This document shows positions 1-64,000 of a stretch of DNA of 64,000 nt, one piece after another. This DNA is from a virus. The DNA lies in IMG/VR virus record IMGVR_UViG_3300042988_001121, positions 1 through 64,000 of that record; one strand, written 5' to 3'. Position numbers and translations under genes: made by a program. The notes below the pieces were generated by a model. It was not told where the DNA came from. It worked only from the letters and a program-made list of their open reading frames with translations, and searched no databases. Numbering within the stretch: the stretch's first letter is position 1; each line of letters opens with the position of its first letter.

Positions 1-768
1 GGGCCTATATTTACGACCCCTACTTTGAATACGTCAGCCACCGCCGCAGAAACCACTACTTCGGGAAATATATTGCAGAGGAAGGATCAGCCCCCTGCAA
101 TGTATTTCGGTATGAACTACGGAAATATACCCCATGTCCGTTATGCTTTCAAACGCGCCCCCGGCTTCTTTGATGTGGTTTGTTATACGGGAACTGGAAA
201 TCCTGGGCTGGTTGTGCCGCATAGTCTATCGGCAATACCGGAATTGATTCTCATAAAAGCAAGGAAATTTGGTGGATCGGGTTGGGAATGGATAATTCTC
301 CACATGGAAACAGCCCGTTTTTCATTTTTAGATAATGCCGCCATGTCGCTTGGCGCTTCAACCATCGTAACCAGTAGAACAAGTAACTCTATTACTTTAG
401 CTTCTGATTCGCGATATAACACCACGACTGAATACGTCGCTTACCTTTTTGCCACACTCCCCGGAATCAGCAAAATAGGCAGCTACACCGGAAATGGCTC
501 AAGCCAAACCATCAATTGCGGTTTTACTACTGGTGCAAGGTTTGTATTAATCAAGCGCACGGACTCCACTGGTGACTGGTACGTGTGGGATACAGTGCGT
601 GGGTTGACTTCATCAACTGATCCACATCTGAGCATGAATTCAACAGCCGCAGAAGTCACTACAGATGATTCTGTTGACCCAGATACCTCTGGTTTCATTG
701 TGAACCAAGACGCATCGACTAACATCAACGTCAATGCTGGCACATATCTGTACCTCGCAATTGCATAA
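1..768 (+). CDS. Tail fibre / virion adhesin, C-terminal part (5'-truncated by window)
   Basis: Frame is open from base 1. Carries FDVVCYTGTG..VPHSLSAIPELILIKA and SYTGNGSSQTINCGF..FVLIKRTD..W.VWD motifs typical of phage fibre C-terminal domains; followed by a fibre chaperone-like gene. Confidence 0.65.
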   Translation, partial: GPIFTTPTLNTSATAAETTTSGNILQRKDQPPAMYFGMNYGNIPHVRYAFKRAPGFFDVVCYTGTGNPGLVVPHSLSAIPELILIKARKFGGSGWEWIILHMETARFSFLDNAAMSLGASTIVTSRTSNSITLASDSRYNTTTEYVAYLFATLPGISKIGSYTGNGSSQTINCGFTTGARFVLIKRTDSTGDWYVWDTVRGLTSSTDPHLSMNSTAAEVTTDDSVDPDTSGFIVNQDASTNINVNAGTYLYLAIA

Positions 769-776
769 GGAACCCT

Positions 777-1337
777 ATGCCATACATCAATACAAAAACT
801 AAAAAATATCCTCTCTCATTTCTTGACATTCAGCAAGAAAATCCAATGACAAGTTTCGATGCTACATCGATTCCTGCTGCTTATGCGTGGGTGTTCCCAA
901 CACCAACTCCGACATACGATTCTTTGCTGCAATATGTCGTTGAAGGTACTCCCAAGAAAACTACTGATAAGACATACGAACAGACTTGGCAAGTAGTTGA
1001 TAAGTATACCACACAAGAAGAAATTGATGCAGCAATCGCAGCAAATGAAAAGTCTAAACTTGATGCAATGGTGCGCGAAGTAACTCAGATGGTTCAGAAT
1101 AAGCTAGATGATTTTGCCAAGTCAAGAAACTATGATTCTATTTTATCGGCAGCAACCTATGCAACATCAGCTATTCCTAAATTTCAACAGGAAGGTCAGG
1201 ATGCCGTGAATGTACGCGATACCACATGGGCGTCTCTTTATAAGATTATGACCGATGTTATGACCGGTAAACGTGCTGTACCAACTATTGCCGATATTAT
1301 GGCAGAGTTGCCTGTCATGGAATGGACAAATAAATAA
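777..1337 (+). CDS. Tail fibre assembly/chaperone-like protein
   Basis: VQNKLDDFAKSRNYDSILSAATYATS..F..EG...V..RD.TW motif of phage fibre-associated proteins; SD AAGGA; lies between two fibre genes. Confidence 0.6.
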   Translation: MPYINTKTKKYPLSFLDIQQENPMTSFDATSIPAAYAWVFPTPTPTYDSLLQYVVEGTPKKTTDKTYEQTWQVVDKYTTQEEIDAAIAANEKSKLDAMVREVTQMVQNKLDDFAKSRNYDSILSAATYATSAIPKFQQEGQDAVNVRDTTWASLYKIMTDVMTGKRAVPTIADIMAELPVMEWTNK

Positions 1338-1358
1338 TAGATCAATATCGGGTAAGAC

Positions 1359-2933
1359 ATGGCAATCACACTATCACAATATCTTCAAGTCGGGGCTAAT
1401 GGTCCAATTGGTATAACCGCTGGCGGCACGGGCGGCACAACTGCTGCTTCGGCTCGTGCTTCGCTAGGTGCGGCAGCGGCAGGTGCTAACACCGACATTA
1501 CTTCATTGTCAAGTGGTGTTTGGGCACCTTTGTTGAAAGGGTCTGGGAGCACTTATTCTGCGGCAGGAACAAATTTAGCTACAGCCGCCCCTATTGTTTC
1601 AGATACTGTGGTAGTCACGAGTAGCAGCGCAAGTGCATATTGTTTAGCACTTCCTGCATTTACAGATGATTATAAGAGCCAAAAAATAACAGTATATAAT
1701 CAGACCGCGTTGCCAATAAATGTTTATGCACAGGGAACTGGAACTATAACCTTAACACATACAGGCACTGCCCCTTCATTTTATACGATTCCTGCGATGG
1801 CTTCTGCCGTTTTTGACAGTGGGATTAGTGGAGCGAATGACAATAGATGGATTGTATCGAGTGCACAAGTTACCGACCCATCCGCCTTGACAGCCGCTGT
1901 TCCTGCCAATAAAGGTGGTACTGGTCAGGTTTCGTATACAGTTGGTGATATTCTCTATGCGTCAGGAACCACAACAATCAGTAAATTGATTGCTGCATCA
2001 ACTGGTTTTGCATTGATTTCAAATGGAGTCGGTGTTGCTCCTAGTTGGGGTAAAATTGATCTAACCACAACTGTTAGTGGTACTTTGCCGGTTGCGAATG
2101 GTGGCACTGGTGTTACCACATCAACTGGTTCTGGTAATAATGTTCTCAGTTCAAGTCCTACCTTAACAACTCCTATTTTATCAGCGGCAACGAGTTCAAC
2201 GGCAGGTGCTATTGGTTATAGTACCGGTGTTCTGACATATGGCGACGGGTCTTCAACCATATCAATTGCTAACTTGACAGGCACTCAGACATTTAGCAAC
2301 AAAACATTAAGTACAGGATGCTCGTGGGCGGGTGGTTTGATTACTCCTACTTATGGCGGTACAGGTGCTAATTTATCTGGTGCTGCTGGTGGTGGGGTTG
2401 CTTACTTTTTTGGTGGACAAATTTCTGTTACTTCGGCGGGAACAGCGGGTCAGGTTCTTCAATCAAATGGTGCATCGGCTCCTAGTTGGGTAACAATCTC
2501 TGGCGGTGCAACGCTTTCGGATGATACCACAACCAATGCATCTTATTATCCTGTCTTTGCTACCGCAACATCAGGAACAATGTCTACTGCCAAGGTTGCA
2601 TCAACGAAACTGAATTTTAACCCTTCTACGGGCACATTGTCAAGTACACAATTCAATGCCACATCGGATTCTGATGTTAAGACCAATGTAGTTGCCGCAG
2701 AAGGTATTGCTATTGTCAATCAATTGAATGGCGTTGAGTTTGACTGGAAAGATGGTACAGGTCATTCGGCAGGTGTAATTGCTCAGGATGTTGAAACTGT
2801 TTTGCCATTCTTGGTTCAGACTGATCCTATTCATGGAAAGAGCGTCAACTATCTTGGAATCATTGCGTATCTTATTCAGTCGGTCAAGGAACTAGATGCA
2901 CGAGTGAAAGAATTGGAGAAATTGAATGGCTAA
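1359..2933 (+). CDS. Tail fibre protein with C-terminal intramolecular chaperone (peptidase S74-like)
   Basis: Thr/Ser/Gly-rich shaft with repeated GGTG motifs; C-terminal SD..VKTNV..LNGVEFDWK..GVIAQDVE.VLP..SVNY..LIQSVKEL chaperone signature. Confidence 0.85.
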   Translation: MAITLSQYLQVGANGPIGITAGGTGGTTAASARASLGAAAAGANTDITSLSSGVWAPLLKGSGSTYSAAGTNLATAAPIVSDTVVVTSSSASAYCLALPAFTDDYKSQKITVYNQTALPINVYAQGTGTITLTHTGTAPSFYTIPAMASAVFDSGISGANDNRWIVSSAQVTDPSALTAAVPANKGGTGQVSYTVGDILYASGTTTISKLIAASTGFALISNGVGVAPSWGKIDLTTTVSGTLPVANGGTGVTTSTGSGNNVLSSSPTLTTPILSAATSSTAGAIGYSTGVLTYGDGSSTISIANLTGTQTFSNKTLSTGCSWAGGLITPTYGGTGANLSGAAGGGVAYFFGGQISVTSAGTAGQVLQSNGASAPSWVTISGGATLSDDTTTNASYYPVFATATSGTMSTAKVASTKLNFNPSTGTLSSTQFNATSDSDVKTNVVAAEGIAIVNQLNGVEFDWKDGTGHSAGVIAQDVETVLPFLVQTDPIHGKSVNYLGIIAYLIQSVKELDARVKELEKLNG

Positions 2934-4080
2934 TTTTCTATATAGCGGAACCAGTGGAACGCTAGAGGAAAAATATGTTACGTTCGATGAAATGGGGTTT
3001 GATTCTCCATCTAATTCTGCTGGATCGTTATGGGGTTGGGGAGACAATACAGATGGTCAATTAGGTCTTAACAATGTGACAAATGTAAGTTCTCCTGTTC
3101 AGATCGGTTCATTGACTGACTGGAAACAGGTGTCGATGGGAGGATATCATACAACAGCAATCAAAACAGATGGCACTCTTTGGAGCTGTGGAAATAATTT
3201 ATATGGTCAATTAGGACTCAATGACACGACTAAAAGAAGTTCACCCGTTCAAATAGGATCGTTGACTAATTGGAAATTAGTCAGTTGCGGAAGGTATCAT
3301 ACAACAGCAATTAAAACAGATGGCACGCTCTGGGTTTGGGGATATAACAACCAAGGACAATTAGGGCTTAACAATGTGACAAATATAAGTTCTCCTGTTC
3401 AAGTAGGTACAATGACTGACTGGAAAACATTGACTGGGAATTTGTATAATACGTTTTCTGTTAAGAACGATGGTTCATTGTGGGGTTGGGGCGGCAATAT
3501 TTTCGGTCAATTAGGACTTAATGACTATATATATAGAAGTTCACCGGTTCAAATAGGATCGTTGACTAATTGGAAACAAGTATCTATGTCAAGTGTCTTC
3601 TCTGTTGCCGCAATAAAGACAGATGGTTCATTGTGGGGGTGGGGGACAAATACTAACGGTCAAATTGGCTTAGGTAATACAACAGAATATTCTTCTCCTG
3701 TTCAAGTCGGAACGATGACTAACTGGAAAACATTGTCAACCGGTGGCGTTGCTAACGTTCTTGCTACAAAGACAGATGGTTCATTGTGGGCATGGGGTTA
3801 TAACTATGGTGGTCTTGGTCTAGGTGATAGCCTTGCCAGAAGCTCTCCTATTCAAGTCGGATCATTGACTAATTGGAAATCTGTTTCTTGTAGTACTTCA
3901 CAAGGTTCTTCCTTTGCTGTTAAAACAGATGGCACTCTCTGGGCTTTTGGGCAAAATGCCTCTAAAAATCTAGGACTCGGCGATAACGTCAGTAATTCTT
4001 CTCCTGTGCAAATCGGAACATCAACTGGATGGAAATCGGTTTCTACTGGATACACTTCTGCCATTGCAATCAAATACTAA
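2926..4080 (+). CDS. RCC1/BLIP-II repeat beta-propeller protein 1
   Basis: Seven ~50-aa repeats KTDGTLWxWGxNxxGQLGLN..SSPVQxGxxTxWK. Confidence 0.9.
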   Translation: MANFLYSGTSGTLEEKYVTFDEMGFDSPSNSAGSLWGWGDNTDGQLGLNNVTNVSSPVQIGSLTDWKQVSMGGYHTTAIKTDGTLWSCGNNLYGQLGLNDTTKRSSPVQIGSLTNWKLVSCGRYHTTAIKTDGTLWVWGYNNQGQLGLNNVTNISSPVQVGTMTDWKTLTGNLYNTFSVKNDGSLWGWGGNIFGQLGLNDYIYRSSPVQIGSLTNWKQVSMSSVFSVAAIKTDGSLWGWGTNTNGQIGLGNTTEYSSPVQVGTMTNWKTLSTGGVANVLATKTDGSLWAWGYNYGGLGLGDSLARSSPIQVGSLTNWKSVSCSTSQGSSFAVKTDGTLWAFGQNASKNLGLGDNVSNSSPVQIGTSTGWKSVSTGYTSAIAIKY

Positions 4081-4089
4081 AGAAAAAAT

Positions 4090-4731
4090 ATGTACGCACT
4101 AATTCATAACAATCAAATTCAAGTTGGTCCTCGTCAATGGTCATATTCTTTCTTCAAGGAATATCTGGTTGAAGAAGGATTGGATTTTTCGGCGCTAACT
4201 GTTCGTGAGCAACCAACAGGTATTCACACATCAACTTATAGAATTGTTCCTGTAACAATTACAAAACACGCGAACGTTGAACCCATTTACGAACAACCTT
4301 CTGGTCCGTTTTGGACAATCTACGAAGATCGTGTTGAGGGTGAATACAAATCGGCTCCTGTTTCTATTGATGCAGTCAAATCTATTCTGAAGCAAAAAGC
4401 AGCAGAAGAAAGATATAAGAAAGAAACCTCAGGAACCAAGGCAATTATCAGTGTCGGAGAAGTTAATCTATATACTGATCGTGATACTCGCAAGACTTAT
4501 CTAGAGGCGTTGCAATTGATTCCTGACGATGTTTCTACATTCAATTTCAAATTCAGTAATGGATTCTTTCCGGTCAATAAAGGCGATCTGACTTTGATTG
4601 TTTCAACAATTGTTACTCATGTTCAGGCTGCATTTGATTGGGAAGCTGGTATTGTAGCTGCTATTGATTCTGCTACTACTATTGCTGAATTGAAGGCAAT
4701 TGTTATTGAGGAAAAGAAGAATGCCATCTAA
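4090..4731 (+). CDS. DUF4376-like fibre-associated protein
   Basis: LKQKAAEERYKKETSG..TDRDTR..FNFKF..HVQAAFDWE motif pattern; sits among adhesin genes. Confidence 0.55.
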   Translation: MYALIHNNQIQVGPRQWSYSFFKEYLVEEGLDFSALTVREQPTGIHTSTYRIVPVTITKHANVEPIYEQPSGPFWTIYEDRVEGEYKSAPVSIDAVKSILKQKAAEERYKKETSGTKAIISVGEVNLYTDRDTRKTYLEALQLIPDDVSTFNFKFSNGFFPVNKGDLTLIVSTIVTHVQAAFDWEAGIVAAIDSATTIAELKAIVIEEKKNAI

Positions 4732-5923
4732 TTTGACTGGTTTCCGGGAGAATGGGGTTGATATCAGTGACCTTTATTTGAATGGCTCGGGTATCAATGG
4801 AACCGATGATCGTGGTCAGGTTTATGATTATTTGACTGATACTGGTAAGATAAATTATGAAACCGGTTCATTATGGAGTTGGGGTTGGAATGCATACGGA
4901 AATTTAGGACTAAACGACATTATAGATAGAAGTTCTCCTGTTCAAGTCGGTTCATTAACTAATTGGAAACAAATAACATCTTCATCTTCTGCTGGTCATT
5001 ACCTTTCTACCGCGATCAAAACAGACGGAACTCTTTGGAGTTGGGGCAAAAATCAATTTGGCGAATTGGGACTCAACGACACGACTAACCGAAACTCTCC
5101 TGTTCAAGTCGGTTCATTGACTAATTGGAAACAAGTGTCTACCGGGGGGTTTTTTTCTTTTGCGATCAAAACAGACGGAACTCTTTGGAGTTGGGGTAAG
5201 AACGATGTTGGTCAATTAGGACTCAATAACCAAACGAATATAAGCTCTCCTGTTCAAGTTGGTTCATTAACTAATTGGAAATTGGTTTCTTGTGGTGCAT
5301 ATCATCAATCGTTTATTGACAATTACGGGCAGTTGTGGAGTTGTGGAAATAATTTATACGGTCAATTAGGACTCAATAACCAAACGAATATAAGCTCTCC
5401 TGTTCAAGTTGGTTCATTAACTAATTGGAAATTGGTTTCTTGTGGAGACAGACACACAACAGCAATCAAAACAGACGGAACTCTTTGGAGTTGGGGTTGG
5501 AATGCGGTTGGTCAATTAGGTCTTAATGACACGGCATATAGAAGTTCACCTGTTCAAGTCGGAACAATGGCTAACTGGAAATCGGTTTTTTCTGGTGAGT
5601 TTATAACATTTGCCACAAAGACAGACGGATCATTGTGGGGATGGGGATATAATCTATACGGTCAATTGGGACTCAATGACACTACCGACAGAAGCTCTCC
5701 TGTTCAAGTTGGTTCTTTAACTAATTGGAAATCTGTCGCTGCGGGGCAATCTGTTGTATATGTAAAAAATGACGGGACACTATGGAGTGCTGGTAATAAT
5801 GCGCATGGTCAATTGGGGCTAGGTGATAATTCTCATAGAAGCTCTCCTGTTCAAGTTGGTTCGTTGACTAATTGGAAACTAATTTCAGGCGGTTCTATGG
5901 CGATAATTTCCACGAAAGGTTAA
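4721..5923 (+). CDS. RCC1 repeat beta-propeller protein 2
   Basis: Seven RCC1 repeats; start moved to ATG 4721 (MPSNLTGF) behind an AGGA-like SD. Confidence 0.9.
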   Translation: MPSNLTGFRENGVDISDLYLNGSGINGTDDRGQVYDYLTDTGKINYETGSLWSWGWNAYGNLGLNDIIDRSSPVQVGSLTNWKQITSSSSAGHYLSTAIKTDGTLWSWGKNQFGELGLNDTTNRNSPVQVGSLTNWKQVSTGGFFSFAIKTDGTLWSWGKNDVGQLGLNNQTNISSPVQVGSLTNWKLVSCGAYHQSFIDNYGQLWSCGNNLYGQLGLNNQTNISSPVQVGSLTNWKLVSCGDRHTTAIKTDGTLWSWGWNAVGQLGLNDTAYRSSPVQVGTMANWKSVFSGEFITFATKTDGSLWGWGYNLYGQLGLNDTTDRSSPVQVGSLTNWKSVAAGQSVVYVKNDGTLWSAGNNAHGQLGLGDNSHRSSPVQVGSLTNWKLISGGSMAIISTKG

Positions 5924-5953
5924 ATACCATCCCACAAACAAACAATTTTCATT

Positions 5954-6511
5954 ATGAAAAAACTGAATCTAGGATCGGGGTACAAAAGATACCCCGATTT
6001 TATTAACATCGATCAAGATCATCATTGTAATCCCGATATTGTAACTGATCTAGAATCCCCGAATTGTCTCTCCATGATACCCGATGATTCGGTCGAGATA
6101 ATTCTTGCACATCACATTCTTGAACATATCGGAAGTAATTATATTCCGCTGCTCAAAGAATTATATCGAGTCGCCAAACACAAAGCAATTATTGATATAC
6201 GGGTTCCTCATCCGAATCATGAAATATTCTTGAATGACCCGACTCATAAAAGACCAATTACGGTTGAAGGTCTAAGATTGTTCTCAAAACAATATAACCT
6301 ACAAGAAATTCAAAGAGGCGGAAGTTCATCGACACTCGGAATCATGAATGACATTGATTTTGAGATTGTTCACTTTGATTACATTCATGATCCATATTAC
6401 GACAACATCAAGACAACTGCAACACCCGAGCAATTGGAAAGAATATTTCGTTCAGAAATAAATACGACTCTTGAAATTCACGTTGTTCTAACTGTTATTA
6501 AAAATGTTTGA
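5954..6511 (+). CDS. SAM-dependent methyltransferase (type 11-like)
   Basis: KLNLGSG motif I, INIDQD, DSVEIILAHHILEH, ELYRV.K, DPTH. Confidence 0.8.
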   Translation: MKKLNLGSGYKRYPDFINIDQDHHCNPDIVTDLESPNCLSMIPDDSVEIILAHHILEHIGSNYIPLLKELYRVAKHKAIIDIRVPHPNHEIFLNDPTHKRPITVEGLRLFSKQYNLQEIQRGGSSSTLGIMNDIDFEIVHFDYIHDPYYDNIKTTATPEQLERIFRSEINTTLEIHVVLTVIKNV

Positions 6512-7829
6512 TTACCAAAATTCATCTATTATGCAAGCCGCCTTTGCTGCAAAGAGCATTGGTAGATCGATGGACATGTATGCGCCATTGAAAACGATTG
6601 CTCAGTATATCTATGCAATCGATAAGCTAGACGAGATTGCCTATATTCAAAATGAATTGAAGGATTACGAGGGTTCAGTTGCGACTCTCAACAAGATGGC
6701 ATCCATTTCGATGAATAATCAGGAAAAATATTCGATTAGAGCCAATCTTGCGAAGATGTACAATCATCTGAATAAACCAGAAGAATCGCTTGCTGAGTCA
6801 CAATTGAATGATATGGTGTCAAATGGTAATGACCTAGACACATGGATGGAAATGGCGTTCAGCTATTATCTGTTAGGTCAATATAATAAGTCCGAAGAAA
6901 TGATGCGCAAGATTTCTTGTATTGATAATATCTCGGATGAATTAAGAGGTCGAGTTGAATACAACCTAGGCTCCTATGATATTGAGCATGGCGAGTTCAA
7001 GAAAGGAATTCGTGGCTTCATTGATGTTGGACATAAGATCGGTATTTGGCATCCGAAGGGCATTGATGGTGTTCCTACATGGAAGGGCGAAACCGATAAA
7101 CAATTCATTGTCATTCATGGCGAAGGCGGTATCGGTGACGAATTGATCAACTTTCGTTTCACCAATAATATCAAGTCAATGGGATTGACTCCTATCTGGA
7201 TTACTAATCACAAAGAACTGGTTCCTGTGTTTGAGCGCCATGACGTGAAGACGATAATGAATCATCAAATTGATAAAGAGAATTCGTATCAGATCAATGC
7301 AATGTACTTACCAATTGTACTAGACCTTGATGCAGATCAGTTATGGAGTGGCGCTTATTTGATTCCTTGTTCCGAACATGTTGCCAAGTGGCGTGATATA
7401 TTACCGAGCGGTAGAAAGATCGGTGTCAAGTGGAGTGGCAATCCTGCCTATGAACAGGACCTACATCGAGGGCTGACAACCGATTTTATTGATGCATTGG
7501 AATTCGATGCAGTGAAGGTGAATCTTCAGATCGATGCGTTGAAGGATCATTATTTCTCGGTTCCAATAAATAGTATTGAAGACACATTGGCAATCTTATC
7601 GCTTGTTGATGTTACGGTTACTTCATGCACATCGGTTGCTCACATGGCAGGGGCAATTGGTTCAAAAGTTATTGTATGCCCTCCTATTGCTTGCTACTAT
7701 GTATGGCTAGGGCGGAATGATGGATACAGTAACTGGTACGGCAAAAACACAATGGTGGTTCGACAGACGAAACACAATAATCGTGATGATGTTTTGGTGA
7801 AGGTTAACGAATTACTGAGTAAGGTTTAA
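6504..7829 (+). CDS. TPR-repeat protein with C-terminal GT-B glycosyltransferase (family 9-like) domain
   Basis: Helical TPR-like N-half; GEGGIGDELINFRF, KIGVKWSGNP, EDTLAILSLVDVTVTSCTSVAHMAGAIG motifs. Confidence 0.75.
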   Translation: MFDYQNSSIMQAAFAAKSIGRSMDMYAPLKTIAQYIYAIDKLDEIAYIQNELKDYEGSVATLNKMASISMNNQEKYSIRANLAKMYNHLNKPEESLAESQLNDMVSNGNDLDTWMEMAFSYYLLGQYNKSEEMMRKISCIDNISDELRGRVEYNLGSYDIEHGEFKKGIRGFIDVGHKIGIWHPKGIDGVPTWKGETDKQFIVIHGEGGIGDELINFRFTNNIKSMGLTPIWITNHKELVPVFERHDVKTIMNHQIDKENSYQINAMYLPIVLDLDADQLWSGAYLIPCSEHVAKWRDILPSGRKIGVKWSGNPAYEQDLHRGLTTDFIDALEFDAVKVNLQIDALKDHYFSVPINSIEDTLAILSLVDVTVTSCTSVAHMAGAIGSKVIVCPPIACYYVWLGRNDGYSNWYGKNTMVVRQTKHNNRDDVLVKVNELLSKV

Positions 7830-7832
7830 TAT

Positions 7833-8978
7833 ATGGCAAGCGGGTTTCAGATTAACGGAGTTGATACCGATACAATTTTTCTTAATCGTTCGGATACGAT
7901 TTTGGATAGTGTTTCTGTGCCCGGTAAGTTGTGGAGTTGGGGGAAAAATTCATACTACGGTCAATTGGGACTCAATGACACTATCAACAGAAGCTCACCT
8001 GTTCAAGTTGGAGTATTGACTAATTGGAAACAAATCGGTGGCGGTAACGATTCCCTAATTGCAATTAAAACAGACGGTACACTTTGGAATTGGGGTTATA
8101 ATTCACATGGTCAATTAGGACTAGGGGATATTTCTCATAGAAGCTCTCCTGTTCAAGTCGGTACGTTGACTAATTGGAAACTAATTTCACAACATGCATC
8201 TCAATATAGCAGAATATCAATCAAAACAGATGGAACTCTTTGGAGTTGGGGATATAATAATAACGGCGAGCTAGGGTTAAATGATGTAAACCACAGAAGT
8301 TCTCCTGTTCAAGTTGGTTCATTGACTAACTGGAAATATATCAGTTCGGTTAATCACGCAATTGCGATTAAAACAGATGGAACTCTTTGGAGTTGGGGAT
8401 ATAATCCATATGGTCAATTAGGACTAGGGGATATTTCTCATAGAAGCTCTCCTGTTCAAGTCGGTACGTTGACTAATTGGAAATCGGTTTCTTGCGGTGC
8501 TAATCACAACGCAGTGATTAAAACAGATGGAACTCTTTGGAGTTGGGGGCAAAATACATACGGAAGTTTGGGTCTAAACGATACCTCGCCAAGAAGCTCT
8601 CCTGTTCAGGTTGGTTCATTGACTAATTGGAAATCAGTTTCTTGTGGAAACTACCATGTTCTTGCGATTAAAACAGATGGTACATTGTGGAGTTGGGGTA
8701 TTAATGGCAACGGGCAATTGGGGCTAAATGACTTAACCTATAGAAGCTCTCCTGTTCAAGTCGGTACGTTGACTAATTGGAAATCGGTTTCTTGCGGTGA
8801 TGCACATACTACCGCAATTAAAACAGATGGAACTCTTTGGAGTTGGGGAACGCACAACAATGGTCAATTAGGTCTTAATGGAACGACACAAGTAAGCTCT
8901 CCTGTTCAAGTTGGTTCATTGACTAATTGGAAATCTGTTGCAGGTAGTTTCAGAGCATCTTTAGCAATCTCATCATAA
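7833..8978 (+). CDS. RCC1 repeat beta-propeller protein 3
   Basis: Seven RCC1 repeats. Confidence 0.9.
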   Translation: MASGFQINGVDTDTIFLNRSDTILDSVSVPGKLWSWGKNSYYGQLGLNDTINRSSPVQVGVLTNWKQIGGGNDSLIAIKTDGTLWNWGYNSHGQLGLGDISHRSSPVQVGTLTNWKLISQHASQYSRISIKTDGTLWSWGYNNNGELGLNDVNHRSSPVQVGSLTNWKYISSVNHAIAIKTDGTLWSWGYNPYGQLGLGDISHRSSPVQVGTLTNWKSVSCGANHNAVIKTDGTLWSWGQNTYGSLGLNDTSPRSSPVQVGSLTNWKSVSCGNYHVLAIKTDGTLWSWGINGNGQLGLNDLTYRSSPVQVGTLTNWKSVSCGDAHTTAIKTDGTLWSWGTHNNGQLGLNGTTQVSSPVQVGSLTNWKSVAGSFRASLAISS

Positions 8979-9008
8979 ATACCAATCCAGCAATCTTTAT
9001 TATTCAAA

Positions 9009-9800
9009 GTGAAACAATTTTTCTTTCTATCTGGTCTACCAAGATCGGGTTCAACTGTTCTTGCTAGTATCCTTAATCAGCATCCCGAGATTCACGTAAC
9101 GCCAACTTCTCCGTTACTTGATTTACTTTACCTCAATGAACAGAACTACCGATCAAATCCATCGGTAATCGCGAATCCAACTCATACCTCATATGAGTCT
9201 ATTTCAAAATCAATCATTGAAGGTACATGGAAGCACGTTAATAAACCAATCATCGTTGATAAACACAGAGCATGGGCAAGAAATATTCCTACCATTCGAC
9301 GTGTGTTTGAAACCGATCCAAAGGTTATTCTGACAGTTCGCTCGATTCCCGAGATTGTTGCCAGTTTCTTTACTCTCCTAAGAAAAACAAAACAATCGCC
9401 ACATTACATTGATCAAATTCTATTACAAAGAAATGCACCGATCAATGATATGAACCGCGCATATATTCTGTGGCATGATTTTATTGCAAATACCGTTGAA
9501 TCGGCGTTGATCGGGTTCAAAACAAATCGAGCAAATATTCATCTGGTTGATTACAATGACTTGATACAATGTCCTGAAGAAGAACTGAAAAAGATATATC
9601 AGTTCCTTGCGCTTCCATCATATCAACATGATCTAAACAATATCGTTAATGATACCAATGACGATGATCTCGCGGCATGGGGAATCGAGAATCTTCATCA
9701 AATACGCCCGGTATTGAAAAGAACATCATCAGATGCAAAAGAAATACTCGGTGATGTTTATCATGTCGTCAATTCATTGAATGCCGAGTTCTGGAGATAA
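9009..9800 (+). CDS. Sulfotransferase 1
   Basis: GLPRSGSTVL PAPS-binding loop, LNQHP, VDK.R.W, VR..PEIVAS, VDYNDLI..PEEEL; GTG start. Confidence 0.85.
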   Translation: MKQFFFLSGLPRSGSTVLASILNQHPEIHVTPTSPLLDLLYLNEQNYRSNPSVIANPTHTSYESISKSIIEGTWKHVNKPIIVDKHRAWARNIPTIRRVFETDPKVILTVRSIPEIVASFFTLLRKTKQSPHYIDQILLQRNAPINDMNRAYILWHDFIANTVESALIGFKTNRANIHLVDYNDLIQCPEEELKKIYQFLALPSYQHDLNNIVNDTNDDDLAAWGIENLHQIRPVLKRTSSDAKEILGDVYHVVNSLNAEFWR

Positions 9801-9802
9801 TT

Positions 9803-10585
9803 ATGTTTTATATGATCGGTCTACCAAGATCGGGTTCAACTGTTCTTGCTAGTATCCTTAATCAACATCCCGAGATTCATGTAACTCCAACTTCTCCTTT
9901 GCTGGATCAATTGGTTGCGAATCAGGATATCTATCATTCATTACAGGCAGTTCGCGCAAATCCTGTTCCGGGTCAACTGGAAAATATCACCCATTCCATT
10001 ATCAATGGTATGTACAGTCATATCAAGAAGCCTATTATCATTGACAAGAATCGGGGATGGGGAAAGAATGTCAGGGATGCAACCACACTTCTTGGAAAAG
10101 AAATGAAAATGATTGCGACCACTCGTTCACTTCCTGCGGTCATGGAATCTTGGCTCCGCATTATTAAAAAGAACCCCAATAGTTTCGTTCACCGTGAACT
10201 AAAAGGTCTTGTTACCGATGCTCGAATCCTTTCCTATATGTGGGAACATCAGGTCAAAGATTGTGTTGAAAGTCTTCATACCGCTATTCAATACAATAAG
10301 AAAAATGTATTGATCGTTGATTATGATGCTCTGGTAGATAACCCGGTCGAACAATTAAATCGAGTCGTTGAGTTTACGGGCGCATCTGATTTCACATTTG
10401 ATCTGAATAACATTAAGAGCGAAACGAAGGATGATGACCTTGCTGCATGGGGTATTGATGGCATGCATACTGTTCAGCCATCTCTGAAGCGTTTAAACGC
10501 GATTACAGGCGTTTTAACACAGGAGCAGTATGTTCGGTTCAAATCGCTTGAAAAATCGTTTGTAGGCGTTTTTAATGCGTTCTAG
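9803..10585 (+). CDS. Sulfotransferase 2
   Basis: GLPRSGSTVLASILNQHP, IDKNRGW, VDYDALVDNP. Confidence 0.85.
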   Translation: MFYMIGLPRSGSTVLASILNQHPEIHVTPTSPLLDQLVANQDIYHSLQAVRANPVPGQLENITHSIINGMYSHIKKPIIIDKNRGWGKNVRDATTLLGKEMKMIATTRSLPAVMESWLRIIKKNPNSFVHRELKGLVTDARILSYMWEHQVKDCVESLHTAIQYNKKNVLIVDYDALVDNPVEQLNRVVEFTGASDFTFDLNNIKSETKDDDLAAWGIDGMHTVQPSLKRLNAITGVLTQEQYVRFKSLEKSFVGVFNAF

Positions 10586-10766
10586 CCACATTCTAACATT
10601 GCTCAAGACAATTACTTGGCGAATAACAGGAAGTGGAGCGACTTTTGCAATATCTTACATCTATACAGGAAGTACTTCATTTGCCTCTGGTATTGCACTG
10701 ACTCAGATGGTTGTCAATAGCATCCTTTACTATGTACATGAAAGAATTTGGAATTATGTTGAATAG
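10575..10766 (+). CDS. DUF2061-like small membrane protein
   Basis: LKTITWRI..YY.HERIW signature with two hydrophobic segments. Confidence 0.7.
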   Translation: MRSSHILTLLKTITWRITGSGATFAISYIYTGSTSFASGIALTQMVVNSILYYVHERIWNYVE

Positions 10767-11367
10767 AATTTATATTGTTGATGATTTTTATCCTAATCCT
10801 GATGGCGTGATGGAGAATGTCTTTAATGACGAACGAGAAGATAACTCGGGCGGCAATTACGCGGGTGTCATGAATTCAACCAATTTCTTTACTCCTGAAC
10901 ATCAAAGAGTGTTTCAGCAATTGGTCGGGCATCCTGTTTCGGCAGGAACATCTTTAACCGGAAAGTTTCGTTTCTCGTGTGTCAATGATACTTATAAGCA
11001 GAATATTCATTTTGATGCCGGTGGTGAGAATCTTGCATGGGCAGGTGTTGTCTATATGCAGAAACATTATGAAGAAGGAATCGAAGGAACTTCATTTTAT
11101 AAACACAAGGAAACTGGATTAGAAGAAATACCTAGGTCGATTGAAGGTTGTTCTAAATATGGATGGAATTCAATTGCTGATCTTAAGAAGTTTCTGGATA
11201 CCGATGGTGTCGATGATTCGAAATGGATCAAGACACTAACAGTTCCTTATAAGTACAATCGATTGGTATTATTTCGCCCTTGGTTGTTTCATGCTCCGGG
11301 AAAGGCTTTCGGCAGTTCAATTGAAACATCACGAATCGTTCAAACAATTTTTCTTAATCAGGAATAA
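10756..11367 (+). CDS. DUF6445-like / 2OG-Fe(II) oxygenase superfamily protein
   Basis: IVDDFY.NPD start, IHFD...LFH facial-triad pattern, GTSFYKHK, YNRL.LF; start placed at ATG 10756. Confidence 0.7.
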   Translation: MLNRIYIVDDFYPNPDGVMENVFNDEREDNSGGNYAGVMNSTNFFTPEHQRVFQQLVGHPVSAGTSLTGKFRFSCVNDTYKQNIHFDAGGENLAWAGVVYMQKHYEEGIEGTSFYKHKETGLEEIPRSIEGCSKYGWNSIADLKKFLDTDGVDDSKWIKTLTVPYKYNRLVLFRPWLFHAPGKAFGSSIETSRIVQTIFLNQE

Positions 11368-11369
11368 AC

Positions 11370-11666
11370 ATGCCATTTCCAACATCAAGCGCTTCGTTCA
11401 ATGCAACGCCCGGTGCATATGATTACTCTGAAATTCTAGGTGCATTCTATACTATGTTCGAGACACGGTTGACTGCAATTGAAACTAACCAACTTGCATT
11501 AAATACTGATATTGCATCTATTAAAAATAATATCCAGACTCTTATGGATCGTGCGACCGATGCAAATAAAGGTATTGTCACTAAGGGTGCAGCGGAGTTT
11601 TCGCCCGAAGGTTATCAGACATATTTGCAACTCAAGGAATATTACACCGCACGCGGAATTGGATAA
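11370..11666 (+). CDS. Hypothetical protein
   Basis: 98-aa ORF in gene-dense + strand, SD AGGA. Confidence 0.6.
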   Translation: MPFPTSSASFNATPGAYDYSEILGAFYTMFETRLTAIETNQLALNTDIASIKNNIQTLMDRATDANKGIVTKGAAEFSPEGYQTYLQLKEYYTARGIG

Positions 11667-11670
11667 TTAA

Positions 11671-14433
11671 ATGCAGAATTTGTTCCATGACACAATGGCA
11701 GCAGCCGCAATGAATGTATTGCGCGAGAATCCTAATATCTCCAAGGTTGATAAAGGTCTGCTGCACGAAATCACGGTTCAAATAGCAAAGGCAACTGCAA
11801 AGGGAAACGAACCAGTTGCTGCCATGATCGATAATCTGGTCAACGAACTCAAAAAGAGCGAACAGATAAAAGATGATGCGTTTGAGAGACTTCTGAAATC
11901 AGAGAGAGAAAATACCAGACGTATTATTGATGCCCTCAATAAATGGAACGCAAAACAAGGTTATGGAACCGACAAGGAATCTATCAAAGATTCTATGCGC
12001 GAAGTCATTGAGAAGATCGAGAACTCCGAAGACAAGAAAGAACTTGCTAAGGAGTTCAAGGAATTCCATCGAGAGTTTATTGCAATCGTTGATACATTAG
12101 AGGCAGAGGCTCTAAAGAGTTCACATCATCTTAGTACAATAGAGCAACATACCAAAGAATTAAAATCAATTGACAAGGTTCTTCATACAATTGATGAAGG
12201 CGAACATCAGCTTGTTAATCAAGAGCATTCCGATTCAACTGTCAAAGAATCCTATACTTCCGAGACAGAAAAAACTTCTGATTCTGAGACAGAAAAAATT
12301 TCTGTTGAAAGTTCGACCGATACGCAAAAAACTAATAAAGTCGAAGCAAAGCAGTCTTCTGATACCAATGTACTAAAAGAAACTGTTGATCAGAGTTCAA
12401 AGACAGACGCGAAATCTGAAAATAAAACAAATACCACTGGACAGAATACACCTGAGACAAAGAAAGCAGTAACTGCCAAAGAAGCATTTGCCTCTGGTGT
12501 TAAACGTCATGCAGAAGATTATAACCCATATTATAGTCAGGGTATGACACATGACGTAAAAAGAATGGTAGGCGCGGGCGTTGCTAACGTTCTTATTACC
12601 AAATTAGCGCAGACAGGTAAGTTTGATAAGAACGGAAATGAAATTAAGCCGAAGGAACCTGAAGTCGATTCCGATGGTAATCCGATTATAAAGAAACCTT
12701 CATTCAAGGAAATGTTTGTTCAACAGGCGCAGATGCATGCTGAGAACTATAATCCTTATTTTAGTCGAGGTATCGTCGGTGATGTGATGCACATCGGTGG
12801 TATGGCTCTGCGTGGCGCTGTCATTCATAAAATATCTGAACTGTTCCATAAAAAGACTGTCGAGAAGAATACAGAACAGAAAGACTCGCCTGAATCTTCG
12901 ATTGAGCCGAAACAGCAATCTGATGTATCCGAGTTAAAAACAGCAACAGAAACCGTTTCAAAGAACACGGCAAATAATGTTGTGAATTCTTCTATTGAGA
13001 AGAAAGAATCTTCTACTGATCAAATGGTCAATATTTTGACCAAAAAATCTGATGAAATAACAACTGCACCAAGTGTTGTTATGGGCAAACCTTTAACCAA
13101 GGCAGCTATCAGAAAACAGGAAAAAGAAAAGAATCGGGTCAACTTCACTAAAGTCAAAAAGGCAAGAGAAGCCGCGATTGCTGATCCTACACCTGTTATC
13201 AATACGCCAGTTGAATCAAAGAAGATCGAACAGAAGATAACAGATTCTACAACAGAAAAGCTGTCTGATGTAGCAACTAAATCAAATAACGTTGAATCAA
13301 AGAATACAACAAGTTTACTGGAAAAGGTAAGCGTAAAGGCATCTGAATCAAATAATGTTTCTAACGTTGAATCAAAGAATACTAATTCATCACAAGTAAA
13401 AACATTATATGATGTAAATAAAACTTCTACTGATTCTCTGTCTGATGTAGCAACTAAATCAAATAACGTTGAATCAAAGAATACAAATAAAACTTCTACT
13501 GATTCTCTGTCTGATGTAGCAACTAAATCAAATAACGTTGAATCAAAGAATACAACAAGTTTACTTTCAAAACTCAGCCAAAATACATCTAATGTAGCCA
13601 GTAATGTTTTTGGTGCGCTGAAAGAAAAATACGATCAACTAACTTCTCGTAAAGAAAATAAAACTTCTACCAACGAATCTCTAAGAGATACTGTTATCAA
13701 TTTGCGCGGAAAGACTATTGTCAATTTCATGGGTAAATTGAAACAAGATCGCAAACAGTTGGAAGCAGTAGGAGAAGTAACAAAGAAAGAGTCAGATGAC
13801 AAGAAATCTTCTTTGCTGGATACGGCAAAGAATTTAGTCCTAGATAAGATCGGAAGCGTAACGAATTTGGTCAAAGGCGCTGCGCCTGCTCTTGGTGGTA
13901 TTGCTAGTGCTGCTGCACCGGTTCTAGGAGTCACTGCTGCCGCTGCTGGTGGCTATATGCTTGGCGACAAAATAATCAGACCTACACTGGATTCTTTATC
14001 AGAAAAAGTAACTGGTAAAAAAGGACAAACCCTTGGTGGCGCTATATATGATTTTTTCAATAAAGACGAGAACGCAAAAATAGAGGCGATGCTTAATGGT
14101 GATTCAAAAGAATTATCATCCAAGTCGTCAACCGTCACTAGCAAACAGTCCGATGCAGCTAAAGTGCTCGAATCGATGAAAACGACAAGTGCAACGACCC
14201 TCAGAGAAGCATCCGAGTTCAGAGACACGCAAAAAGAAAAACTAGAAACCAATAAACTCAATGAAATTGCTAAAAACACTGCACAGAGCGTAGTGATAAA
14301 TAATAGAACCAATAATGTAGGTGGTGGGAATGGTGCGCCAAATCAATTAGCACCAAGACCAATTATACGCAACCCGGATAGTACGTTCGAGAAAATGCAA
14401 ATGAAGGATTATTGGGGTCGTTTTGCATTTTAA
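11671..14433 (+). CDS. Long low-complexity structural protein, possible baseplate hub/tape measure (gp29-like)
   Basis: 920 aa with S/T/K-rich internal repeats, Ala/Gly-rich hydrophobic stretch and C-terminal VVINN..NN..P..RNPDST tail resembling T4-like hub proteins; assignment by pattern and position only. Confidence 0.45.
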   Translation: MQNLFHDTMAAAAMNVLRENPNISKVDKGLLHEITVQIAKATAKGNEPVAAMIDNLVNELKKSEQIKDDAFERLLKSERENTRRIIDALNKWNAKQGYGTDKESIKDSMREVIEKIENSEDKKELAKEFKEFHREFIAIVDTLEAEALKSSHHLSTIEQHTKELKSIDKVLHTIDEGEHQLVNQEHSDSTVKESYTSETEKTSDSETEKISVESSTDTQKTNKVEAKQSSDTNVLKETVDQSSKTDAKSENKTNTTGQNTPETKKAVTAKEAFASGVKRHAEDYNPYYSQGMTHDVKRMVGAGVANVLITKLAQTGKFDKNGNEIKPKEPEVDSDGNPIIKKPSFKEMFVQQAQMHAENYNPYFSRGIVGDVMHIGGMALRGAVIHKISELFHKKTVEKNTEQKDSPESSIEPKQQSDVSELKTATETVSKNTANNVVNSSIEKKESSTDQMVNILTKKSDEITTAPSVVMGKPLTKAAIRKQEKEKNRVNFTKVKKAREAAIADPTPVINTPVESKKIEQKITDSTTEKLSDVATKSNNVESKNTTSLLEKVSVKASESNNVSNVESKNTNSSQVKTLYDVNKTSTDSLSDVATKSNNVESKNTNKTSTDSLSDVATKSNNVESKNTTSLLSKLSQNTSNVASNVFGALKEKYDQLTSRKENKTSTNESLRDTVINLRGKTIVNFMGKLKQDRKQLEAVGEVTKKESDDKKSSLLDTAKNLVLDKIGSVTNLVKGAAPALGGIASAAAPVLGVTAAAAGGYMLGDKIIRPTLDSLSEKVTGKKGQTLGGAIYDFFNKDENAKIEAMLNGDSKELSSKSSTVTSKQSDAAKVLESMKTTSATTLREASEFRDTQKEKLETNKLNEIAKNTAQSVVINNRTNNVGGGNGAPNQLAPRPIIRNPDSTFEKMQMKDYWGRFAF
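13416..13555 (+). repeat. Exact in-frame 69-bp tandem duplication; a 49-bp sub-copy also at 13261-13309
   Basis: 13416-13484 equals 13485-13553 (NKTSTDSLSDVATKSNNVESKNT x2). Confidence 0.9.
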
Positions 14434-14441
14434 AGGTTTAC

Positions 14442-14735
14442 ATGGCTAAGATCGAACTATTAGAATTTGTCCCTATTATTCTTGCTGTGGTCGCAATTAT
14501 TTTTTCTTCTCTTAAAATGAGGAAAGTAAGAAGACTGTCTGACATGATTTATTGTATCGTTTCAGCGGTTTCTGCTATTCTTTTGATCATAGCACAGACA
14601 AGTTGGTGGAATTCCGCTGTCATTGAAAAGAATCTAATTGGTACTTGGTTGTCAAATCAAATTTGGTTGGTGTTTAATACACTTGCAATGATTGCAATCA
14701 TATTACAAACATATCCGAGAGCAGACGGAAAATGA
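14442..14735 (+). CDS. Multi-pass membrane protein
   Basis: Three hydrophobic segments; ATG 14442 after AAGG. Confidence 0.65.
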   Translation: MAKIELLEFVPIILAVVAIIFSSLKMRKVRRLSDMIYCIVSAVSAILLIIAQTSWWNSAVIEKNLIGTWLSNQIWLVFNTLAMIAIILQTYPRADGK

Positions 14736-15106
14736 AATGCTTTTTGATGCGGGAAAGGTTTCTGATCGTAGAAATGATCAGTGCCATTTCTTTTTTTGTC
14801 ATGTCTATTGCTCTGACAGGAATAAAGTATTCTTCTCCTGACGGGCAAGGCTCTTTATTTTGGGTAGTGTTGTTTACGGTGTTTGCTCTTTTGCAGGGTG
14901 CCGGAATTGCATTTCTTCGTGATATGATTTTGCTCAGAATTATTATGACATGGGTAGCAGGAAGTGTCTGGACATGGATTAGCTACGCAAATATGAATAG
15001 TGTATTGGTTGTCCCTATGTTTCTCGTTGGGATTGCTAATTTTGTTTCTTTCGTTGACCTTTCCAATCGTGCAACAATCGATTGGAGAGAATTTTTCCAA
15101 GAGTAA
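14732..15106 (+). CDS. Multi-pass membrane protein
   Basis: About four hydrophobic segments; ATGA overlap with the upstream gene. Confidence 0.65.
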   Translation: MKCFLMRERFLIVEMISAISFFVMSIALTGIKYSSPDGQGSLFWVVLFTVFALLQGAGIAFLRDMILLRIIMTWVAGSVWTWISYANMNSVLVVPMFLVGIANFVSFVDLSNRATIDWREFFQE

Positions 15107-15112
15107 GCCAAC

Positions 15113-16069
15113 ATGATTACCTCAAGACAAGGCTTGATAGATTATGCGCTCCGTAAATTGGGTGCACCAGTGATTGAAATCAATATCGATGTTTCTCAGG
15201 TAGAGGATAGAGTCGATGAAGCATTACAATTTTTTCAGGACTTCCATTATGATGCTACAGAGAGATTGTACCTCAAGCACCAGATAACAGGAACAATAAT
15301 TACGGTTTCGGATGCAACGAACTTTACTGTCGGCGAGAATGTTGTGTGTAGTAACGGAACTACGTTTGCGATTGATAGCAAAACACCAACAACCCTCATC
15401 ACAAAAAATTGTTATAACGCACAGGGTATTGATAAGCAGCCTGTGCCAGCATTATCAACAATTATCGGACAGACTTCTGGCGCAACCGCGACTGTCGTAT
15501 CAAAAGTTGCTGGTGACACAGAAAACGGATTTGTTACTGTCGGTGAAATGGTCACTGGTGTGACTCGGGTTCTTCCTTGGAGTGGTGCAACCAGCAAGAC
15601 TAATTATTATTTCGATCCAAAGTATCAGACAATTATTAGTTCATTTGCTAATATCAGTTCCACTTCAATGATCTATTTTGAGCAATTGCAGAGTCACATT
15701 GCTTTATTGGATCAATTACTAAAACCAATTGAGTCTATTTCTTTTAATCAGAAAATGAATAGCGTTCGCATTGACATGGATTGGAGCGAAGCGACTATTG
15801 GTGCTTTCCTGATTTTTGACTGTTTCAGAATTCTTGATCCAGAAGTATTCACGAAAATATACAATGATCGTATGCTGAAAAAGTTGGTCACAGCAAAGAT
15901 CAAATATCAGTGGGCAAGTAACACACAGAAATATCAAGGAATTCAGCTTCTTGGTGGGGTTACTATTGATGCATCAACTTTAATGGCACAGGCAGTCGCT
16001 GAAATCGAAGCCGCTGAAGCTGAGATTAGGGATTCTTATGAAATTCCTCCTATCGGGTTTATAGCATGA
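15113..16069 (+). CDS. 13: Neck protein gp13
   Basis: LIDYALRKLGAPVIEINID..QVEDRVDEALQFFQDFHYDA and KIYNDRMLKK..AKIKYQWASN..KY.GIQL.GGVT motifs. Confidence 0.92.
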   Translation: MITSRQGLIDYALRKLGAPVIEINIDVSQVEDRVDEALQFFQDFHYDATERLYLKHQITGTIITVSDATNFTVGENVVCSNGTTFAIDSKTPTTLITKNCYNAQGIDKQPVPALSTIIGQTSGATATVVSKVAGDTENGFVTVGEMVTGVTRVLPWSGATSKTNYYFDPKYQTIISSFANISSTSMIYFEQLQSHIALLDQLLKPIESISFNQKMNSVRIDMDWSEATIGAFLIFDCFRILDPEVFTKIYNDRMLKKLVTAKIKYQWASNTQKYQGIQLLGGVTIDASTLMAQAVAEIEAAEAEIRDSYEIPPIGFIA

Positions 16070-16587
16070 GTTCTATGTTCGCTGATTCAAATTATCCTGA
16101 AAGACGAAAAAGAAAAAGTCGTCGCGGAGAAGACACAAAGCCAGTTGTTAAGGAACCGGCTAACATACTATATCGTAGATACGTTGTTGCTAGATTATAC
16201 GTCGTTCTCTCGGTATTCACTTCAGTAGTAATGTCTATATTTGAGCCAGCAAGTATTCATCACCAAATATTTGATGCAACAGGAACAGGTTCTTTGTTGG
16301 TTCTTACTGCAATTGGTGCTATTGCAGGTATTGCATTTATGGACATTATTGTAAACGATCTTGCTCCGAATAAATATCAATTAAAGATTTTTTATGATAA
16401 TAGACATATATTGTATATGGCGTTATCTCTTGGAATGTATGGCATCAGTGCGGCAATGATTTTTACATATGGGGCAAGTGCTGTTCTCATTAGACTTTGG
16501 TTGGACGGTGGCGTTGCGGCAGCGGTAGCTGTACTTGATATATTTGCTAGACATAGGGGTGTCTCGTGGCAATCTGGTACGCCGTAA
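16066..16587 (+). CDS. Multi-pass membrane protein
   Basis: About four hydrophobic segments, basic N-terminus. Confidence 0.6.
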   Translation: MSSMFADSNYPERRKRKSRRGEDTKPVVKEPANILYRRYVVARLYVVLSVFTSVVMSIFEPASIHHQIFDATGTGSLLVLTAIGAIAGIAFMDIIVNDLAPNKYQLKIFYDNRHILYMALSLGMYGISAAMIFTYGASAVLIRLWLDGGVAAAVAVLDIFARHRGVSWQSGTP

Positions 16588-16994
16588 AAGTAATTAAATT
16601 TCTTCTTCTGCTCCTATGGAGTGTGACTGTTTCTGCTGCTGTTGCGGTTGCTGATCCTACAACGAATCCGTTCGGTGAAATTAGCGGCTTGCAAATACTT
16701 GTCATGGGTGCAATAAGCACCCTTAGTGGCGTTACGGCATTGACTTTGAGGATAGATGCTGAATTGGGTAGACACAAGTCAAAATCGCTTCCTAGACCCA
16801 TTCTATTCGCTTCTAGCCATATGCTCGGAAGTTGGTTAGCAGGAGTTTTGTCGTTCGCCATTTCACAGCATCTGATACTCGGTATCTGGTGGCAGATAGG
16901 TTTCATCATTGTTGCTAGTTTTACTGGAGCAAAGTTTGTTGAGCGCATGAGTGAACTCTATTCAGTGAAAATTATCAAGAGGGAGCTTCAATGA
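16566..16994 (+). CDS. Holin-like membrane protein
   Basis: N-terminal hydrophobic helix plus ~3 TM segments; ASFTGAKFVERMSE resembles phage holin C-termini; upstream of lysozyme. Confidence 0.5.
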   Translation: MAIWYAVKVIKFLLLLLWSVTVSAAVAVADPTTNPFGEISGLQILVMGAISTLSGVTALTLRIDAELGRHKSKSLPRPILFASSHMLGSWLAGVLSFAISQHLILGIWWQIGFIIVASFTGAKFVERMSELYSVKIIKRELQ

Positions 16995-17101
16995 TCGAAA
17001 ACATCTTTATTCTTGGTGGGTTGATCCTCATAGGTTCTGTGTTTGGGGCTTACCTATTTGAATTGATCGAGGAAATGATTAAAGGGGAAGATGAATGTTA
17101 A
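16991..17101 (+). CDS. 36-aa single-TM peptide (not in ORF track)
   Basis: MIENIFILGGLILIGSVFGAYLFELIEEMIKGEDEC*; ATGA overlap upstream, SD GGAG, fills the gap exactly. Confidence 0.55.
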   Translation: MIENIFILGGLILIGSVFGAYLFELIEEMIKGEDEC

Positions 17102-17637
17102 GTATACTTTCTGCTATATTGGGATTCGCGGGACCGTTTGTTCCTGAACTGATTAAATTCTTTCGCCAGAAACAAGACAACGCTCATGAATTAGCGGTTC
17201 TACAGTTTCAGGCACAGATTGCGGCACAAGAACATGCTTATCGAATGGAAGCAATCAATATCTCGGCAGATATTCAAGAAAGTGCAATCATTCATCAGCC
17301 GCAAATCAGCTTTGGTGTTCAGATATTAGACGCCGCAAAAGACTGGAGCAAAGTTTTTGTTCTACCAGTTTTCTATCTATTTGCATTCCTAGATTTTATC
17401 TCGGGGTTGGTTCGACCAGCGGTTACTTATGCAATTGTTGCATTTTATCTGATGTACAAATATGCGTTATTCGAAATGGCTCGTATTCAATCGGCTGATT
17501 GGAAGAATGCAGCAACAATGGTTTGGAATGCAGACGATCTTTCGCTGTTGCTACTGACTCTTGGCTGGTACTTTGGCAACCGTGCAGTGAAGGCAACATT
17601 CGGTGGTAGCGCAAATACGGGAAGACCCGGAGCGTAA
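17095..17637 (+). CDS. Holin-like protein (3TM type)
   Basis: LGFAGPFVPELIKFF..QDNAHEL, VRPAVTY..F, LGWYFG.R motifs. Confidence 0.6.
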   Translation: MLSILSAILGFAGPFVPELIKFFRQKQDNAHELAVLQFQAQIAAQEHAYRMEAINISADIQESAIIHQPQISFGVQILDAAKDWSKVFVLPVFYLFAFLDFISGLVRPAVTYAIVAFYLMYKYALFEMARIQSADWKNAATMVWNADDLSLLLLTLGWYFGNRAVKATFGGSANTGRPGA

Positions 17638-17639
17638 TA

Positions 17640-18143
17640 ATGAACATAGAAGATGGAAGATTGACTGTCTGGAAACGCGATGGTGCATTTGAAATACATC
17701 ATGTCCAGAAAGACAAGAACGATCCCAATAAAAGTGTTTCAGGTGAATGGCAACACACCAATGATTACAACCACAAATTCGTTTCAACTATGTTCAATAT
17801 GGCAAAACGAATAATTGATAGCGGGAATTCCGTTCGTATTATTGGCAATCACGAAAATAAAATGTTCGATAGATATCATCGAATCGCAAGTGTATTGGCA
17901 AAAAGACACGGATATACGGTTGGTAAACCGAAATTACATCATGCGGGCGATGGCAAATATTCAGAATTCATTGTAGGCAAAAATCTTTCTGAGCACTATT
18001 TGATCAAAATGGTTCAAGAAGCCGATATGAAAAATAGGAATAAGAAGAACAATTATGGACTCACCAATTATCGTTTTTGGTTAGGAGAAATGAGTCCTGA
18101 TTATGTTTCTTTAGAAGAAATTTTGGCTAATGGAAATGCTTAA
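17640..18143 (+). CDS. Hypothetical protein
   Basis: 167-aa ORF coupled to its neighbours. Confidence 0.6.
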   Translation: MNIEDGRLTVWKRDGAFEIHHVQKDKNDPNKSVSGEWQHTNDYNHKFVSTMFNMAKRIIDSGNSVRIIGNHENKMFDRYHRIASVLAKRHGYTVGKPKLHHAGDGKYSEFIVGKNLSEHYLIKMVQEADMKNRNKKNNYGLTNYRFWLGEMSPDYVSLEEILANGNA

Positions 18144-18687
18144 ACGGATATTCGATTCTATTACGGCTCCGATGCCAAGTGTAGCGCAGCCTGAAATCCA
18201 GATAACCTCAACTGGATGTAGGCGAGTATGTGATGCCGCAATCACAATGATTAGATCATTTGAGGGCATGGCTAATGTAAAGTCTGATGGTCTGGTATAT
18301 CCTTATCACGATGCGATTGGATTACCAACCATTGGTATTGGTCATCTTCTGAGTCGAAAGCCTTGGGACGATCTATCACAGTGGCAACCTATCACGCAAC
18401 AAGACGCAATTGAATTGAAATATCGTGACCTCGATAAATTCTCGAATGGCGTTTCTTTGCTGTTAAAAGTTCCTGTCACGGATAATCAATTTGGTGCATT
18501 AGTTTCTCTTGCATTCAATATAGGTCTTGGTAATCTTCAGGGAAGCACCCTACTGAGGAAATTAAATAGAGGCGATTCGGTCAATGAAATTGCCGAAGAA
18601 TTCATCAAGTGGAACAAAGCAGGCGGTAAAATTCTCAATGGTCTGACGAGAAGAAGAAAAGCCGAAGCGAAACTATTTTTAAGCTAA
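18130..18687 (+). CDS. Endolysin, GH24 lysozyme
   Basis: FEG...Y.D.IGLPTIGIGH, NQFGALVSLAFNIG.G, STLLRKLN, GLTRRR.AE..LF. Confidence 0.93.
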   Translation: MEMLKRIFDSITAPMPSVAQPEIQITSTGCRRVCDAAITMIRSFEGMANVKSDGLVYPYHDAIGLPTIGIGHLLSRKPWDDLSQWQPITQQDAIELKYRDLDKFSNGVSLLLKVPVTDNQFGALVSLAFNIGLGNLQGSTLLRKLNRGDSVNEIAEEFIKWNKAGGKILNGLTRRRKAEAKLFLS

Positions 18688-19442
18688 TGGCAACCAATTC
18701 ATATTTCCGCAGCACAATAGGTGTTCCAAGTGAACAGAACATCTATGAAAACATGATCATCGAATCTATTAAGATCGCTGGCTATGATTTTATCTATATC
18801 CCAAGAACCCTTAACAAGTTTGATCAGTTGTTCGGAGAGGATGTTCTTAGTAGCTTCGAGTCTTATGTTCCAATTGAAATGTGGATAGAAGATTTTTCTG
18901 GTTATGGTGGTGAATCAGAAATGTTGGCTAAATTCGGTATGGAAATACGAGATACAGCTACTTTCATGATATCAAGAAAGAGATTCAAAGAAACGGTTTC
19001 TCCTATATTTCCTGCATCAAGAAATGCTGCTGTCATGGATAGACCGAATGAAGGAGATTTGATATTTGCTCCTTTCTCTAAGTCTCTGTTCGAGATTAAA
19101 TTCGTTGAAGACGAGTACCCCGGATTTTACCAGCTTGGTAAGAAATATATATGGGCGCTTCGTTGTGAATTGGTTCAATTGAACAACGAAAAATTCAAAA
19201 CCGGTAATGCTGACATAGACGAATATTTTGGAACAAATATCAATAGATTAGATCACCGTATTCTAAACGAGAACGGTGATGTTTGGACTCTTGAGGCTGG
19301 CGGGACAATCCTGAGCGAAGACTACCTTGAATCCAAACCATTTGATGAAATGATTGGGTACGGTGATATGGATATTATTAAGAAAGAATTCTCGGAAATC
19401 ATGGACTTCACTGAAGATTCGCCATTTGGGGAGAATTTCTGA
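18687..19442 (+). CDS. 14: Neck protein gp14
   Basis: SEQNIYENMIIESIKI.G, YIPR, LFGED.LS.F, FG.EIRD, RPNEGDLIF.P, FYQLGK. Confidence 0.92.
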   Translation: MATNSYFRSTIGVPSEQNIYENMIIESIKIAGYDFIYIPRTLNKFDQLFGEDVLSSFESYVPIEMWIEDFSGYGGESEMLAKFGMEIRDTATFMISRKRFKETVSPIFPASRNAAVMDRPNEGDLIFAPFSKSLFEIKFVEDEYPGFYQLGKKYIWALRCELVQLNNEKFKTGNADIDEYFGTNINRLDHRILNENGDVWTLEAGGTILSEDYLESKPFDEMIGYGDMDIIKKEFSEIMDFTEDSPFGENF

Positions 19443-20233
19443 TGCTAACAAAAGTTCCTTTCTATCATGCAGTAACAAGAAAACTTGTTGTGAGTTTTGG
19501 TGGTCTGTTTGGTAATATTTTTATTCAAACAAAGAACAAAGACAACAAGACAGAAAAAATTGTCAAGGTTCCTCTGGCTTATGCCAATAAGGACAAAGTT
19601 ATTGTTCGCCTGCAACAAGACCCCGGATTGCAAGAAGATGTTCAGATTCTTTTACCAAGAATGTCTTTTGAGATTGTTGGTATGTCTTATGATGCGTCAA
19701 GACAGTTGAATAAAATTCATCGAACAACTGCTATTACAAATACACGCAATGTTTTCATGTATGCACCAGTTCCATATAACGTCGAATTTAACCTCTATAC
19801 ATATACAAAGACAACAGAAGATAATTTGCAGATCATGGAGCAAATTATACCATACTTCACCCCTGACATGAATCTGACTATCAAGATGATGGCTGACCCA
19901 CCTTTGTCTCAAGATATTCCGTTGATTCTTAATTCAGTGAATACGGATGATGAATATGACGGTAGTTTTGAAGATAGGCGCTATATCATCACTACATACT
20001 CTTTTACTATGAAGGCGTACTATTACGGTCCTCTGTTGGGTTCACTTGATCCAGAGAAACATTTTGAAGATGGTAAGCAAGTCAATGTTATTAAGACAGT
20101 TCAGGCAACTGTTAATAACAACTTTAAATATTCTGCTGTAATCGATCCTATTTCTGCTAATGTCACTGACCCATATAACATCACCGAGTCATGGACAAGC
20201 ACACCACCAACCGTTGGAGGACAGACACTATGA
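19442..20233 (+). CDS. 15: Tail sheath stabilizer/terminator gp15
   Basis: FYH..TRK..V.FG.LF.NI, KVPLAYA.K.K, LPRMSFEI.G..YD..R.LNK, VPYN..F.L, EQI.PYF.P. Confidence 0.93.
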   Translation: MLTKVPFYHAVTRKLVVSFGGLFGNIFIQTKNKDNKTEKIVKVPLAYANKDKVIVRLQQDPGLQEDVQILLPRMSFEIVGMSYDASRQLNKIHRTTAITNTRNVFMYAPVPYNVEFNLYTYTKTTEDNLQIMEQIIPYFTPDMNLTIKMMADPPLSQDIPLILNSVNTDDEYDGSFEDRRYIITTYSFTMKAYYYGPLLGSLDPEKHFEDGKQVNVIKTVQATVNNNFKYSAVIDPISANVTDPYNITESWTSTPPTVGGQTL

Positions 20234-20661
20234 CCCCAAAATTAGATTCTGCTCTTGCATCGATATTTGATACAACTCTACAGGACACAGATAAATCTAT
20301 TGCTGAGATTAAGGCAGATGCTCAGGTAAGTGAAATTGACTCTCTTGAAAAACAAAGAGAATACGTCAAAGCAAACCTCGTGAAATTGATTGAGCGCGGA
20401 ATGCATGCTGTCAGTGACATGAACACGATTGCTAATAGCACAGAAAAGGCAAGAGACTTTGAAGTTCTGTCAGGAATGATCAAGACTCTTGTTGACACAA
20501 ATATTCAATTACTTGATGTTGAGGTTGCTCATAAACCGAAGCTAGATGTTAAGGCTGGTGGGCAGGAAGCAAACACAATTAACAATAATACTGTTTTTGT
20601 TGGCTCAACCAAGGATTTACAATCTTACTTAAAATCGCAAACTATTGATGAAATTAAATAG
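20230..20661 (+). CDS. 16: Terminase small subunit gp16
   Basis: EYVKANL..LIERG, ARDFEVLSGMIKTL, NNTVFVGST.DLQ..LK; start at ATG 20230. Confidence 0.88.
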   Translation: MTPKLDSALASIFDTTLQDTDKSIAEIKADAQVSEIDSLEKQREYVKANLVKLIERGMHAVSDMNTIANSTEKARDFEVLSGMIKTLVDTNIQLLDVEVAHKPKLDVKAGGQEANTINNNTVFVGSTKDLQSYLKSQTIDEIK

Positions 20662-20688
20662 TCTAGTTCACAAATAAACGATTGAGTC

Positions 20689-21885
20689 ATGACAAAAAAA
20701 CTTAGAGAACAATACTTCGCAAATGAAATTTTCAAGATAGGTGATATCGTTGAAGATTCAGAAACAGGCGCTCAACTAAAAATTATTGATCGCGGAAGCA
20801 ATTATATTACCGTTATTGCTGAAGGCGGAGAAGTGTCGAAGAAATGGCTCAACGCAGTTTCTATTGTTGCTGAAAAAGAAAAGGATACAGAACCTTCTAG
20901 TGAGTTCCGTATCACTGAGTCTGGTCAGATTGCAATGTTTGGTGGCGAGACAAAGAATTTTGATATTGACTTGTCTACATTTGTTCTTGAACAATTTACT
21001 GAGTTCGATGATTCGTATGCCAAACACCAGATAATTCAATTGCTGGATTTGGCTCTACAGGAATCTAACGAAGATACTCAATATGAGTTATTGGAAAAAG
21101 TTTCTGCTCTATATGACAAGAAAGACATTTGGTGTCCAATTGTTGTTGAAGGGCTGAAAAACGATGTTGAGAGAAAAAGAATTGCGGCAGTGATTGCTAG
21201 TGTGGCTAACATAAAGGTAACAGGTTCACCGTATAACACTGTATCGACAGCAATCAAAGTTCTTAAAACAAAATACAAGAAAAAAGAACAATGGGAAGCC
21301 TTGCTACCAATTTTCCGTGTCGCAAGAAAAGCCGGTCTAATGAGTACAACATCAAATCTTCCGTATGATCTGGATAATTCAAGATTATCAGAGGATTCAT
21401 TAGATGATATCCATGAATCAATCGAAACTCTGATATCAGAGAATGTAGATGAATTCATTGAGTCACTGGAAATTGATGATATTCAAGAAGCATTCGAGAC
21501 AGAATTTACCGAAACTATTTTGTCAGAAGAACAATTGAATGAAGTTTTGTCTCCGGCAATAAGATCAAAATTGGCAGCGAAGATGCGTCAACACGAGGCT
21601 CTGTTGCAAGTCAATCGAGCAAGGGCGCTAACTCGTGCCGCAACGACTTCTGTTCTTCAGGATCGTGCTCGTAAATTAGCAGAGACAATGCTGAAGCGCA
21701 AGATGTTCAAAAAAGATGCCAAGGATATGACTCGACAAGAAAAAGAACGGTTCGAGGCAGGCGCAGCAAGACGCAAAGCATTGGTTGCTAAATTGACACA
21801 GAAACTTATTGCTAAGGTCAGATTGCTTCAGGTCGCAAGAATGCATGCAGCGCATACTGCTGCTGATCAAACAGGTGCTGCATGA
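20689..21885 (+). CDS. Probable head-internal/late protein
   Basis: LREQY..NEIF.IGDIVE N-terminus; acidic LSE/ISE/LNE linker followed by a basic helical module. Confidence 0.5.
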   Translation: MTKKLREQYFANEIFKIGDIVEDSETGAQLKIIDRGSNYITVIAEGGEVSKKWLNAVSIVAEKEKDTEPSSEFRITESGQIAMFGGETKNFDIDLSTFVLEQFTEFDDSYAKHQIIQLLDLALQESNEDTQYELLEKVSALYDKKDIWCPIVVEGLKNDVERKRIAAVIASVANIKVTGSPYNTVSTAIKVLKTKYKKKEQWEALLPIFRVARKAGLMSTTSNLPYDLDNSRLSEDSLDDIHESIETLISENVDEFIESLEIDDIQEAFETEFTETILSEEQLNEVLSPAIRSKLAAKMRQHEALLQVNRARALTRAATTSVLQDRARKLAETMLKRKMFKKDAKDMTRQEKERFEAGAARRKALVAKLTQKLIAKVRLLQVARMHAAHTAADQTGAA

Positions 21886-22322
21886 TAGATCATCTTAAAG
21901 TAATGCTTGCTAACAACATTGAGGCAAGCAACATCGCATCAACATTACACTGGAATGTTACTGGTGTAAATTTTGAACAATATCATTCCTTTTACGGCGA
22001 TGTTTATGAAGCATTCTACTCTAAACAAGACCGTATTGCTGAATACGTAAGAATTATTTCCGGCGCAACAGAAAATGTCAGCGCCCTGACTTCTGTTACA
22101 AAATCAAATAAAACATTACCAGAAATAGTTCCTGTCAATGGCAACGACACGCCAAAGCAAATTAAACAGCTTATCACTGTTACCAATCATCTGATTGCGG
22201 ATAATAAAAAGTTGTTTAATCTTTCGCAAGAACAAAATGAACAGGGAGTCGCAAATTTTGCGGCTGACTGCCAAGATGAATTTGCCAAAATTCTCTGGAA
22301 ACTACAATCAATGATCCTCTGA
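21882..22322 (+). CDS. dps: Dps/ferritin-like protein
   Basis: LHWNVTG.NF..YH..Y...Y....D.IAE.VR ferroxidase motifs; C-terminal K..WKL.S. Confidence 0.88.
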   Translation: MIDHLKVMLANNIEASNIASTLHWNVTGVNFEQYHSFYGDVYEAFYSKQDRIAEYVRIISGATENVSALTSVTKSNKTLPEIVPVNGNDTPKQIKQLITVTNHLIADNKKLFNLSQEQNEQGVANFAADCQDEFAKILWKLQSMIL

Positions 22323-22330
22323 GGCTAAAA

Positions 22331-23251
22331 ATGGAAATCGACAAACTACATAAAATTATCAATCTACAAAAGCACGGAGACACAACAGTAGTGTCTATTG
22401 GCGGTCTGGTTGCACTTGAAATCACCGGCAAAGAAGGAAGTTTCTTTGCGCAGATCAATCCTGTGTTTGCTAAATTGGCATATGGCGCATCGAAAGTTTG
22501 GGTTGATGTGCCCCACCTCGGATTGTCAGAAACTCTGCCAGATGCAATTGCTGCTGGTCTTACTGCATTGCACGATAAAGGCGCTTTTTCTACAATGGTT
22601 GATCTACCAGATGATAGCACAACCATCAATGAATCTTCGTCCGATCTGATTGCAAGCTATATTCAGAAACGCAAAGAACAAATGAAGGGGCTGCAAAAAG
22701 ATATGCTGACTCCAAGAAATGTTCTTCCCGGCGATGCAAATGACGTTAAAGCAAAGGCTGCTGCCGCAAAGTGGGTTAAGCATGCCGCAAATGTTGCTAA
22801 GGCAGAAATCAAGAAGAACAAGAAAGATTATCAGAAAGAATTGTCAGAGGCAGAAATTATTGCTATTTCAGAAATTTTTTCTGACTGCGAAGAATTCGGG
22901 CTGAAGTGTGCTGATACTGTTCTGGAAGCAAATGAAATTGCCGAAGAAATGTTCAAGTATATCGCAGAAGGTCGCCGTAGCGATGGTAAGACAAAAGACG
23001 AATTGTTCGATGTAGTTAAGACCAACATCGAGGCAGGTCGCCGCGCAACACATGGAATGGATCGCAACGAGAAACTTCGTGCTATTCGTGCAGGCGTCTT
23101 TGATCATCCTGACTTCAAGGAACACAAACCTGTTGCTGGTCGCCCTACATTGGACAAAGCAATTAAAGATGATGAGAGTCGTGAAAACGAACCAAAGATT
23201 AAATCTTCCAAAGAATTGAATAACGTGTTTTCTATGTGGGCAGCAAAATGA
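22331..23251 (+). CDS. Hypothetical, probable head-internal protein
   Basis: Charged modules separated by INE/LSE/IAE motifs. Confidence 0.5.
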   Translation: MEIDKLHKIINLQKHGDTTVVSIGGLVALEITGKEGSFFAQINPVFAKLAYGASKVWVDVPHLGLSETLPDAIAAGLTALHDKGAFSTMVDLPDDSTTINESSSDLIASYIQKRKEQMKGLQKDMLTPRNVLPGDANDVKAKAAAAKWVKHAANVAKAEIKKNKKDYQKELSEAEIIAISEIFSDCEEFGLKCADTVLEANEIAEEMFKYIAEGRRSDGKTKDELFDVVKTNIEAGRRATHGMDRNEKLRAIRAGVFDHPDFKEHKPVAGRPTLDKAIKDDESRENEPKIKSSKELNNVFSMWAAK

Positions 23252-24471
23252 ACCAAGAACAAAAAGACAAAAGAGAAGAAATCGTCAAGGCTCTGAAAAA
23301 GAAAAAGAGCGACTTCGTTAAACGATATGGCGATGAAGCAGAAAACGTTATGTACGCAACAGCAACCAAACAAGCTCTGACAGAAATCTCAACAGAGAAG
23401 CTGGCGAAGTACAAAGAAGCTGCTGGTCAATCAGCAAGAGAAGCTGATAAGAAGGGTGATTACGAACTCGGCAACAAGCGTTTCCGTAATATCCTGAAAG
23501 CAACTCGCAAACAATTTGACAACGACAAGAAGCAAACTGTTATTGTACACGAATCTGCTGAAGTTTTGTTGACAGAAAATCTTGATGTATATGGTAAGTA
23601 TACACTGAGACAAGGTTCGGTTGTACGAGATATGCCAGAAGGTCATCCAAGCCATGTGGTTGCTCGTAAGAATAAATTGAGCCAGCTTAGTGTTAAAGCC
23701 GATGCAAGCGATGAGTCCAATGGGTATGGTACGACACATCGAATTTCTGTTCGCAATAATGAAACCGGCGAAACTAGCCATCATCACATCTATCAAAGTG
23801 GTGTGAGTAACAATCGCCCTGTGTTCTCAGTAAGATCAACGGGTAATTTGGATAACCCAAAGGCAAAAGAACATAATCAGGTTTTGATGGACTATCTTGC
23901 TGGCAAGAAAACTGATACCAAAGTTGTTCAAGAAGCATTCGCTATCAAAGACCCATCTGGTCATACCATTCATGTTTCAAAGACAGAAGAAAACGCAAGA
24001 GAAAAAGCAAAAGAGTTTTCCGTAAAGACAGGACAGGAACATTATATTCTTCCGATCAATGAAGCCAATAAGCACACTTTGATGACTCACTTGGCAAAAC
24101 AAAAAAAGATCGAACACGAAGATGAGGAAGCCATTGAGGAATCCTATAAGTCTTGTGTAGATAAGAATGGAAGAACAAAACTGAGCGCCGAGGCTGTTAT
24201 CAAGAAGGCAAGAGAAATTGCTGCACAGGATATTGTTGCAAATCCACCTAAAGCAAGAAAACTGACAGTAAATAGAGAGCATATGGATGCTGCGCGTAAA
24301 TTCTTCCTGCAAGAGCGTATTGATAAACCACAGGGCATTGAAGTTGGCGATCCAATTTCAAAGGACTCAAAAGAAGGAAATGGTCGAGTCAAAAAACAGA
24401 TGGGAAATAAAGCTCCTGTTGAAGCCATCGTTTCTCTGTTAACACACAAATTGAAGAAAGAAAAACTGTAA
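23236..24471 (+). CDS. Hypothetical, probable head-internal polyprotein
   Basis: KREEIVKALKKKKSDFVKRYG...MYATATK.A module; LTEISTEKLAKYK.AA module; repeated xxE linkers. Confidence 0.55.
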   Translation: MGSKMNQEQKDKREEIVKALKKKKSDFVKRYGDEAENVMYATATKQALTEISTEKLAKYKEAAGQSAREADKKGDYELGNKRFRNILKATRKQFDNDKKQTVIVHESAEVLLTENLDVYGKYTLRQGSVVRDMPEGHPSHVVARKNKLSQLSVKADASDESNGYGTTHRISVRNNETGETSHHHIYQSGVSNNRPVFSVRSTGNLDNPKAKEHNQVLMDYLAGKKTDTKVVQEAFAIKDPSGHTIHVSKTEENAREKAKEFSVKTGQEHYILPINEANKHTLMTHLAKQKKIEHEDEEAIEESYKSCVDKNGRTKLSAEAVIKKAREIAAQDIVANPPKARKLTVNREHMDAARKFFLQERIDKPQGIEVGDPISKDSKEGNGRVKKQMGNKAPVEAIVSLLTHKLKKEKL

Positions 24472-24773
24472 TGTCATTGCTTAAAACAAAACCATCATAT
24501 TGCCCAACTGCTGTTGCAACCTCGCGTGGTTGGGTAAATCCTGCTACCGGCGAAGTTCTGGTTGCTATTGGTAATCTGGACAAAATGCTTGCTGCCGAAG
24601 CGCCCGTACAAGTTTCTGCTCATGTATTAAACATTCCAGCAACCCCCGTAGAAGCCCCTAAAACGACTTCTGAGCCGACTTTGAAGGAAGTGCATACTCC
24701 TAGGCTCAAACGCAAGCAAAAGCTGTTAGGCGAGGTTGTAGAGGCTCCTAGCGATAATCTGTTGGCAGAATAA
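24471..24773 (+). CDS. Hypothetical late protein
   Basis: AT..GWV.P.TGE.LV motif shared with 25714-25983. Confidence 0.6.
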   Translation: MSLLKTKPSYCPTAVATSRGWVNPATGEVLVAIGNLDKMLAAEAPVQVSAHVLNIPATPVEAPKTTSEPTLKEVHTPRLKRKQKLLGEVVEAPSDNLLAE

Positions 24774-25162
24774 TGGCAGATACAAAATTATCACAGCTTC
24801 CGGTCGCAACAGCGGCTGCTCAGGCTGATCTGATTCCAATACTTTCTGGTGGTGCAAATAAATGTGTCACCAGAAGTGTTCTGTTCACTGATACTACATT
24901 GAATGGTTCACATAAAGTTTCTGTGTCTTCCCCTACATCACTGTCTATCCCTCTGAATACGGCAGTATGTAACCTTACTGCAACCGACACATATACTTTG
25001 GGGTTAGGATCAGAGAATCAGTTGCTGACGATCATATCGTCTGTTTCAGCAACTGTATCAGGAACCATCAATGCAACATTTTCTGCAAATGGTACTCTAC
25101 AACTATTATTCATTTCTGGTAGCTGGTTTGTATTGTCAGCAAGAAACGTCACATTAGCATGA
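24773..25162 (+). CDS. Hypothetical structural protein
   Basis: MAD.KLSQLP.AT N-terminus of phage virion proteins; beta-rich. Confidence 0.55.
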   Translation: MADTKLSQLPVATAAAQADLIPILSGGANKCVTRSVLFTDTTLNGSHKVSVSSPTSLSIPLNTAVCNLTATDTYTLGLGSENQLLTIISSVSATVSGTINATFSANGTLQLLFISGSWFVLSARNVTLA

Positions 25163-25509
25163 TCAGAACAGACTCAGAGTATCTTCAGTATGCATTAAAG
25201 AATTATGACAATCCTTTGATGCAAAGTGTCTCTGAGTTCGAGAATGATCTTAGGCGAGTCATCTATATCAATAACCTCTTGACACGGTATCGAAATGATT
25301 CCGATGATCTTAAAGACAGACTTCTTCTGAATCATATTGTTATTGTTGGCAATTGTTTTGGCGTTTCTTCTTCAATAGAAATGCTTTATTATAAAATCGA
25401 TTCAGAAAACATTAAATATCTTGAAACTGCTCTTTTCTATATTGGTTGGATACAAACAGCGAAGACAGAGCTTGATTTTGAACTTTTAAATAAATTTGAG
25501 CAATTATGA
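25159..25509 (+). CDS. Conserved T4-like hypothetical protein
   Basis: YA.KNYDNP...EF..DL.R..Y...LL.RY..RL.LNHI....N.FG pattern recognised from T4-like phages. Confidence 0.7.
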   Translation: MIRTDSEYLQYALKNYDNPLMQSVSEFENDLRRVIYINNLLTRYRNDSDDLKDRLLLNHIVIVGNCFGVSSSIEMLYYKIDSENIKYLETALFYIGWIQTAKTELDFELLNKFEQL

Positions 25510-25712
25510 TTAAAGAAGATGCTGTTCCGTTGAACGTCACCGCTGGTATAGAAGGACCAAAACTACCGATCAAAATCCAGAAAGTGGATTCCTCTGTTAT
25601 TAAGAGAGCAGCACTTTTGAAGAAGAAAAAGGTCGTCGCCGAAGAATTGAATATTATTGCGGATACACTTTTCTGTGAAGAAGATGGTACTGCACTTTTT
25701 CTGGAAGATTAA
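25506..25712 (+). CDS. Hypothetical small late protein
   Basis: MIKEDA.P.N.T.GI.GP; ATGA overlap. Confidence 0.55.
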   Translation: MIKEDAVPLNVTAGIEGPKLPIKIQKVDSSVIKRAALLKKKKVVAEELNIIADTLFCEEDGTALFLED

Positions 25713-25713
25713 A

Positions 25714-25983
25714 ATGAGTTTTCTTAATACGAAGCCAAGGAGTCATCCTTGGGCAATAGCAACTGAAAATGGATGGGTAGACCCAACTAACGGGACTCTG
25801 TTGGTTAATATACCTAATTTGAAATCAATTATAGAGGGTAAATTTATTAACTACGCTCCAATTGTAATTGAGCAACCGATAATTGATGTTAGCAGCACAC
25901 ATATTGAATTGGATGTGGTTGATGCAGTGATCGTTGAGGAAGAATTAAATAAACCTCCGCGAAATAAGAAGAAACATAAATAA
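25714..25983 (+). CDS. Hypothetical late protein
   Basis: P.A.AT.NGWVDP..G.LLV motif; start at ATG 25714. Confidence 0.6.
   Translation: MSFLNTKPRSHPWAIATENGWVDPTNGTLLVNIPNLKSIIEGKFINYAPIVIEQPIIDVSSTHIELDVVDAVIVEEELNKPPRNKKKHK
25975..25982 (+). promoter_or_regulatory. T4-type late promoter (CATAAATA) upstream of gene 18
   Basis: One mismatch to the T4 gp55 consensus TATAAATA; similar NNTAAATA boxes at 1329, 5919, 8974, 28026, 32548, 33465, 36497, 37921, 44547 and 50786, all at gene boundaries. Confidence 0.65.
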
Positions 25984-26031
25984 TAAAAGCGATCATAAGA
26001 TCAAACAATTTAATTAACACAAGGAGTCTTA

Positions 26032-28002
26032 ATGGCTACATTTATGCAATCCCCCGGAGTGCAAGTTATTGAAAAGAACGTTTCAGCAACTGTTCCCGGC
26101 GCATCTTCAACAATAGGCGCAACTGTTGGCGTATTCAATTGGGGTCCAGTGATGGTTCCACAAATGATCGGTACAGAATCTGAATTGGTTTCCGTTTTCG
26201 GTAAACCAAATGATGTTACTGCTCCATATTTCTTCTCGGCAGCAAACTTTCTGTCATATTCGAATGCAATGTACGTTGTTCGTGCTGATGCAAATGCAAA
26301 GAACGCTACTGCTGATGGTACTGGTTTGAAAATCAATAACCTCGAAGCATATCAGGCTGGTTTCGAAACTGGTCAAGGTAGTGTAGGATGTTGGGCTGCT
26401 CGTTATCCCGGTGCGTTGGGTAACAGTTTGGCAGTCTATGTGGTTGATTCCGGTACATGGTCAGCATTTACTACTGCCCATCCAGATTTGGCTGCTCAGT
26501 TCCGTGGCGCTCCCGGCACATCTGAATTTGCTCGTGCTAAGGCAGGTAGCAACACATTCAATGCATATGACGAATTGCATGTTCTGGTTGTTGATCGTGC
26601 TGGTTTGTTCACAGGTACTCCCGGTGCTACTCTGGAAAAATATGAATACCTGAGTAAAGCATCTGATGCATTGTCTTATCAAGGCACTAGCAACTATTAT
26701 GCTAACGTCATCACTAATAAGTCACAGTACATCTACTGGATGGATCATCCTACAGCACAATCTTTGGTTGTGACCGCTGGTTCTGTTTCTGGTTCGATTG
26801 CTACGCTGACATTCAGTGATCAGGGCGCTGCACCTTATGTTGTTGGCGGTAAAGTTGTTGTTGCTGGCATGACTCCTGCTGAATACAACGGCACATTCAC
26901 CGTCACTGCTGTTACATCGACTTCTGTTTCATATGCATCTACTGCAACCGGTGTTGCTACTGTTGTTGGCACTGTTACCGGTTCGTATCGTTGGGGTGAT
27001 GCAATGTTGGACGTTGCAACTGCTCAACCAACTGTGTTCGCTCAGTTGCAAGACTTGGCTGGTGGTTCTTACGACTATAAGTATACACTGACTGGCGGTA
27101 CTGACCCTGTGTTGGGTGTTGGTCTGGATTCTGCTCTGACAAACGGTTATGACCTGTTCCAAGACAGTCAGACATATGATATTTCTTTGGTCGTTACTGG
27201 TGGCGTGAATTCAACTGTCGGTAAGTATGTTGTTGACAACATCGCTGAAGTTCGCCGCGATTGTGTTGCTTTCTTGTCTATCGTTAAGGTAGCTGACGGT
27301 ACTATCATTACTGGCACAAGCGAAACTCGACTGACAGACGCCAAGGCATATAAGACTGCCATCGGTAATTCTACCTATGCTGTTATTGACTCCGGTTTCA
27401 AATATCAGTATGACAAATACAACGACAAGTATCGCTGGATTGCTCTGAACGCTGATGTTGCTGGTCTGTGTGCCCGTACTGATGCTGCATGGTTCTCTCC
27501 TGCTGGTTTGGCTAAAGGTCAGATCAAAGGTGCAATCAAGCTGGCATGGAATCCTAAACAATCTGAACGCGATATTCTGTATCCTGTTGCAATCAATCCA
27601 GTGGTGACATTCCCTGCTATTGGCACAGTTCTGTTTGGTGATCGTACCGCAACCACAGTGCCATCTGCATTTGACCGTATTAACGTGCGTCGTCTGTTCT
27701 TGGTTCTGGAAAAATCCATTGCAAATAGCGCGAAATATCAACTGTTTGAAATCAATGATATTGTGACTCGTACACAATTCATTTCTTCTGTTGAACCATT
27801 CTTGCGTGATGTACAGGGTCGCCGTGGCATCGAAGCATTCAAAGTGATTGCAGATGAAACAGTTAACACACCAACCGTTGTTGCTGCAAACGAATTCCGT
27901 GGAACTATTTTGGTCAAGCCAACATACTCGATCAATTATATCACACTGACATTCACTGCCGTTGGTCCAGAAGTTAGCTTCTCGGTAGCTGCTGGCGCTT
28001 AA
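26032..28002 (+). CDS. 18: Tail sheath protein gp18
   Basis: SPGVQVIEK, F.WGP, FFSAANFL.Y, ARYPG.LGNSL, WFSPAG..KG.IK, FDRINVRRLFL, KP..SINYITL.F.A. Confidence 0.97.
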   Translation: MATFMQSPGVQVIEKNVSATVPGASSTIGATVGVFNWGPVMVPQMIGTESELVSVFGKPNDVTAPYFFSAANFLSYSNAMYVVRADANAKNATADGTGLKINNLEAYQAGFETGQGSVGCWAARYPGALGNSLAVYVVDSGTWSAFTTAHPDLAAQFRGAPGTSEFARAKAGSNTFNAYDELHVLVVDRAGLFTGTPGATLEKYEYLSKASDALSYQGTSNYYANVITNKSQYIYWMDHPTAQSLVVTAGSVSGSIATLTFSDQGAAPYVVGGKVVVAGMTPAEYNGTFTVTAVTSTSVSYASTATGVATVVGTVTGSYRWGDAMLDVATAQPTVFAQLQDLAGGSYDYKYTLTGGTDPVLGVGLDSALTNGYDLFQDSQTYDISLVVTGGVNSTVGKYVVDNIAEVRRDCVAFLSIVKVADGTIITGTSETRLTDAKAYKTAIGNSTYAVIDSGFKYQYDKYNDKYRWIALNADVAGLCARTDAAWFSPAGLAKGQIKGAIKLAWNPKQSERDILYPVAINPVVTFPAIGTVLFGDRTATTVPSAFDRINVRRLFLVLEKSIANSAKYQLFEINDIVTRTQFISSVEPFLRDVQGRRGIEAFKVIADETVNTPTVVAANEFRGTILVKPTYSINYITLTFTAVGPEVSFSVAAGA

Positions 28003-28014
28003 TTAAAAAAGATC

Positions 28015-28045
28015 GGATGATGTGGGTTAAATATTCACATCATCC
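28015..28045. promoter_or_regulatory. 10-bp inverted repeat with a late-promoter-like box in its loop
   Basis: GGATGATGTG-ggTTAAATAtt-CACATCATCC between genes 18 and 19. Confidence 0.6.
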
Positions 28046-28068
28046 TAAAAGGATAAAAGGAAAAATAA

Positions 28069-28614
28069 ATGGCACGTATAGATGATTTTCGGGCAATGCT
28101 GGCACAGGGCGGTGCGCGTCCTTCGCAATTCCAAGTTTTGCTGAATTTCCCATCATGGGTAAATGCCGGTGAATCTACGACAAAAGGTATCTTCTTGGTC
28201 AAGGCAGCTTCTTTGCCTGCATCAACAATTTCTCCGATTGAAGTTGCTTACCGTGGTCGTATCACTAAAGTTGCGGGTGAACGTCAATTCGGTAATTGGA
28301 ACGTCACTGTTATCAATGATAATGACTTTACAATCCGCGATGCAATGGAACGCTGGAGTCAAGGTATTTTGGAGCATGGAGCAACTACTGGTCGTTTGGC
28401 TCAGTCGGACTATCAAACCGACATGTGGGTTCATCAGTTGGATCGCAACAATAATATCGTTAAGGAATATCGTTTCCACAACTGCCATCCACAGATCGTT
28501 TCTGAAATCGGGCTGGACTTCGGCAACACCAATCAGATCGAAGAATTCAACGTTGAATTCTCTGTCGATTACTGGACAGCAACCAATCCGCTGACCGGCA
28601 AAGCAATCGTCTAA
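28069..28614 (+). CDS. 19: Tail tube protein gp19
   Basis: GGARP..F.V, KAASLPASTI.PIEV.YRGR..KVAG.R.F..W.VTV.ND.DF, IEEF.V.F..DYW. Confidence 0.96.
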   Translation: MARIDDFRAMLAQGGARPSQFQVLLNFPSWVNAGESTTKGIFLVKAASLPASTISPIEVAYRGRITKVAGERQFGNWNVTVINDNDFTIRDAMERWSQGILEHGATTGRLAQSDYQTDMWVHQLDRNNNIVKEYRFHNCHPQIVSEIGLDFGNTNQIEEFNVEFSVDYWTATNPLTGKAIV

Positions 28615-30245
28615 TGGCAGTATTCGATAACAATGAACTGAATATTTTTGGGTTCACTATCAGAAAAAAATCTGATAGTACCCAAGAGTTAAATTCGTTC
28701 GTACCAAAGGCAGATGATACGGGCGGTATTGAAAATATCGTAACTGGCTCTGGTGCAGCATATAACTCATATTCAATTGATCTTGATCCCTCTGGTATTA
28801 AGAAGGAATCCGATCTTGTTCAGCGTTATCGTGAGTTGTCTTTAGTTGCTGATGTTGACAATGCAATATCAGAGATTGTTGACGAGTTTATTGTCAACGA
28901 TGAAGATGTTGCGTTGTCTCTTGATTTTACTGAAAAATTCGTTGAAAAATATTCAGAGAAGACTCGTGAATTGATTATAAACGAGTTTGAGAATATTTTG
29001 TCCATGATGAATTTCGATTTGAATTCTCAGGACATTTTTAGAAATTGGTATGTTGATGGAAGACTCGCATATCACAAGGTTATTGATGCCAAAAACCCAA
29101 AATCAGGTATCGTTGAATTACGTCCAATTGATGTAGCCAAACTTAAACGTATCGTAGAAGTAATAAAAGAAAAAGATACGAAGACACAGGCGACAATTAT
29201 CAAGGGACAGAAAGAATATTACATCTACTCTGATACAGGGTTTGATGGTGACAATAAAACTGGACTGAAGATTGCAACAGATGCAATTACTTATGTTACC
29301 AGTGGTCTATATGATCGTCTGACCAATATGCCTCTGTCATATCTGCATAAAGCGATTCGTCCAATGAATCAAGTCAGAATGATGGAAGACAGCGATGTTA
29401 TCTATAGAATGACTCGTGCGCCAGAGCGTAGGGTATTCTATATCGATACAAGCGGCATGAATCGTACCAAGGCAGAACAATACATCAAAGATGTGATGGC
29501 TCGGTATAAGAACAAACAAGTATATGATGCCACAACTGGAACACTCAAGGATGACAAAAAGCATCTGAGTATTCTTGAAGATTTCTGGCTCCCTCGCGCA
29601 AACGGCGGAAAGGGTACAGAAATCACAACACTTCCTTCTGGTGGTGGTCTTGGTTCACTTGAGAATACAGAATATTTCCAAACTAAATTGTGGCGTGCAC
29701 TGAATATTCCTCTGTCAAGAATGCAGCAAGGACAGGGTACATTCAATCTTGGTCGTGGTAATGAAATTACTCGCGATGAAATTAAATTCAACAAGTTCAT
29801 TCTTAAACTGAGAAGACGGTTCAATTTACTTTTCCTTGATCTGCTGAAGACTCAATTACTATTAAAAGGAATTGCGACTCAAGAAGATTGGGACATAATT
29901 AAGGATCAATTAGTCTTTAAATATGGCAAGGACAATTTCTTTGCTGAATTGAAAGAAATTGATATGTGGCGCGAACGCATGACAAGTGTTCAATTGGCAG
30001 ATCAATTTGTTGGGAAATATTTCAGCAAACGATATATCCAAAGAACTCTGTTGAGAATGACCGACGAAGAAATTAAGACAATGGACGAACAGATCGATGA
30101 GGAAACTCCTGATGAACCTGTTGAACCAGAAATGCAAGATCAACAGAATCAAGATCAGGCTCCACAGGAACAGGATCAACAAGAACCTCAGAATGCATAT
30201 GATGCATATGATTCAAACACAGAATATGGTAAGGGTGAAAAATGA
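28614..30245 (+). CDS. 20: Portal vertex protein gp20
   Basis: FR.WYVDGR, SYLHKAIRP.NQ.RMMED..VIYR.TRAPERRVFYID, LEDFWLPR..G.KGTEITTLP, ITRDE.KF.KF. Confidence 0.98.
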   Translation: MAVFDNNELNIFGFTIRKKSDSTQELNSFVPKADDTGGIENIVTGSGAAYNSYSIDLDPSGIKKESDLVQRYRELSLVADVDNAISEIVDEFIVNDEDVALSLDFTEKFVEKYSEKTRELIINEFENILSMMNFDLNSQDIFRNWYVDGRLAYHKVIDAKNPKSGIVELRPIDVAKLKRIVEVIKEKDTKTQATIIKGQKEYYIYSDTGFDGDNKTGLKIATDAITYVTSGLYDRLTNMPLSYLHKAIRPMNQVRMMEDSDVIYRMTRAPERRVFYIDTSGMNRTKAEQYIKDVMARYKNKQVYDATTGTLKDDKKHLSILEDFWLPRANGGKGTEITTLPSGGGLGSLENTEYFQTKLWRALNIPLSRMQQGQGTFNLGRGNEITRDEIKFNKFILKLRRRFNLLFLDLLKTQLLLKGIATQEDWDIIKDQLVFKYGKDNFFAELKEIDMWRERMTSVQLADQFVGKYFSKRYIQRTLLRMTDEEIKTMDEQIDEETPDEPVEPEMQDQQNQDQAPQEQDQQEPQNAYDAYDSNTEYGKGEK

Positions 30246-30394
30246 ACATCATTGATACAATCATGACAAATCCAGATGAAGCTAAACAGGCACTGATTGA
30301 TTCTATCAATCGTAAATGTATGGATATTCTGGATCAGATGGCAAGTGAACCAAATATTAGTTCGGATACGGAAGATTTAGATGGCGCTGAATAA
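30242..30394 (+). CDS. Small prohead core protein (gp67-like position; not in ORF track)
   Basis: 50-aa acidic ORF MNIIDTIMTNPDEAKQALIDSIN..., ATGA overlap with the gene 20 stop. Confidence 0.5.
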   Translation: MNIIDTIMTNPDEAKQALIDSINRKCMDILDQMASEPNISSDTEDLDGAE

Positions 30395-30749
30395 AACGAT
30401 AATTAAAGCTGATCCAAGAGAAGTCATTGTTAAATGGGTCGGAAGTGGTACAGATACACTTACCCTTGCCTCTCTTGTTAGTACAGGTCAGACATTGACA
30501 GGAACCGTTGTACCTACAGTGGATATCCTAGCTGTTAGTACAAGCATCAGTGCTGCCGGTGAATGCACCATTACTCGTAACGGGCAGGATGTTCTGAAGG
30601 TTCATGATAATTACGAATTCCAGACAGATGGAATTATCACTGCTGTATTAAAAGAAAACTCTAGTCATGACATTGCTGTGAATCTTGCTGCTGCCGGTAC
30701 TCTGATCATGAGACTGCGTAAGACACAAGGCTATAGTTTAGGCGAATAA
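30381..30749 (+). CDS. Hypothetical protein in head operon
   Basis: 122-aa ORF between portal and protease genes. Confidence 0.65.
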   Translation: MALNKTIIKADPREVIVKWVGSGTDTLTLASLVSTGQTLTGTVVPTVDILAVSTSISAAGECTITRNGQDVLKVHDNYEFQTDGIITAVLKENSSHDIAVNLAAAGTLIMRLRKTQGYSLGE

Positions 30750-32527
30750 TGAAATTCATTACAGAAACATTCAATGATCCACTGAGTCTCTTGCTTGAAG
30801 CCGATGAGACTGGTAAGAAATTCTTACATATTCAAGGACCATTTGCTGTTGCGGAACAGAAGAATAAGAACGGTCGTATCTATCCAAAGCACGTTATGGA
30901 AAGTGCGGTAGACAGATATACCAACGATTATATTTCTCCTAGAAAAGCATTGGGGGAAATGAACCACCCTTGTTTCAAACCCGGAGCGAAGGTTTTTGTT
31001 TACAAAAAAGGTCTTATTAACATAGAAGATGTTAGTAAGGGAGATTATGTATATGGCACGACAAAGGAAGGTATTAGTAAACTTTCCCTAGTCATCGACA
31101 CGACAGAAACGCTGTTTTCAGGGGAATTGTATAATTTTGATTCTAGAGCGTTTAAAGCAACAGTCACTCCATATCATAGATTCTATTTGAAAAATAGAAA
31201 TGGCGAGTTCTCGGTTGTCACCGCAAATGACATTTTATCCGATTTTGAATCTGGTAGTAGAAAGTTATCGCATTCTTATATCCCAAGAACACTTGAAAAT
31301 TGGCAGGGAGACGAAGAAGAATATATCGAATTATTTCCAACAAGAGAAAGAAAAAATACTTATAATAAATCTTCTCTTGTGATGAAATTTAAAGATTTCT
31401 GTGCTTTCATGGGTATATATCTTTCAGAGGGTAATATAGATTATTACACGAGGAAGGACGATTCGAGAACTTATGGTGAAATAACAATTACACAAAATAT
31501 AGGAACGAACCTCGATCTAATAATAGATTTGGTTTCTAAACTTGGTGTAGATTCTACGAATATTAGATTGAAAAGAAACGGAAAAAGTACGGGGGTCGTA
31601 ATTTCTGACAATCGTTTAGCCGATTATCTTTCTCAGTTCGGAGACTGTTATACAAAATTTGTACCAGATATAATACTGAACGCATCAAAGGAAAATATTA
31701 AAGAATTTCTTGATTGGTATCAGTTAGGCGATGGTTCCAGTGTAACTATAAACCAAAAAGGAAAAGATTACACCAGAAATGATGTATTCACAGTTTCCGA
31801 AAAACTAGCAGACGGTCTAATCGAATGTATTATAAAATTGGGGTTTAGTACAACAAAGAGAGTACAACTTTCAAATGAAGATTATATGTTTGCCGGTAGA
31901 ATTATAAAATGCGAGTCAAAATCTCCTTTGTTTAGAATGACCATTGGTAAAGGCGTTGGAAAATATGTTGACGAAAGATTTACTAAAATAAATAAAGAAC
32001 AATATACAGGAAATGTATACTGTCTTGTAACAGAGACAGACAATTTTATGGTTGAACAAAACGGAACTGTATTTCTTAGTGGTAATTGCAGACTTAACAT
32101 TGATTACGAAAGAGCCACACATCTTATCACAGAAATGAAACAGGATGGTAATGTGTGGATCGGTAAAGCTAAAGTTCTCAAGACCCCTATGGGTAAGGTT
32201 CTTGAAGGATTGTTGGAATCTGGTGTTGCTGTAGGTGTTTCTACTCGCGGTGCCGGTTCTATCACAGAGTCGAATGGCGCTAAAATGGTAGGAGATGATT
32301 TTTTCATGACTTCCGTTGATGTTGTTTCAGACCCATCTGGTCCCGGATGTGTTGTTAATTCTATCATGGAAGGCAGAGAATTCGATCTAGATGGGTTCGG
32401 CAATGCAATAGTCGAAGATTTAGCTGCAATCGCAAAAAAAGAATATGACAAAAAGCGATTGACAGAGCAAAGAAAAGTTGAATTGTTTAACCAATTCATT
32501 AAAAGTGTCCAAATTGGGCGCAAATAA
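30749..32527 (+). CDS. 21: Prohead protease gp21 precursor containing an intein
   Basis: N-extein I.G.F..AE.KNKNGRIYP...ALGEMNHP; C-extein GKAKVL.TPMG..L.GLLE.GV..GVSTRG.GS..D.VSDPS. Removing 372 aa leaves a 220-aa gp21. Confidence 0.95.
   Translation: MKFITETFNDPLSLLLEADETGKKFLHIQGPFAVAEQKNKNGRIYPKHVMESAVDRYTNDYISPRKALGEMNHPCFKPGAKVFVYKKGLINIEDVSKGDYVYGTTKEGISKLSLVIDTTETLFSGELYNFDSRAFKATVTPYHRFYLKNRNGEFSVVTANDILSDFESGSRKLSHSYIPRTLENWQGDEEEYIELFPTRERKNTYNKSSLVMKFKDFCAFMGIYLSEGNIDYYTRKDDSRTYGEITITQNIGTNLDLIIDLVSKLGVDSTNIRLKRNGKSTGVVISDNRLADYLSQFGDCYTKFVPDIILNASKENIKEFLDWYQLGDGSSVTINQKGKDYTRNDVFTVSEKLADGLIECIIKLGFSTTKRVQLSNEDYMFAGRIIKCESKSPLFRMTIGKGVGKYVDERFTKINKEQYTGNVYCLVTETDNFMVEQNGTVFLSGNCRLNIDYERATHLITEMKQDGNVWIGKAKVLKTPMGKVLEGLLESGVAVGVSTRGAGSITESNGAKMVGDDFFMTSVDVVSDPSGPGCVVNSIMEGREFDLDGFGNAIVEDLAAIAKKEYDKKRLTEQRKVELFNQFIKSVQIGRK
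30971..32086 (+). mobile_element. Intein with LAGLIDADG endonuclease in gp21
   Basis: Starts CFKPGAKV, block B VTPYHRFY, FMGIYLSEGNI and WYQLGDGS motifs, ends VYCL.TETDNF...VFLSGN before a +1 Cys. Confidence 0.92.
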
Positions 32528-32581
32528 TTGATGCAATTCGTGAATTAAATAAATAATTAAAAACCAATTTTGGAGTTCTAT

Positions 32582-33448
32582 ATGACATTGGAAGAACGTA
32601 TTAAACAGATGCTGGAAGAAGCAAACAAGACTGTGGCAGAAGAAACCACAACCATTGTTGCTGAAACCACTACAACCACAGAAACTGTCGAACAACCTAC
32701 AGAGAATATTGTTGAGAACAAAGACAACAAAGTAAGTTCACAGGTTTCTGCTCTGCTTGAAGCAGAAGGGTTGAGCGAAGATTTTAAACTTCAGGCTGTT
32801 ACTATTTTTGAAGCCGCTGTTGCTGATCGCACCATGCAAATTCAAGAACAGTTGCAAGAAGAATTTGAAACAAAACTGCAAGAAGCGCAAGCTGAATTGG
32901 CAGATCATATTGATGGATATTTGACTGAAATTGCTCAGGAATGGGCAGCTAATAATGAAGTAGCTATTCGTGCTAACTTCAAGACAAAACTGGCAGAAAG
33001 TTTTATTGATGGCTTGCAGGCTCTCCTGTCTGAGCATAACATTGATTTGCCAGAAGATCAAGAAAACGCACTCGAATTGGCGCTGGAGCAAGTTACTGAA
33101 TTGGAAGATGCAGTTGCTGCTGAAAAGGCTAAACAAACTTCTTTGCAAGAAGAAATCAATGCGCTCAAGGCTACTGCTATCATGGAATCCTTCAAGGACA
33201 AAATGGCAGCAACAGAATTTGATCGCTTTAAGCAACTGACAGAATCTGTCAAATTCACTAACGAAACTCAATACGCAAAACAACTGAATATCGTATTGGA
33301 AAACTTTGGTAAGCTGGCAAAAGAATTCACAAAAGAGACAACTCAAATTGTGGAAGACGTTCAAGAAGTCGCAACAACTAAAATTGTGACTGAATCGAAC
33401 GATTCCGTGAATTTTTACGCTGATTTTATCAAATCAAGCCGAATCTAA
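32582..33448 (+). CDS. 22: Prohead core scaffold gp22
   Basis: LSEDFK.QA.TIFEAAV, IDGYL......W...N..AI, ESFI.GL..L..EHNID.PE. Confidence 0.93.
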   Translation: MTLEERIKQMLEEANKTVAEETTTIVAETTTTTETVEQPTENIVENKDNKVSSQVSALLEAEGLSEDFKLQAVTIFEAAVADRTMQIQEQLQEEFETKLQEAQAELADHIDGYLTEIAQEWAANNEVAIRANFKTKLAESFIDGLQALLSEHNIDLPEDQENALELALEQVTELEDAVAAEKAKQTSLQEEINALKATAIMESFKDKMAATEFDRFKQLTESVKFTNETQYAKQLNIVLENFGKLAKEFTKETTQIVEDVQEVATTKIVTESNDSVNFYADFIKSSRI

Positions 33449-33517
33449 ACGAGATTATCATTTCAATAAATAATTTCGTATTACGATAATTTCTCAATAT
33501 CCATTAAGGAATAAAAA

Positions 33518-34819
33518 ATGAAAACTGTACAACAACTCTTGGAAAAATGGGCACCCGTTCTGGATGCAGAAGGCGTTCCTACCATTGCTAACCGTCATCG
33601 TCGCGAAGTGACTGCTGTTCTGTTGGAAAACACAGAAAACGACATGAGCGAGCGTCGTCAACTGAACGAAGCTGCTCCTGTTACTCAAACTCAAGGCTAT
33701 CCTACCGATGGTTCCGGTTTGGCTAAATTCGATCCAGTGTTGATCAGCATGGTTCGCCGTTCTGCTCCACAGATGATTGCTTATGACGTTTGCGGCGTTC
33801 AGCCACTGCGTCAACCTACTGGTCTGGTGTTTGCTCTGCAAGCTCGTTATGGCAACCAATCTGGTGCCGAAGCTCTGTTCGGTGAAGCTAACTCCGGTTT
33901 CGGCGGCACTGGTACTCATGCTGGCACTGATCCTACTGCTGACTTCGTTGACCAAGACGCAGGTACTGCTGGCGACCAATTCGGTACAGTGACAACTGGC
34001 ACCGGTATGTCAACAGCAACTGCTGAAAGTTTGGGCGGTGGTGTTAATGCTTTCGGTGAAATGTCTTTCACTGTTGCTCAGATGACCGTTTCTGCTAAGA
34101 GCCGTGCTCTGCGTGCTGGTTACTCTGTTGAATTCGCTCAGGATATCAAGAACCTGCATGGTCTGGATGCTGATGCTGAGTTGTCTAGCATTCTGTCAAC
34201 AGAATTGCTGGCAGAAGTGAACCGCGAAGTTCTGCGTACAATCTACTCTGGCGCTAAAGTTGGTGCTCAAGACGCTACCAAAGCTGGTGTGTTTGACCTG
34301 TTGACTGACAGCGATGGTCGTTGGTTGGCAGAGCGTCACAAAGGTCTGTTGTTCCAGATCGAGCGTGAAGCTAACCGTATTGCTCAGACAACTCGTTTGG
34401 GTAAAGGTAACATCCTGATTTGTTCTTCTGACGTTGCTTCTGCTTTGGCTCTGGCTGGTGTGTTGGATTATGCTCCTGCTCTGGATGCAGCTAACAGCAT
34501 CAACGTTGATGAGTCTAGCGCAACTTTCGCTGGTGTTCTGAACAAGAAGATCAAAGTATATGTTGACCCATATGCTGGCGCTGCTGGTACACAAAACCAA
34601 TTCTTCTGCGTTGGTTACAAAGGTGACAGCGCATGGAAAGCCGGTTTGTTCTATTGCCCATATGTTCCTCTGCAACTGGTTCGTACAACTGATCCAGCTA
34701 CAATGACCCCAACAATGGCTTACCGGATGCGGTACGGTATCGCCCGTCACCCTCTGTTCCAAGGTGCCGGTCGTACCAATGAGTTCTATCGCATTGCGGC
34801 AGTTCGTAACGTTTTGTAA
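33518..34819 (+). CDS. 23: Major capsid protein gp23
   Basis: LLEKWAPVLD, FDPVLISMVRR..PQMIAYDVCGVQP...PTG..FA, F.EM.F.....TV.AKSRAL.A.YS.E.AQD.K..HGLDA..EL, FYCPYVPL. Confidence 0.99.
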   Translation: MKTVQQLLEKWAPVLDAEGVPTIANRHRREVTAVLLENTENDMSERRQLNEAAPVTQTQGYPTDGSGLAKFDPVLISMVRRSAPQMIAYDVCGVQPLRQPTGLVFALQARYGNQSGAEALFGEANSGFGGTGTHAGTDPTADFVDQDAGTAGDQFGTVTTGTGMSTATAESLGGGVNAFGEMSFTVAQMTVSAKSRALRAGYSVEFAQDIKNLHGLDADAELSSILSTELLAEVNREVLRTIYSGAKVGAQDATKAGVFDLLTDSDGRWLAERHKGLLFQIEREANRIAQTTRLGKGNILICSSDVASALALAGVLDYAPALDAANSINVDESSATFAGVLNKKIKVYVDPYAGAAGTQNQFFCVGYKGDSAWKAGLFYCPYVPLQLVRTTDPATMTPTMAYRMRYGIARHPLFQGAGRTNEFYRIAAVRNVL

Positions 34820-34834
34820 AATACAAAACTTAAC

Positions 34835-34859
34835 AAAAGGGCACTTCGGTGCCCTTTTT
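34835..34859. terminator. Bidirectional rho-independent terminator
   Basis: AAAAGGGCAC-TTCG-GTGCCCTTTTT between convergent gene 23 and the minus-strand endonuclease. Confidence 0.92.
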
Positions 34860-36499
34860 CATTTCTTTATCCCATAAACTTTGTTTCCGAAGTCATAAAT
34901 CTTTGAATACCCCAATTGTACCATAATATCTTCTGTTTTCATTGAAGAAAATTCAGGGTATTTTTCAATAAGTTTCCAGCGCTGAAACGTCATTCTGGAG
35001 TAACGCTTGCCGCCCTTATACCAACTGAACCCTTGCTCTGTTTGTTTTAGTTCAGTGAACCCCATATTTTCATATAGTTTTCCTGTTCCCCACCGAAGAT
35101 CACAATAAGAAATAATAGAGTCTGGTTTAGCGGATGACATAAAATGTTTTAGCAGTTTAGATGCACCGCCGATAACATTCGTATCGTTCAATGAGCAAAA
35201 TCGGAGCAATTCATACTGGTACTCTTTATTGAATCTAGACAAACCAAATGTCATTACAGCAACGAGTTCACCTGAATGTATTAGACCATATCTATGTTTT
35301 GATTGACACCAGCCCTGTATGTGATTTGTTTCAATAAATTCTCTACACTCAGTTTCTGTTAATTCAATGACAGAACATTTTCTTGCATGAATCTTTTTTT
35401 CTGTGATACCAAATATAGAACGAAGTCTTGAATAAACAATGTCTTCATTTTCGTCATCAAAGATTTTAATCAATCTGATACCAATTGAATCGCACATAAC
35501 TTTCTTGTGGTAATCGTCTTTATCTCGATGGAAGTAAAGACCATCATATTCAATCGCAATATTTTTCTCTGGAACAACTATATCCAACTCATATGGAGCA
35601 ATAAGTGTTCTGTCGTTTACCAAACAATTGAAACCGGCGTTCTGTAACATATCAACGATTCTTTTCTGTGGAACCGATCTGATGTTGCATTTAGGACAGA
35701 ATAATTCTTTTTTACTGAGAATGCTAGCCGAAAATTCAGTTGAACAGCAATTACATTTCCAGTTATATTTCTGATATCGAATATCCGATTCAATATACTT
35801 TTCAACTGTATCAAGACATTTTATGTTGCATGTAGTTTCAAGTAATGAAACCTTTTCTTTAAACCAAGGTATCGCAACATTCTGGTTATAGGTATCATTC
35901 AGTTTTCTTGACCCGAGCCTTTGTTGACGAATATTGTCTCTGTATTCTAAATTTGCATCTTTACAATCAACTGAACAGAAATCAGCAATACTTTTACCAT
36001 AAGGAGTTTGACTGACATTGTGAACAGGAATGATATCACCACACTCTTTACATTTCCGAATCAATTCGGAGCCATATTTTTCTATCTGAAGTAATGTCTT
36101 GATATCATTGAAATCGTGTTTCTCTTTAAGAGAGTCAACCGTTGCTTTTGACAGAAACTTATCTACCTTGCTCCATGAAAGATTACCATTCTGATCATAT
36201 AGAATAGAAAAATCTTCCAATATCGGTAAAGAAGAATCTTTTGTAGCAGAATACTCGTATTTACATTTCAATGAACAAGTTGATCCAAAAGACCCTTTCT
36301 TGAAATTGAGTCGGTCGAATACATCACCACATACCTTACATGTAGGAATCTCACCATGAATAACACCGGCTATCAGAGTCATTGCAGATAGCCCCTTGCG
36401 AACACCAAGGTAGGATTCAACCATTTCTCTATCTTCTGAAAAGGAAGATAACACATTGCTATTCAAGCCGCCCTGTTTGTTCAAATACTTTTCTAACAT
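34859..36499 (-). CDS. Hef-like free-standing homing endonuclease
   Basis: CxxC Zn-binding repeats, ELDI..PEKNIAIEYDGLYFH PD-(D/E)xK-type core, and ARKC...NHIQG...ELLRFCS...GGASKLLKHF...SYCDLRW C-terminal domain; opposite strand, AT-rich. Confidence 0.75.
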   Translation of the reverse strand: MLEKYLNKQGGLNSNVLSSFSEDREMVESYLGVRKGLSAMTLIAGVIHGEIPTCKVCGDVFDRLNFKKGSFGSTCSLKCKYEYSATKDSSLPILEDFSILYDQNGNLSWSKVDKFLSKATVDSLKEKHDFNDIKTLLQIEKYGSELIRKCKECGDIIPVHNVSQTPYGKSIADFCSVDCKDANLEYRDNIRQQRLGSRKLNDTYNQNVAIPWFKEKVSLLETTCNIKCLDTVEKYIESDIRYQKYNWKCNCCSTEFSASILSKKELFCPKCNIRSVPQKRIVDMLQNAGFNCLVNDRTLIAPYELDIVVPEKNIAIEYDGLYFHRDKDDYHKKVMCDSIGIRLIKIFDDENEDIVYSRLRSIFGITEKKIHARKCSVIELTETECREFIETNHIQGWCQSKHRYGLIHSGELVAVMTFGLSRFNKEYQYELLRFCSLNDTNVIGGASKLLKHFMSSAKPDSIISYCDLRWGTGKLYENMGFTELKQTEQGFSWYKGGKRYSRMTFQRWKLIEKYPEFSSMKTEDIMVQLGYSKIYDFGNKVYGIKK

Positions 36500-36531
36500 A
36501 AATACCCCAACAAAATAATTCATAGTATATC

Positions 36532-36735
36532 ATGGAATCAAGAACACATCAATTGGATAACACAAAACTCTCGGGTAACATCTTTGAAAGCATTCTAGCT
36601 GCTTCTCATGATTGCTATATGAGTCGAAGAAGGGAAAACAGAAACATAGAACTCGGGGCAGATGCACCAAGAGGAAAAGAATCTGCTTTCATTGGTGGCT
36701 GTGTAACGAGTCTTCTGAAGGTACAAAATGGCTGA
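36532..36735 (+). CDS. Hypothetical small protein
   Basis: 67-aa ORF downstream of a late box and overlapping the gp3 start; could be spurious. Confidence 0.35.
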   Translation: MESRTHQLDNTKLSGNIFESILAASHDCYMSRRRENRNIELGADAPRGKESAFIGGCVTSLLKVQNG

Positions 36736-37210
36736 TGCTGGTTTTAACCATCTACAGACAAATGCATTCACGTTTACTTTACAGAGGATGCAAGCAACTA
36801 CCTTTAGAATAACTTCAGCCGAGGTGCCATCAATTACTGTTCCTCCACCAAGTACAGGAACACAGGGAGCAACACAATATCATCCCGGTAGTTTCACTGA
36901 GTTTGATGAATTGTCTCTGAGATTTATTGTTGATGAAGACCTTCAGAATTACGAAGAAATATATCATTGGATAACACAACAGAGATATGCTATTGGCACT
37001 GCATATCAGCCAAAGTCAGATGCAGAGAAATTATTAGTGAGTGATGGGTTTCTAACGACTCTGACTAATAAGAGCAATCCAAATAGAACAATCTATTTTA
37101 AGGATATGTTTCCTATTGCATTAGGTAGTCTTGCATTCAATGTTCAAGAGACACCAGAACCATTGACATGTTGGGTAACATTTAGATTCAGTTACTTTGA
37201 GTTGAGGTGA
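36728..37210 (+). CDS. 3: Tail tube terminator/completion protein gp3
   Basis: N.F.F.L.R...F..TS..VPSIT, PG....FDELSLRFIVDEDLQNYEEIY.WI, F.D.FPI.LG.L.F, .TFRFSYFE. Confidence 0.9.
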   Translation: MADAGFNHLQTNAFTFTLQRMQATTFRITSAEVPSITVPPPSTGTQGATQYHPGSFTEFDELSLRFIVDEDLQNYEEIYHWITQQRYAIGTAYQPKSDAEKLLVSDGFLTTLTNKSNPNRTIYFKDMFPIALGSLAFNVQETPEPLTCWVTFRFSYFELR

Positions 37211-37254
37211 TCATCATTACAGGTACTCTGTACTCATAAGGATTCATTAGACTC

Positions 37255-38006
37255 TGTTTGGGTAAACCAAACCATAGTGTGCTCCGCACATCGCTACGCG
37301 ATCATCCTTTATTTTTCTTTTTTCTTTTCGCGACTCCCTCCGGTCATACAGCGGTTGAGAAAAACAAAGTTACCCCGTTTCCGGGGGTAAGACGATGTTT
37401 CTCCCAACCACCGTATGATTTAAATCAGCATAGCTGATCATACATCGGCGTCGAATGAACTTAGTTTGATTTACAACCCCATTCCTATCTCAGAATGTTT
37501 AGGTAGCGCGGTGATTAAACGCTTTACGTAGTTACCTCTATCACTGTGGGTACTGACAAGAAATCAAACGTCTTCCGGGTTACTCAGTGTTCTACAGAAC
37601 AAAATTCACTCCGGTTGTCAATACCGTGGCACGCCCGCAGGTGCCTCTGCCCACCCTATTTCAGATCATAGTGAGCTTACCCTACTCTTTCTTTCACCAC
37701 CCGTTATCTACGATAAACTGAATTCGTGTTTTTCGGGAGGAACCATATCCTCTTGTGGTCTACTCGATTAGATGTAGTCAATCCATTTAGCTATGTGGTC
37801 AACCCATAGCCTAAGTCATCAATGCTTCGTTACGCTGCCATTGACACCAGCTACAGACAGTTTAAGGAGTAGATTGCGGCTCCATCAACAGAACAGTAGT
37901 TTTAAGTGGTACTCGTCACTGATAAATAAAATGCAGTTTAGTGAGTATGCGGCTCAACAGATGGTACAGCAGAACAGTAGTTTTAAGTGGTACTCGTCAC
38001 TAACTT
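37255..38006 (-). ncRNA. Candidate large structured non-coding RNA (minus strand); boundaries approximate
   Basis: No credible ORF; many hand-verified helices, including a 22-bp helix with four G.U pairs and an 11-bp helix with one G.U that are perfect only on the minus strand; minus-strand late box CATAAATA at 38017-38010. Confidence 0.6.
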
Positions 38007-38054
38007 GGATATTTATGTTTTCGATGAACTGGTATTTTAACGTGGTACTCGGCA
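37889..38054 (+). repeat. 32-bp direct repeat x2 plus a degenerate third copy
   Basis: CAGAACAGTAGTTTTAAGTGGTACTCGTCACT at 37889-37920 and 37970-38001; GAACTGGTATTTTAACGTGGTACTCGGCACG from 38026. Confidence 0.9.
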
Positions 38055-38139
38055 CGAACAGATGCTATTTATCAACACTATAACACAGAAAACGTTTGAG
38101 TCAACACATTGGTTGACACATTTTGAAAATAAATTATTT

Positions 38140-38580
38140 ATGCTTGATCATGAACAGCTTTTGACCGAATGGGAAACCGATTGTAAGGTTCCCTCTGATG
38201 CTCTGTTAGAGCGCATGTACAGACACCCCATCCTTCATAGCAAGTATCTTGGCTACCTACAGTCTTATAAGATCAGTAGTCGTAAGGTCACACTTCGCTA
38301 TCAGAAACTCCGGCTCCTGAAGACCCGTTACTATAACGGAGAACTGTCAGAAGAAGAACTAATTGAGAACAATCTTAAACAGTACCTGTATAAGCGACCT
38401 TTGAAGTCGGAAATGGAATCTCTACTGGATGCCGATGCTGATCTTCAGAAACTTCAGGAACAGATTCTGTATATCGAGACTTTGATTCAGAGTACCGAGG
38501 CTATCATGAAAGAGTTGACTAACCAACACTATCTGTTCAAAAATATCATTGAACAGACCAAATATCTTACAGGGAATTGA
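38140..38580 (+). CDS. uvsY: Recombination mediator UvsY
   Basis: W..DC......L......P.LHSKYL..L, Y.G......PLKSE...LD.D.DL; directly upstream of uvsW; start at ATG 38140. Confidence 0.88.
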   Translation: MLDHEQLLTEWETDCKVPSDALLERMYRHPILHSKYLGYLQSYKISSRKVTLRYQKLRLLKTRYYNGELSEEELIENNLKQYLYKRPLKSEMESLLDADADLQKLQEQILYIETLIQSTEAIMKELTNQHYLFKNIIEQTKYLTGN

Positions 38581-38581
38581 A

Positions 38582-38854
38582 ATGTTTAGAGGCGCAGTAA
38601 CACTTGACAAAAATACTGTTATCAATTTTTTGAACTCACATGGAGTCGATCTTGTTCAATGGGTAGCGGATAAACTGGATAACCCAAAGATCGTTTACAT
38701 GCACAGTAACATTTTTGTGGTCGGCGAATCAACAGAATTTTCTGTTGCCAAATCTAGTATGGAATCTTACCCTCTTTACTCACTGAGATTTTTTGGTGTT
38801 GATTTACTTGACTACGCTTTTGAGGAACTGAGATTTCAATCAGTGGTTCTATGA
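38582..38854 (+). CDS. Hypothetical protein
   Basis: 90-aa ORF filling the uvsY-uvsW gap. Confidence 0.55.
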   Translation: MFRGAVTLDKNTVINFLNSHGVDLVQWVADKLDNPKIVYMHSNIFVVGESTEFSVAKSSMESYPLYSLRFFGVDLLDYAFEELRFQSVVL

Positions 38855-40335
38855 CAGACATTATTATTCGTAAGGTCAATGAGACATATCTTGAAGTCGT
38901 ATCTGACATGGATACGGCTTTCGTTATCTCTGATAGTTATAGTTTCAGACCAGATGGGTATCGATTCATGCCAGAGTATAAGGCAGGTCGATGGGATGGG
39001 TATATCAGAATGTTCAATATGGGAACCCGCAGAATGTTATTGGGTCTGAAAAATGATCTGATTCAATTCTGTGAACAAAGAAATTACTCATATTCCCTTG
39101 AAAACTTCGACGATCAGTCACTGAATCTCTCTGACAGTGATGTAGATGCCTTTATTTCGCGTTTAAACGCCTTTGGAGGCGATAAACCGTTACAGGTAAG
39201 GGGATACCAGCGGTATGCCATTAAAACGGCTCTAAACGCCTCTAGATCGATTTTAAAGGCAACTACTGGCGCAGGTAAATCTTTTATTCAATACGCGCTA
39301 TCAAGATACCTTTCCGAAGAACTTGGACTAAAGGTTCTGATTCTTGTTCCAACAGTGGCGCTTACTACTCAGATGAAGAATGATTTTGCTGATTATTCTT
39401 CTCGGTCTGATTGGTCTGCCGAAAAGAATGTTCATACAATCAGTGCTGGTCTTGATAAAGACACAGATAAACCAATTGTGGTCAGCACATTCCAATCTAT
39501 CTATAAGATGCCAGTGGAATGGTATGAGCAGTTTGGGGCAATTATTGGCGATGAAGGTCATAAGATAAAGTCTTCTACAATATCTTCGATCTTCATGAAT
39601 TCAACTAAATGTAGATTCAAGATCGCCTGCACAGGCACATTGCACGATATGAAGTGTCACCTGAAGCAGATGATTGGGTTGACAGGCGATGTAGTTGAAG
39701 TTGCTGATGCAAAGGATTTGATTGCCGAGGGTCAGTTGGTTCCATTGAAAGTATCTGGAATTATATTGACCTATGACAAAGAAGTTGCAAAAGCAATGAA
39801 AAAAGCTGACTATGAAACGGAGATAAAATACATTGTCACGAACACCAAGCGGAACAAGTTCATTGCGAATCTGGCGCTGAAATGTAAGGGAACTACTTTA
39901 CTTCTATATAGGTTCATTGATCTTCAGGGTGATCCGCTGTATAAGATGTTATGTGAAAGAACAGATAGAACTGTTCACTTCATTGATGCCGATGTTGATA
40001 GAGAGACAAGAGAAGAAATCCGTCAGAGCGCAAATAAATCTGATGACGATATTATTGTTGGTAGCTACGGATGTATGAGCACTGGCATCAATCTTCCTGC
40101 GATTGAAAACATCATTTTCTGTCATCCAGTGAAGTCCAAGATCACGGTTCTTCAGAGCATTGGTAGGGGTCTGCGGCTGAAGGAAGGTAAGACACACTGT
40201 AATCTCTATGACATTACCGATAATATGACGTATAATAGAAAGCAGAACACAACTTTCTCGCACTTCAGTGAGCGTGTTGGTATGTACGGCTCAGAAGGGC
40301 ACTCTGTTAAACTTATTACGATTCCATTTGAATGA
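38851..40335 (+). CDS. uvsW: RNA-DNA/DNA-DNA helicase UvsW
   Basis: F.PDGYRFMP.YK.G.WDG.IR, RGYQ, ATTGAGKS, IGDEGH, STGINLP, TVLQSIGRGLR. Confidence 0.96.
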   Translation: MTDIIIRKVNETYLEVVSDMDTAFVISDSYSFRPDGYRFMPEYKAGRWDGYIRMFNMGTRRMLLGLKNDLIQFCEQRNYSYSLENFDDQSLNLSDSDVDAFISRLNAFGGDKPLQVRGYQRYAIKTALNASRSILKATTGAGKSFIQYALSRYLSEELGLKVLILVPTVALTTQMKNDFADYSSRSDWSAEKNVHTISAGLDKDTDKPIVVSTFQSIYKMPVEWYEQFGAIIGDEGHKIKSSTISSIFMNSTKCRFKIACTGTLHDMKCHLKQMIGLTGDVVEVADAKDLIAEGQLVPLKVSGIILTYDKEVAKAMKKADYETEIKYIVTNTKRNKFIANLALKCKGTTLLLYRFIDLQGDPLYKMLCERTDRTVHFIDADVDRETREEIRQSANKSDDDIIVGSYGCMSTGINLPAIENIIFCHPVKSKITVLQSIGRGLRLKEGKTHCNLYDITDNMTYNRKQNTTFSHFSERVGMYGSEGHSVKLITIPFE

Positions 40336-40751
40336 AACCAACATTACTGTCACTACTCACTGTCAATAGTGAGCAAATTCTTGGCGACTATCTTTTCGAG
40401 GAAACAGAACTGGATAAGGACACAGGCGAAAGTCTTGGCTATATCTATCTTCTGTTTCCGATTCGGATCATGCAACAGAGCATGGTTCATCAGTCTTCAA
40501 AGGTGTCAACAATATTTGTTCCGCAACTGATGTTACCGTTCGGTAAGTCGAATGTTCATAAGTTCCGTAAAGACTTCTTTGTTCACATGACCATTTGTAG
40601 CGATTATGACCGCCGCTACTATAATAGCATCCTTGAGGAAATCCTTGCTGTTGAGACAAAGCGAAAATTGTTGTCTAGTTCTTACTTTGATCAGGTAGAA
40701 TACGCATACAAGAAATTTGATATGCACCACGGAACCACAACAATTCAATGA
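40332..40751 (+). CDS. Hypothetical protein (conserved position after uvsW)
   Basis: 139-aa ORF with ATGA overlaps on both sides. Confidence 0.6.
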   Translation: MKPTLLSLLTVNSEQILGDYLFEETELDKDTGESLGYIYLLFPIRIMQQSMVHQSSKVSTIFVPQLMLPFGKSNVHKFRKDFFVHMTICSDYDRRYYNSILEEILAVETKRKLLSSSYFDQVEYAYKKFDMHHGTTTIQ

Positions 40752-41761
40752 CAGCACTTTATATAGAAATCTCCTACTCAAAACAAGTAGGGGCTGCTCT
40801 TGAGCGTTTTCGTGTAAAACGTGAATCTCCTTTTCTGGCAGCGGCTCGATGCCCAATCTGTGGCGACTCAGCTAAAAGTAAGTCAAAGACTCGTTTCATC
40901 TTCTATGAGCGAGAAAGTCATATCAATGTGATGTGTCATAATTGTGGCTACAGTAGCTCTGTTGTCACATTTCTGAAGAATCATTACAACAGTCTCTATA
41001 ACGAATATATCATTGAGAAATATAGAGTAACCGGAAATGATAGAGAAAAAGAAACATTTAAAATACCTGTCTCTGCGCCTGTCATTAAACCAAATTCATT
41101 AGATTTACCTCTGGTTAAAAATCTTCCGGTAACTCATATTGCGAGACAATATGTTGATTCAAGAAACTTGCCTGAATATGGGTTTCAATTTGCAGAAGAC
41201 TTTTATGGGTTCTGTCAGCAATATAATAGTTCTATACCCGAGACTAAAAACAAAGAACCTAGACTCATAATTCCTTTCTTTGATCGGAAAGGAAACGTAT
41301 TTGCATTTCAGGGGCGCGATCTAACAGGAAAGAGCAAGCAAAAATATATTACCATCACGATTGATGACAAGACACCAAAAATATTTGGTATAGATCGTCT
41401 TGATGTTAAGCAGCCTGTTATCATTGTCGAGGGTCCAATTGATTCGTTGTTTCTTCCGAATTGCATTGCATCCGTGAATGCTTCTTTGGTTGCCACTGCC
41501 AAAAAGTTGACCGGAGTAATAAATAAAACCTCCACCACACTAGTCTATGATAATGAACCGAGAAATAAAATTATCGTAGAGCAGTATCAGAAGGCTATTG
41601 ATGCCGGATATCCAATAGTCATATGGAGTAAAGAGTGCGAGGGGCTTAAAGATGTTAATGACATGATTCTTGCTGGAATCGATGTTAAGAAGGTGATCAA
41701 AAAGAACACTTTTAGTGGTATAATGGCGAAGATAAAATTTTTGGAGTGGAAAAAGGTATGA
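40748..41761 (+). CDS. 61: DNA primase gp61
   Basis: RCPICGDS.KSK.K.R...CHNCG Zn finger, PRLIIPFF...FAFQGR, IVEGPIDSLF, YDNEPRN, KD.NDM. Confidence 0.96.
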   Translation: MTALYIEISYSKQVGAALERFRVKRESPFLAAARCPICGDSAKSKSKTRFIFYERESHINVMCHNCGYSSSVVTFLKNHYNSLYNEYIIEKYRVTGNDREKETFKIPVSAPVIKPNSLDLPLVKNLPVTHIARQYVDSRNLPEYGFQFAEDFYGFCQQYNSSIPETKNKEPRLIIPFFDRKGNVFAFQGRDLTGKSKQKYITITIDDKTPKIFGIDRLDVKQPVIIVEGPIDSLFLPNCIASVNASLVATAKKLTGVINKTSTTLVYDNEPRNKIIVEQYQKAIDAGYPIVIWSKECEGLKDVNDMILAGIDVKKVIKKNTFSGIMAKIKFLEWKKV

Positions 41762-44538
41762 CAGATATTGTGATCGACACATCACGTGATGAATTGTTTG
41801 ATGAAATTTCCTTGGCGCGACTCAAGGACTCGTATATGATCGAAGGAGAAACAACTCCGCAAGAGCGTTATGCGTTTGTTTCAAAACAGTTTGGGTCAAA
41901 CCCAGAGCACGCACAGCGATTATATGACTATGCGTCAAAACATTGGTTTGGATATTCAACCCCTATTCTTTCGTTTGGTCGAAATAAAGGTGGTTTACCC
42001 ATCAGTTGTTTCTTGGTATCTGTTCCTGATACTAAAGCTGGATTAGTTGATTCTTTGTCCGAAACAAATTGGCTTTCGATGCTCGGTGGCGGCGTTGGTG
42101 TTTATTTTGCGACTCGTGGCGCAGACGAAAAATCTGTTGGGGTGATTCCTCATTTGAAAGTATATGATGATTCTTGCCTTGCGTTCAAACAGGGTTCGAC
42201 CCGCCGTGGTTCATATGCTGCATATCTTGATATCAGTCATCCAGATATTATGGATTTTCTTGATATGCGCAAAGAAACCGGTGATCAGCGCCGCCGTTGT
42301 TTGAATCTCCACAATGCAGTGAATATTCCTGATTCTTTCATGAAATTGGTTGAGGGTCGAATGCTTGATCCTAAATTTGATGATACATGGGAATTGAAAG
42401 ACCCTGTGTCCGGTAAAGTACACGAAAAGGTCAGTGCTTCGGAATTGTGGATTAAACTGCTTGATCTTCGTGCAGGAGTCGGTCGTGGTGAGCCTTATAT
42501 TCTTTTCACTGACAATGTTAATAATCAGGTGAAACCTGTTTTGCGTGAACGTGGATATAAAGTCAATCAATCAAATCTTTGTGTTGCGCCAGAAACTCAA
42601 ATTTTGACAGAAAACGGATATGAAACAATATCTGATCTGGAAAACGAAACTGTATCTGTGTGGAATGGACAGGAATTTTCTAATGTTATTGTTCGCAAGA
42701 CCGGAGAAAATCAGAAACTGATCCGTGTTATCACAGATTCTGGGTTTGAACTTGAATGCACCCCATATCATAAGTTTTATGTCCATCAATATGTCAATGG
42801 CAAGAAAACTACTGTTGAAAAACGCGCTGGCGAATTGCTTCCCGGCGACAAGTTGATCAAGAGCGATTACCCTGTCATTGAGGGAACAGAGACTCTGGAA
42901 TATGCCTATGACAACGGTTTTTATACAGCCGATGGTTGTCTTGAGGCTAGAGGTCAGCGCGTTTATCTCTATGGCGAGAAACAAAAATTGAAACCATTCT
43001 TGTCGGATATCTATGGGAATTGGTGTGAGTCAAGTAACTGTGATCGTATAACTGCTACTACCAGAAAACTGAAGGACAAATATTTTGTTCCTAATGGAGA
43101 TTATACGATTAAATCTAAATTAGATTGGTTTGCTGGTTTGTGTGATGGTGATGGCACGGTTTGTCGGAACGGAGAATCTCAATCTATTCAAGTTTGTTCT
43201 GTTCGTAAAGAATTCTTACAACAGGTTCAATTGATGCTGCAAACACTTGGTGTGTATTCAAAGGTAACAAAATCAGTTGATGCAGGCTTTCGCCAGCTTC
43301 CAAAGAATGACGGTTCAGGAGAAAAAGGTGACTATTTCTGTCAGACAACGTATCGTCTGATGATTGGTCAACGTTATATTGAAAAACTCATTTCTCTTGG
43401 TTTTAAGACACATCGATTGGTTCTGACCAATCATACTGGCAATCGTGAGTGTACCCATTTCATTAAGGTTGAAGCCATCATCGATGATGGTCGTTATGAT
43501 GATACATATTGTTTCACCGAGCCAAAGCGACATATGGGCATGTTCAATGGTATGTTGACAGGTCAGTGCAACGAAATCATGTTGCATACCGATGCACAGA
43601 ATACCGCTGTTTGCTGTTTGTCTTCGATCAACTTGGATCGTTGGGATGAATACAAAGACAATTATCAGTTTTTCCTTGATCTGATGGAAATGCTTGACAA
43701 TGTGTTACAATACTTCATTGACAACGCACCTGACACAATTTCTCGGGCAAAATATTCTGCGATTCGAGAGCGTTCTGTCGGTCTTGGTGTGATGGGTTAT
43801 CATTCATACTTGCAACAAAAAGGCGTTGCATTTGACAGTGCAGTTGCAAAGGCATATAACAAAAAGATTTTCAAAACATTCAAGGAAATGCTTGATCGTG
43901 CTAACATTGATCTTGGTTCTTCTCGCGGTTCTCCTGCTCTTTTAGAAGGAACTGGATTGAGATTCGCGCATTGTAGTGCATTGGCACCAACAGCATCGAA
44001 TGCATTGATTTGCGGTAATGTGTCGCCTTCTATTGAGCCTTGGCATGCGAATGCTTTCCGTCAAGATACTTTGTCAGGTACTTTCATTCAGAAGAATAAG
44101 TATCTGAACCAGATTATCATTGAACTGGAAGCCGCAGGAAAATGTGATGCAGATGATGTGTGGAAGCAGATTGTTGCCGCAGATGGTTCTATTCAAAATA
44201 TTGATGTATTTGATGATCATACGAAGGAAGTCTTTAAGACAGCACCGGAGATTGAACAATTGATGTTAGTTGAACAGTTGACAGATCGACAGCCATATAT
44301 TGATCAAGGACAGTCTTTTAACATTTTTATTCGTCCAGACATTTCTATTCCTAAACTCCATGCGATACACTTCAACGTATGGAAAAAAGGTGGAAAGGGA
44401 ATGTATTATGTAAGGTCAGAGAAATTGGCTAATGCAGAGAAAGTGAATGCAAAGGTAGTTCGAGTAAAATTGGAAGATGAAATAGATATGAAGGCAGTTG
44501 CCAATGGTGATTTGGAATGTTTGGTGTGTAGTGGATAG
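41758..44538 (+). CDS. nrdA: Ribonucleotide reductase class I alpha subunit with intein
   Basis: STPILS, PISCF, GGGVG, QG.TRRGSYAAYL, QSNL|C.EI, AVCCLSSINL, RSVGLGVMG, ALAPTAS, YY.RS, C-terminal CLVC. Confidence 0.97.
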   Translation: MTDIVIDTSRDELFDEISLARLKDSYMIEGETTPQERYAFVSKQFGSNPEHAQRLYDYASKHWFGYSTPILSFGRNKGGLPISCFLVSVPDTKAGLVDSLSETNWLSMLGGGVGVYFATRGADEKSVGVIPHLKVYDDSCLAFKQGSTRRGSYAAYLDISHPDIMDFLDMRKETGDQRRRCLNLHNAVNIPDSFMKLVEGRMLDPKFDDTWELKDPVSGKVHEKVSASELWIKLLDLRAGVGRGEPYILFTDNVNNQVKPVLRERGYKVNQSNLCVAPETQILTENGYETISDLENETVSVWNGQEFSNVIVRKTGENQKLIRVITDSGFELECTPYHKFYVHQYVNGKKTTVEKRAGELLPGDKLIKSDYPVIEGTETLEYAYDNGFYTADGCLEARGQRVYLYGEKQKLKPFLSDIYGNWCESSNCDRITATTRKLKDKYFVPNGDYTIKSKLDWFAGLCDGDGTVCRNGESQSIQVCSVRKEFLQQVQLMLQTLGVYSKVTKSVDAGFRQLPKNDGSGEKGDYFCQTTYRLMIGQRYIEKLISLGFKTHRLVLTNHTGNRECTHFIKVEAIIDDGRYDDTYCFTEPKRHMGMFNGMLTGQCNEIMLHTDAQNTAVCCLSSINLDRWDEYKDNYQFFLDLMEMLDNVLQYFIDNAPDTISRAKYSAIRERSVGLGVMGYHSYLQQKGVAFDSAVAKAYNKKIFKTFKEMLDRANIDLGSSRGSPALLEGTGLRFAHCSALAPTASNALICGNVSPSIEPWHANAFRQDTLSGTFIQKNKYLNQIIIELEAAGKCDADDVWKQIVAADGSIQNIDVFDDHTKEVFKTAPEIEQLMLVEQLTDRQPYIDQGQSFNIFIRPDISIPKLHAIHFNVWKKGGKGMYYVRSEKLANAEKVNAKVVRVKLEDEIDMKAVANGDLECLVCSG
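42580..43566 (+). mobile_element. Gln-terminal intein with LAGLIDADG endonuclease in nrdA
   Basis: Starts CVAPETQIL, block B CTPYHKF, GFYTADG and AGLCDGDG motifs, ends TYCFTEP.RHMGMFNGMLTGQ before Cys (329 aa). Confidence 0.93.
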
Positions 44539-44573
44539 CTGTTAAGGTTAAATAGTTCATGAAAGAGAAATTC

Positions 44574-45330
44574 ATGAACTATTTAAAACTGTATACACAA
44601 CTTGTTACAACTCGTAAACAAACTAGGAATGTCAAGAAAGAAGTAAATTATGAGGTACATCACATAATACCACGTTGTCTTGGTGGTAGTGATTGTGCTG
44701 AAAATCTTGTGAAGCTGACATATCGAGAACATTTTTTTATGTCATAGATTGCTGGCGAAGTTATATCCATCAAATTCAAAAATACAATATGCATTTTTGT
44801 GTATGTTGCGTGATCCGCATAACAAGCGCAACCTATCACCTCGAATGTATTCAACGATAAAAACATATTTTTCAAAGTTTAAGAAACAGCAGAGTATAGA
44901 AATGAACCCCGGAAAACATCAAAATTCTAGGAATGCTGCCAGATCACGTATGTTATCAGCGGAAAACCCCTCAAAAAAGAATCCGCACAAAATTCATTCT
45001 GTGAAATCATGTTATATTGTAACTAACGATGGTATTATTGTGAGATTCCGTATGAAAAAAGATATGATTTCTTATTTTATGGAAATAACTGGACTATCAC
45101 ATGGTTCTATTAAAACTTATATACTGGATCGTAGGCTTGATAAGTTGAATGTAGTTGATATTGTCGTAGAAGAAAAAGAAAATAACTCAGATACAGCGTC
45201 AATTGGTAGAAGATGGTACACAAATGGTTCAGAAAATCAATTTGTGTTTCCAGGAAACGAATCTTTTGGTTTTATACCTGGGTTGCATAAAAAATCTCAC
45301 AGACGAAAGAAAGGCATTCCTGTGATATGA
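44574..45330 (+). pseudogene. HNH homing endonuclease interrupted by a +1 frameshift in a T7 run
   Basis: YEVHHIIPRCLGGSD..ENLV.LT.REH then premature TAG; deleting one T at 44732-44738 restores REHFLCHRLLAKLYP and joins ORF 44749-45330. Confidence 0.85.
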
Positions 45331-45362
45331 TACCCACTCATCCCAATTAAAAAGGAAAATAA

Positions 45363-46367
45363 ATGAACACACACCCCAGAAAACAAAAAACTAAACTGAC
45401 AGATAAACGTAACACGTTTAAGCCATTTGCTTATCCTAAGTGTTATGACATTTGGCTCCAGCATGAACAAATTCATTGGCTACATTCGGTGGTCAATATG
45501 CAGCAAGATGTTACTGATTTTAAAAAGCGTCTTACTCCGAGCCAGAAAAACTTTTTGACTCAGATTCTACGCCTTTTTACTCAGGGTGATATTGATGTTG
45601 CCTCTGGTTATGTCAATAATTATCTGCCAGTTTTTTCTCAACCAGAAGTGCGAATGATGCTTCTTGGATTCGCTTCGCGAGAGGCTGTTCATATTGCGGC
45701 ATATAGTCATTTACTTGAAACTCTTGGGTTTCCTGACACCACATATAACGAGTTCTTGAACTACAAAGAAATGGTGGATAAACATGAGTTTATTGAACAG
45801 TTGACCTCTAATACCGATTCAAATCATATTGTCCAACAGATGTGTGCTATTAGTGCATTTACAGAAGGGATGCAACTTTTTAGTTCTTTTGTGATGCTGT
45901 TGAACTACGGTCGTAACAACCTGATGCCGGGTACAACGAAAATTGTGACTTGGAGTATTATTGACGAAACAAAACATTGTGAAGGAATGACATATCTTTT
46001 CCGAGAGTTTATCAAGGAAAACAAGGATATCTGGAATGATGAGTTGAAGTCGCAACTCTATGCAATTGCAACGAAAATGGTTGAATTAGAAGATGCCTTC
46101 ATCGATTTGGCTTATAAAGAAATGGATGGTTCTGAATTCCAACAGCCTCTGTTAAAAGAAGATATGCATACATATATTAGATATATCGCAGATCGTAGAT
46201 TGATTGGGTTGGGGTTAAAGGGCATCTTCAAACAGAAGAAAAATCCTTTGCCTTGGGTAGATGAAATGACTTCTTTACCATCACATTCAAACTTCTTTGA
46301 ACAAGAGGAATCTTCTTACTCTAAGGGGGCTTTGACAGGAGACTGGTCGATGGTATTCCCTCAATAA
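45363..46367 (+). CDS. nrdB: Ribonucleotide reductase class I beta subunit
   Basis: FKPF.YP, FTQGDIDV, EAVH..AYS, FTEG.QLFSSF, WSI.DE..H, YIRYIAD.RL, NFFE. Confidence 0.97.
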   Translation: MNTHPRKQKTKLTDKRNTFKPFAYPKCYDIWLQHEQIHWLHSVVNMQQDVTDFKKRLTPSQKNFLTQILRLFTQGDIDVASGYVNNYLPVFSQPEVRMMLLGFASREAVHIAAYSHLLETLGFPDTTYNEFLNYKEMVDKHEFIEQLTSNTDSNHIVQQMCAISAFTEGMQLFSSFVMLLNYGRNNLMPGTTKIVTWSIIDETKHCEGMTYLFREFIKENKDIWNDELKSQLYAIATKMVELEDAFIDLAYKEMDGSEFQQPLLKEDMHTYIRYIADRRLIGLGLKGIFKQKKNPLPWVDEMTSLPSHSNFFEQEESSYSKGALTGDWSMVFPQ

Positions 46368-46415
46368 ATCTACACATATTTTTCTCTGTGATACAATAAC
46401 TCCATCGCAACAAAC
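46363..46415 (+). promoter_or_regulatory. Early sigma70-type promoter element, copy 1
   Basis: TCTACA-17 bp-TACAAT with extended TG; shares AATxxTCTACACATA...TGxTACAATAACT with four other copies. Confidence 0.85.
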
Positions 46416-46431
46416 TTAAAGAGGTTTACAA

Positions 46432-46695
46432 ATGACAGCATCACGTACACTCGCAACAATGATTGATAGTTCCAACGGTAAAATCGTTTCCGTTGTATTC
46501 ATCAAAAAAGATGGTAGCCAACGTAATCTGGTTGGTCGTCTTGGTGTAACAAAGGCTCTCAAAGGTGGAGTAAAACAAGTGGATGAAAATAAATTCATCA
46601 CTATCTTTGATATGCAGAAAAATGATTATCGCAACATCAACCGCGACACAATCATTTCAATTAAAATGAATGGAATCGAAGCCATTGCTGCCTAA
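46432..46695 (+). CDS. Small SH3/WYL-like-fold phage protein
   Basis: G...SV.FIKKDGS.R....RLGV...LKG...D....YR.IN pattern; SD GAGG. Confidence 0.6.
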   Translation: MTASRTLATMIDSSNGKIVSVVFIKKDGSQRNLVGRLGVTKALKGGVKQVDENKFITIFDMQKNDYRNINRDTIISIKMNGIEAIAA

Positions 46696-47200
46696 ATTCT
46701 ATGCAGGTATAGGAAGTAGAAGAACTCCTGATAATGTTCTGAGGATAATGGAGCATTTTGGGAGTTCTTTGTCATCTGCTTATGTACTTCGTAGTGGCGG
46801 AGCAGATGGCGCAGACAGTGCATTTGAAAGAGGTTGTGATTCCGAGTCTGGCGTAAAAGAAATTTATCTGCCTTGGTATAATTTCAATTACAAGACAGGC
46901 ATCGTGGTGCATAATAAATCTGTTCTTGATAAGGCAGATCAGATAGTTCAACGGTTGCACCCAAAGTACCGATCTTTATCAATCGGAGCCAGAAAATTAC
47001 ACATCAGAAACTGTTTCCAGATTCTGGGTGCTGATCTAAAGACTCCTGTTGATTTTGTTCTGTGTTGGTATCCAGACTCTTTTCCTAGCGGCGGAACAGC
47101 AACTGCTGTGAATCTTGCTCATAGACTCAAGATTCCTGTCTATGTTCTGAAGACAGAGGCGGATGTTGAATTGGTTAGAAATAATCTACACATACTCTGA
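46670..47200 (+). CDS. SLOG/DprA-like protein
   Basis: YAGIGSR.TP, LRSGGA.GAD.AFE, EIYLPW, RN..QILG.DL..PVDFV.CW, GGTA.A...A....IPV. Confidence 0.8.
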   Translation: MESKPLLPKFYAGIGSRRTPDNVLRIMEHFGSSLSSAYVLRSGGADGADSAFERGCDSESGVKEIYLPWYNFNYKTGIVVHNKSVLDKADQIVQRLHPKYRSLSIGARKLHIRNCFQILGADLKTPVDFVLCWYPDSFPSGGTATAVNLAHRLKIPVYVLKTEADVELVRNNLHIL

Positions 47201-47233
47201 GTTTCTGTTACAATAACTCCATCGACAACGAAC
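47180..47233 (+). promoter_or_regulatory. Early promoter element, copy 2
   Basis: AATAATCTACACAT..TGTTACAATAACTCCATCGACAACGAA. Confidence 0.85.
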
Positions 47234-47245
47234 CGGAGATTCAAA

Positions 47246-47437
47246 ATGACACTTACTCAAGCGCAGACCCGTTATGTTGAACGTGTTAACAATTGCCATC
47301 CCGGTCACTTTAACCGTGTTCGTGCATCAGCCGCAAAAGAATTGAAATTATGGGCAGCTAAACACGGTTACGATGCATCGGTTGTGTGGAAGGATGCGCG
47401 TGATATCGCGGAACTTGAGCGTAATTCAGAAGATTGA
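47246..47437 (+). CDS. Hypothetical early protein
   Basis: SD GGAG, directly behind the promoter. Confidence 0.7.
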   Translation: MTLTQAQTRYVERVNNCHPGHFNRVRASAAKELKLWAAKHGYDASVVWKDARDIAELERNSED

Positions 47438-47452
47438 TTGGAAAGGATAATA

Positions 47453-47644
47453 ATGTACATAACAAAGAAAAATGTAATAGACATTCTTGATGCAATGGAA
47501 GACTTCGAGGATGCCACCAGCTTTAAATTGGTAAACGATAACTCAAGTGGCATTGGTGGAATTTTGAGTCTTATTGTGACTACCGTGGTTAAGAATCGTC
47601 CTGTTGAGATCAAGATTGAAATCTCGGGCGTCGAAAATTGGTAA
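47453..47644 (+). CDS. Hypothetical early protein
   Basis: SD AAGGA, ATG 47453. Confidence 0.65.
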   Translation: MYITKKNVIDILDAMEDFEDATSFKLVNDNSSGIGGILSLIVTTVVKNRPVEIKIEISGVENW

Positions 47645-47650
47645 TAACTT

Positions 47651-47923
47651 ATGTCACTGTCCTATAAAAAGAAACTGGAAATCTCGGTCGTCTGCTATGC
47701 CAATGTGTCGGGTTCTTTTGCACATTTCAGCAACCAAAAGAACCGAGTTAAAGATTTTACTTTGGATTGGGACGGATGGATTCGACATTGTGTGGATGAA
47801 GCCGATCTTTGGATGACGATTCATCTTGTTCGTGGAAACAAGAAACTTATTAACGAAACCGCGAGGGAATTTACAAGAGAAATTGCGGAAACTCTGGTAG
47901 AGCGCTATGAATGCGAGAATTAA
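47651..47923 (+). CDS. Hypothetical early protein
   Basis: 90-aa ORF in cassette. Confidence 0.55.
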   Translation: MSLSYKKKLEISVVCYANVSGSFAHFSNQKNRVKDFTLDWDGWIRHCVDEADLWMTIHLVRGNKKLINETAREFTREIAETLVERYECEN

Positions 47924-47944
47924 AGAACTTTATGAGGTCTACCA

Positions 47945-48097
47945 ATGAAGGGACCTCGTGAAATGAAACATTACGTGGCAAAGTGGCGTAAGCAGCTTAA
48001 CAAAATGCATTGGGACGATTTGATGATTTTCAAATGGGAGAAATGTAAGAAATGGTTTAAGCGAGATAAAAAGGTGGATTGGAAAGAATGGGAGTAA
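47945..48097 (+). CDS. Small Trp/Lys-rich hypothetical protein (not in ORF track)
   Basis: MKGPREMKHYVAKWRKQLNKMHW...WKEWE*, GAGG upstream; fills the gap before the next promoter. Confidence 0.5.
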   Translation: MKGPREMKHYVAKWRKQLNKMHWDDLMIFKWEKCKKWFKRDKKVDWKEWE

Positions 48098-48137
48098 AAT
48101 AATCTACACATAAAGTTTCTTTATGATACAATAACTG
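48098..48137 (+). promoter_or_regulatory. Early promoter element, copy 3
   Basis: AATAATCTACACATAAAG-TTT-CTTTATGATACAATAACT, with a 7-bp inverted repeat in the spacer. Confidence 0.85.
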
Positions 48138-48157
48138 CAACAGAAAAGGAAACTAAA

Positions 48158-49255
48158 ATGACATTCCTCGGACACACCTCGTTACAGTCGCTGCTCGATG
48201 CAGCAAAAGAGAAGAACATCTCAATTAAGGACTACGAAAACTTCGTACTCCTGAAGTATGATCAGATTTTCAGTCCCGCGACCGATCCATTGGTCATGCA
48301 GTGTCGTGGTATCATCATTGACAAAGCGACTGGTCATATCATTGGTCGCGCATACCCTCGATTCTTCAATTATGGTCAGTATCCTGACATAACCGAAAAA
48401 TTTGAATTTGATGGCTCAACTATCTATGAAAAACTCGATGGATCGGTCATTAAGATTTGGTTCAATTGCTATTCTGATCGTTGGGAAATTGCAACCAACG
48501 GAACTGCATTAGGTGAATCCGAACAAGCCTTCTTCCCATCTTTCCGTGAGGCTGTTTTGCGCGATGGATTCGGTCTAACAGAAGACGAGTTTCAGTCCCG
48601 TTTCGCGAACATGGATCGTGCTTATTCACATGTGTTCGAGTATTGCAGTAACTATAACCAGATCGTTACATTTTACGAATCTGGTCGTATGTACTACATC
48701 ACCAGTTTCAATAACGAGACTGGCGCAGAATCTTACTTCAATAAAGTTTTTGATTCGGTGAAAGCATTACCATGCCCTGTCTATAACTTCAATTCAAAGC
48801 AAGACATGCTTAACATGGCAGAGGCGCTGACTGACCTGAAAGAAGGGTTTGTTACGCAGGATGTGAATGGTCTTCGTATCAAGATCAAATCCAGTGCTTA
48901 TGTTCGTGCTCACCATATGCGAGGTGAAGGAGCGCTGAATCAAAAACGAATTGCCGAGTGTGTCGTTCAGAATGAACAGGATGAATTCCTGACCTATTTC
49001 CCGAACTCAAAAGAAATGTTCGAACCAGTGATCGATGAAGTGGGTTCTCTGTTGACTGAAATGAGTCAACTTTATGATCGCGTGAAATTCATTGAGGATC
49101 AGAAGGAATTTGCTATGTCGATTCGGAATTGTTCTTTCAGCGGTGTCTTGTTCGAGGCGCGTAAAAAGAAGATTGATGTTCTGCACGCATGGGGCGAATC
49201 GAAATTAGAGTTCAAAGTCAAGATTGTGTTGGGGCGGCTTTCGTCAACCACCTAA
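48158..49255 (+). CDS. rnlA: RNA ligase 1 (T4 RnlA-like)
   Basis: CRGII, YPRFFNYG, motif I EKLDGS, FEYCS..NQIV..Y, motif IV EGFV, RIKIKS..Y...HH.RG. Confidence 0.92.
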   Translation: MTFLGHTSLQSLLDAAKEKNISIKDYENFVLLKYDQIFSPATDPLVMQCRGIIIDKATGHIIGRAYPRFFNYGQYPDITEKFEFDGSTIYEKLDGSVIKIWFNCYSDRWEIATNGTALGESEQAFFPSFREAVLRDGFGLTEDEFQSRFANMDRAYSHVFEYCSNYNQIVTFYESGRMYYITSFNNETGAESYFNKVFDSVKALPCPVYNFNSKQDMLNMAEALTDLKEGFVTQDVNGLRIKIKSSAYVRAHHMRGEGALNQKRIAECVVQNEQDEFLTYFPNSKEMFEPVIDEVGSLLTEMSQLYDRVKFIEDQKEFAMSIRNCSFSGVLFEARKKKIDVLHAWGESKLEFKVKIVLGRLSSTT

Positions 49256-49334
49256 CAGCTAAAGACAGTTAGGCTTGCTTGCTCCCCATTACAACGGAAT
49301 CACGAAAGAAGAATTCGAGTCCGTAGTAATTGAC
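49243..49334 (+). mobile_element. Degenerate IS200/IS605 (IscB/HEARO-like) end / omega-RNA 5' module relic
   Basis: GTCAACCA-CCTAAC..CTAAAG..GTTAGG-CTTG matches the GTCAACnACCCC..CTAAAG..GGGGCTTG end pattern; closed by GTCAA/TTGAC pairing; no transposase or nuclease gene follows. Confidence 0.5.
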
Positions 49335-49340
49335 TGACAA

Positions 49341-49393
49341 AATAATCTACACATAAAATTTAGTTGTGATACAATAACTCCATCGCAGCAAAC
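49341..49393 (+). promoter_or_regulatory. Early promoter element, copy 4
   Basis: AATAATCTACACATAAAATTTAGTTGTGATACAATAACTCCATCGCAGCAAAC. Confidence 0.88.
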
Positions 49394-49406
49394 TTAGGAG
49401 TCCAAA

Positions 49407-49667
49407 ATGGCTAAAACTTTCAAATTCTATTCTGATGCAGGTCACGGTTGGTTGGCAGTGAAACGAGAATTTCTCGTTAACCTTGGTGTTCAAGATAAAA
49501 TTTCTTCTTACAGCTACCAGAGAGGTAAAACTGTTTATCTTGAAGAAGATTGTGATTGTTCTGTTTTAATCTCTGCCTTGCGTCAATCTGGCGTAGAATT
49601 TTCGATCAAAGAAGGAAAATTTGCTGAACGTTCTCCAATTCGTTCTTATGAAAGTTACCATGCGTAA
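49407..49667 (+). CDS. Conserved small phage protein
   Basis: F.SDAGHGWL.V ... S.YSY......YLEEDCD pattern; SD AGGAG. Confidence 0.7.
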   Translation: MAKTFKFYSDAGHGWLAVKREFLVNLGVQDKISSYSYQRGKTVYLEEDCDCSVLISALRQSGVEFSIKEGKFAERSPIRSYESYHA

Positions 49668-50115
49668 ACTTATTATTCTCGTTGGACTCCCATGTACAGG
49701 GAAGTCTACCTATGCAAGAAACCTGACAAAAGATGGTGGTGTAGTCATTTCAACTGATGATTACATCGAAAGAGTAGCAAAAGAACAAGGTAAGACTTAT
49801 TCCGATGTTTTCATGGACACAATCGGTTTCGCTATCGATGACATGGAAACTAAAATAAAACTTAATCAGGAAACTGATCTTGTTGTCATCGATCAAACAA
49901 ATCTGTCGCGTAAGAAGCGAATGAAATTGATTGGGCAATTCCCTAATCACGAGCCTTGCATTGTTGTGTTCGGTAGTAGATTGTCTCTGTTCGCTTGGCT
50001 CCTTAATGTTTCAAGTCGTCCAGAGAAAGTCATTTCACTCAACATTGTTACTAAGATGTTTTCTTCTTATGAGGAACCTTCTTTCGACGAAGGCGCGAAA
50101 ATAATCTACACATAA
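49660..50115 (+). CDS. Polynucleotide kinase-like P-loop protein (kinase domain only)
   Basis: LIILVGLPCTGKST, ISTDD, VIDQTNL..K.R; start at ATG 49660. Confidence 0.85.
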   Translation: MRKLIILVGLPCTGKSTYARNLTKDGGVVISTDDYIERVAKEQGKTYSDVFMDTIGFAIDDMETKIKLNQETDLVVIDQTNLSRKKRMKLIGQFPNHEPCIVVFGSRLSLFAWLLNVSSRPEKVISLNIVTKMFSSYEEPSFDEGAKIIYT

Positions 50116-50152
50116 AAATTAGTTGTGATACAATAACTCCATCGACAACGAA
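50100..50152 (+). promoter_or_regulatory. Early promoter element, copy 5
   Basis: AATAATCTACACATAAAAATTAGTTGTGATACAATAACTCCATCGACAACGAA. Confidence 0.88.
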
Positions 50153-50170
50153 ATGTGAATGGAGTTCAAA

Positions 50171-50599
50171 ATGACTGGTTACATCAAACCAACGTCTTTC
50201 GGTCAATCTCGTGCAGGTGAGTGCAATGATTGTACAGTTCGTGCCCTCGCAAATACAGGAGTGATGAGTTACGATGCTGCGTTTACTCACATGAAAGACT
50301 TCGGTCGTTCAAACAATCGCGGAGCAAACCAATCCACTTTGTTTTCTGCTTATGAAGCTGCTGGCTATAAAGCAAAAATTTTTGGTACAACACGCACCGC
50401 TAAAGCATTCGCAAGAACCACTGGCTTAACAAAAGAAAAAGGAATGACAGTAAAAACTATGTTACAATCACCTGAATACAAAGGCAAGACCTTTATTGCT
50501 GTTATTAAGGGTCATGCTTTTGCTGTCGTCAATGGCGGCATTGTTGATACATCTTATATCAAAGAAAACAGTCGTGTAACATCAATCTTCATGAAATGA
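50171..50599 (+). CDS. Conserved hypothetical phage protein
   Basis: NDCTVRALA....Y..A......GR ... GHA..V..G..D pattern; SD GGAG. Confidence 0.7.
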   Translation: MTGYIKPTSFGQSRAGECNDCTVRALANTGVMSYDAAFTHMKDFGRSNNRGANQSTLFSAYEAAGYKAKIFGTTRTAKAFARTTGLTKEKGMTVKTMLQSPEYKGKTFIAVIKGHAFAVVNGGIVDTSYIKENSRVTSIFMK

Positions 50600-50790
50600 A
50601 ATCTTTCATCTACAAAGTAACTTTACCGGAAGGCAAGACTATTCAGGGAAACCTGAATGTCTTTACTATCAGCGTAATTGCTGTCAACTCTACTACTGCA
50701 AAGGAATGGGTGAACCAAACCTTTGCTGGCGCAACAATGAACTACGTTGGTTCAACTGACCATGTACATCAGATTCCCAACCATGCATAA
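50596..50790 (+). CDS. Hypothetical protein
   Basis: 64-aa ORF, ATGA overlap. Confidence 0.55.
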   Translation: MKSFIYKVTLPEGKTIQGNLNVFTISVIAVNSTTAKEWVNQTFAGATMNYVGSTDHVHQIPNHA

Positions 50791-50802
50791 ATAAATGCAT
50801 GA

Positions 50803-50835
50803 GTCAGAAGCCATCGCTGACAATAACCAGATGGC
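50803..50835 (+). promoter_or_regulatory. H-type RNA pseudoknot in gene 32 leader
   Basis: S1 GTCAG(50803-07)/CTGAC(50817-21); S2 GCCATC(50810-15)/GATGGC(50830-35); 17 nt upstream of the gp32 ATG. Confidence 0.75.
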
Positions 50836-50852
50836 ATTTTTAAAGGTGTAAA

Positions 50853-51719
50853 ATGAAAATTGATTTTAGTAAACTTCTCAAAGAAATTGATCCAGCGAAT
50901 CAAAAGAAAACTTTTGAGCGCGATGACGCACATTTCTGGCGTCTTAAGACCGATGAATCTGGTAATGGTAGTGCCGTGATTCGATTCCTTCCTGATGCCG
51001 AACCAACAAACATCCCATACTTCAAATTCTTTAAGTATGCATTCAAGAATCCAAAGACAGGTCGTTGGTACATCGAAAACAGTCCCACCACAATTAGCAA
51101 CAGTACACCTGACCCTGTTTATGAAGCAAATGGTAAGCTGACTGATTCTGCGGCGGATGTTGCTATCAAGAAACTGCGTAAGCGGAAAGTTTACTATCTC
51201 AGCAACATTCTGGTTGTCAAAGACCCTGCTAATCCAGAAAATAATGGTAAGGTTTTTCCATTCCAGTATGGGCAGAAAATCTATGATAAAATCATGGCAG
51301 CAATCTATCCAGACGAAGCATTGGGCGAAGAATCGTTCATTCCATTTGATCCTGTTGGTGGCGCTGATTTCCTTCTGAAGCAGACCGTTGTTGGGGATTT
51401 CCCGAATTTCGATCAATCCAAGTTCAGTCGTATTAAGCCTATCACTGATGATGAAGATCGGTTGGCTGAGATTCTGTCTCAGTGTTATTCTCTGAAAGAT
51501 CAGATCAAGATTAAGCCATATGACATTCTGAAGAAAAATTTTGATCGAGTCAATGGTGTTGCTGATACACCAGCGAAACCCGCTGATGACGAAGATGAAT
51601 TCGATACATTAGCAGAGTTGGCAAAGCCAGCCGCGAAACCCGCTGTCGAAAAGAAAGCGCCGACCGTCACTGCCGAAGATGACGATGAAGCATTCTTTAA
51701 ATCTCTTTTGAACGACTAA
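50853..51719 (+). CDS. 32: Single-stranded DNA-binding protein gp32
   Basis: D..FW.L..DESGNG.AVIRFLP, G.WYIEN.PTTI, NILVVKDPANPENNGKVF.F..G.KI.DKI, GADF.LK, acidic C-tail. Confidence 0.97.
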   Translation: MKIDFSKLLKEIDPANQKKTFERDDAHFWRLKTDESGNGSAVIRFLPDAEPTNIPYFKFFKYAFKNPKTGRWYIENSPTTISNSTPDPVYEANGKLTDSAADVAIKKLRKRKVYYLSNILVVKDPANPENNGKVFPFQYGQKIYDKIMAAIYPDEALGEESFIPFDPVGGADFLLKQTVVGDFPNFDQSKFSRIKPITDDEDRLAEILSQCYSLKDQIKIKPYDILKKNFDRVNGVADTPAKPADDEDEFDTLAELAKPAAKPAVEKKAPTVTAEDDDEAFFKSLLND

Positions 51720-51726
51720 GAAAATA

Positions 51727-51742
51727 GGGGGCATATGCCCCC
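51727..51742. terminator. GC-rich hairpin after gene 32 (terminator or processing site)
   Basis: GGGGGC-ATAT-GCCCCC; lacks a strong U-tract on the + strand. Confidence 0.5.
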
Positions 51743-51750
51743 AATTGATT

Positions 51751-52686
51751 ATGAAAAATAAAAAATATGAAGGTAAGAACGGAATCTGGTGTAGAATCAT
51801 TGCAGATTCGATTTCTCTTGGTGGTCATCGTATAACTACATTCGAAACTAATTTCCCTCGGTGGATTTTGGCGGAAGTTAATACGCACCGTGAACTGTCT
51901 AAGAATGCTGCGTCTTCTCGCGCTGTTCCTGTTGGTAGTTCTATTGACATGATTCTTGAGAATCCGGCTGTTCCTGTTCACTTTGGTGCAAACAATCCCG
52001 GAATGGTTTCCAATGTTGCCCTTGAAGGAATTCAGTTAGAGGGCGCAAAGGGGATGTGGGATTCAGCAATGCGATCTGCTGTCAATTTTGCTCGGGTCAT
52101 GTCCGATAAGGCAGGCATCAATGGTCATAAGCAGTGGGTAAATCGTGTTATTGAAAATTACACATTTACCCGACAGGTCATTACTGGAACCAAGTGGAAT
52201 AATTTTTTCTGGCTCCGCGATCACCCTGATGCACAACCAGAGTTTCGAGAATTAGCTCATTGTATGCATACGGCATATAAAGAGACTACTCCGAGTGTAT
52301 TGGAAGCTGGTCAATGGCACCTTCCATATGTTGACTTTGATGGTTCTAACTATCTTGTTGGTGATGAAGTCTATGATCTTGATACCGCAATCAAAATCTC
52401 TGCGTCATGCTGTGCTCAGGTAAGTTATCGTAAACTGGATATGTCAATTGACAAGGTGACTTCTATCTACGATAAATTGAATATCGGGTCTACTGATAAG
52501 CCGCAACATGTTTCACCAACAGAACACCAAGCAACGCCGATTCCATTGAATGTTAAACCTTTTGAAACAAATACTTGGGTTGATGGTATCACTCATGTTC
52601 GTCGTGATGGTATACTGTGCTCTGGTAATTTGACTGGCTGGATTCAGTATCGTCAACTGATCCCCGGACATACTAGAATGGGTTAA
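51751..52686 (+). CDS. thyX: Flavin-dependent thymidylate synthase
   Basis: PR.ILAE.NTHR.LS.NAASSRAVP, HKQ.VNR..E, FF.LR.H.DAQPE, S...CAQVSYR, H.SP.EH.A.P. Confidence 0.92.
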   Translation: MKNKKYEGKNGIWCRIIADSISLGGHRITTFETNFPRWILAEVNTHRELSKNAASSRAVPVGSSIDMILENPAVPVHFGANNPGMVSNVALEGIQLEGAKGMWDSAMRSAVNFARVMSDKAGINGHKQWVNRVIENYTFTRQVITGTKWNNFFWLRDHPDAQPEFRELAHCMHTAYKETTPSVLEAGQWHLPYVDFDGSNYLVGDEVYDLDTAIKISASCCAQVSYRKLDMSIDKVTSIYDKLNIGSTDKPQHVSPTEHQATPIPLNVKPFETNTWVDGITHVRRDGILCSGNLTGWIQYRQLIPGHTRMG

Positions 52687-52687
52687 C

Positions 52688-53011
52688 ATGAAAAAACTTA
52701 TTGCAATTGCTCTACTGGCATCATCTTCTGCTTCTTTTGCTCTAACGGATGGGCAGGCTGCATTGATTGGTATTATTGTTGGTAGTCAGATTAACAAAAC
52801 GACTGCATACCAATATCAACCGCAATCGTTTGACTCACTGAAATATTATCGAAATGTACCTTCTCCAATTATTAGTTCTGCAACGGATGTTTGCTCAGGT
52901 ATTTCTGACTCCATTGAGTTGGCTTATTGCCGGGGAGCAGCGCAAAGAGCAGAAATTGAACGCCGCCGAGCAGAGCAAGAGGCATACAATCGAGGATTGA
53001 ATGGTCGGTAA
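52688..53011 (+). CDS. Signal-peptide-containing hypothetical protein
   Basis: MKKLIAIALLASSSASFA signal peptide. Confidence 0.7.
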   Translation: MKKLIAIALLASSSASFALTDGQAALIGIIVGSQINKTTAYQYQPQSFDSLKYYRNVPSPIISSATDVCSGISDSIELAYCRGAAQRAEIERRRAEQEAYNRGLNGR

Positions 53012-53204
53012 AATTTTTCACTGGATATCTCATAAGACCGGAAATTATTCCGGTCGAGTAATCTCTTGGAGAGACGATAAATACATTTTTATTGGTTTCC
53101 AGTGCGACAAGTGTGGTGAAGTCGATAAAAAAACCATCAACGTTATTGAAAGTGTGATTGAAAATTATGAGCGAACAGACGATTCTTGTTATGAAACTGA
53201 TTAG
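53001..53204 (+). CDS. Hypothetical CxxC protein
   Basis: 67 aa, FQCDKCG. Confidence 0.5.
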   Translation: MVGKIFHWISHKTGNYSGRVISWRDDKYIFIGFQCDKCGEVDKKTINVIESVIENYERTDDSCYETD

Positions 53205-53469
53205 TGGCGAAGAACTGATTGCCACTGTGACCGAAGATTCTGGTCAATACATTGCAACTGATGTATTGCAGATCATGAGTGTTCCTGATGAACAGACCTC
53301 TACTATGCGAATGGGGTTGGTTGACTTCATGCCATACTCCAACGGAAAAGGTATTGCTATCCCTGCTGCGATGTGCATCGTTTCCTTTCCTTCCGAAGAT
53401 TTCCTGAATCATTACAAACAGAAATTTGGGCGAATTATTACTCCATCAAGTAAGATTCAGTTGTCTTGA
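53167..53469 (+). CDS. Conserved T4-like Sm-like-fold protein
   Basis: KLISGEELIA ... FMPYS ... Y...FG.IITP. Confidence 0.75.
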   Translation: MSEQTILVMKLISGEELIATVTEDSGQYIATDVLQIMSVPDEQTSTMRMGLVDFMPYSNGKGIAIPAAMCIVSFPSEDFLNHYKQKFGRIITPSSKIQLS

Positions 53470-53687
53470 AATACATCAAGAGAAGCTCCGTTGAGTCTCA
53501 GCGGCTTTCCATAAAAGATCATCTTGCGGTGATCTTTTATAGTCTTTTTTTGATTCCTATTGTGATGGTGACATTTTGCTTTCAGAGTCTATATCAATTG
53601 ATTCTGATACCACATACAGTGATAAGCGATGTTTTCCTTGCAAGGCAATTCAAAATATTTTTGAGGGATAATGATGCCGACATATGA
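53466..53687 (+). CDS. Hypothetical membrane protein
   Basis: Hydrophobic central segment; TTGA overlap. Confidence 0.5.
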   Translation: MKYIKRSSVESQRLSIKDHLAVIFYSLFLIPIVMVTFCFQSLYQLILIPHTVISDVFLARQFKIFLRDNDADI

Positions 53688-53940
53688 ATATAAGTGTCAG
53701 GAGTGCGGAAACGTCAGGGACATGATCAAGTCTATCTCCACAAGGGATGAAACTGAGTCTGATGTTTGTCAAGAATGTGGATCGGTCGGTAAATACTCAA
53801 GACAAGTAGGGGCAGCAATGGTTGCTTATACTGTCACAGTAAACGGTTCTGGTAAGCCCCCATCTGGTTTTCGTGAAGTGTTAAAAAATATTCAAAAGCG
53901 TTCTCCGGGAGCTAACCCGAACATGAGTAGCCACATCTAG
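53671..53940 (+). CDS. FmdB-like zinc-ribbon protein
   Basis: MPTYEYKCQECG ... CQECG; GFREVLK.I. Confidence 0.85.
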   Translation: MMPTYEYKCQECGNVRDMIKSISTRDETESDVCQECGSVGKYSRQVGAAMVAYTVTVNGSGKPPSGFREVLKNIQKRSPGANPNMSSHI

Positions 53941-53953
53941 AACGGATATTATT

Positions 53954-54775
53954 TTGACACGAAGCATTCGCACACCAAGAAAATCTATCACAAACTCGTC
54001 TGCACAGAATGAGCGCACTGCAAAGAGACTGGCAAGGCAACAAAAGCGCCTTGAAAGAGAATTGTTGTGTGATATGGGGCAGATGACACAGGCTCAGGTC
54101 AAACCAATCAGAATCGATAATCTTAAGAACATCGATCCACTGACAGATACACAAACCGATTTTTTTGAGTGTTATGAGTCGAATCAGGCAGATGCTTTTG
54201 TTCTGTATGGTTCTGCTGGCACAGGTAAAAGTTATCTTGCAATGTATCATGCCCTTCAGGATGTTCTGTCAGGTGAGACAAGACAAAATCGTATTGTCAT
54301 CGTAAGAACGACTGTTAGTGCAAGGGATATGGGAGCATTACCGGGAGTTGAGTCAGAAAAACTTGCTCCATATGAAGCGCCCTATATCGACATTTGCCGT
54401 GACTTGCTTGGTCGAAAAGATGCATACGAAAAACTCAAAGATATGGGTGTTGTTGAATTCTATTCAACTGCATTCATTCGCGGAGTGACATTCGATAATG
54501 CGATTGTGATTTTTGATGAAGTTCAAAACAGCACATTCCAAGAAACATCAAGTGTCGTAACACGTACTGGTAGAGACACAAAATTGATTATCTGTGGTGA
54601 CGGTAAGCAAGATGACCTGCATTACAAAAAGACTGATGTATCTGGTTTCCGTGACTTTCTGGCTGTGTCCAAAAATATGCCAGAATTCAGACACTTTAGA
54701 TTCGGTCCCGAAGATATCGTAAGGTCAGGAATCGTTAAATCTTGGATTCTTGCTTCAGAGAAACTAGGATTGTAA
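53954..54775 (+). CDS. phoH: PhoH-like ATPase
   Basis: PLT..Q, GSAGTGKS.LA, G.LPG...EK..PY, FIRG.TFDNA.VI.DE.QN, TR.G..TK.I.CGD..Q.D. Confidence 0.95.
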   Translation: MTRSIRTPRKSITNSSAQNERTAKRLARQQKRLERELLCDMGQMTQAQVKPIRIDNLKNIDPLTDTQTDFFECYESNQADAFVLYGSAGTGKSYLAMYHALQDVLSGETRQNRIVIVRTTVSARDMGALPGVESEKLAPYEAPYIDICRDLLGRKDAYEKLKDMGVVEFYSTAFIRGVTFDNAIVIFDEVQNSTFQETSSVVTRTGRDTKLIICGDGKQDDLHYKKTDVSGFRDFLAVSKNMPEFRHFRFGPEDIVRSGIVKSWILASEKLGL

Positions 54776-54880
54776 TCAGGAATAGCCCTAGAACGCATTT
54801 AAACGGCTTTTGGGGCGTTTTTTCAATAAACTAAGGGGTAGATAACTCTTTACCCCATTTCTTCCTCTAAGGGCTTTATA

Positions 54881-56434
54881 ATGATAAGTTGTAATGAGTG
54901 TGGTTCAACCAATTTGATCAAGAAGGGTACGTACACAACGGCATCCGGTGATTTCAAACAAAGATATAAATGCAATAACTGCGGCAGTCCTTTACGAGTG
55001 TCCAGCGAAAAGTTTTCAGAAGAAACAGAGATTGCGGTCGATTCGATCTACGATGAACCTACAAATGCAGGAATCAAGCGATATGTGATTACCTCGGTTC
55101 AGAATAACTCTGATATCAATGAAGATTTTCTTTCTAGCCTTGATACATACTGCTCTTATAATGAGGCACAGTTGATGATCGTTCCGTTTGTCTATAACGG
55201 AGAGGGAACCATTGTTGAATATAATGTGAGTCCAAGGCACCGAGAATGCTTCGTCAATTCTCGCGTCAAACTACATGATGAACTGTTTGTGATGGGGCAT
55301 TTCAATTTCTCGCCTACCACAGTCAACCCATTTGCTGGAATGGAGCCAATTTCAAAGGGAAATTCTCTGATCATTCCATCACCTCAGTTGCGAATGAAGT
55401 CTCTGGCAATGTCATCGAATCAACATCCAGCAATCTTGATTACAACAGGTGCAATCAGCGTCCCTAACTATTTGCCATCAAAGACAGGTGAACGCGCCTC
55501 GTTTAATCATTCATTCTCTGCGGTTGTGGTTGAAATTGATTCTGATAACGATTATCATATTCGTGTTCTGAATGCCGATATCACTGGCGGGTTCTATGAT
55601 CTAGATGCATACTATACCCCCTATGGTGAAGTTTCAACCAATAATAACATCACATGTCTTGTTACGGGCGATGAACATGCTATCTTTGCTTGTCCTGATG
55701 TTGAGAGCGCAACATATACTGCCGCAGACTCGATTGTTAATATTTTGAATCCAAAGGTTGTTGTTCGTCATGATCTATTGGACTGCTATTCTGTGAGCCA
55801 TCATCACCGGAAAGATTCTATTCTCTCTGTTGGTAAGTACCTATATGGAAATAACAGCATTCAAAGTGAATTGGATGCTACAATAGATTATCTTGAGCGC
55901 ACGACAGGAGATTTTGATAACGTTATCGTTTCATCGAATCACAACGATCATTTGACCAAGTGGCTCAAGGAAGTTGACATTAAATCAGAGCCTTGGAATG
56001 CATTGTTGTATCATCAACTGATGTACCTTACTCTTGCGAGTATTGAGAAGACCGATGTTGGTATCAGCTATGCAAACCCATTTGAAACATATTTCCGCGA
56101 TTCAGAGGTATCAAATACAACGAATGTCAAGTTTCTTGGTAGAGACGAGTCATTCACCGTACATGGGATTGAACTGAATGCGCATGGTGATGTTGGTGTG
56201 AATGGTTCTCGTAGTAGCCTTGCTCAGTATTCCAATCTGGCTCAGAAATATGTGATTGGTCATTCGCATACACCGGGAATTATTTGGGGTGCATATCAAG
56301 TAGGAACCAGTTCTCGCTTGAAATTAGAGTATAATCGGGGACCGTCTAGCTGGATGAATACGCACTGTATCATTCACGAAAACGGAAAACGTCAGCTTAT
56401 TAACATTATTAACGGAAAGTGGAGAGCTAAATGA
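54881..56434 (+). CDS. T5 A1-like metallophosphoesterase/nuclease with N-terminal Zn ribbon
   Basis: CNECGS..KKG..QRYKCNNCG; VTGDEH, RHD..D, SNHNDH, HGD.G.NG.R, VIGHSHTP, AYQVGTS..L.YN.GPSSW, NGKRQL. Confidence 0.7.
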   Translation: MISCNECGSTNLIKKGTYTTASGDFKQRYKCNNCGSPLRVSSEKFSEETEIAVDSIYDEPTNAGIKRYVITSVQNNSDINEDFLSSLDTYCSYNEAQLMIVPFVYNGEGTIVEYNVSPRHRECFVNSRVKLHDELFVMGHFNFSPTTVNPFAGMEPISKGNSLIIPSPQLRMKSLAMSSNQHPAILITTGAISVPNYLPSKTGERASFNHSFSAVVVEIDSDNDYHIRVLNADITGGFYDLDAYYTPYGEVSTNNNITCLVTGDEHAIFACPDVESATYTAADSIVNILNPKVVVRHDLLDCYSVSHHHRKDSILSVGKYLYGNNSIQSELDATIDYLERTTGDFDNVIVSSNHNDHLTKWLKEVDIKSEPWNALLYHQLMYLTLASIEKTDVGISYANPFETYFRDSEVSNTTNVKFLGRDESFTVHGIELNAHGDVGVNGSRSSLAQYSNLAQKYVIGHSHTPGIIWGAYQVGTSSRLKLEYNRGPSSWMNTHCIIHENGKRQLINIINGKWRAK

Positions 56435-56631
56435 AAGTCGAAACCAATCAGCGATTCGTTTCAAAGAAAACCGGAAACAACATTCTGGTCAAGAAAGTTT
56501 TCCGAACCGGAACTAATCGCAAACATGATATTGTGGTTGTGGTTGATGTTCAGCGAGGTGTCGGGAAAATTGAGACTGCCCGTATTATGGAGTCTGATAG
56601 TATTCGTCGTCGTTACCGTGAAATTTTGTGA
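56431..56631 (+). CDS. Hypothetical protein
   Basis: 66-aa basic ORF, ATGA overlap. Confidence 0.55.
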   Translation: MKVETNQRFVSKKTGNNILVKKVFRTGTNRKHDIVVVVDVQRGVGKIETARIMESDSIRRRYREIL

Positions 56632-56640
56632 AGGAAAATA

Positions 56641-57270
56641 ATGAAAGCAGATGCAGAAGAAGTTGAAATCGTTGAAATTCTGAATCAGGCGCAACAAAGC
56701 GGGATGATTCGAGTCAATAAACAGGTCATTACTCAATATAACGTTTTTCTGGATCGACAGATCGGAGCACCTTCTGAGTATCGTGATCTGATCAATGCTC
56801 TATATAACGCAGGGGAAGGCGATATTTTCAATATCGTTATTAATTCTCCGGGCGGTTATCTGAGTTCAGCAATGGCGATTATTGAGGCAATCAATAACAC
56901 AGAAGCATTGGTTCGTGCTATCATGGTCGGGGAGTGTCACTCTGCTGCCAGTCTGATTGCCCTGAAGTGTCATGAAATTGTTTTGGGTCAATACTCTCAT
57001 ATGATGTGTCATACCGCTGATTATGTCAGTGGCGGAAACACACATAATGTTCAGGCTCATGCAAACTTTAGTACATCATATATCAATCGAATCATTGATG
57101 ATGTTTATAAAGACTTCCTGACAGAGACTGAGTTGAGTGATTTGCGTAAGGGAGCCGAAGTTTGGCTAGATTATGATGAACTAGAAAAGCGAATGCTGAA
57201 ACGACAGGAACTGTTAGTGAAGGCAGCAAAAGAAGAAGCCAAAATACCGAACAAAGGTAAAAAGGCTTAA
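56641..57270 (+). CDS. ClpP-like serine protease
   Basis: INSPGG, GECHSAAS.I (catalytic Ser), MMCH (His). Confidence 0.85.
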   Translation: MKADAEEVEIVEILNQAQQSGMIRVNKQVITQYNVFLDRQIGAPSEYRDLINALYNAGEGDIFNIVINSPGGYLSSAMAIIEAINNTEALVRAIMVGECHSAASLIALKCHEIVLGQYSHMMCHTADYVSGGNTHNVQAHANFSTSYINRIIDDVYKDFLTETELSDLRKGAEVWLDYDELEKRMLKRQELLVKAAKEEAKIPNKGKKA

Positions 57271-57274
57271 AAAG

Positions 57275-57300
57275 AATGGCAAGTGACCCTTGCCATTTTT
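57275..57300 (+). terminator. Rho-independent terminator, followed by extended -10 box TGaTATAAT (57307-57315)
   Basis: AATGGCAAG-TGACC-CTTGCCATT-TTT. Confidence 0.8.
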
Positions 57301-57321
57301 ATTTTGTGATATAATTTTGTT

Positions 57322-59028
57322 ATGACAAAAATTCTACGTGAACAACATATCATTGATGCATACAATTTTCTTGGATTCTCTCCCCGAGATTCTCAGATGA
57401 AGATTGTTGATAACATCGTTCATTCCTTTCTTGATAAGAAGAAAAGGAATGTTATTCTATCTGCGCCAACAGGATCAGGTAAATCTATTATCGCGGCAGT
57501 GGTCGCAAGAGTTCTGGATACCATAACTAATGGTAATGGTCAGTCTGCTATTTTCATGTCCAGTACCAACGCGCTTGTAAACCAATACGCGGATACATTC
57601 AATCATCACAACGAATCTGAGTTCTTCCGTATCAAGGGAGCCTCAAATTATCCTTGCAACTATTTCATTAGTAAGGGCAATACGACTGCAACAGGAGAAG
57701 AATGCGCCAAGAATGATCTTGATGTTATGGAGCAGACTCATTTCTGTAATAAATGCTCATATGACAAGGCAAAGGGGCTTGCAAAGACAACGAACAACCT
57801 GATCACAAATTATGCGTTGTTCATGACTTCTGCGACCACGAATCGAACCCATTGCTCTCGTAATCTTCAGGTGTTTGATGAAGCGCATTTGATCAATGAT
57901 GTTTATTGTGAGTTTGTTGCTGTTACCATTGATGTGACGAATTTGGATGCTATCATCAAAATTTTGAACAATCTGGCATCAAAATTTTCTTCTCATGTTG
58001 ATGCCATTCAAGGTATTCGCGCAGAGATACAAAACCAGATGGTTACGGATAGTAACTATATCAAATTCTTTGATCGAGCAAGAAGTATATTTACAGAAAC
58101 TGCAAAGGAAGCCGCAAGACTTGCTGATCTACATACGGATGTAAGAGAGAAAGCCAGATATTTGAAAATCTCTAAGCGAGTCGCAAACATCGCTCACAAA
58201 ATCAAAGAGTTTCTTAAAAACGATTACGAACATGTTTTTGATAACTCTACTGTTGGTATAGTAAGTGTTAAACCGATTTTCGTTTCAGAAATGATGGAAG
58301 CCTTGTTAGGTAAATACAACCTGTTTATGTCAGCAACACTTTCAGTTGATTTTGCTGCAACGACAATGAATCTCGATCCAGACGAAACGGATTATATTGA
58401 TGTTGGGGTAGTATTTCCGCCAGAGAATCTTCCGCTGTTCTTTGTTGGTACAACTGCCCTGAATTATCATCAGATGCAGATGCCCGAGACTTTCGTGAAC
58501 CTTGGTAAATTGTGTGCCAATATCATTGCTTCACATGGAAACGACAAAGGAATCATTTTGACGCCTTCCTTTGCTGTTACGAAGAAGATTGTTGACAACC
58601 TCGGTCGGTTTAAGAGCATATATTCGAAAAACTCCGATGTTAAGATATTCGAACATCAGTCAGGTAAGCAGGCATCAGAGATAGTCACTGAATTCAAAGA
58701 ATATGAGGGCGCAGCGGTTCTGTTGTCGCCTTCTATCTTTGAGGGAATTGATTTTGCTGATGATCATAGTCGGTATCAGATCATCCTAAAAACACCTTTC
58801 GCGAGCCTTGGTGACAAGAGAATGTCAAAGATCGCAAAAGATTACCCTGAAATATATCGTTCAATTGGTCTACTTAAAATTATTCAGGGCATCGGTAGAA
58901 GTGTTCGCAGTAGCACAGATACCGCCGCTACATATTTCACTGACAAGAGCAGTGAAACATTGTATAATTCTAAACTGAACATCTGGAAAAATCGATTTAG
59001 TGTCCAGTACAGTAGTTCAACTCGTTAA
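57322..59028 (+). CDS. DinG/XPD-like SF2 helicase
   Basis: R.SQ Q-motif, SAPTGSGKS, four Cys (possible Fe-S cluster), FDEAH, MSATL, EGIDF..D.SR.QII.K.PF, QG.GR.VRS. Confidence 0.9.
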   Translation: MTKILREQHIIDAYNFLGFSPRDSQMKIVDNIVHSFLDKKKRNVILSAPTGSGKSIIAAVVARVLDTITNGNGQSAIFMSSTNALVNQYADTFNHHNESEFFRIKGASNYPCNYFISKGNTTATGEECAKNDLDVMEQTHFCNKCSYDKAKGLAKTTNNLITNYALFMTSATTNRTHCSRNLQVFDEAHLINDVYCEFVAVTIDVTNLDAIIKILNNLASKFSSHVDAIQGIRAEIQNQMVTDSNYIKFFDRARSIFTETAKEAARLADLHTDVREKARYLKISKRVANIAHKIKEFLKNDYEHVFDNSTVGIVSVKPIFVSEMMEALLGKYNLFMSATLSVDFAATTMNLDPDETDYIDVGVVFPPENLPLFFVGTTALNYHQMQMPETFVNLGKLCANIIASHGNDKGIILTPSFAVTKKIVDNLGRFKSIYSKNSDVKIFEHQSGKQASEIVTEFKEYEGAAVLLSPSIFEGIDFADDHSRYQIILKTPFASLGDKRMSKIAKDYPEIYRSIGLLKIIQGIGRSVRSSTDTAATYFTDKSSETLYNSKLNIWKNRFSVQYSSSTR

Positions 59029-59037
59029 AGGAAAAAC

Positions 59038-59415
59038 ATGACAAATGAAAAATTCGTATACCAAACTGATACGACAGGAGTGGTTTACTCTACACCAACG
59101 ACTGGAATCAATTACGGTATTCCGAAACCCGTTATCACAGCCCCGGTTATCAACACAAAAATAGAATTGCGAACCGAGGCGCGTAAACACAATCATTATT
59201 TCAAAGATGTGTCGAAGCTACAAACAATTGATGTTTATCGTGTATTGTCTCTATTCAATGTGACCGATCCGTGTATTCAACATGCAGTAAAGAAATTGCT
59301 TGTTGCTGGCGGTCGCGGCGCAGGAAAAGATATCAAGCGCGATATCAAAGAGGCAATCGATACATTGAGCCGTTGGGTAGAAATGCAGGGCGAAAATGAA
59401 TCACGTAATGGTTGA
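59038..59415 (+). CDS. Conserved phage protein (DUF3310-like C-terminal half)
   Basis: HYFKDV..L..IDVYRVL.LF.VTDPC.QHAVKKLL.AG.RG.KD...DI.EA. Confidence 0.7.
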   Translation: MTNEKFVYQTDTTGVVYSTPTTGINYGIPKPVITAPVINTKIELRTEARKHNHYFKDVSKLQTIDVYRVLSLFNVTDPCIQHAVKKLLVAGGRGAGKDIKRDIKEAIDTLSRWVEMQGENESRNG

Positions 59416-59917
59416 TATCGAAACAATGGACGTAGTACCAACTGCTGCCATTGTCTCAATCGGTGCTGTCAAATTTGACACTAATACAGGTGAGTTAGGT
59501 GAAACTTTTAAAGTCAACCTAGATATCACGGAACAAAAGAAACTTGGGTTATCTTTCAGTAACTCTACTGTTGAATGGTGGAAAGAACAGCCGCCAGAAG
59601 TATGGAAGGGAATTCGTGAGAATTCCGTTTCGATCACAGAAGGTATGGAACGTTTCAAAAATTTCTGTGGAAAATCTGAGTTCTATTGGGGTAATGGCGC
59701 TGGTTTCGACATGCCAATTATTCGTAATGCGTGTCATGTTATTGGTATGGAACCTTGGTGGAAATACTATAATCTTATGTGTTATCGAACCCTAATCAAT
59801 CTTCATGGGTTGGATAACAAAAAACTCTCGGCAGGTCGAGAAGGATACCACGACTCTGTTTCTGATGCTATTTTTCAGGCAGAGACTTTATTGAAAATTA
59901 TGAAAGGTGAACTGTAA
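59396..59917 (+). CDS. DEDD 3'-5' exonuclease
   Basis: VMVDIETM, SIGAV.F, EWW..Q, WGNGAGFD, CYRT, H.S.SDA..QA. Confidence 0.88.
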   Translation: MNHVMVDIETMDVVPTAAIVSIGAVKFDTNTGELGETFKVNLDITEQKKLGLSFSNSTVEWWKEQPPEVWKGIRENSVSITEGMERFKNFCGKSEFYWGNGAGFDMPIIRNACHVIGMEPWWKYYNLMCYRTLINLHGLDNKKLSAGREGYHDSVSDAIFQAETLLKIMKGEL

Positions 59918-60366
59918 TGACAAATTTTGATCGCGTATCTAGTTGGTTGGAAACCGCTGGTAAAGAGCGCAACCAAACAAACTTCTCTGTTCAATGTGGT
60001 GTTCACATCGAAGAATTCTGTGAATTCCTAACTGAGATTGATGTTCAGGATACTGTATCTAACGATCAATTGGTTACAGCAATTGCTGTTCTTTCTACGG
60101 TTGCGAATCGTTTGAAGAAAGAAGGCGCACAGGTTGATATTAGAAATCGTCTGAATCTGTTAGATGCCCTTTGTGACACTGATGTTACTGGTAATGGCGT
60201 TGCATATTTCGCTGGTTTCAATAAGAACGGCGCGGATAAGGAAGTGCTAGATTCCAATGACAGTAAATTTGAAGATGGTAAGGCTGTCATTCTTCCGGGC
60301 GGTAAAATCGGCAAGGGGAAAAATTATAAAGCGCCTGACCTAACAAATTTTGTTTGGTTGGAATGA
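59917..60366 (+). CDS. MazG-like/PRA-PH NTP pyrophosphohydrolase
   Basis: EE..E, LDALCD..V...G, EV..SN.SK, GKI.KG.NY..PDL. Confidence 0.8.
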   Translation: MTNFDRVSSWLETAGKERNQTNFSVQCGVHIEEFCEFLTEIDVQDTVSNDQLVTAIAVLSTVANRLKKEGAQVDIRNRLNLLDALCDTDVTGNGVAYFAGFNKNGADKEVLDSNDSKFEDGKAVILPGGKIGKGKNYKAPDLTNFVWLE

Positions 60367-60386
60367 TTCTGTGATATAATTCATTC

Positions 60387-60614
60387 ATGGAAAAAATTCT
60401 CTCACAAATTCTGTATCTTCACGATCCTTGCAACATTGCTTATGCCGAGGATGAATATGATGTTATTGCGAGGATGACTCTTTGTGTGATGTTCAAACGT
60501 CGCATTAAATTGTCTGCCGCGTTCAAGAACGTGGTGAGAAAATATGTCTATAAAGGCATAGAAGTTAAAAACATGGATAAAGTAGATGCAGAGTTTTATT
60601 CAATTTGTAAATGA
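60387..60614 (+). CDS. Hypothetical protein
   Basis: DP......EDEYD motif; preceded by TGaTATAAT at 60372-60380. Confidence 0.6.
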   Translation: MEKILSQILYLHDPCNIAYAEDEYDVIARMTLCVMFKRRIKLSAAFKNVVRKYVYKGIEVKNMDKVDAEFYSICK

Positions 60615-60951
60615 AGCCAACCTCAATAAACTGTATATCAATGGATGGACAGTTTATTCTTATGGTCACTCAAAGGATCGCTCAAATGAGCGTAGAAATG
60701 AATTTGAATACCCTGAATGGAAACATTTACATAACAAGGCAACTGAATACATCAACAAAAATAAACTTGATGACGGTGAACATCTTTTCTATTCTAGGCT
60801 GAAGCGGCAGGGGTATGTCGCTCGACTTGCGAACAAGAATAGGCAGTTACATTTGATTACTGTCTTACCTGAAGGTAGTTCAAGAGCAAAAGAAGGGACG
60901 CAAAAACACATCATTGAGTCCAAAGAGTATGATATAATCATCGTTGATTAA
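60586..60951 (+). CDS. Hypothetical protein
   Basis: MQSF.QF.NEA N-terminus (T4 capsid-targeting-like); 121 aa. Confidence 0.6.
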   Translation: MQSFIQFVNEANLNKLYINGWTVYSYGHSKDRSNERRNEFEYPEWKHLHNKATEYINKNKLDDGEHLFYSRLKRQGYVARLANKNRQLHLITVLPEGSSRAKEGTQKHIIESKEYDIIIVD

Positions 60952-60956
60952 CAAAT

Positions 60957-61033
60957 GCGCCTGTAGCTCAGTTGGACAGAGCAACAGCCTTCTAAGCTGT
61001 GGGTCAGAGGTTCGAATCCTCTCAGGCGCACCA
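60957..61033 (+). tRNA. tRNA-Arg (TCT)
   Basis: GCGCCTG/CAGGCGC acceptor stem, ACAGC-CTTCTAA-GCTGT anticodon arm, GGTTCGAATCC, encoded CCA. Confidence 0.96.
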
Positions 61034-61059
61034 ATTTTAGTAATGAAAGTGAGTGAAAT

Positions 61060-61719
61060 ATGCAATTGAGCAAACAAACCATTGAAGTCCTTAAAAACTT
61101 CGCCTCTATTAACCAGAACATTCTGATCCGTGCTGGCAACAAACTGACAACTCGGACAGTTGCTAAGAATATCTATGTAGAGGCAACTGTTCCTGATACA
61201 TTTGAACAGGAATTTGGTATCTATAATCTGAGCGAGTTTCTTGGTATCACTACTCTGTTTAGTGAGCCTGTATTTGAGTTGTCAGATTCCTGTGTCTATA
61301 TCTCTCAGGGAAAGAATCGAGTTCAATACATGTTCGCTTCACCAGAAGTTTTGGACTATCCCGATAAACCGATTCCTACTCTGGAAACCGATGCCCAATT
61401 CTTGATGAATGAGGATGTTCTTAAGAGTCTGTTGAAGGCAGGCGCAGTTTTATCTAGTACAGACCTGCGTATTACTGGTGCAGATGGTATTATCACTTGT
61501 ACTGTTCTTGATCCAAAGAATCCTAGTAGTAATACATTCAGTGTCGAAGTCGGTACAACTGATCGAACATTTGACGTTTATATTAAACTGTCGAACCTGA
61601 AAATGCCAGCGGGTTCATATGATGTTCTTTTGACAAGCAAGCGGGTTGCCAATTTCAAGAACACTGCAATGGATTATTCTATCTTCATTGCAAACGAGAA
61701 AAATACTAGCTGGTCTTGA
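61060..61719 (+). CDS. 45: Sliding clamp gp45
   Basis: LS..TI..LKNFA.INQ.I, FGIY.LSEFL, ..FASP, ...V..K..NLK...G.Y.V, IA.EK. Confidence 0.95.
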   Translation: MQLSKQTIEVLKNFASINQNILIRAGNKLTTRTVAKNIYVEATVPDTFEQEFGIYNLSEFLGITTLFSEPVFELSDSCVYISQGKNRVQYMFASPEVLDYPDKPIPTLETDAQFLMNEDVLKSLLKAGAVLSSTDLRITGADGIITCTVLDPKNPSSNTFSVEVGTTDRTFDVYIKLSNLKMPAGSYDVLLTSKRVANFKNTAMDYSIFIANEKNTSWS

Positions 61720-61724
61720 TTCTC

Positions 61725-61799
61725 TCGGGGATAGCTCAATGGTAGAGCAGGGAACTCATAATTCCTTGGTTGTCGGTTCGAGTCCGGCTCCCCGAACCA
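61725..61799 (+). tRNA. tRNA with CAT anticodon, probably Ile2 (lysidine type) or elongator Met
   Basis: TCGGGGA/TCCCCGA acceptor stem, GGGAA-CTCATAA-TTCCT arm, GGTTCGAGTCC, CCA; lacks initiator features; GCAGG..ACTCATAAT..CTTGGT resembles bacterial tRNA-Ile2. Confidence 0.9.
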
Positions 61800-61812
61800 A
61801 TAAGGTTTAATT

Positions 61813-62748
61813 ATGTTAGAAAATTTAGTTTGGGAACAAAAGTACCGTCCCAAAAAAATTGATGATGTTATTCTTCCGGCAACTACAAAGAAGATGATTA
61901 AGGATTCCATTACTTCTGGTAAGGTTCCTAATTTTTTATTTGCTGGTTCTGCTGGAACAGGGAAGACGACAACTGCATATGCGATTGCAAATGAGTTGGG
62001 CGCAGACATTCTGTTCATCAATGCTAGTCTTGAGGGAAACATGGATACTTTGCGAACAAAGATTTCGCAGTTTGTTAGTACAGTTTCTTTCACGGACTCC
62101 AAGAAGGTTGTGTTATTGGACGAGTGTGATTATCTGTCAACCTCTGGTGTGATGCCAGCTTTGCGCGGATTTCTTGATACATTTAGTGACAACGCTATTT
62201 TCATCTTTACTTGTAACTATCCGAATCGTCTGATTGACCCTCTGTTGTCTCGCTTGACTCGCGTAGATTTCAAATTCAGTAAAGAAGAAACTCAACCTGC
62301 CTGTGTTGGTATGTTGCGCCGTATTTGTCAGATTCTGGAAACAGAATCAGTTGAATATGACAAGAAAGCTGTTGCTTCTTTGGTAACAAGAAACTTTCCT
62401 GATTTTCGCCGTACTCTTGTTGATCTTCAGCGTTATTCAGCCGGTGGTGTGATTGATAGTGGGATTCTTGCTACAATCGATGAAACCGGAATAGATACAC
62501 TTGTGGATCACTTGCGTAACAAGAAATTCACTGAAGTGCGCCAGTGGATCGCAAATAACACAATGGATGCACAACACTTTTATCGGCTGTTCTATGATAA
62601 GGTTTCACCATATCTGGTTCCGATGAGTGTTCCTCAGATGATTTTGTTGATCGCTGATTCTGAATTCAAGGCTTCTCATAGTGTTGACCCCGAGATTAAC
62701 CAAGTTGCTTTCTGTATTCAGTTCATGCAAAGCTGTGCATTCAAATGA
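61813..62748 (+). CDS. 44: Clamp loader large subunit gp44
   Basis: W.QKYRP..IDD.ILP, GSAGTGKTT.A, INAS, LDECD, LRGF, FIFTCNY, PL.SR, FPDFRR....LQRY. Confidence 0.97.
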   Translation: MLENLVWEQKYRPKKIDDVILPATTKKMIKDSITSGKVPNFLFAGSAGTGKTTTAYAIANELGADILFINASLEGNMDTLRTKISQFVSTVSFTDSKKVVLLDECDYLSTSGVMPALRGFLDTFSDNAIFIFTCNYPNRLIDPLLSRLTRVDFKFSKEETQPACVGMLRRICQILETESVEYDKKAVASLVTRNFPDFRRTLVDLQRYSAGGVIDSGILATIDETGIDTLVDHLRNKKFTEVRQWIANNTMDAQHFYRLFYDKVSPYLVPMSVPQMILLIADSEFKASHSVDPEINQVAFCIQFMQSCAFK

Positions 62749-63158
62749 GTAGCCCATTTGACTATATCAAGTCAGTGACTCAGACAAAGGAAGACCTGTT
62801 CACGAATGACGAGATATTCAAGAAAGAATATAACGCATTTATTGTGAACCGAGGTCTTTCTAATTCAGAGACAACTGCTCTATTTGCTGATGCAATGAAT
62901 CAACATCCTAATCTTGATCCATATCTTCAATATAAATTCTATTTGACCGGAATACCTAAAAGTAGAAATTATTCAAAATGGATTAAAAAAGAAGCGATAA
63001 ATAAAGATGAAAATGAATTACAATTTATCGCAGAACAATTAAATGTATCCATAAAAAGGGCTTTAATTCTCCATGACCTAATTGGGTCAGAAAAGATTAA
63101 AGAATTGATTGACCTGCGAGGTGGCAAGGCAATCAATAATGGAAAACAAAAAATTTGA
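62745..63158 (+). CDS. 62: Clamp loader small subunit gp62
   Basis: SPFDY.KS....K, Y..FIVNR.LS, ..A..MN, QY.FY...I.K..R..KW.K. Confidence 0.92.
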   Translation: MSSPFDYIKSVTQTKEDLFTNDEIFKKEYNAFIVNRGLSNSETTALFADAMNQHPNLDPYLQYKFYLTGIPKSRNYSKWIKKEAINKDENELQFIAEQLNVSIKRALILHDLIGSEKIKELIDLRGGKAINNGKQKI

Positions 63159-63546
63159 AGATATCGGAGTACCTGTTAAACTTGGTAAGCCAGATGATTT
63201 TAATATTCTGATCGAAACGCTGTCTCGTATCGGTATCGCATCAAAGAAGACAAAGACTCTTTATCAGAGTTGTCATCTTCTGCATAAGAGGGGTGAATAT
63301 AGAATCGTTCACTTCCTTGAAATGTTTGCTCTTGATGGAAAACCGACTTCTCTGACAGAAGATGATATTAAAAGAAGAAACACTATTGCCAAACTGATTG
63401 ATCAATGGAAATTGGCAACTGTATTGGACAAGACGCTGATTGAAACTGCGCCAGTTACTGATATCAAGATCGTTCCGTTCAAAGAGAAAAAAGAATGGAC
63501 ACTGATCAGTAAATACACATTGGGTACAAAGAAACGTACTCACTAG
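63139..63546 (+). CDS. regA: Translational repressor RegA
   Basis: PDDF....ETL.RIGIAS...K.LYQSCH.LHK.G.Y.IVHF.E.FALDG, RRN.IA.L..QW, FKEK.EW.L..KY..G. Confidence 0.96.
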   Translation: MENKKFEDIGVPVKLGKPDDFNILIETLSRIGIASKKTKTLYQSCHLLHKRGEYRIVHFLEMFALDGKPTSLTEDDIKRRNTIAKLIDQWKLATVLDKTLIETAPVTDIKIVPFKEKKEWTLISKYTLGTKKRTH

Positions 63547-63625
63547 AATTTGCTGCAATTGTGTAGCAAATACGATGATGCTTCGGGTCATCGGTTAATT
63601 TTAAACTTGCTTTATGGAGTTAAAA

Positions 63626-64000
63626 ATGTCAAAAATCAATTTCGCCACAGTTTTCCCTGATTATGTTGGTGGGCAACGCCTACTGGACAAGATCAATGAA
63701 TTCTATGATGATGCAAAGAAAGCCACTTCCTTTCCGCCATATAACATCATTGAATCCGATGATGGTATGAAGTACACAGTTGAATTGGCTGTTGCTGGCT
63801 ATAACAAGGATGAGTTACAGGTGAAGTATCAGGACAACAGTCTGATCATCACTGGTAACAAGGTGCAAACAACACTGTCGGTAACTGATACCGAAACTTA
63901 TTTGCATCGTGGTATCGCTTCACGCGACTTTACTCGAAAATTCTTGTTGGGCGATGATATCGTCATCGACTCGGTTAAGGTTGATAACGGGATTCTTACT
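63626..64000 (+). CDS. Small heat-shock protein Hsp20 (3'-truncated by window; not in ORF track)
   Basis: FPPYNII, Y.VELAVAGY.KDEL.V, L.ITG, YLHRGIA.R.F.R.F.L, .V.NG.L.; SD GGAG. Confidence 0.93.
   Translation, partial: MSKINFATVFPDYVGGQRLLDKINEFYDDAKKATSFPPYNIIESDDGMKYTVELAVAGYNKDELQVKYQDNSLIITGNKVQTTLSVTDTETYLHRGIASRDFTRKFLLGDDIVIDSVKVDNGILT

Follow-up and report, generated by a model that had tools for sequence, protein, structure and literature searches.

A candidate large structured noncoding RNA between gene 3 and uvsY of a T4-like virus

The gene 3–uvsY gap and its features

The window analyzed here covers the first 64,000 nucleotides (64 kb) of a 178-kb virus record that is complete (G000). 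The genome is T4-like, and its genes for the major head protein, a tail tube-like gene 3 product, UvsY, and the UvsW helicase follow the customary order. Among cultured phages, Synechococcus phage BUCT-ZZ01 is nearest (head protein 63%); only 8 nt separate its gene 3 and uvsY, and in most relatives the slot between these genes is short or filled by protein genes. In the window, the gap runs from 37211 to 38139 (929 nt). An initial annotation had described it as about 600 nt and as the only long noncoding gap of the genome. The gap exists and is the window's principal ORF-free stretch, but the genome has a second one (G000 149258-149870), and the boundaries first drawn were too narrow. The gap is longer because UvsY starts at 38140. 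At 38056-37860, the repeats are read as pseudoknots, which are also present in a homologue, and the transcript probably includes them. The features are given below, with comparisons to L059, a locus that carries the homologue in a second lineage.

36728..37210, plus strand: gene 3-like, tail tube/terminator protein, left flank (PHROG 45 tail tube, E 1e-27)
37278..37302, minus strand: two tandem GCGNAGC-type mini-hairpins, downstream of H8 and the purine-rich tract
37303..37343, minus strand: purine-rich tract (U-rich on the plus strand), read from the sequence
37344..37418, minus strand: H8, long hairpin of 23 bp plus an apical stem, found by a model built without the window (E 2.7e-6)
37424..37438, minus strand: H7, 6-bp hairpin with a UAU triloop; 5/6 pairs with two-sided changes
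37480..37497, minus strand: H6, 6-bp hairpin; correspondence to L059 set by hand
37501..37702, minus strand: candidate long-range pairings of ambiguous register (37702-37695 with 37508-37501, and others), with candidates in both lineages
37549..37625, minus strand: H4, 11-bp helix around a lineage-specific branched insert; 5/11 pairs with two-sided changes
37628..37645, minus strand: H3, 5-bp helix, invariant between the two lineages compared, with an apex that varies
37649..37676, minus strand: H2, variable stem with an invariant 14-nt loop, identical in both lineages
37737..37752, minus strand: H1, 5-bp hairpin with loop UAURGU; 3/5 pairs with two-sided changes against L059, hand-anchored
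37855..38056, minus strand: array of five small predicted H-type pseudoknots (starts 38056, 38001, 37956, 37920, 37883)
38010..38017, minus strand: late-promoter box NATAAATA, noted in the initial annotation; the homologue is preceded by the same box
38066..38073, minus strand: late-promoter box NATAAATA, upstream copy
38077..38104, minus strand: sigma70-like promoter match (10/12, extended -10)
38140..38580, plus strand: uvsY, right flank, true start 38140 (PHROG 231; 146 aa, as in homologues)

Further out, a large homing endonuclease-like gene (34859-36523, minus strand; PHROG 3339) lies between the major head gene and gene 3. Gene 3 is preceded by a 67-aa ORF (36532-36735) with no Pfam match for the window copy, but in relatives the syntenic gene weakly matches RNA polymerase omega (Rpb6). 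Judging by their translations, the prohead protease (30749-32527) and ribonucleotide reductase (41746-44538) ORFs are both enlarged by apparent inteins.

The box NATAAATA lies 22-62 nt ahead of many late genes in this genome. On the minus strand of the 178 kb it occurs just eight times. Three of these copies point into the gene 3–uvsY gap, at 38142, 38073, and 38017, and a fourth points into the second gap (G000 149258-149870). The copy at 38142 shares letters with the start codon of uvsY and is perhaps incidental. No ORF follows the late boxes at the gap on the minus strand. The sigma70-like match is not seen in the homologue and is possibly a chance occurrence, with six such sites found against 5.5 expected. 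The 35-nt repeats form part of the five predicted pseudoknots, whose unit has a 4-bp stem 1, a 3-4-bp stem 2, and a 6-nt A-rich loop 3. When the genome was scanned with a pattern designed after the five units had been seen, the sole cluster was the one here (background 0.18 per kb; shuffles gave a mean of 0.04 and a maximum of 2), and the pseudoknots are confined to the minus strand. Two copies, with different stems, occur at L058/L059, and stem 1 of a pseudoknot has a two-sided change in L197.

At the other end, the tract at 37303..37343, being U-rich on the plus strand, is possibly the tail of a gene 3 terminator, and a terminator-like match lies on the plus strand at 37290-37302. Mini-hairpins of the GCGNAGC type have a far higher stability as DNA than as RNA and have been described at priming sites of phages and plasmids (PMC13037366). 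The pair at 37278..37302 is probably a separate DNA-level signal or part of the gene 3 terminator. Genome scans found only two intergenic mini-hairpin tandems, one per large RNA.

Folding and conservation of the core

All sequences quoted in the initial annotation were found where it had placed them, and every helix and motif that it quoted is present. These include the long hairpin now called H8 (22 pairs, four of them G.U, extendable to 23), the 11 pairs of H4 (one G.U), the small hairpins, both GTATGA partners (37443 and 37349), and the late box at 38017. Its description of the region as highly structured holds for the 23-bp hairpin, which beats shuffles, but over most of its length the region does not fold better than shuffled sequence. 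Folded as a whole against 20 shuffles per strand, the region had z-scores of -3.3 (minus) and -4.1 (plus). Among 120-nt windows only 37321-37440 stands out (-9.0 minus, -4.4 plus), and with the big hairpin excluded, 37860-37425 scored -0.8 on the minus strand and -2.2 on the plus strand. Folding energy is thus weak for most of the length, and the case therefore rests on comparison with the homologue.

A comparison of gene 3–uvsY gaps revealed this homologue at L058, L059, and L197-199, in the same slot and on the same strand, in one other lineage that is only distantly related. There, the gap is ~1 kb long, and a 46-nt minus-strand stretch is 83% identical to the window (E 2e-6). We refer to the RNA of both lineages as family A. 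UvsW is ~50% identical between the two, closer uvsY relatives of the window lack the RNA, and the two carrier lineages are not sisters in a quick tree, which may be compatible with one origin followed by losses.

Between L197 and L059, the core is 96-100% identical per 50 columns, and third codon positions of gp3, uvsY, and uvsW are 65-82% identical; by this measure, the core is under strong purifying selection that exceeds the selection on neighboring genes. All five core substitutions at confidently paired sites preserve the minus-strand pair, three via G.U exchange and two as a single two-sided change in a GAAA-capped hairpin (L197), an outcome with a chance of ~6% if all changes are transitions (0.57 each). 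On the plus-strand fold, 0/6 substitutions preserve the pair. Six further changes, in the pseudoknot region and the 3' hairpin cluster, were scored as broken; nested folding misreads the pseudoknot region.

Between the lineages, the comparison spans two independent lines of descent, too few for a statistical covariation test. H1, H2, H4, and H6 were aligned manually. The positions of H1-H4 and H6 correspond, their loops are of equal length, and H7 and H8 are 5 nt apart in both lineages. The H4 insert measures 55 nt in the window and 13 nt in L059, with an equal offset from H3. The end of the H2 loop, C-UGAAA-UA-G, is one that we take to be T-loop-like, judging by the consensus. Independently of the hand alignment, a covariance model of the 3' domain was built from the other lineage only, with the window excluded. 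In an unfiltered search, its best match in the window, at 37340-37457, lay on the minus strand and scored 37 bits (E 2.7e-6); the plus strand reached 9 bits. Default filters missed the window, which only the unfiltered search recovered, and absence calls elsewhere are therefore weak. The homologues' own plus strands score 30-40 bits against this model, so a long hairpin by itself can score. In an alignment fitted to the model, 36/37 pairs of H7 and H8 are kept between the lineages at 49% identity (18 unchanged, 4 with one-sided and 14 with two-sided changes, and 1 broken); one small hairpin of the model is absent in the window.

Two proposals of the initial annotation found no such counterpart. 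A conformational switch had been suggested for the long hairpin, but at the corresponding position of the homologue the 5' strand of the hairpin lacks an alternative partner. Likewise, no equivalent of the proposed pseudoknot GTGAT/ATCAC crossed by AGGTA/TACCT was seen in the homologue, and this pairing competes with another of 8 bp.

It could be argued that the gap encodes no functional RNA and is instead a DNA element, such as an origin with iterons and cruciforms, together with a terminator, so that the helices are DNA structures or chance. The plus strand does fold equally well by overall z-score, the 35-nt repeats are iteron-like, the mini-hairpins are of a DNA type, and the slot in L023 holds plain repeats and the same mini-hairpins. 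However, the wobble changes are strand-specific, the GAAA tetraloop hairpin has a two-sided change in L197, the pseudoknots are on one strand only, and the late boxes have no downstream ORF. We consider this explanation very improbable. The same-strand homologue, the two-sided and wobble-to-Watson-Crick changes, the purifying selection, and the null result in Rfam support the original proposal of a minus-strand, late-promoter-driven, uncatalogued large structured RNA. The gap most likely holds a gene for a folded RNA of ~700 nt outside the catalogued families, and this RNA is very probably real, transcribed, and structured.

Known RNA classes and sister families

In Rfam, the window's RNA had no match at gathering score or at E up to 10, and the homologous loci had none either. 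This includes the covariance models of GOLLD, ROOL, OLE, HEARO, and raiA, which matched neither the window (tested to E 10) nor the homologue. BLAST against cultured phages returned nothing for the family A element or its homologue, motif scans of viral and genome contigs gave chance matches only, and literature searches found no description of the family A RNA. An intergenic region of an unrelated phage (L187:1700-2225) matches the L059 H3 hairpin over 21 nt. This region, which is without the H2 loop and has no Rfam match, was excluded; its likeness to H3 may be chance or a shared module.

To our knowledge, large structured RNAs of bacteria and phages are rare, and those of known role are ribozymes or core machines. 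The likeness of family A to RNase P RNA lies in its size, the T-loop-like element, and a possible crossing long-range helix, but neither CR-I nor CR-V (P4) is found in the window, and there is no Rfam match. Group I and group II introns were rejected, as the window has no R or S and no domain V, and no gene is interrupted; L059 alone has one S-like string, with two mismatches. The hammerhead core motif is absent from the window.

These absences, together with the lack of any Rfam ribozyme match at E up to 10, weigh against family A as a new large ribozyme or other catalytic RNA, with an active center formed by the invariant H2 loop and H3, perhaps inside a long-range pseudoknot. Such a role would fit with the concentration of invariant residues in one loop and one short helix, where conservation goes beyond the needs of pairing, with the crossing long-range pairings that are possible in both lineages, and with a size akin to that of RNase P and introns. 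On balance, we regard a catalytic role as improbable.

The phage RNAs GOLLD and ROOL need no protein to assemble, and the predicted RNA of family A resembles them in being large (600-800 nt), multi-helix, accessory, and phage-encoded, with a conserved core and variable arms (PMC12286853). Unlike these RNAs, it belongs to a lytic T4-like genome, is preceded by a late box, and has a tandem 5' pseudoknot array. GOLLD and ROOL are often found at tRNA islands, but the window's tRNA genes, at 60957 and 61725, are 23 kb away from family A. An ORF-free span whose predicted structure has two-sided changes, as seen in the two lineages, is what characterizes the broad kind of large orphan phage noncoding RNA. 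Family A is apparently a large RNA family of this kind, with a new layout and previously undescribed.

The small H-type pseudoknot units, predicted from sequence and covariation, and their variable copy number are also features of ToxI/antiQ and of the pseudo-ToxI of phage TE, where expanded pseudoknot repeats serve as an antitoxin mimic (PMC5086642). The spacing in the window is 36-55 nt, against 34-36 nt for type III antitoxin monomers (PMC5086642). Unlike ToxI, the units are not identical tandem repeats, adjoin no toxin gene, and are fused to a 500-nt core. Type III antitoxins have near-identical repeats arranged head to tail, then a terminator and a toxin gene; the array here departs from this layout, with unequal spacing, two unit types, no downstream ORF, and no Rfam match. 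Template RNAs of retrons, DRTs, or DGRs were rejected, with no PF00078 reverse transcriptase match in the genome, although very divergent reverse transcriptases could escape such a search.

Two further uncatalogued large RNAs, families B and C, occur in this clade. Family B (~450-550 nt, seven members) is ORF-free, led by a late box, and better sampled than family A, with two-sided changes in 37/55 predicted pairs. Its copy in this genome lies on the minus strand at G000:C1:149258-149870 (L055:1759-2371), between the late sigma factor gene and its neighbor, and those of relatives lie upstream of uvsY (L011, L012/L047, L069/70/72/74, L077, and L081). Family C has two ORF-free members on the minus strand (L057:3120-3740 and L099:4720-5230), directly after gene 3, with a late box and a long closing stem; by eye, two 5' pseudoknots of L057 resemble those of the window. 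Neither family matched Rfam or family A. At the sensitivity of BLAST or of the models, none of the three families was found in the complete relatives G001, G002, and BUCT-ZZ01, and the family A RNA is therefore accessory. That three distinct large RNAs occur in one slot of a lytic T4-like clade suggests that such phages are an unmined source of RNA families.

Possible roles of the family A RNA

The reading that we tentatively favor, although we place it slightly short of an even chance, is that of a stand-alone accessory late noncoding RNA that acts as a folded scaffold or decoy. The RNA, ~700 nt long, would be transcribed late from the minus-strand phage late promoter and, if stable, would bind and hold proteins. 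Its two to five 5' pseudoknots may cap it against nucleases or soak up a host RNA-binding defense protein, the invariant H2 loop and H3 helix may be where it makes a tertiary contact or meets a partner, and the long variable helices would be structural arms, as in GOLLD and ROOL. We favor this reading because of the predicted late timing, the patchy presence, the variable pseudoknot copy number, and the small invariant core among variable arms, and by analogy with GOLLD and ROOL (PMC12286853) and pseudo-ToxI (PMC5086642). It leaves the consistent adjoining DNA mini-hairpins unexplained.

These mini-hairpins are central to the main rival, a structured pre-primer of a replication origin like ColE1 RNA II or the T4 origin R-loop. 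The transcript would run toward the purine tract and mini-hairpins and hybridize to the template, and the displaced strand would load primase. Indeed, the RNAs of families A and C and most of family B run toward a mini-hairpin cluster just beyond the 3' end, and hairpins of this type are found where phage and plasmid priming takes place (PMC13037366). Those of family A are on the non-template strand after a purine-rich tract, and the locus adjoins uvsY and uvsW. As with T4 oriF/oriG and ColE1 RNA II, the transcript heads into a purine/AT-rich tract near uvsY, with mini-hairpins on the displaced strand. A late promoter may be needed by T4 oriC, but T4 oriF and oriG use middle promoters, need neither a specific downstream sequence nor a folded RNA, and are silenced late by UvsW (PMC3016281). 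Family A appears to have a late rather than a middle promoter; the late box alone is conserved there, and the sigma70-like site is found in the window only. Moreover, family B has the mini-hairpins on the template strand, family C has them on both, and L074 lacks them; they occur without any RNA in L023 and G002 (neither of which has family A), and the family A RNA itself is patchily distributed among relatives. We therefore regard a pre-primer as unlikely.

Patchy spread could also indicate a selfish or mobile RNA-templated element, or its remnant, that inserts in the slot. The element is missing from closer relatives, the quick tree does not place its two carriers as sisters, other inserts occupy the same slot, and a homing endonuclease gene lies 700 nt off on the same strand. 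However, there is no PF00078 reverse transcriptase match in the genome, no ORF inside the element, and no endonuclease next to the homologue. Purifying selection exceeds that on neighboring genes, and the tree is compatible with one origin plus losses. A mobile element is accordingly very unlikely.

A broader reading may also be considered, although we think it somewhat unlikely. The gene 3–uvsY slot would hold interchangeable cassettes of at least three unrelated, late-controlled large RNA families, and family A would form a functional class of its own, with a decoy of multiple pseudoknots joined to a core that self-assembles or is catalytic, directed against host defense or starting late replication. 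With its defined promoter, small invariant core, and repeated pseudoknot module, family A is a direct target for probing and cryo-EM.

Elsewhere in the clade, tandem or clustered mini-hairpins of the GCGNAGC type recur in long gaps, on either strand and with or without an RNA (G000 149392-149417, L023:3913-3939, G002 120640-120680, and L099:4580-4680), and are a candidate priming or origin signal. L023 is the nearest uvsY relative of the window and has only the 3' mini-hairpins in common with it; upstream of uvsY, they follow three imperfect, iteron-like repeats of ~90-100 nt (L023:3450-3900). A weak match (E 0.6) also lies upstream of gene 3 in Pseudotevenvirus genomes.
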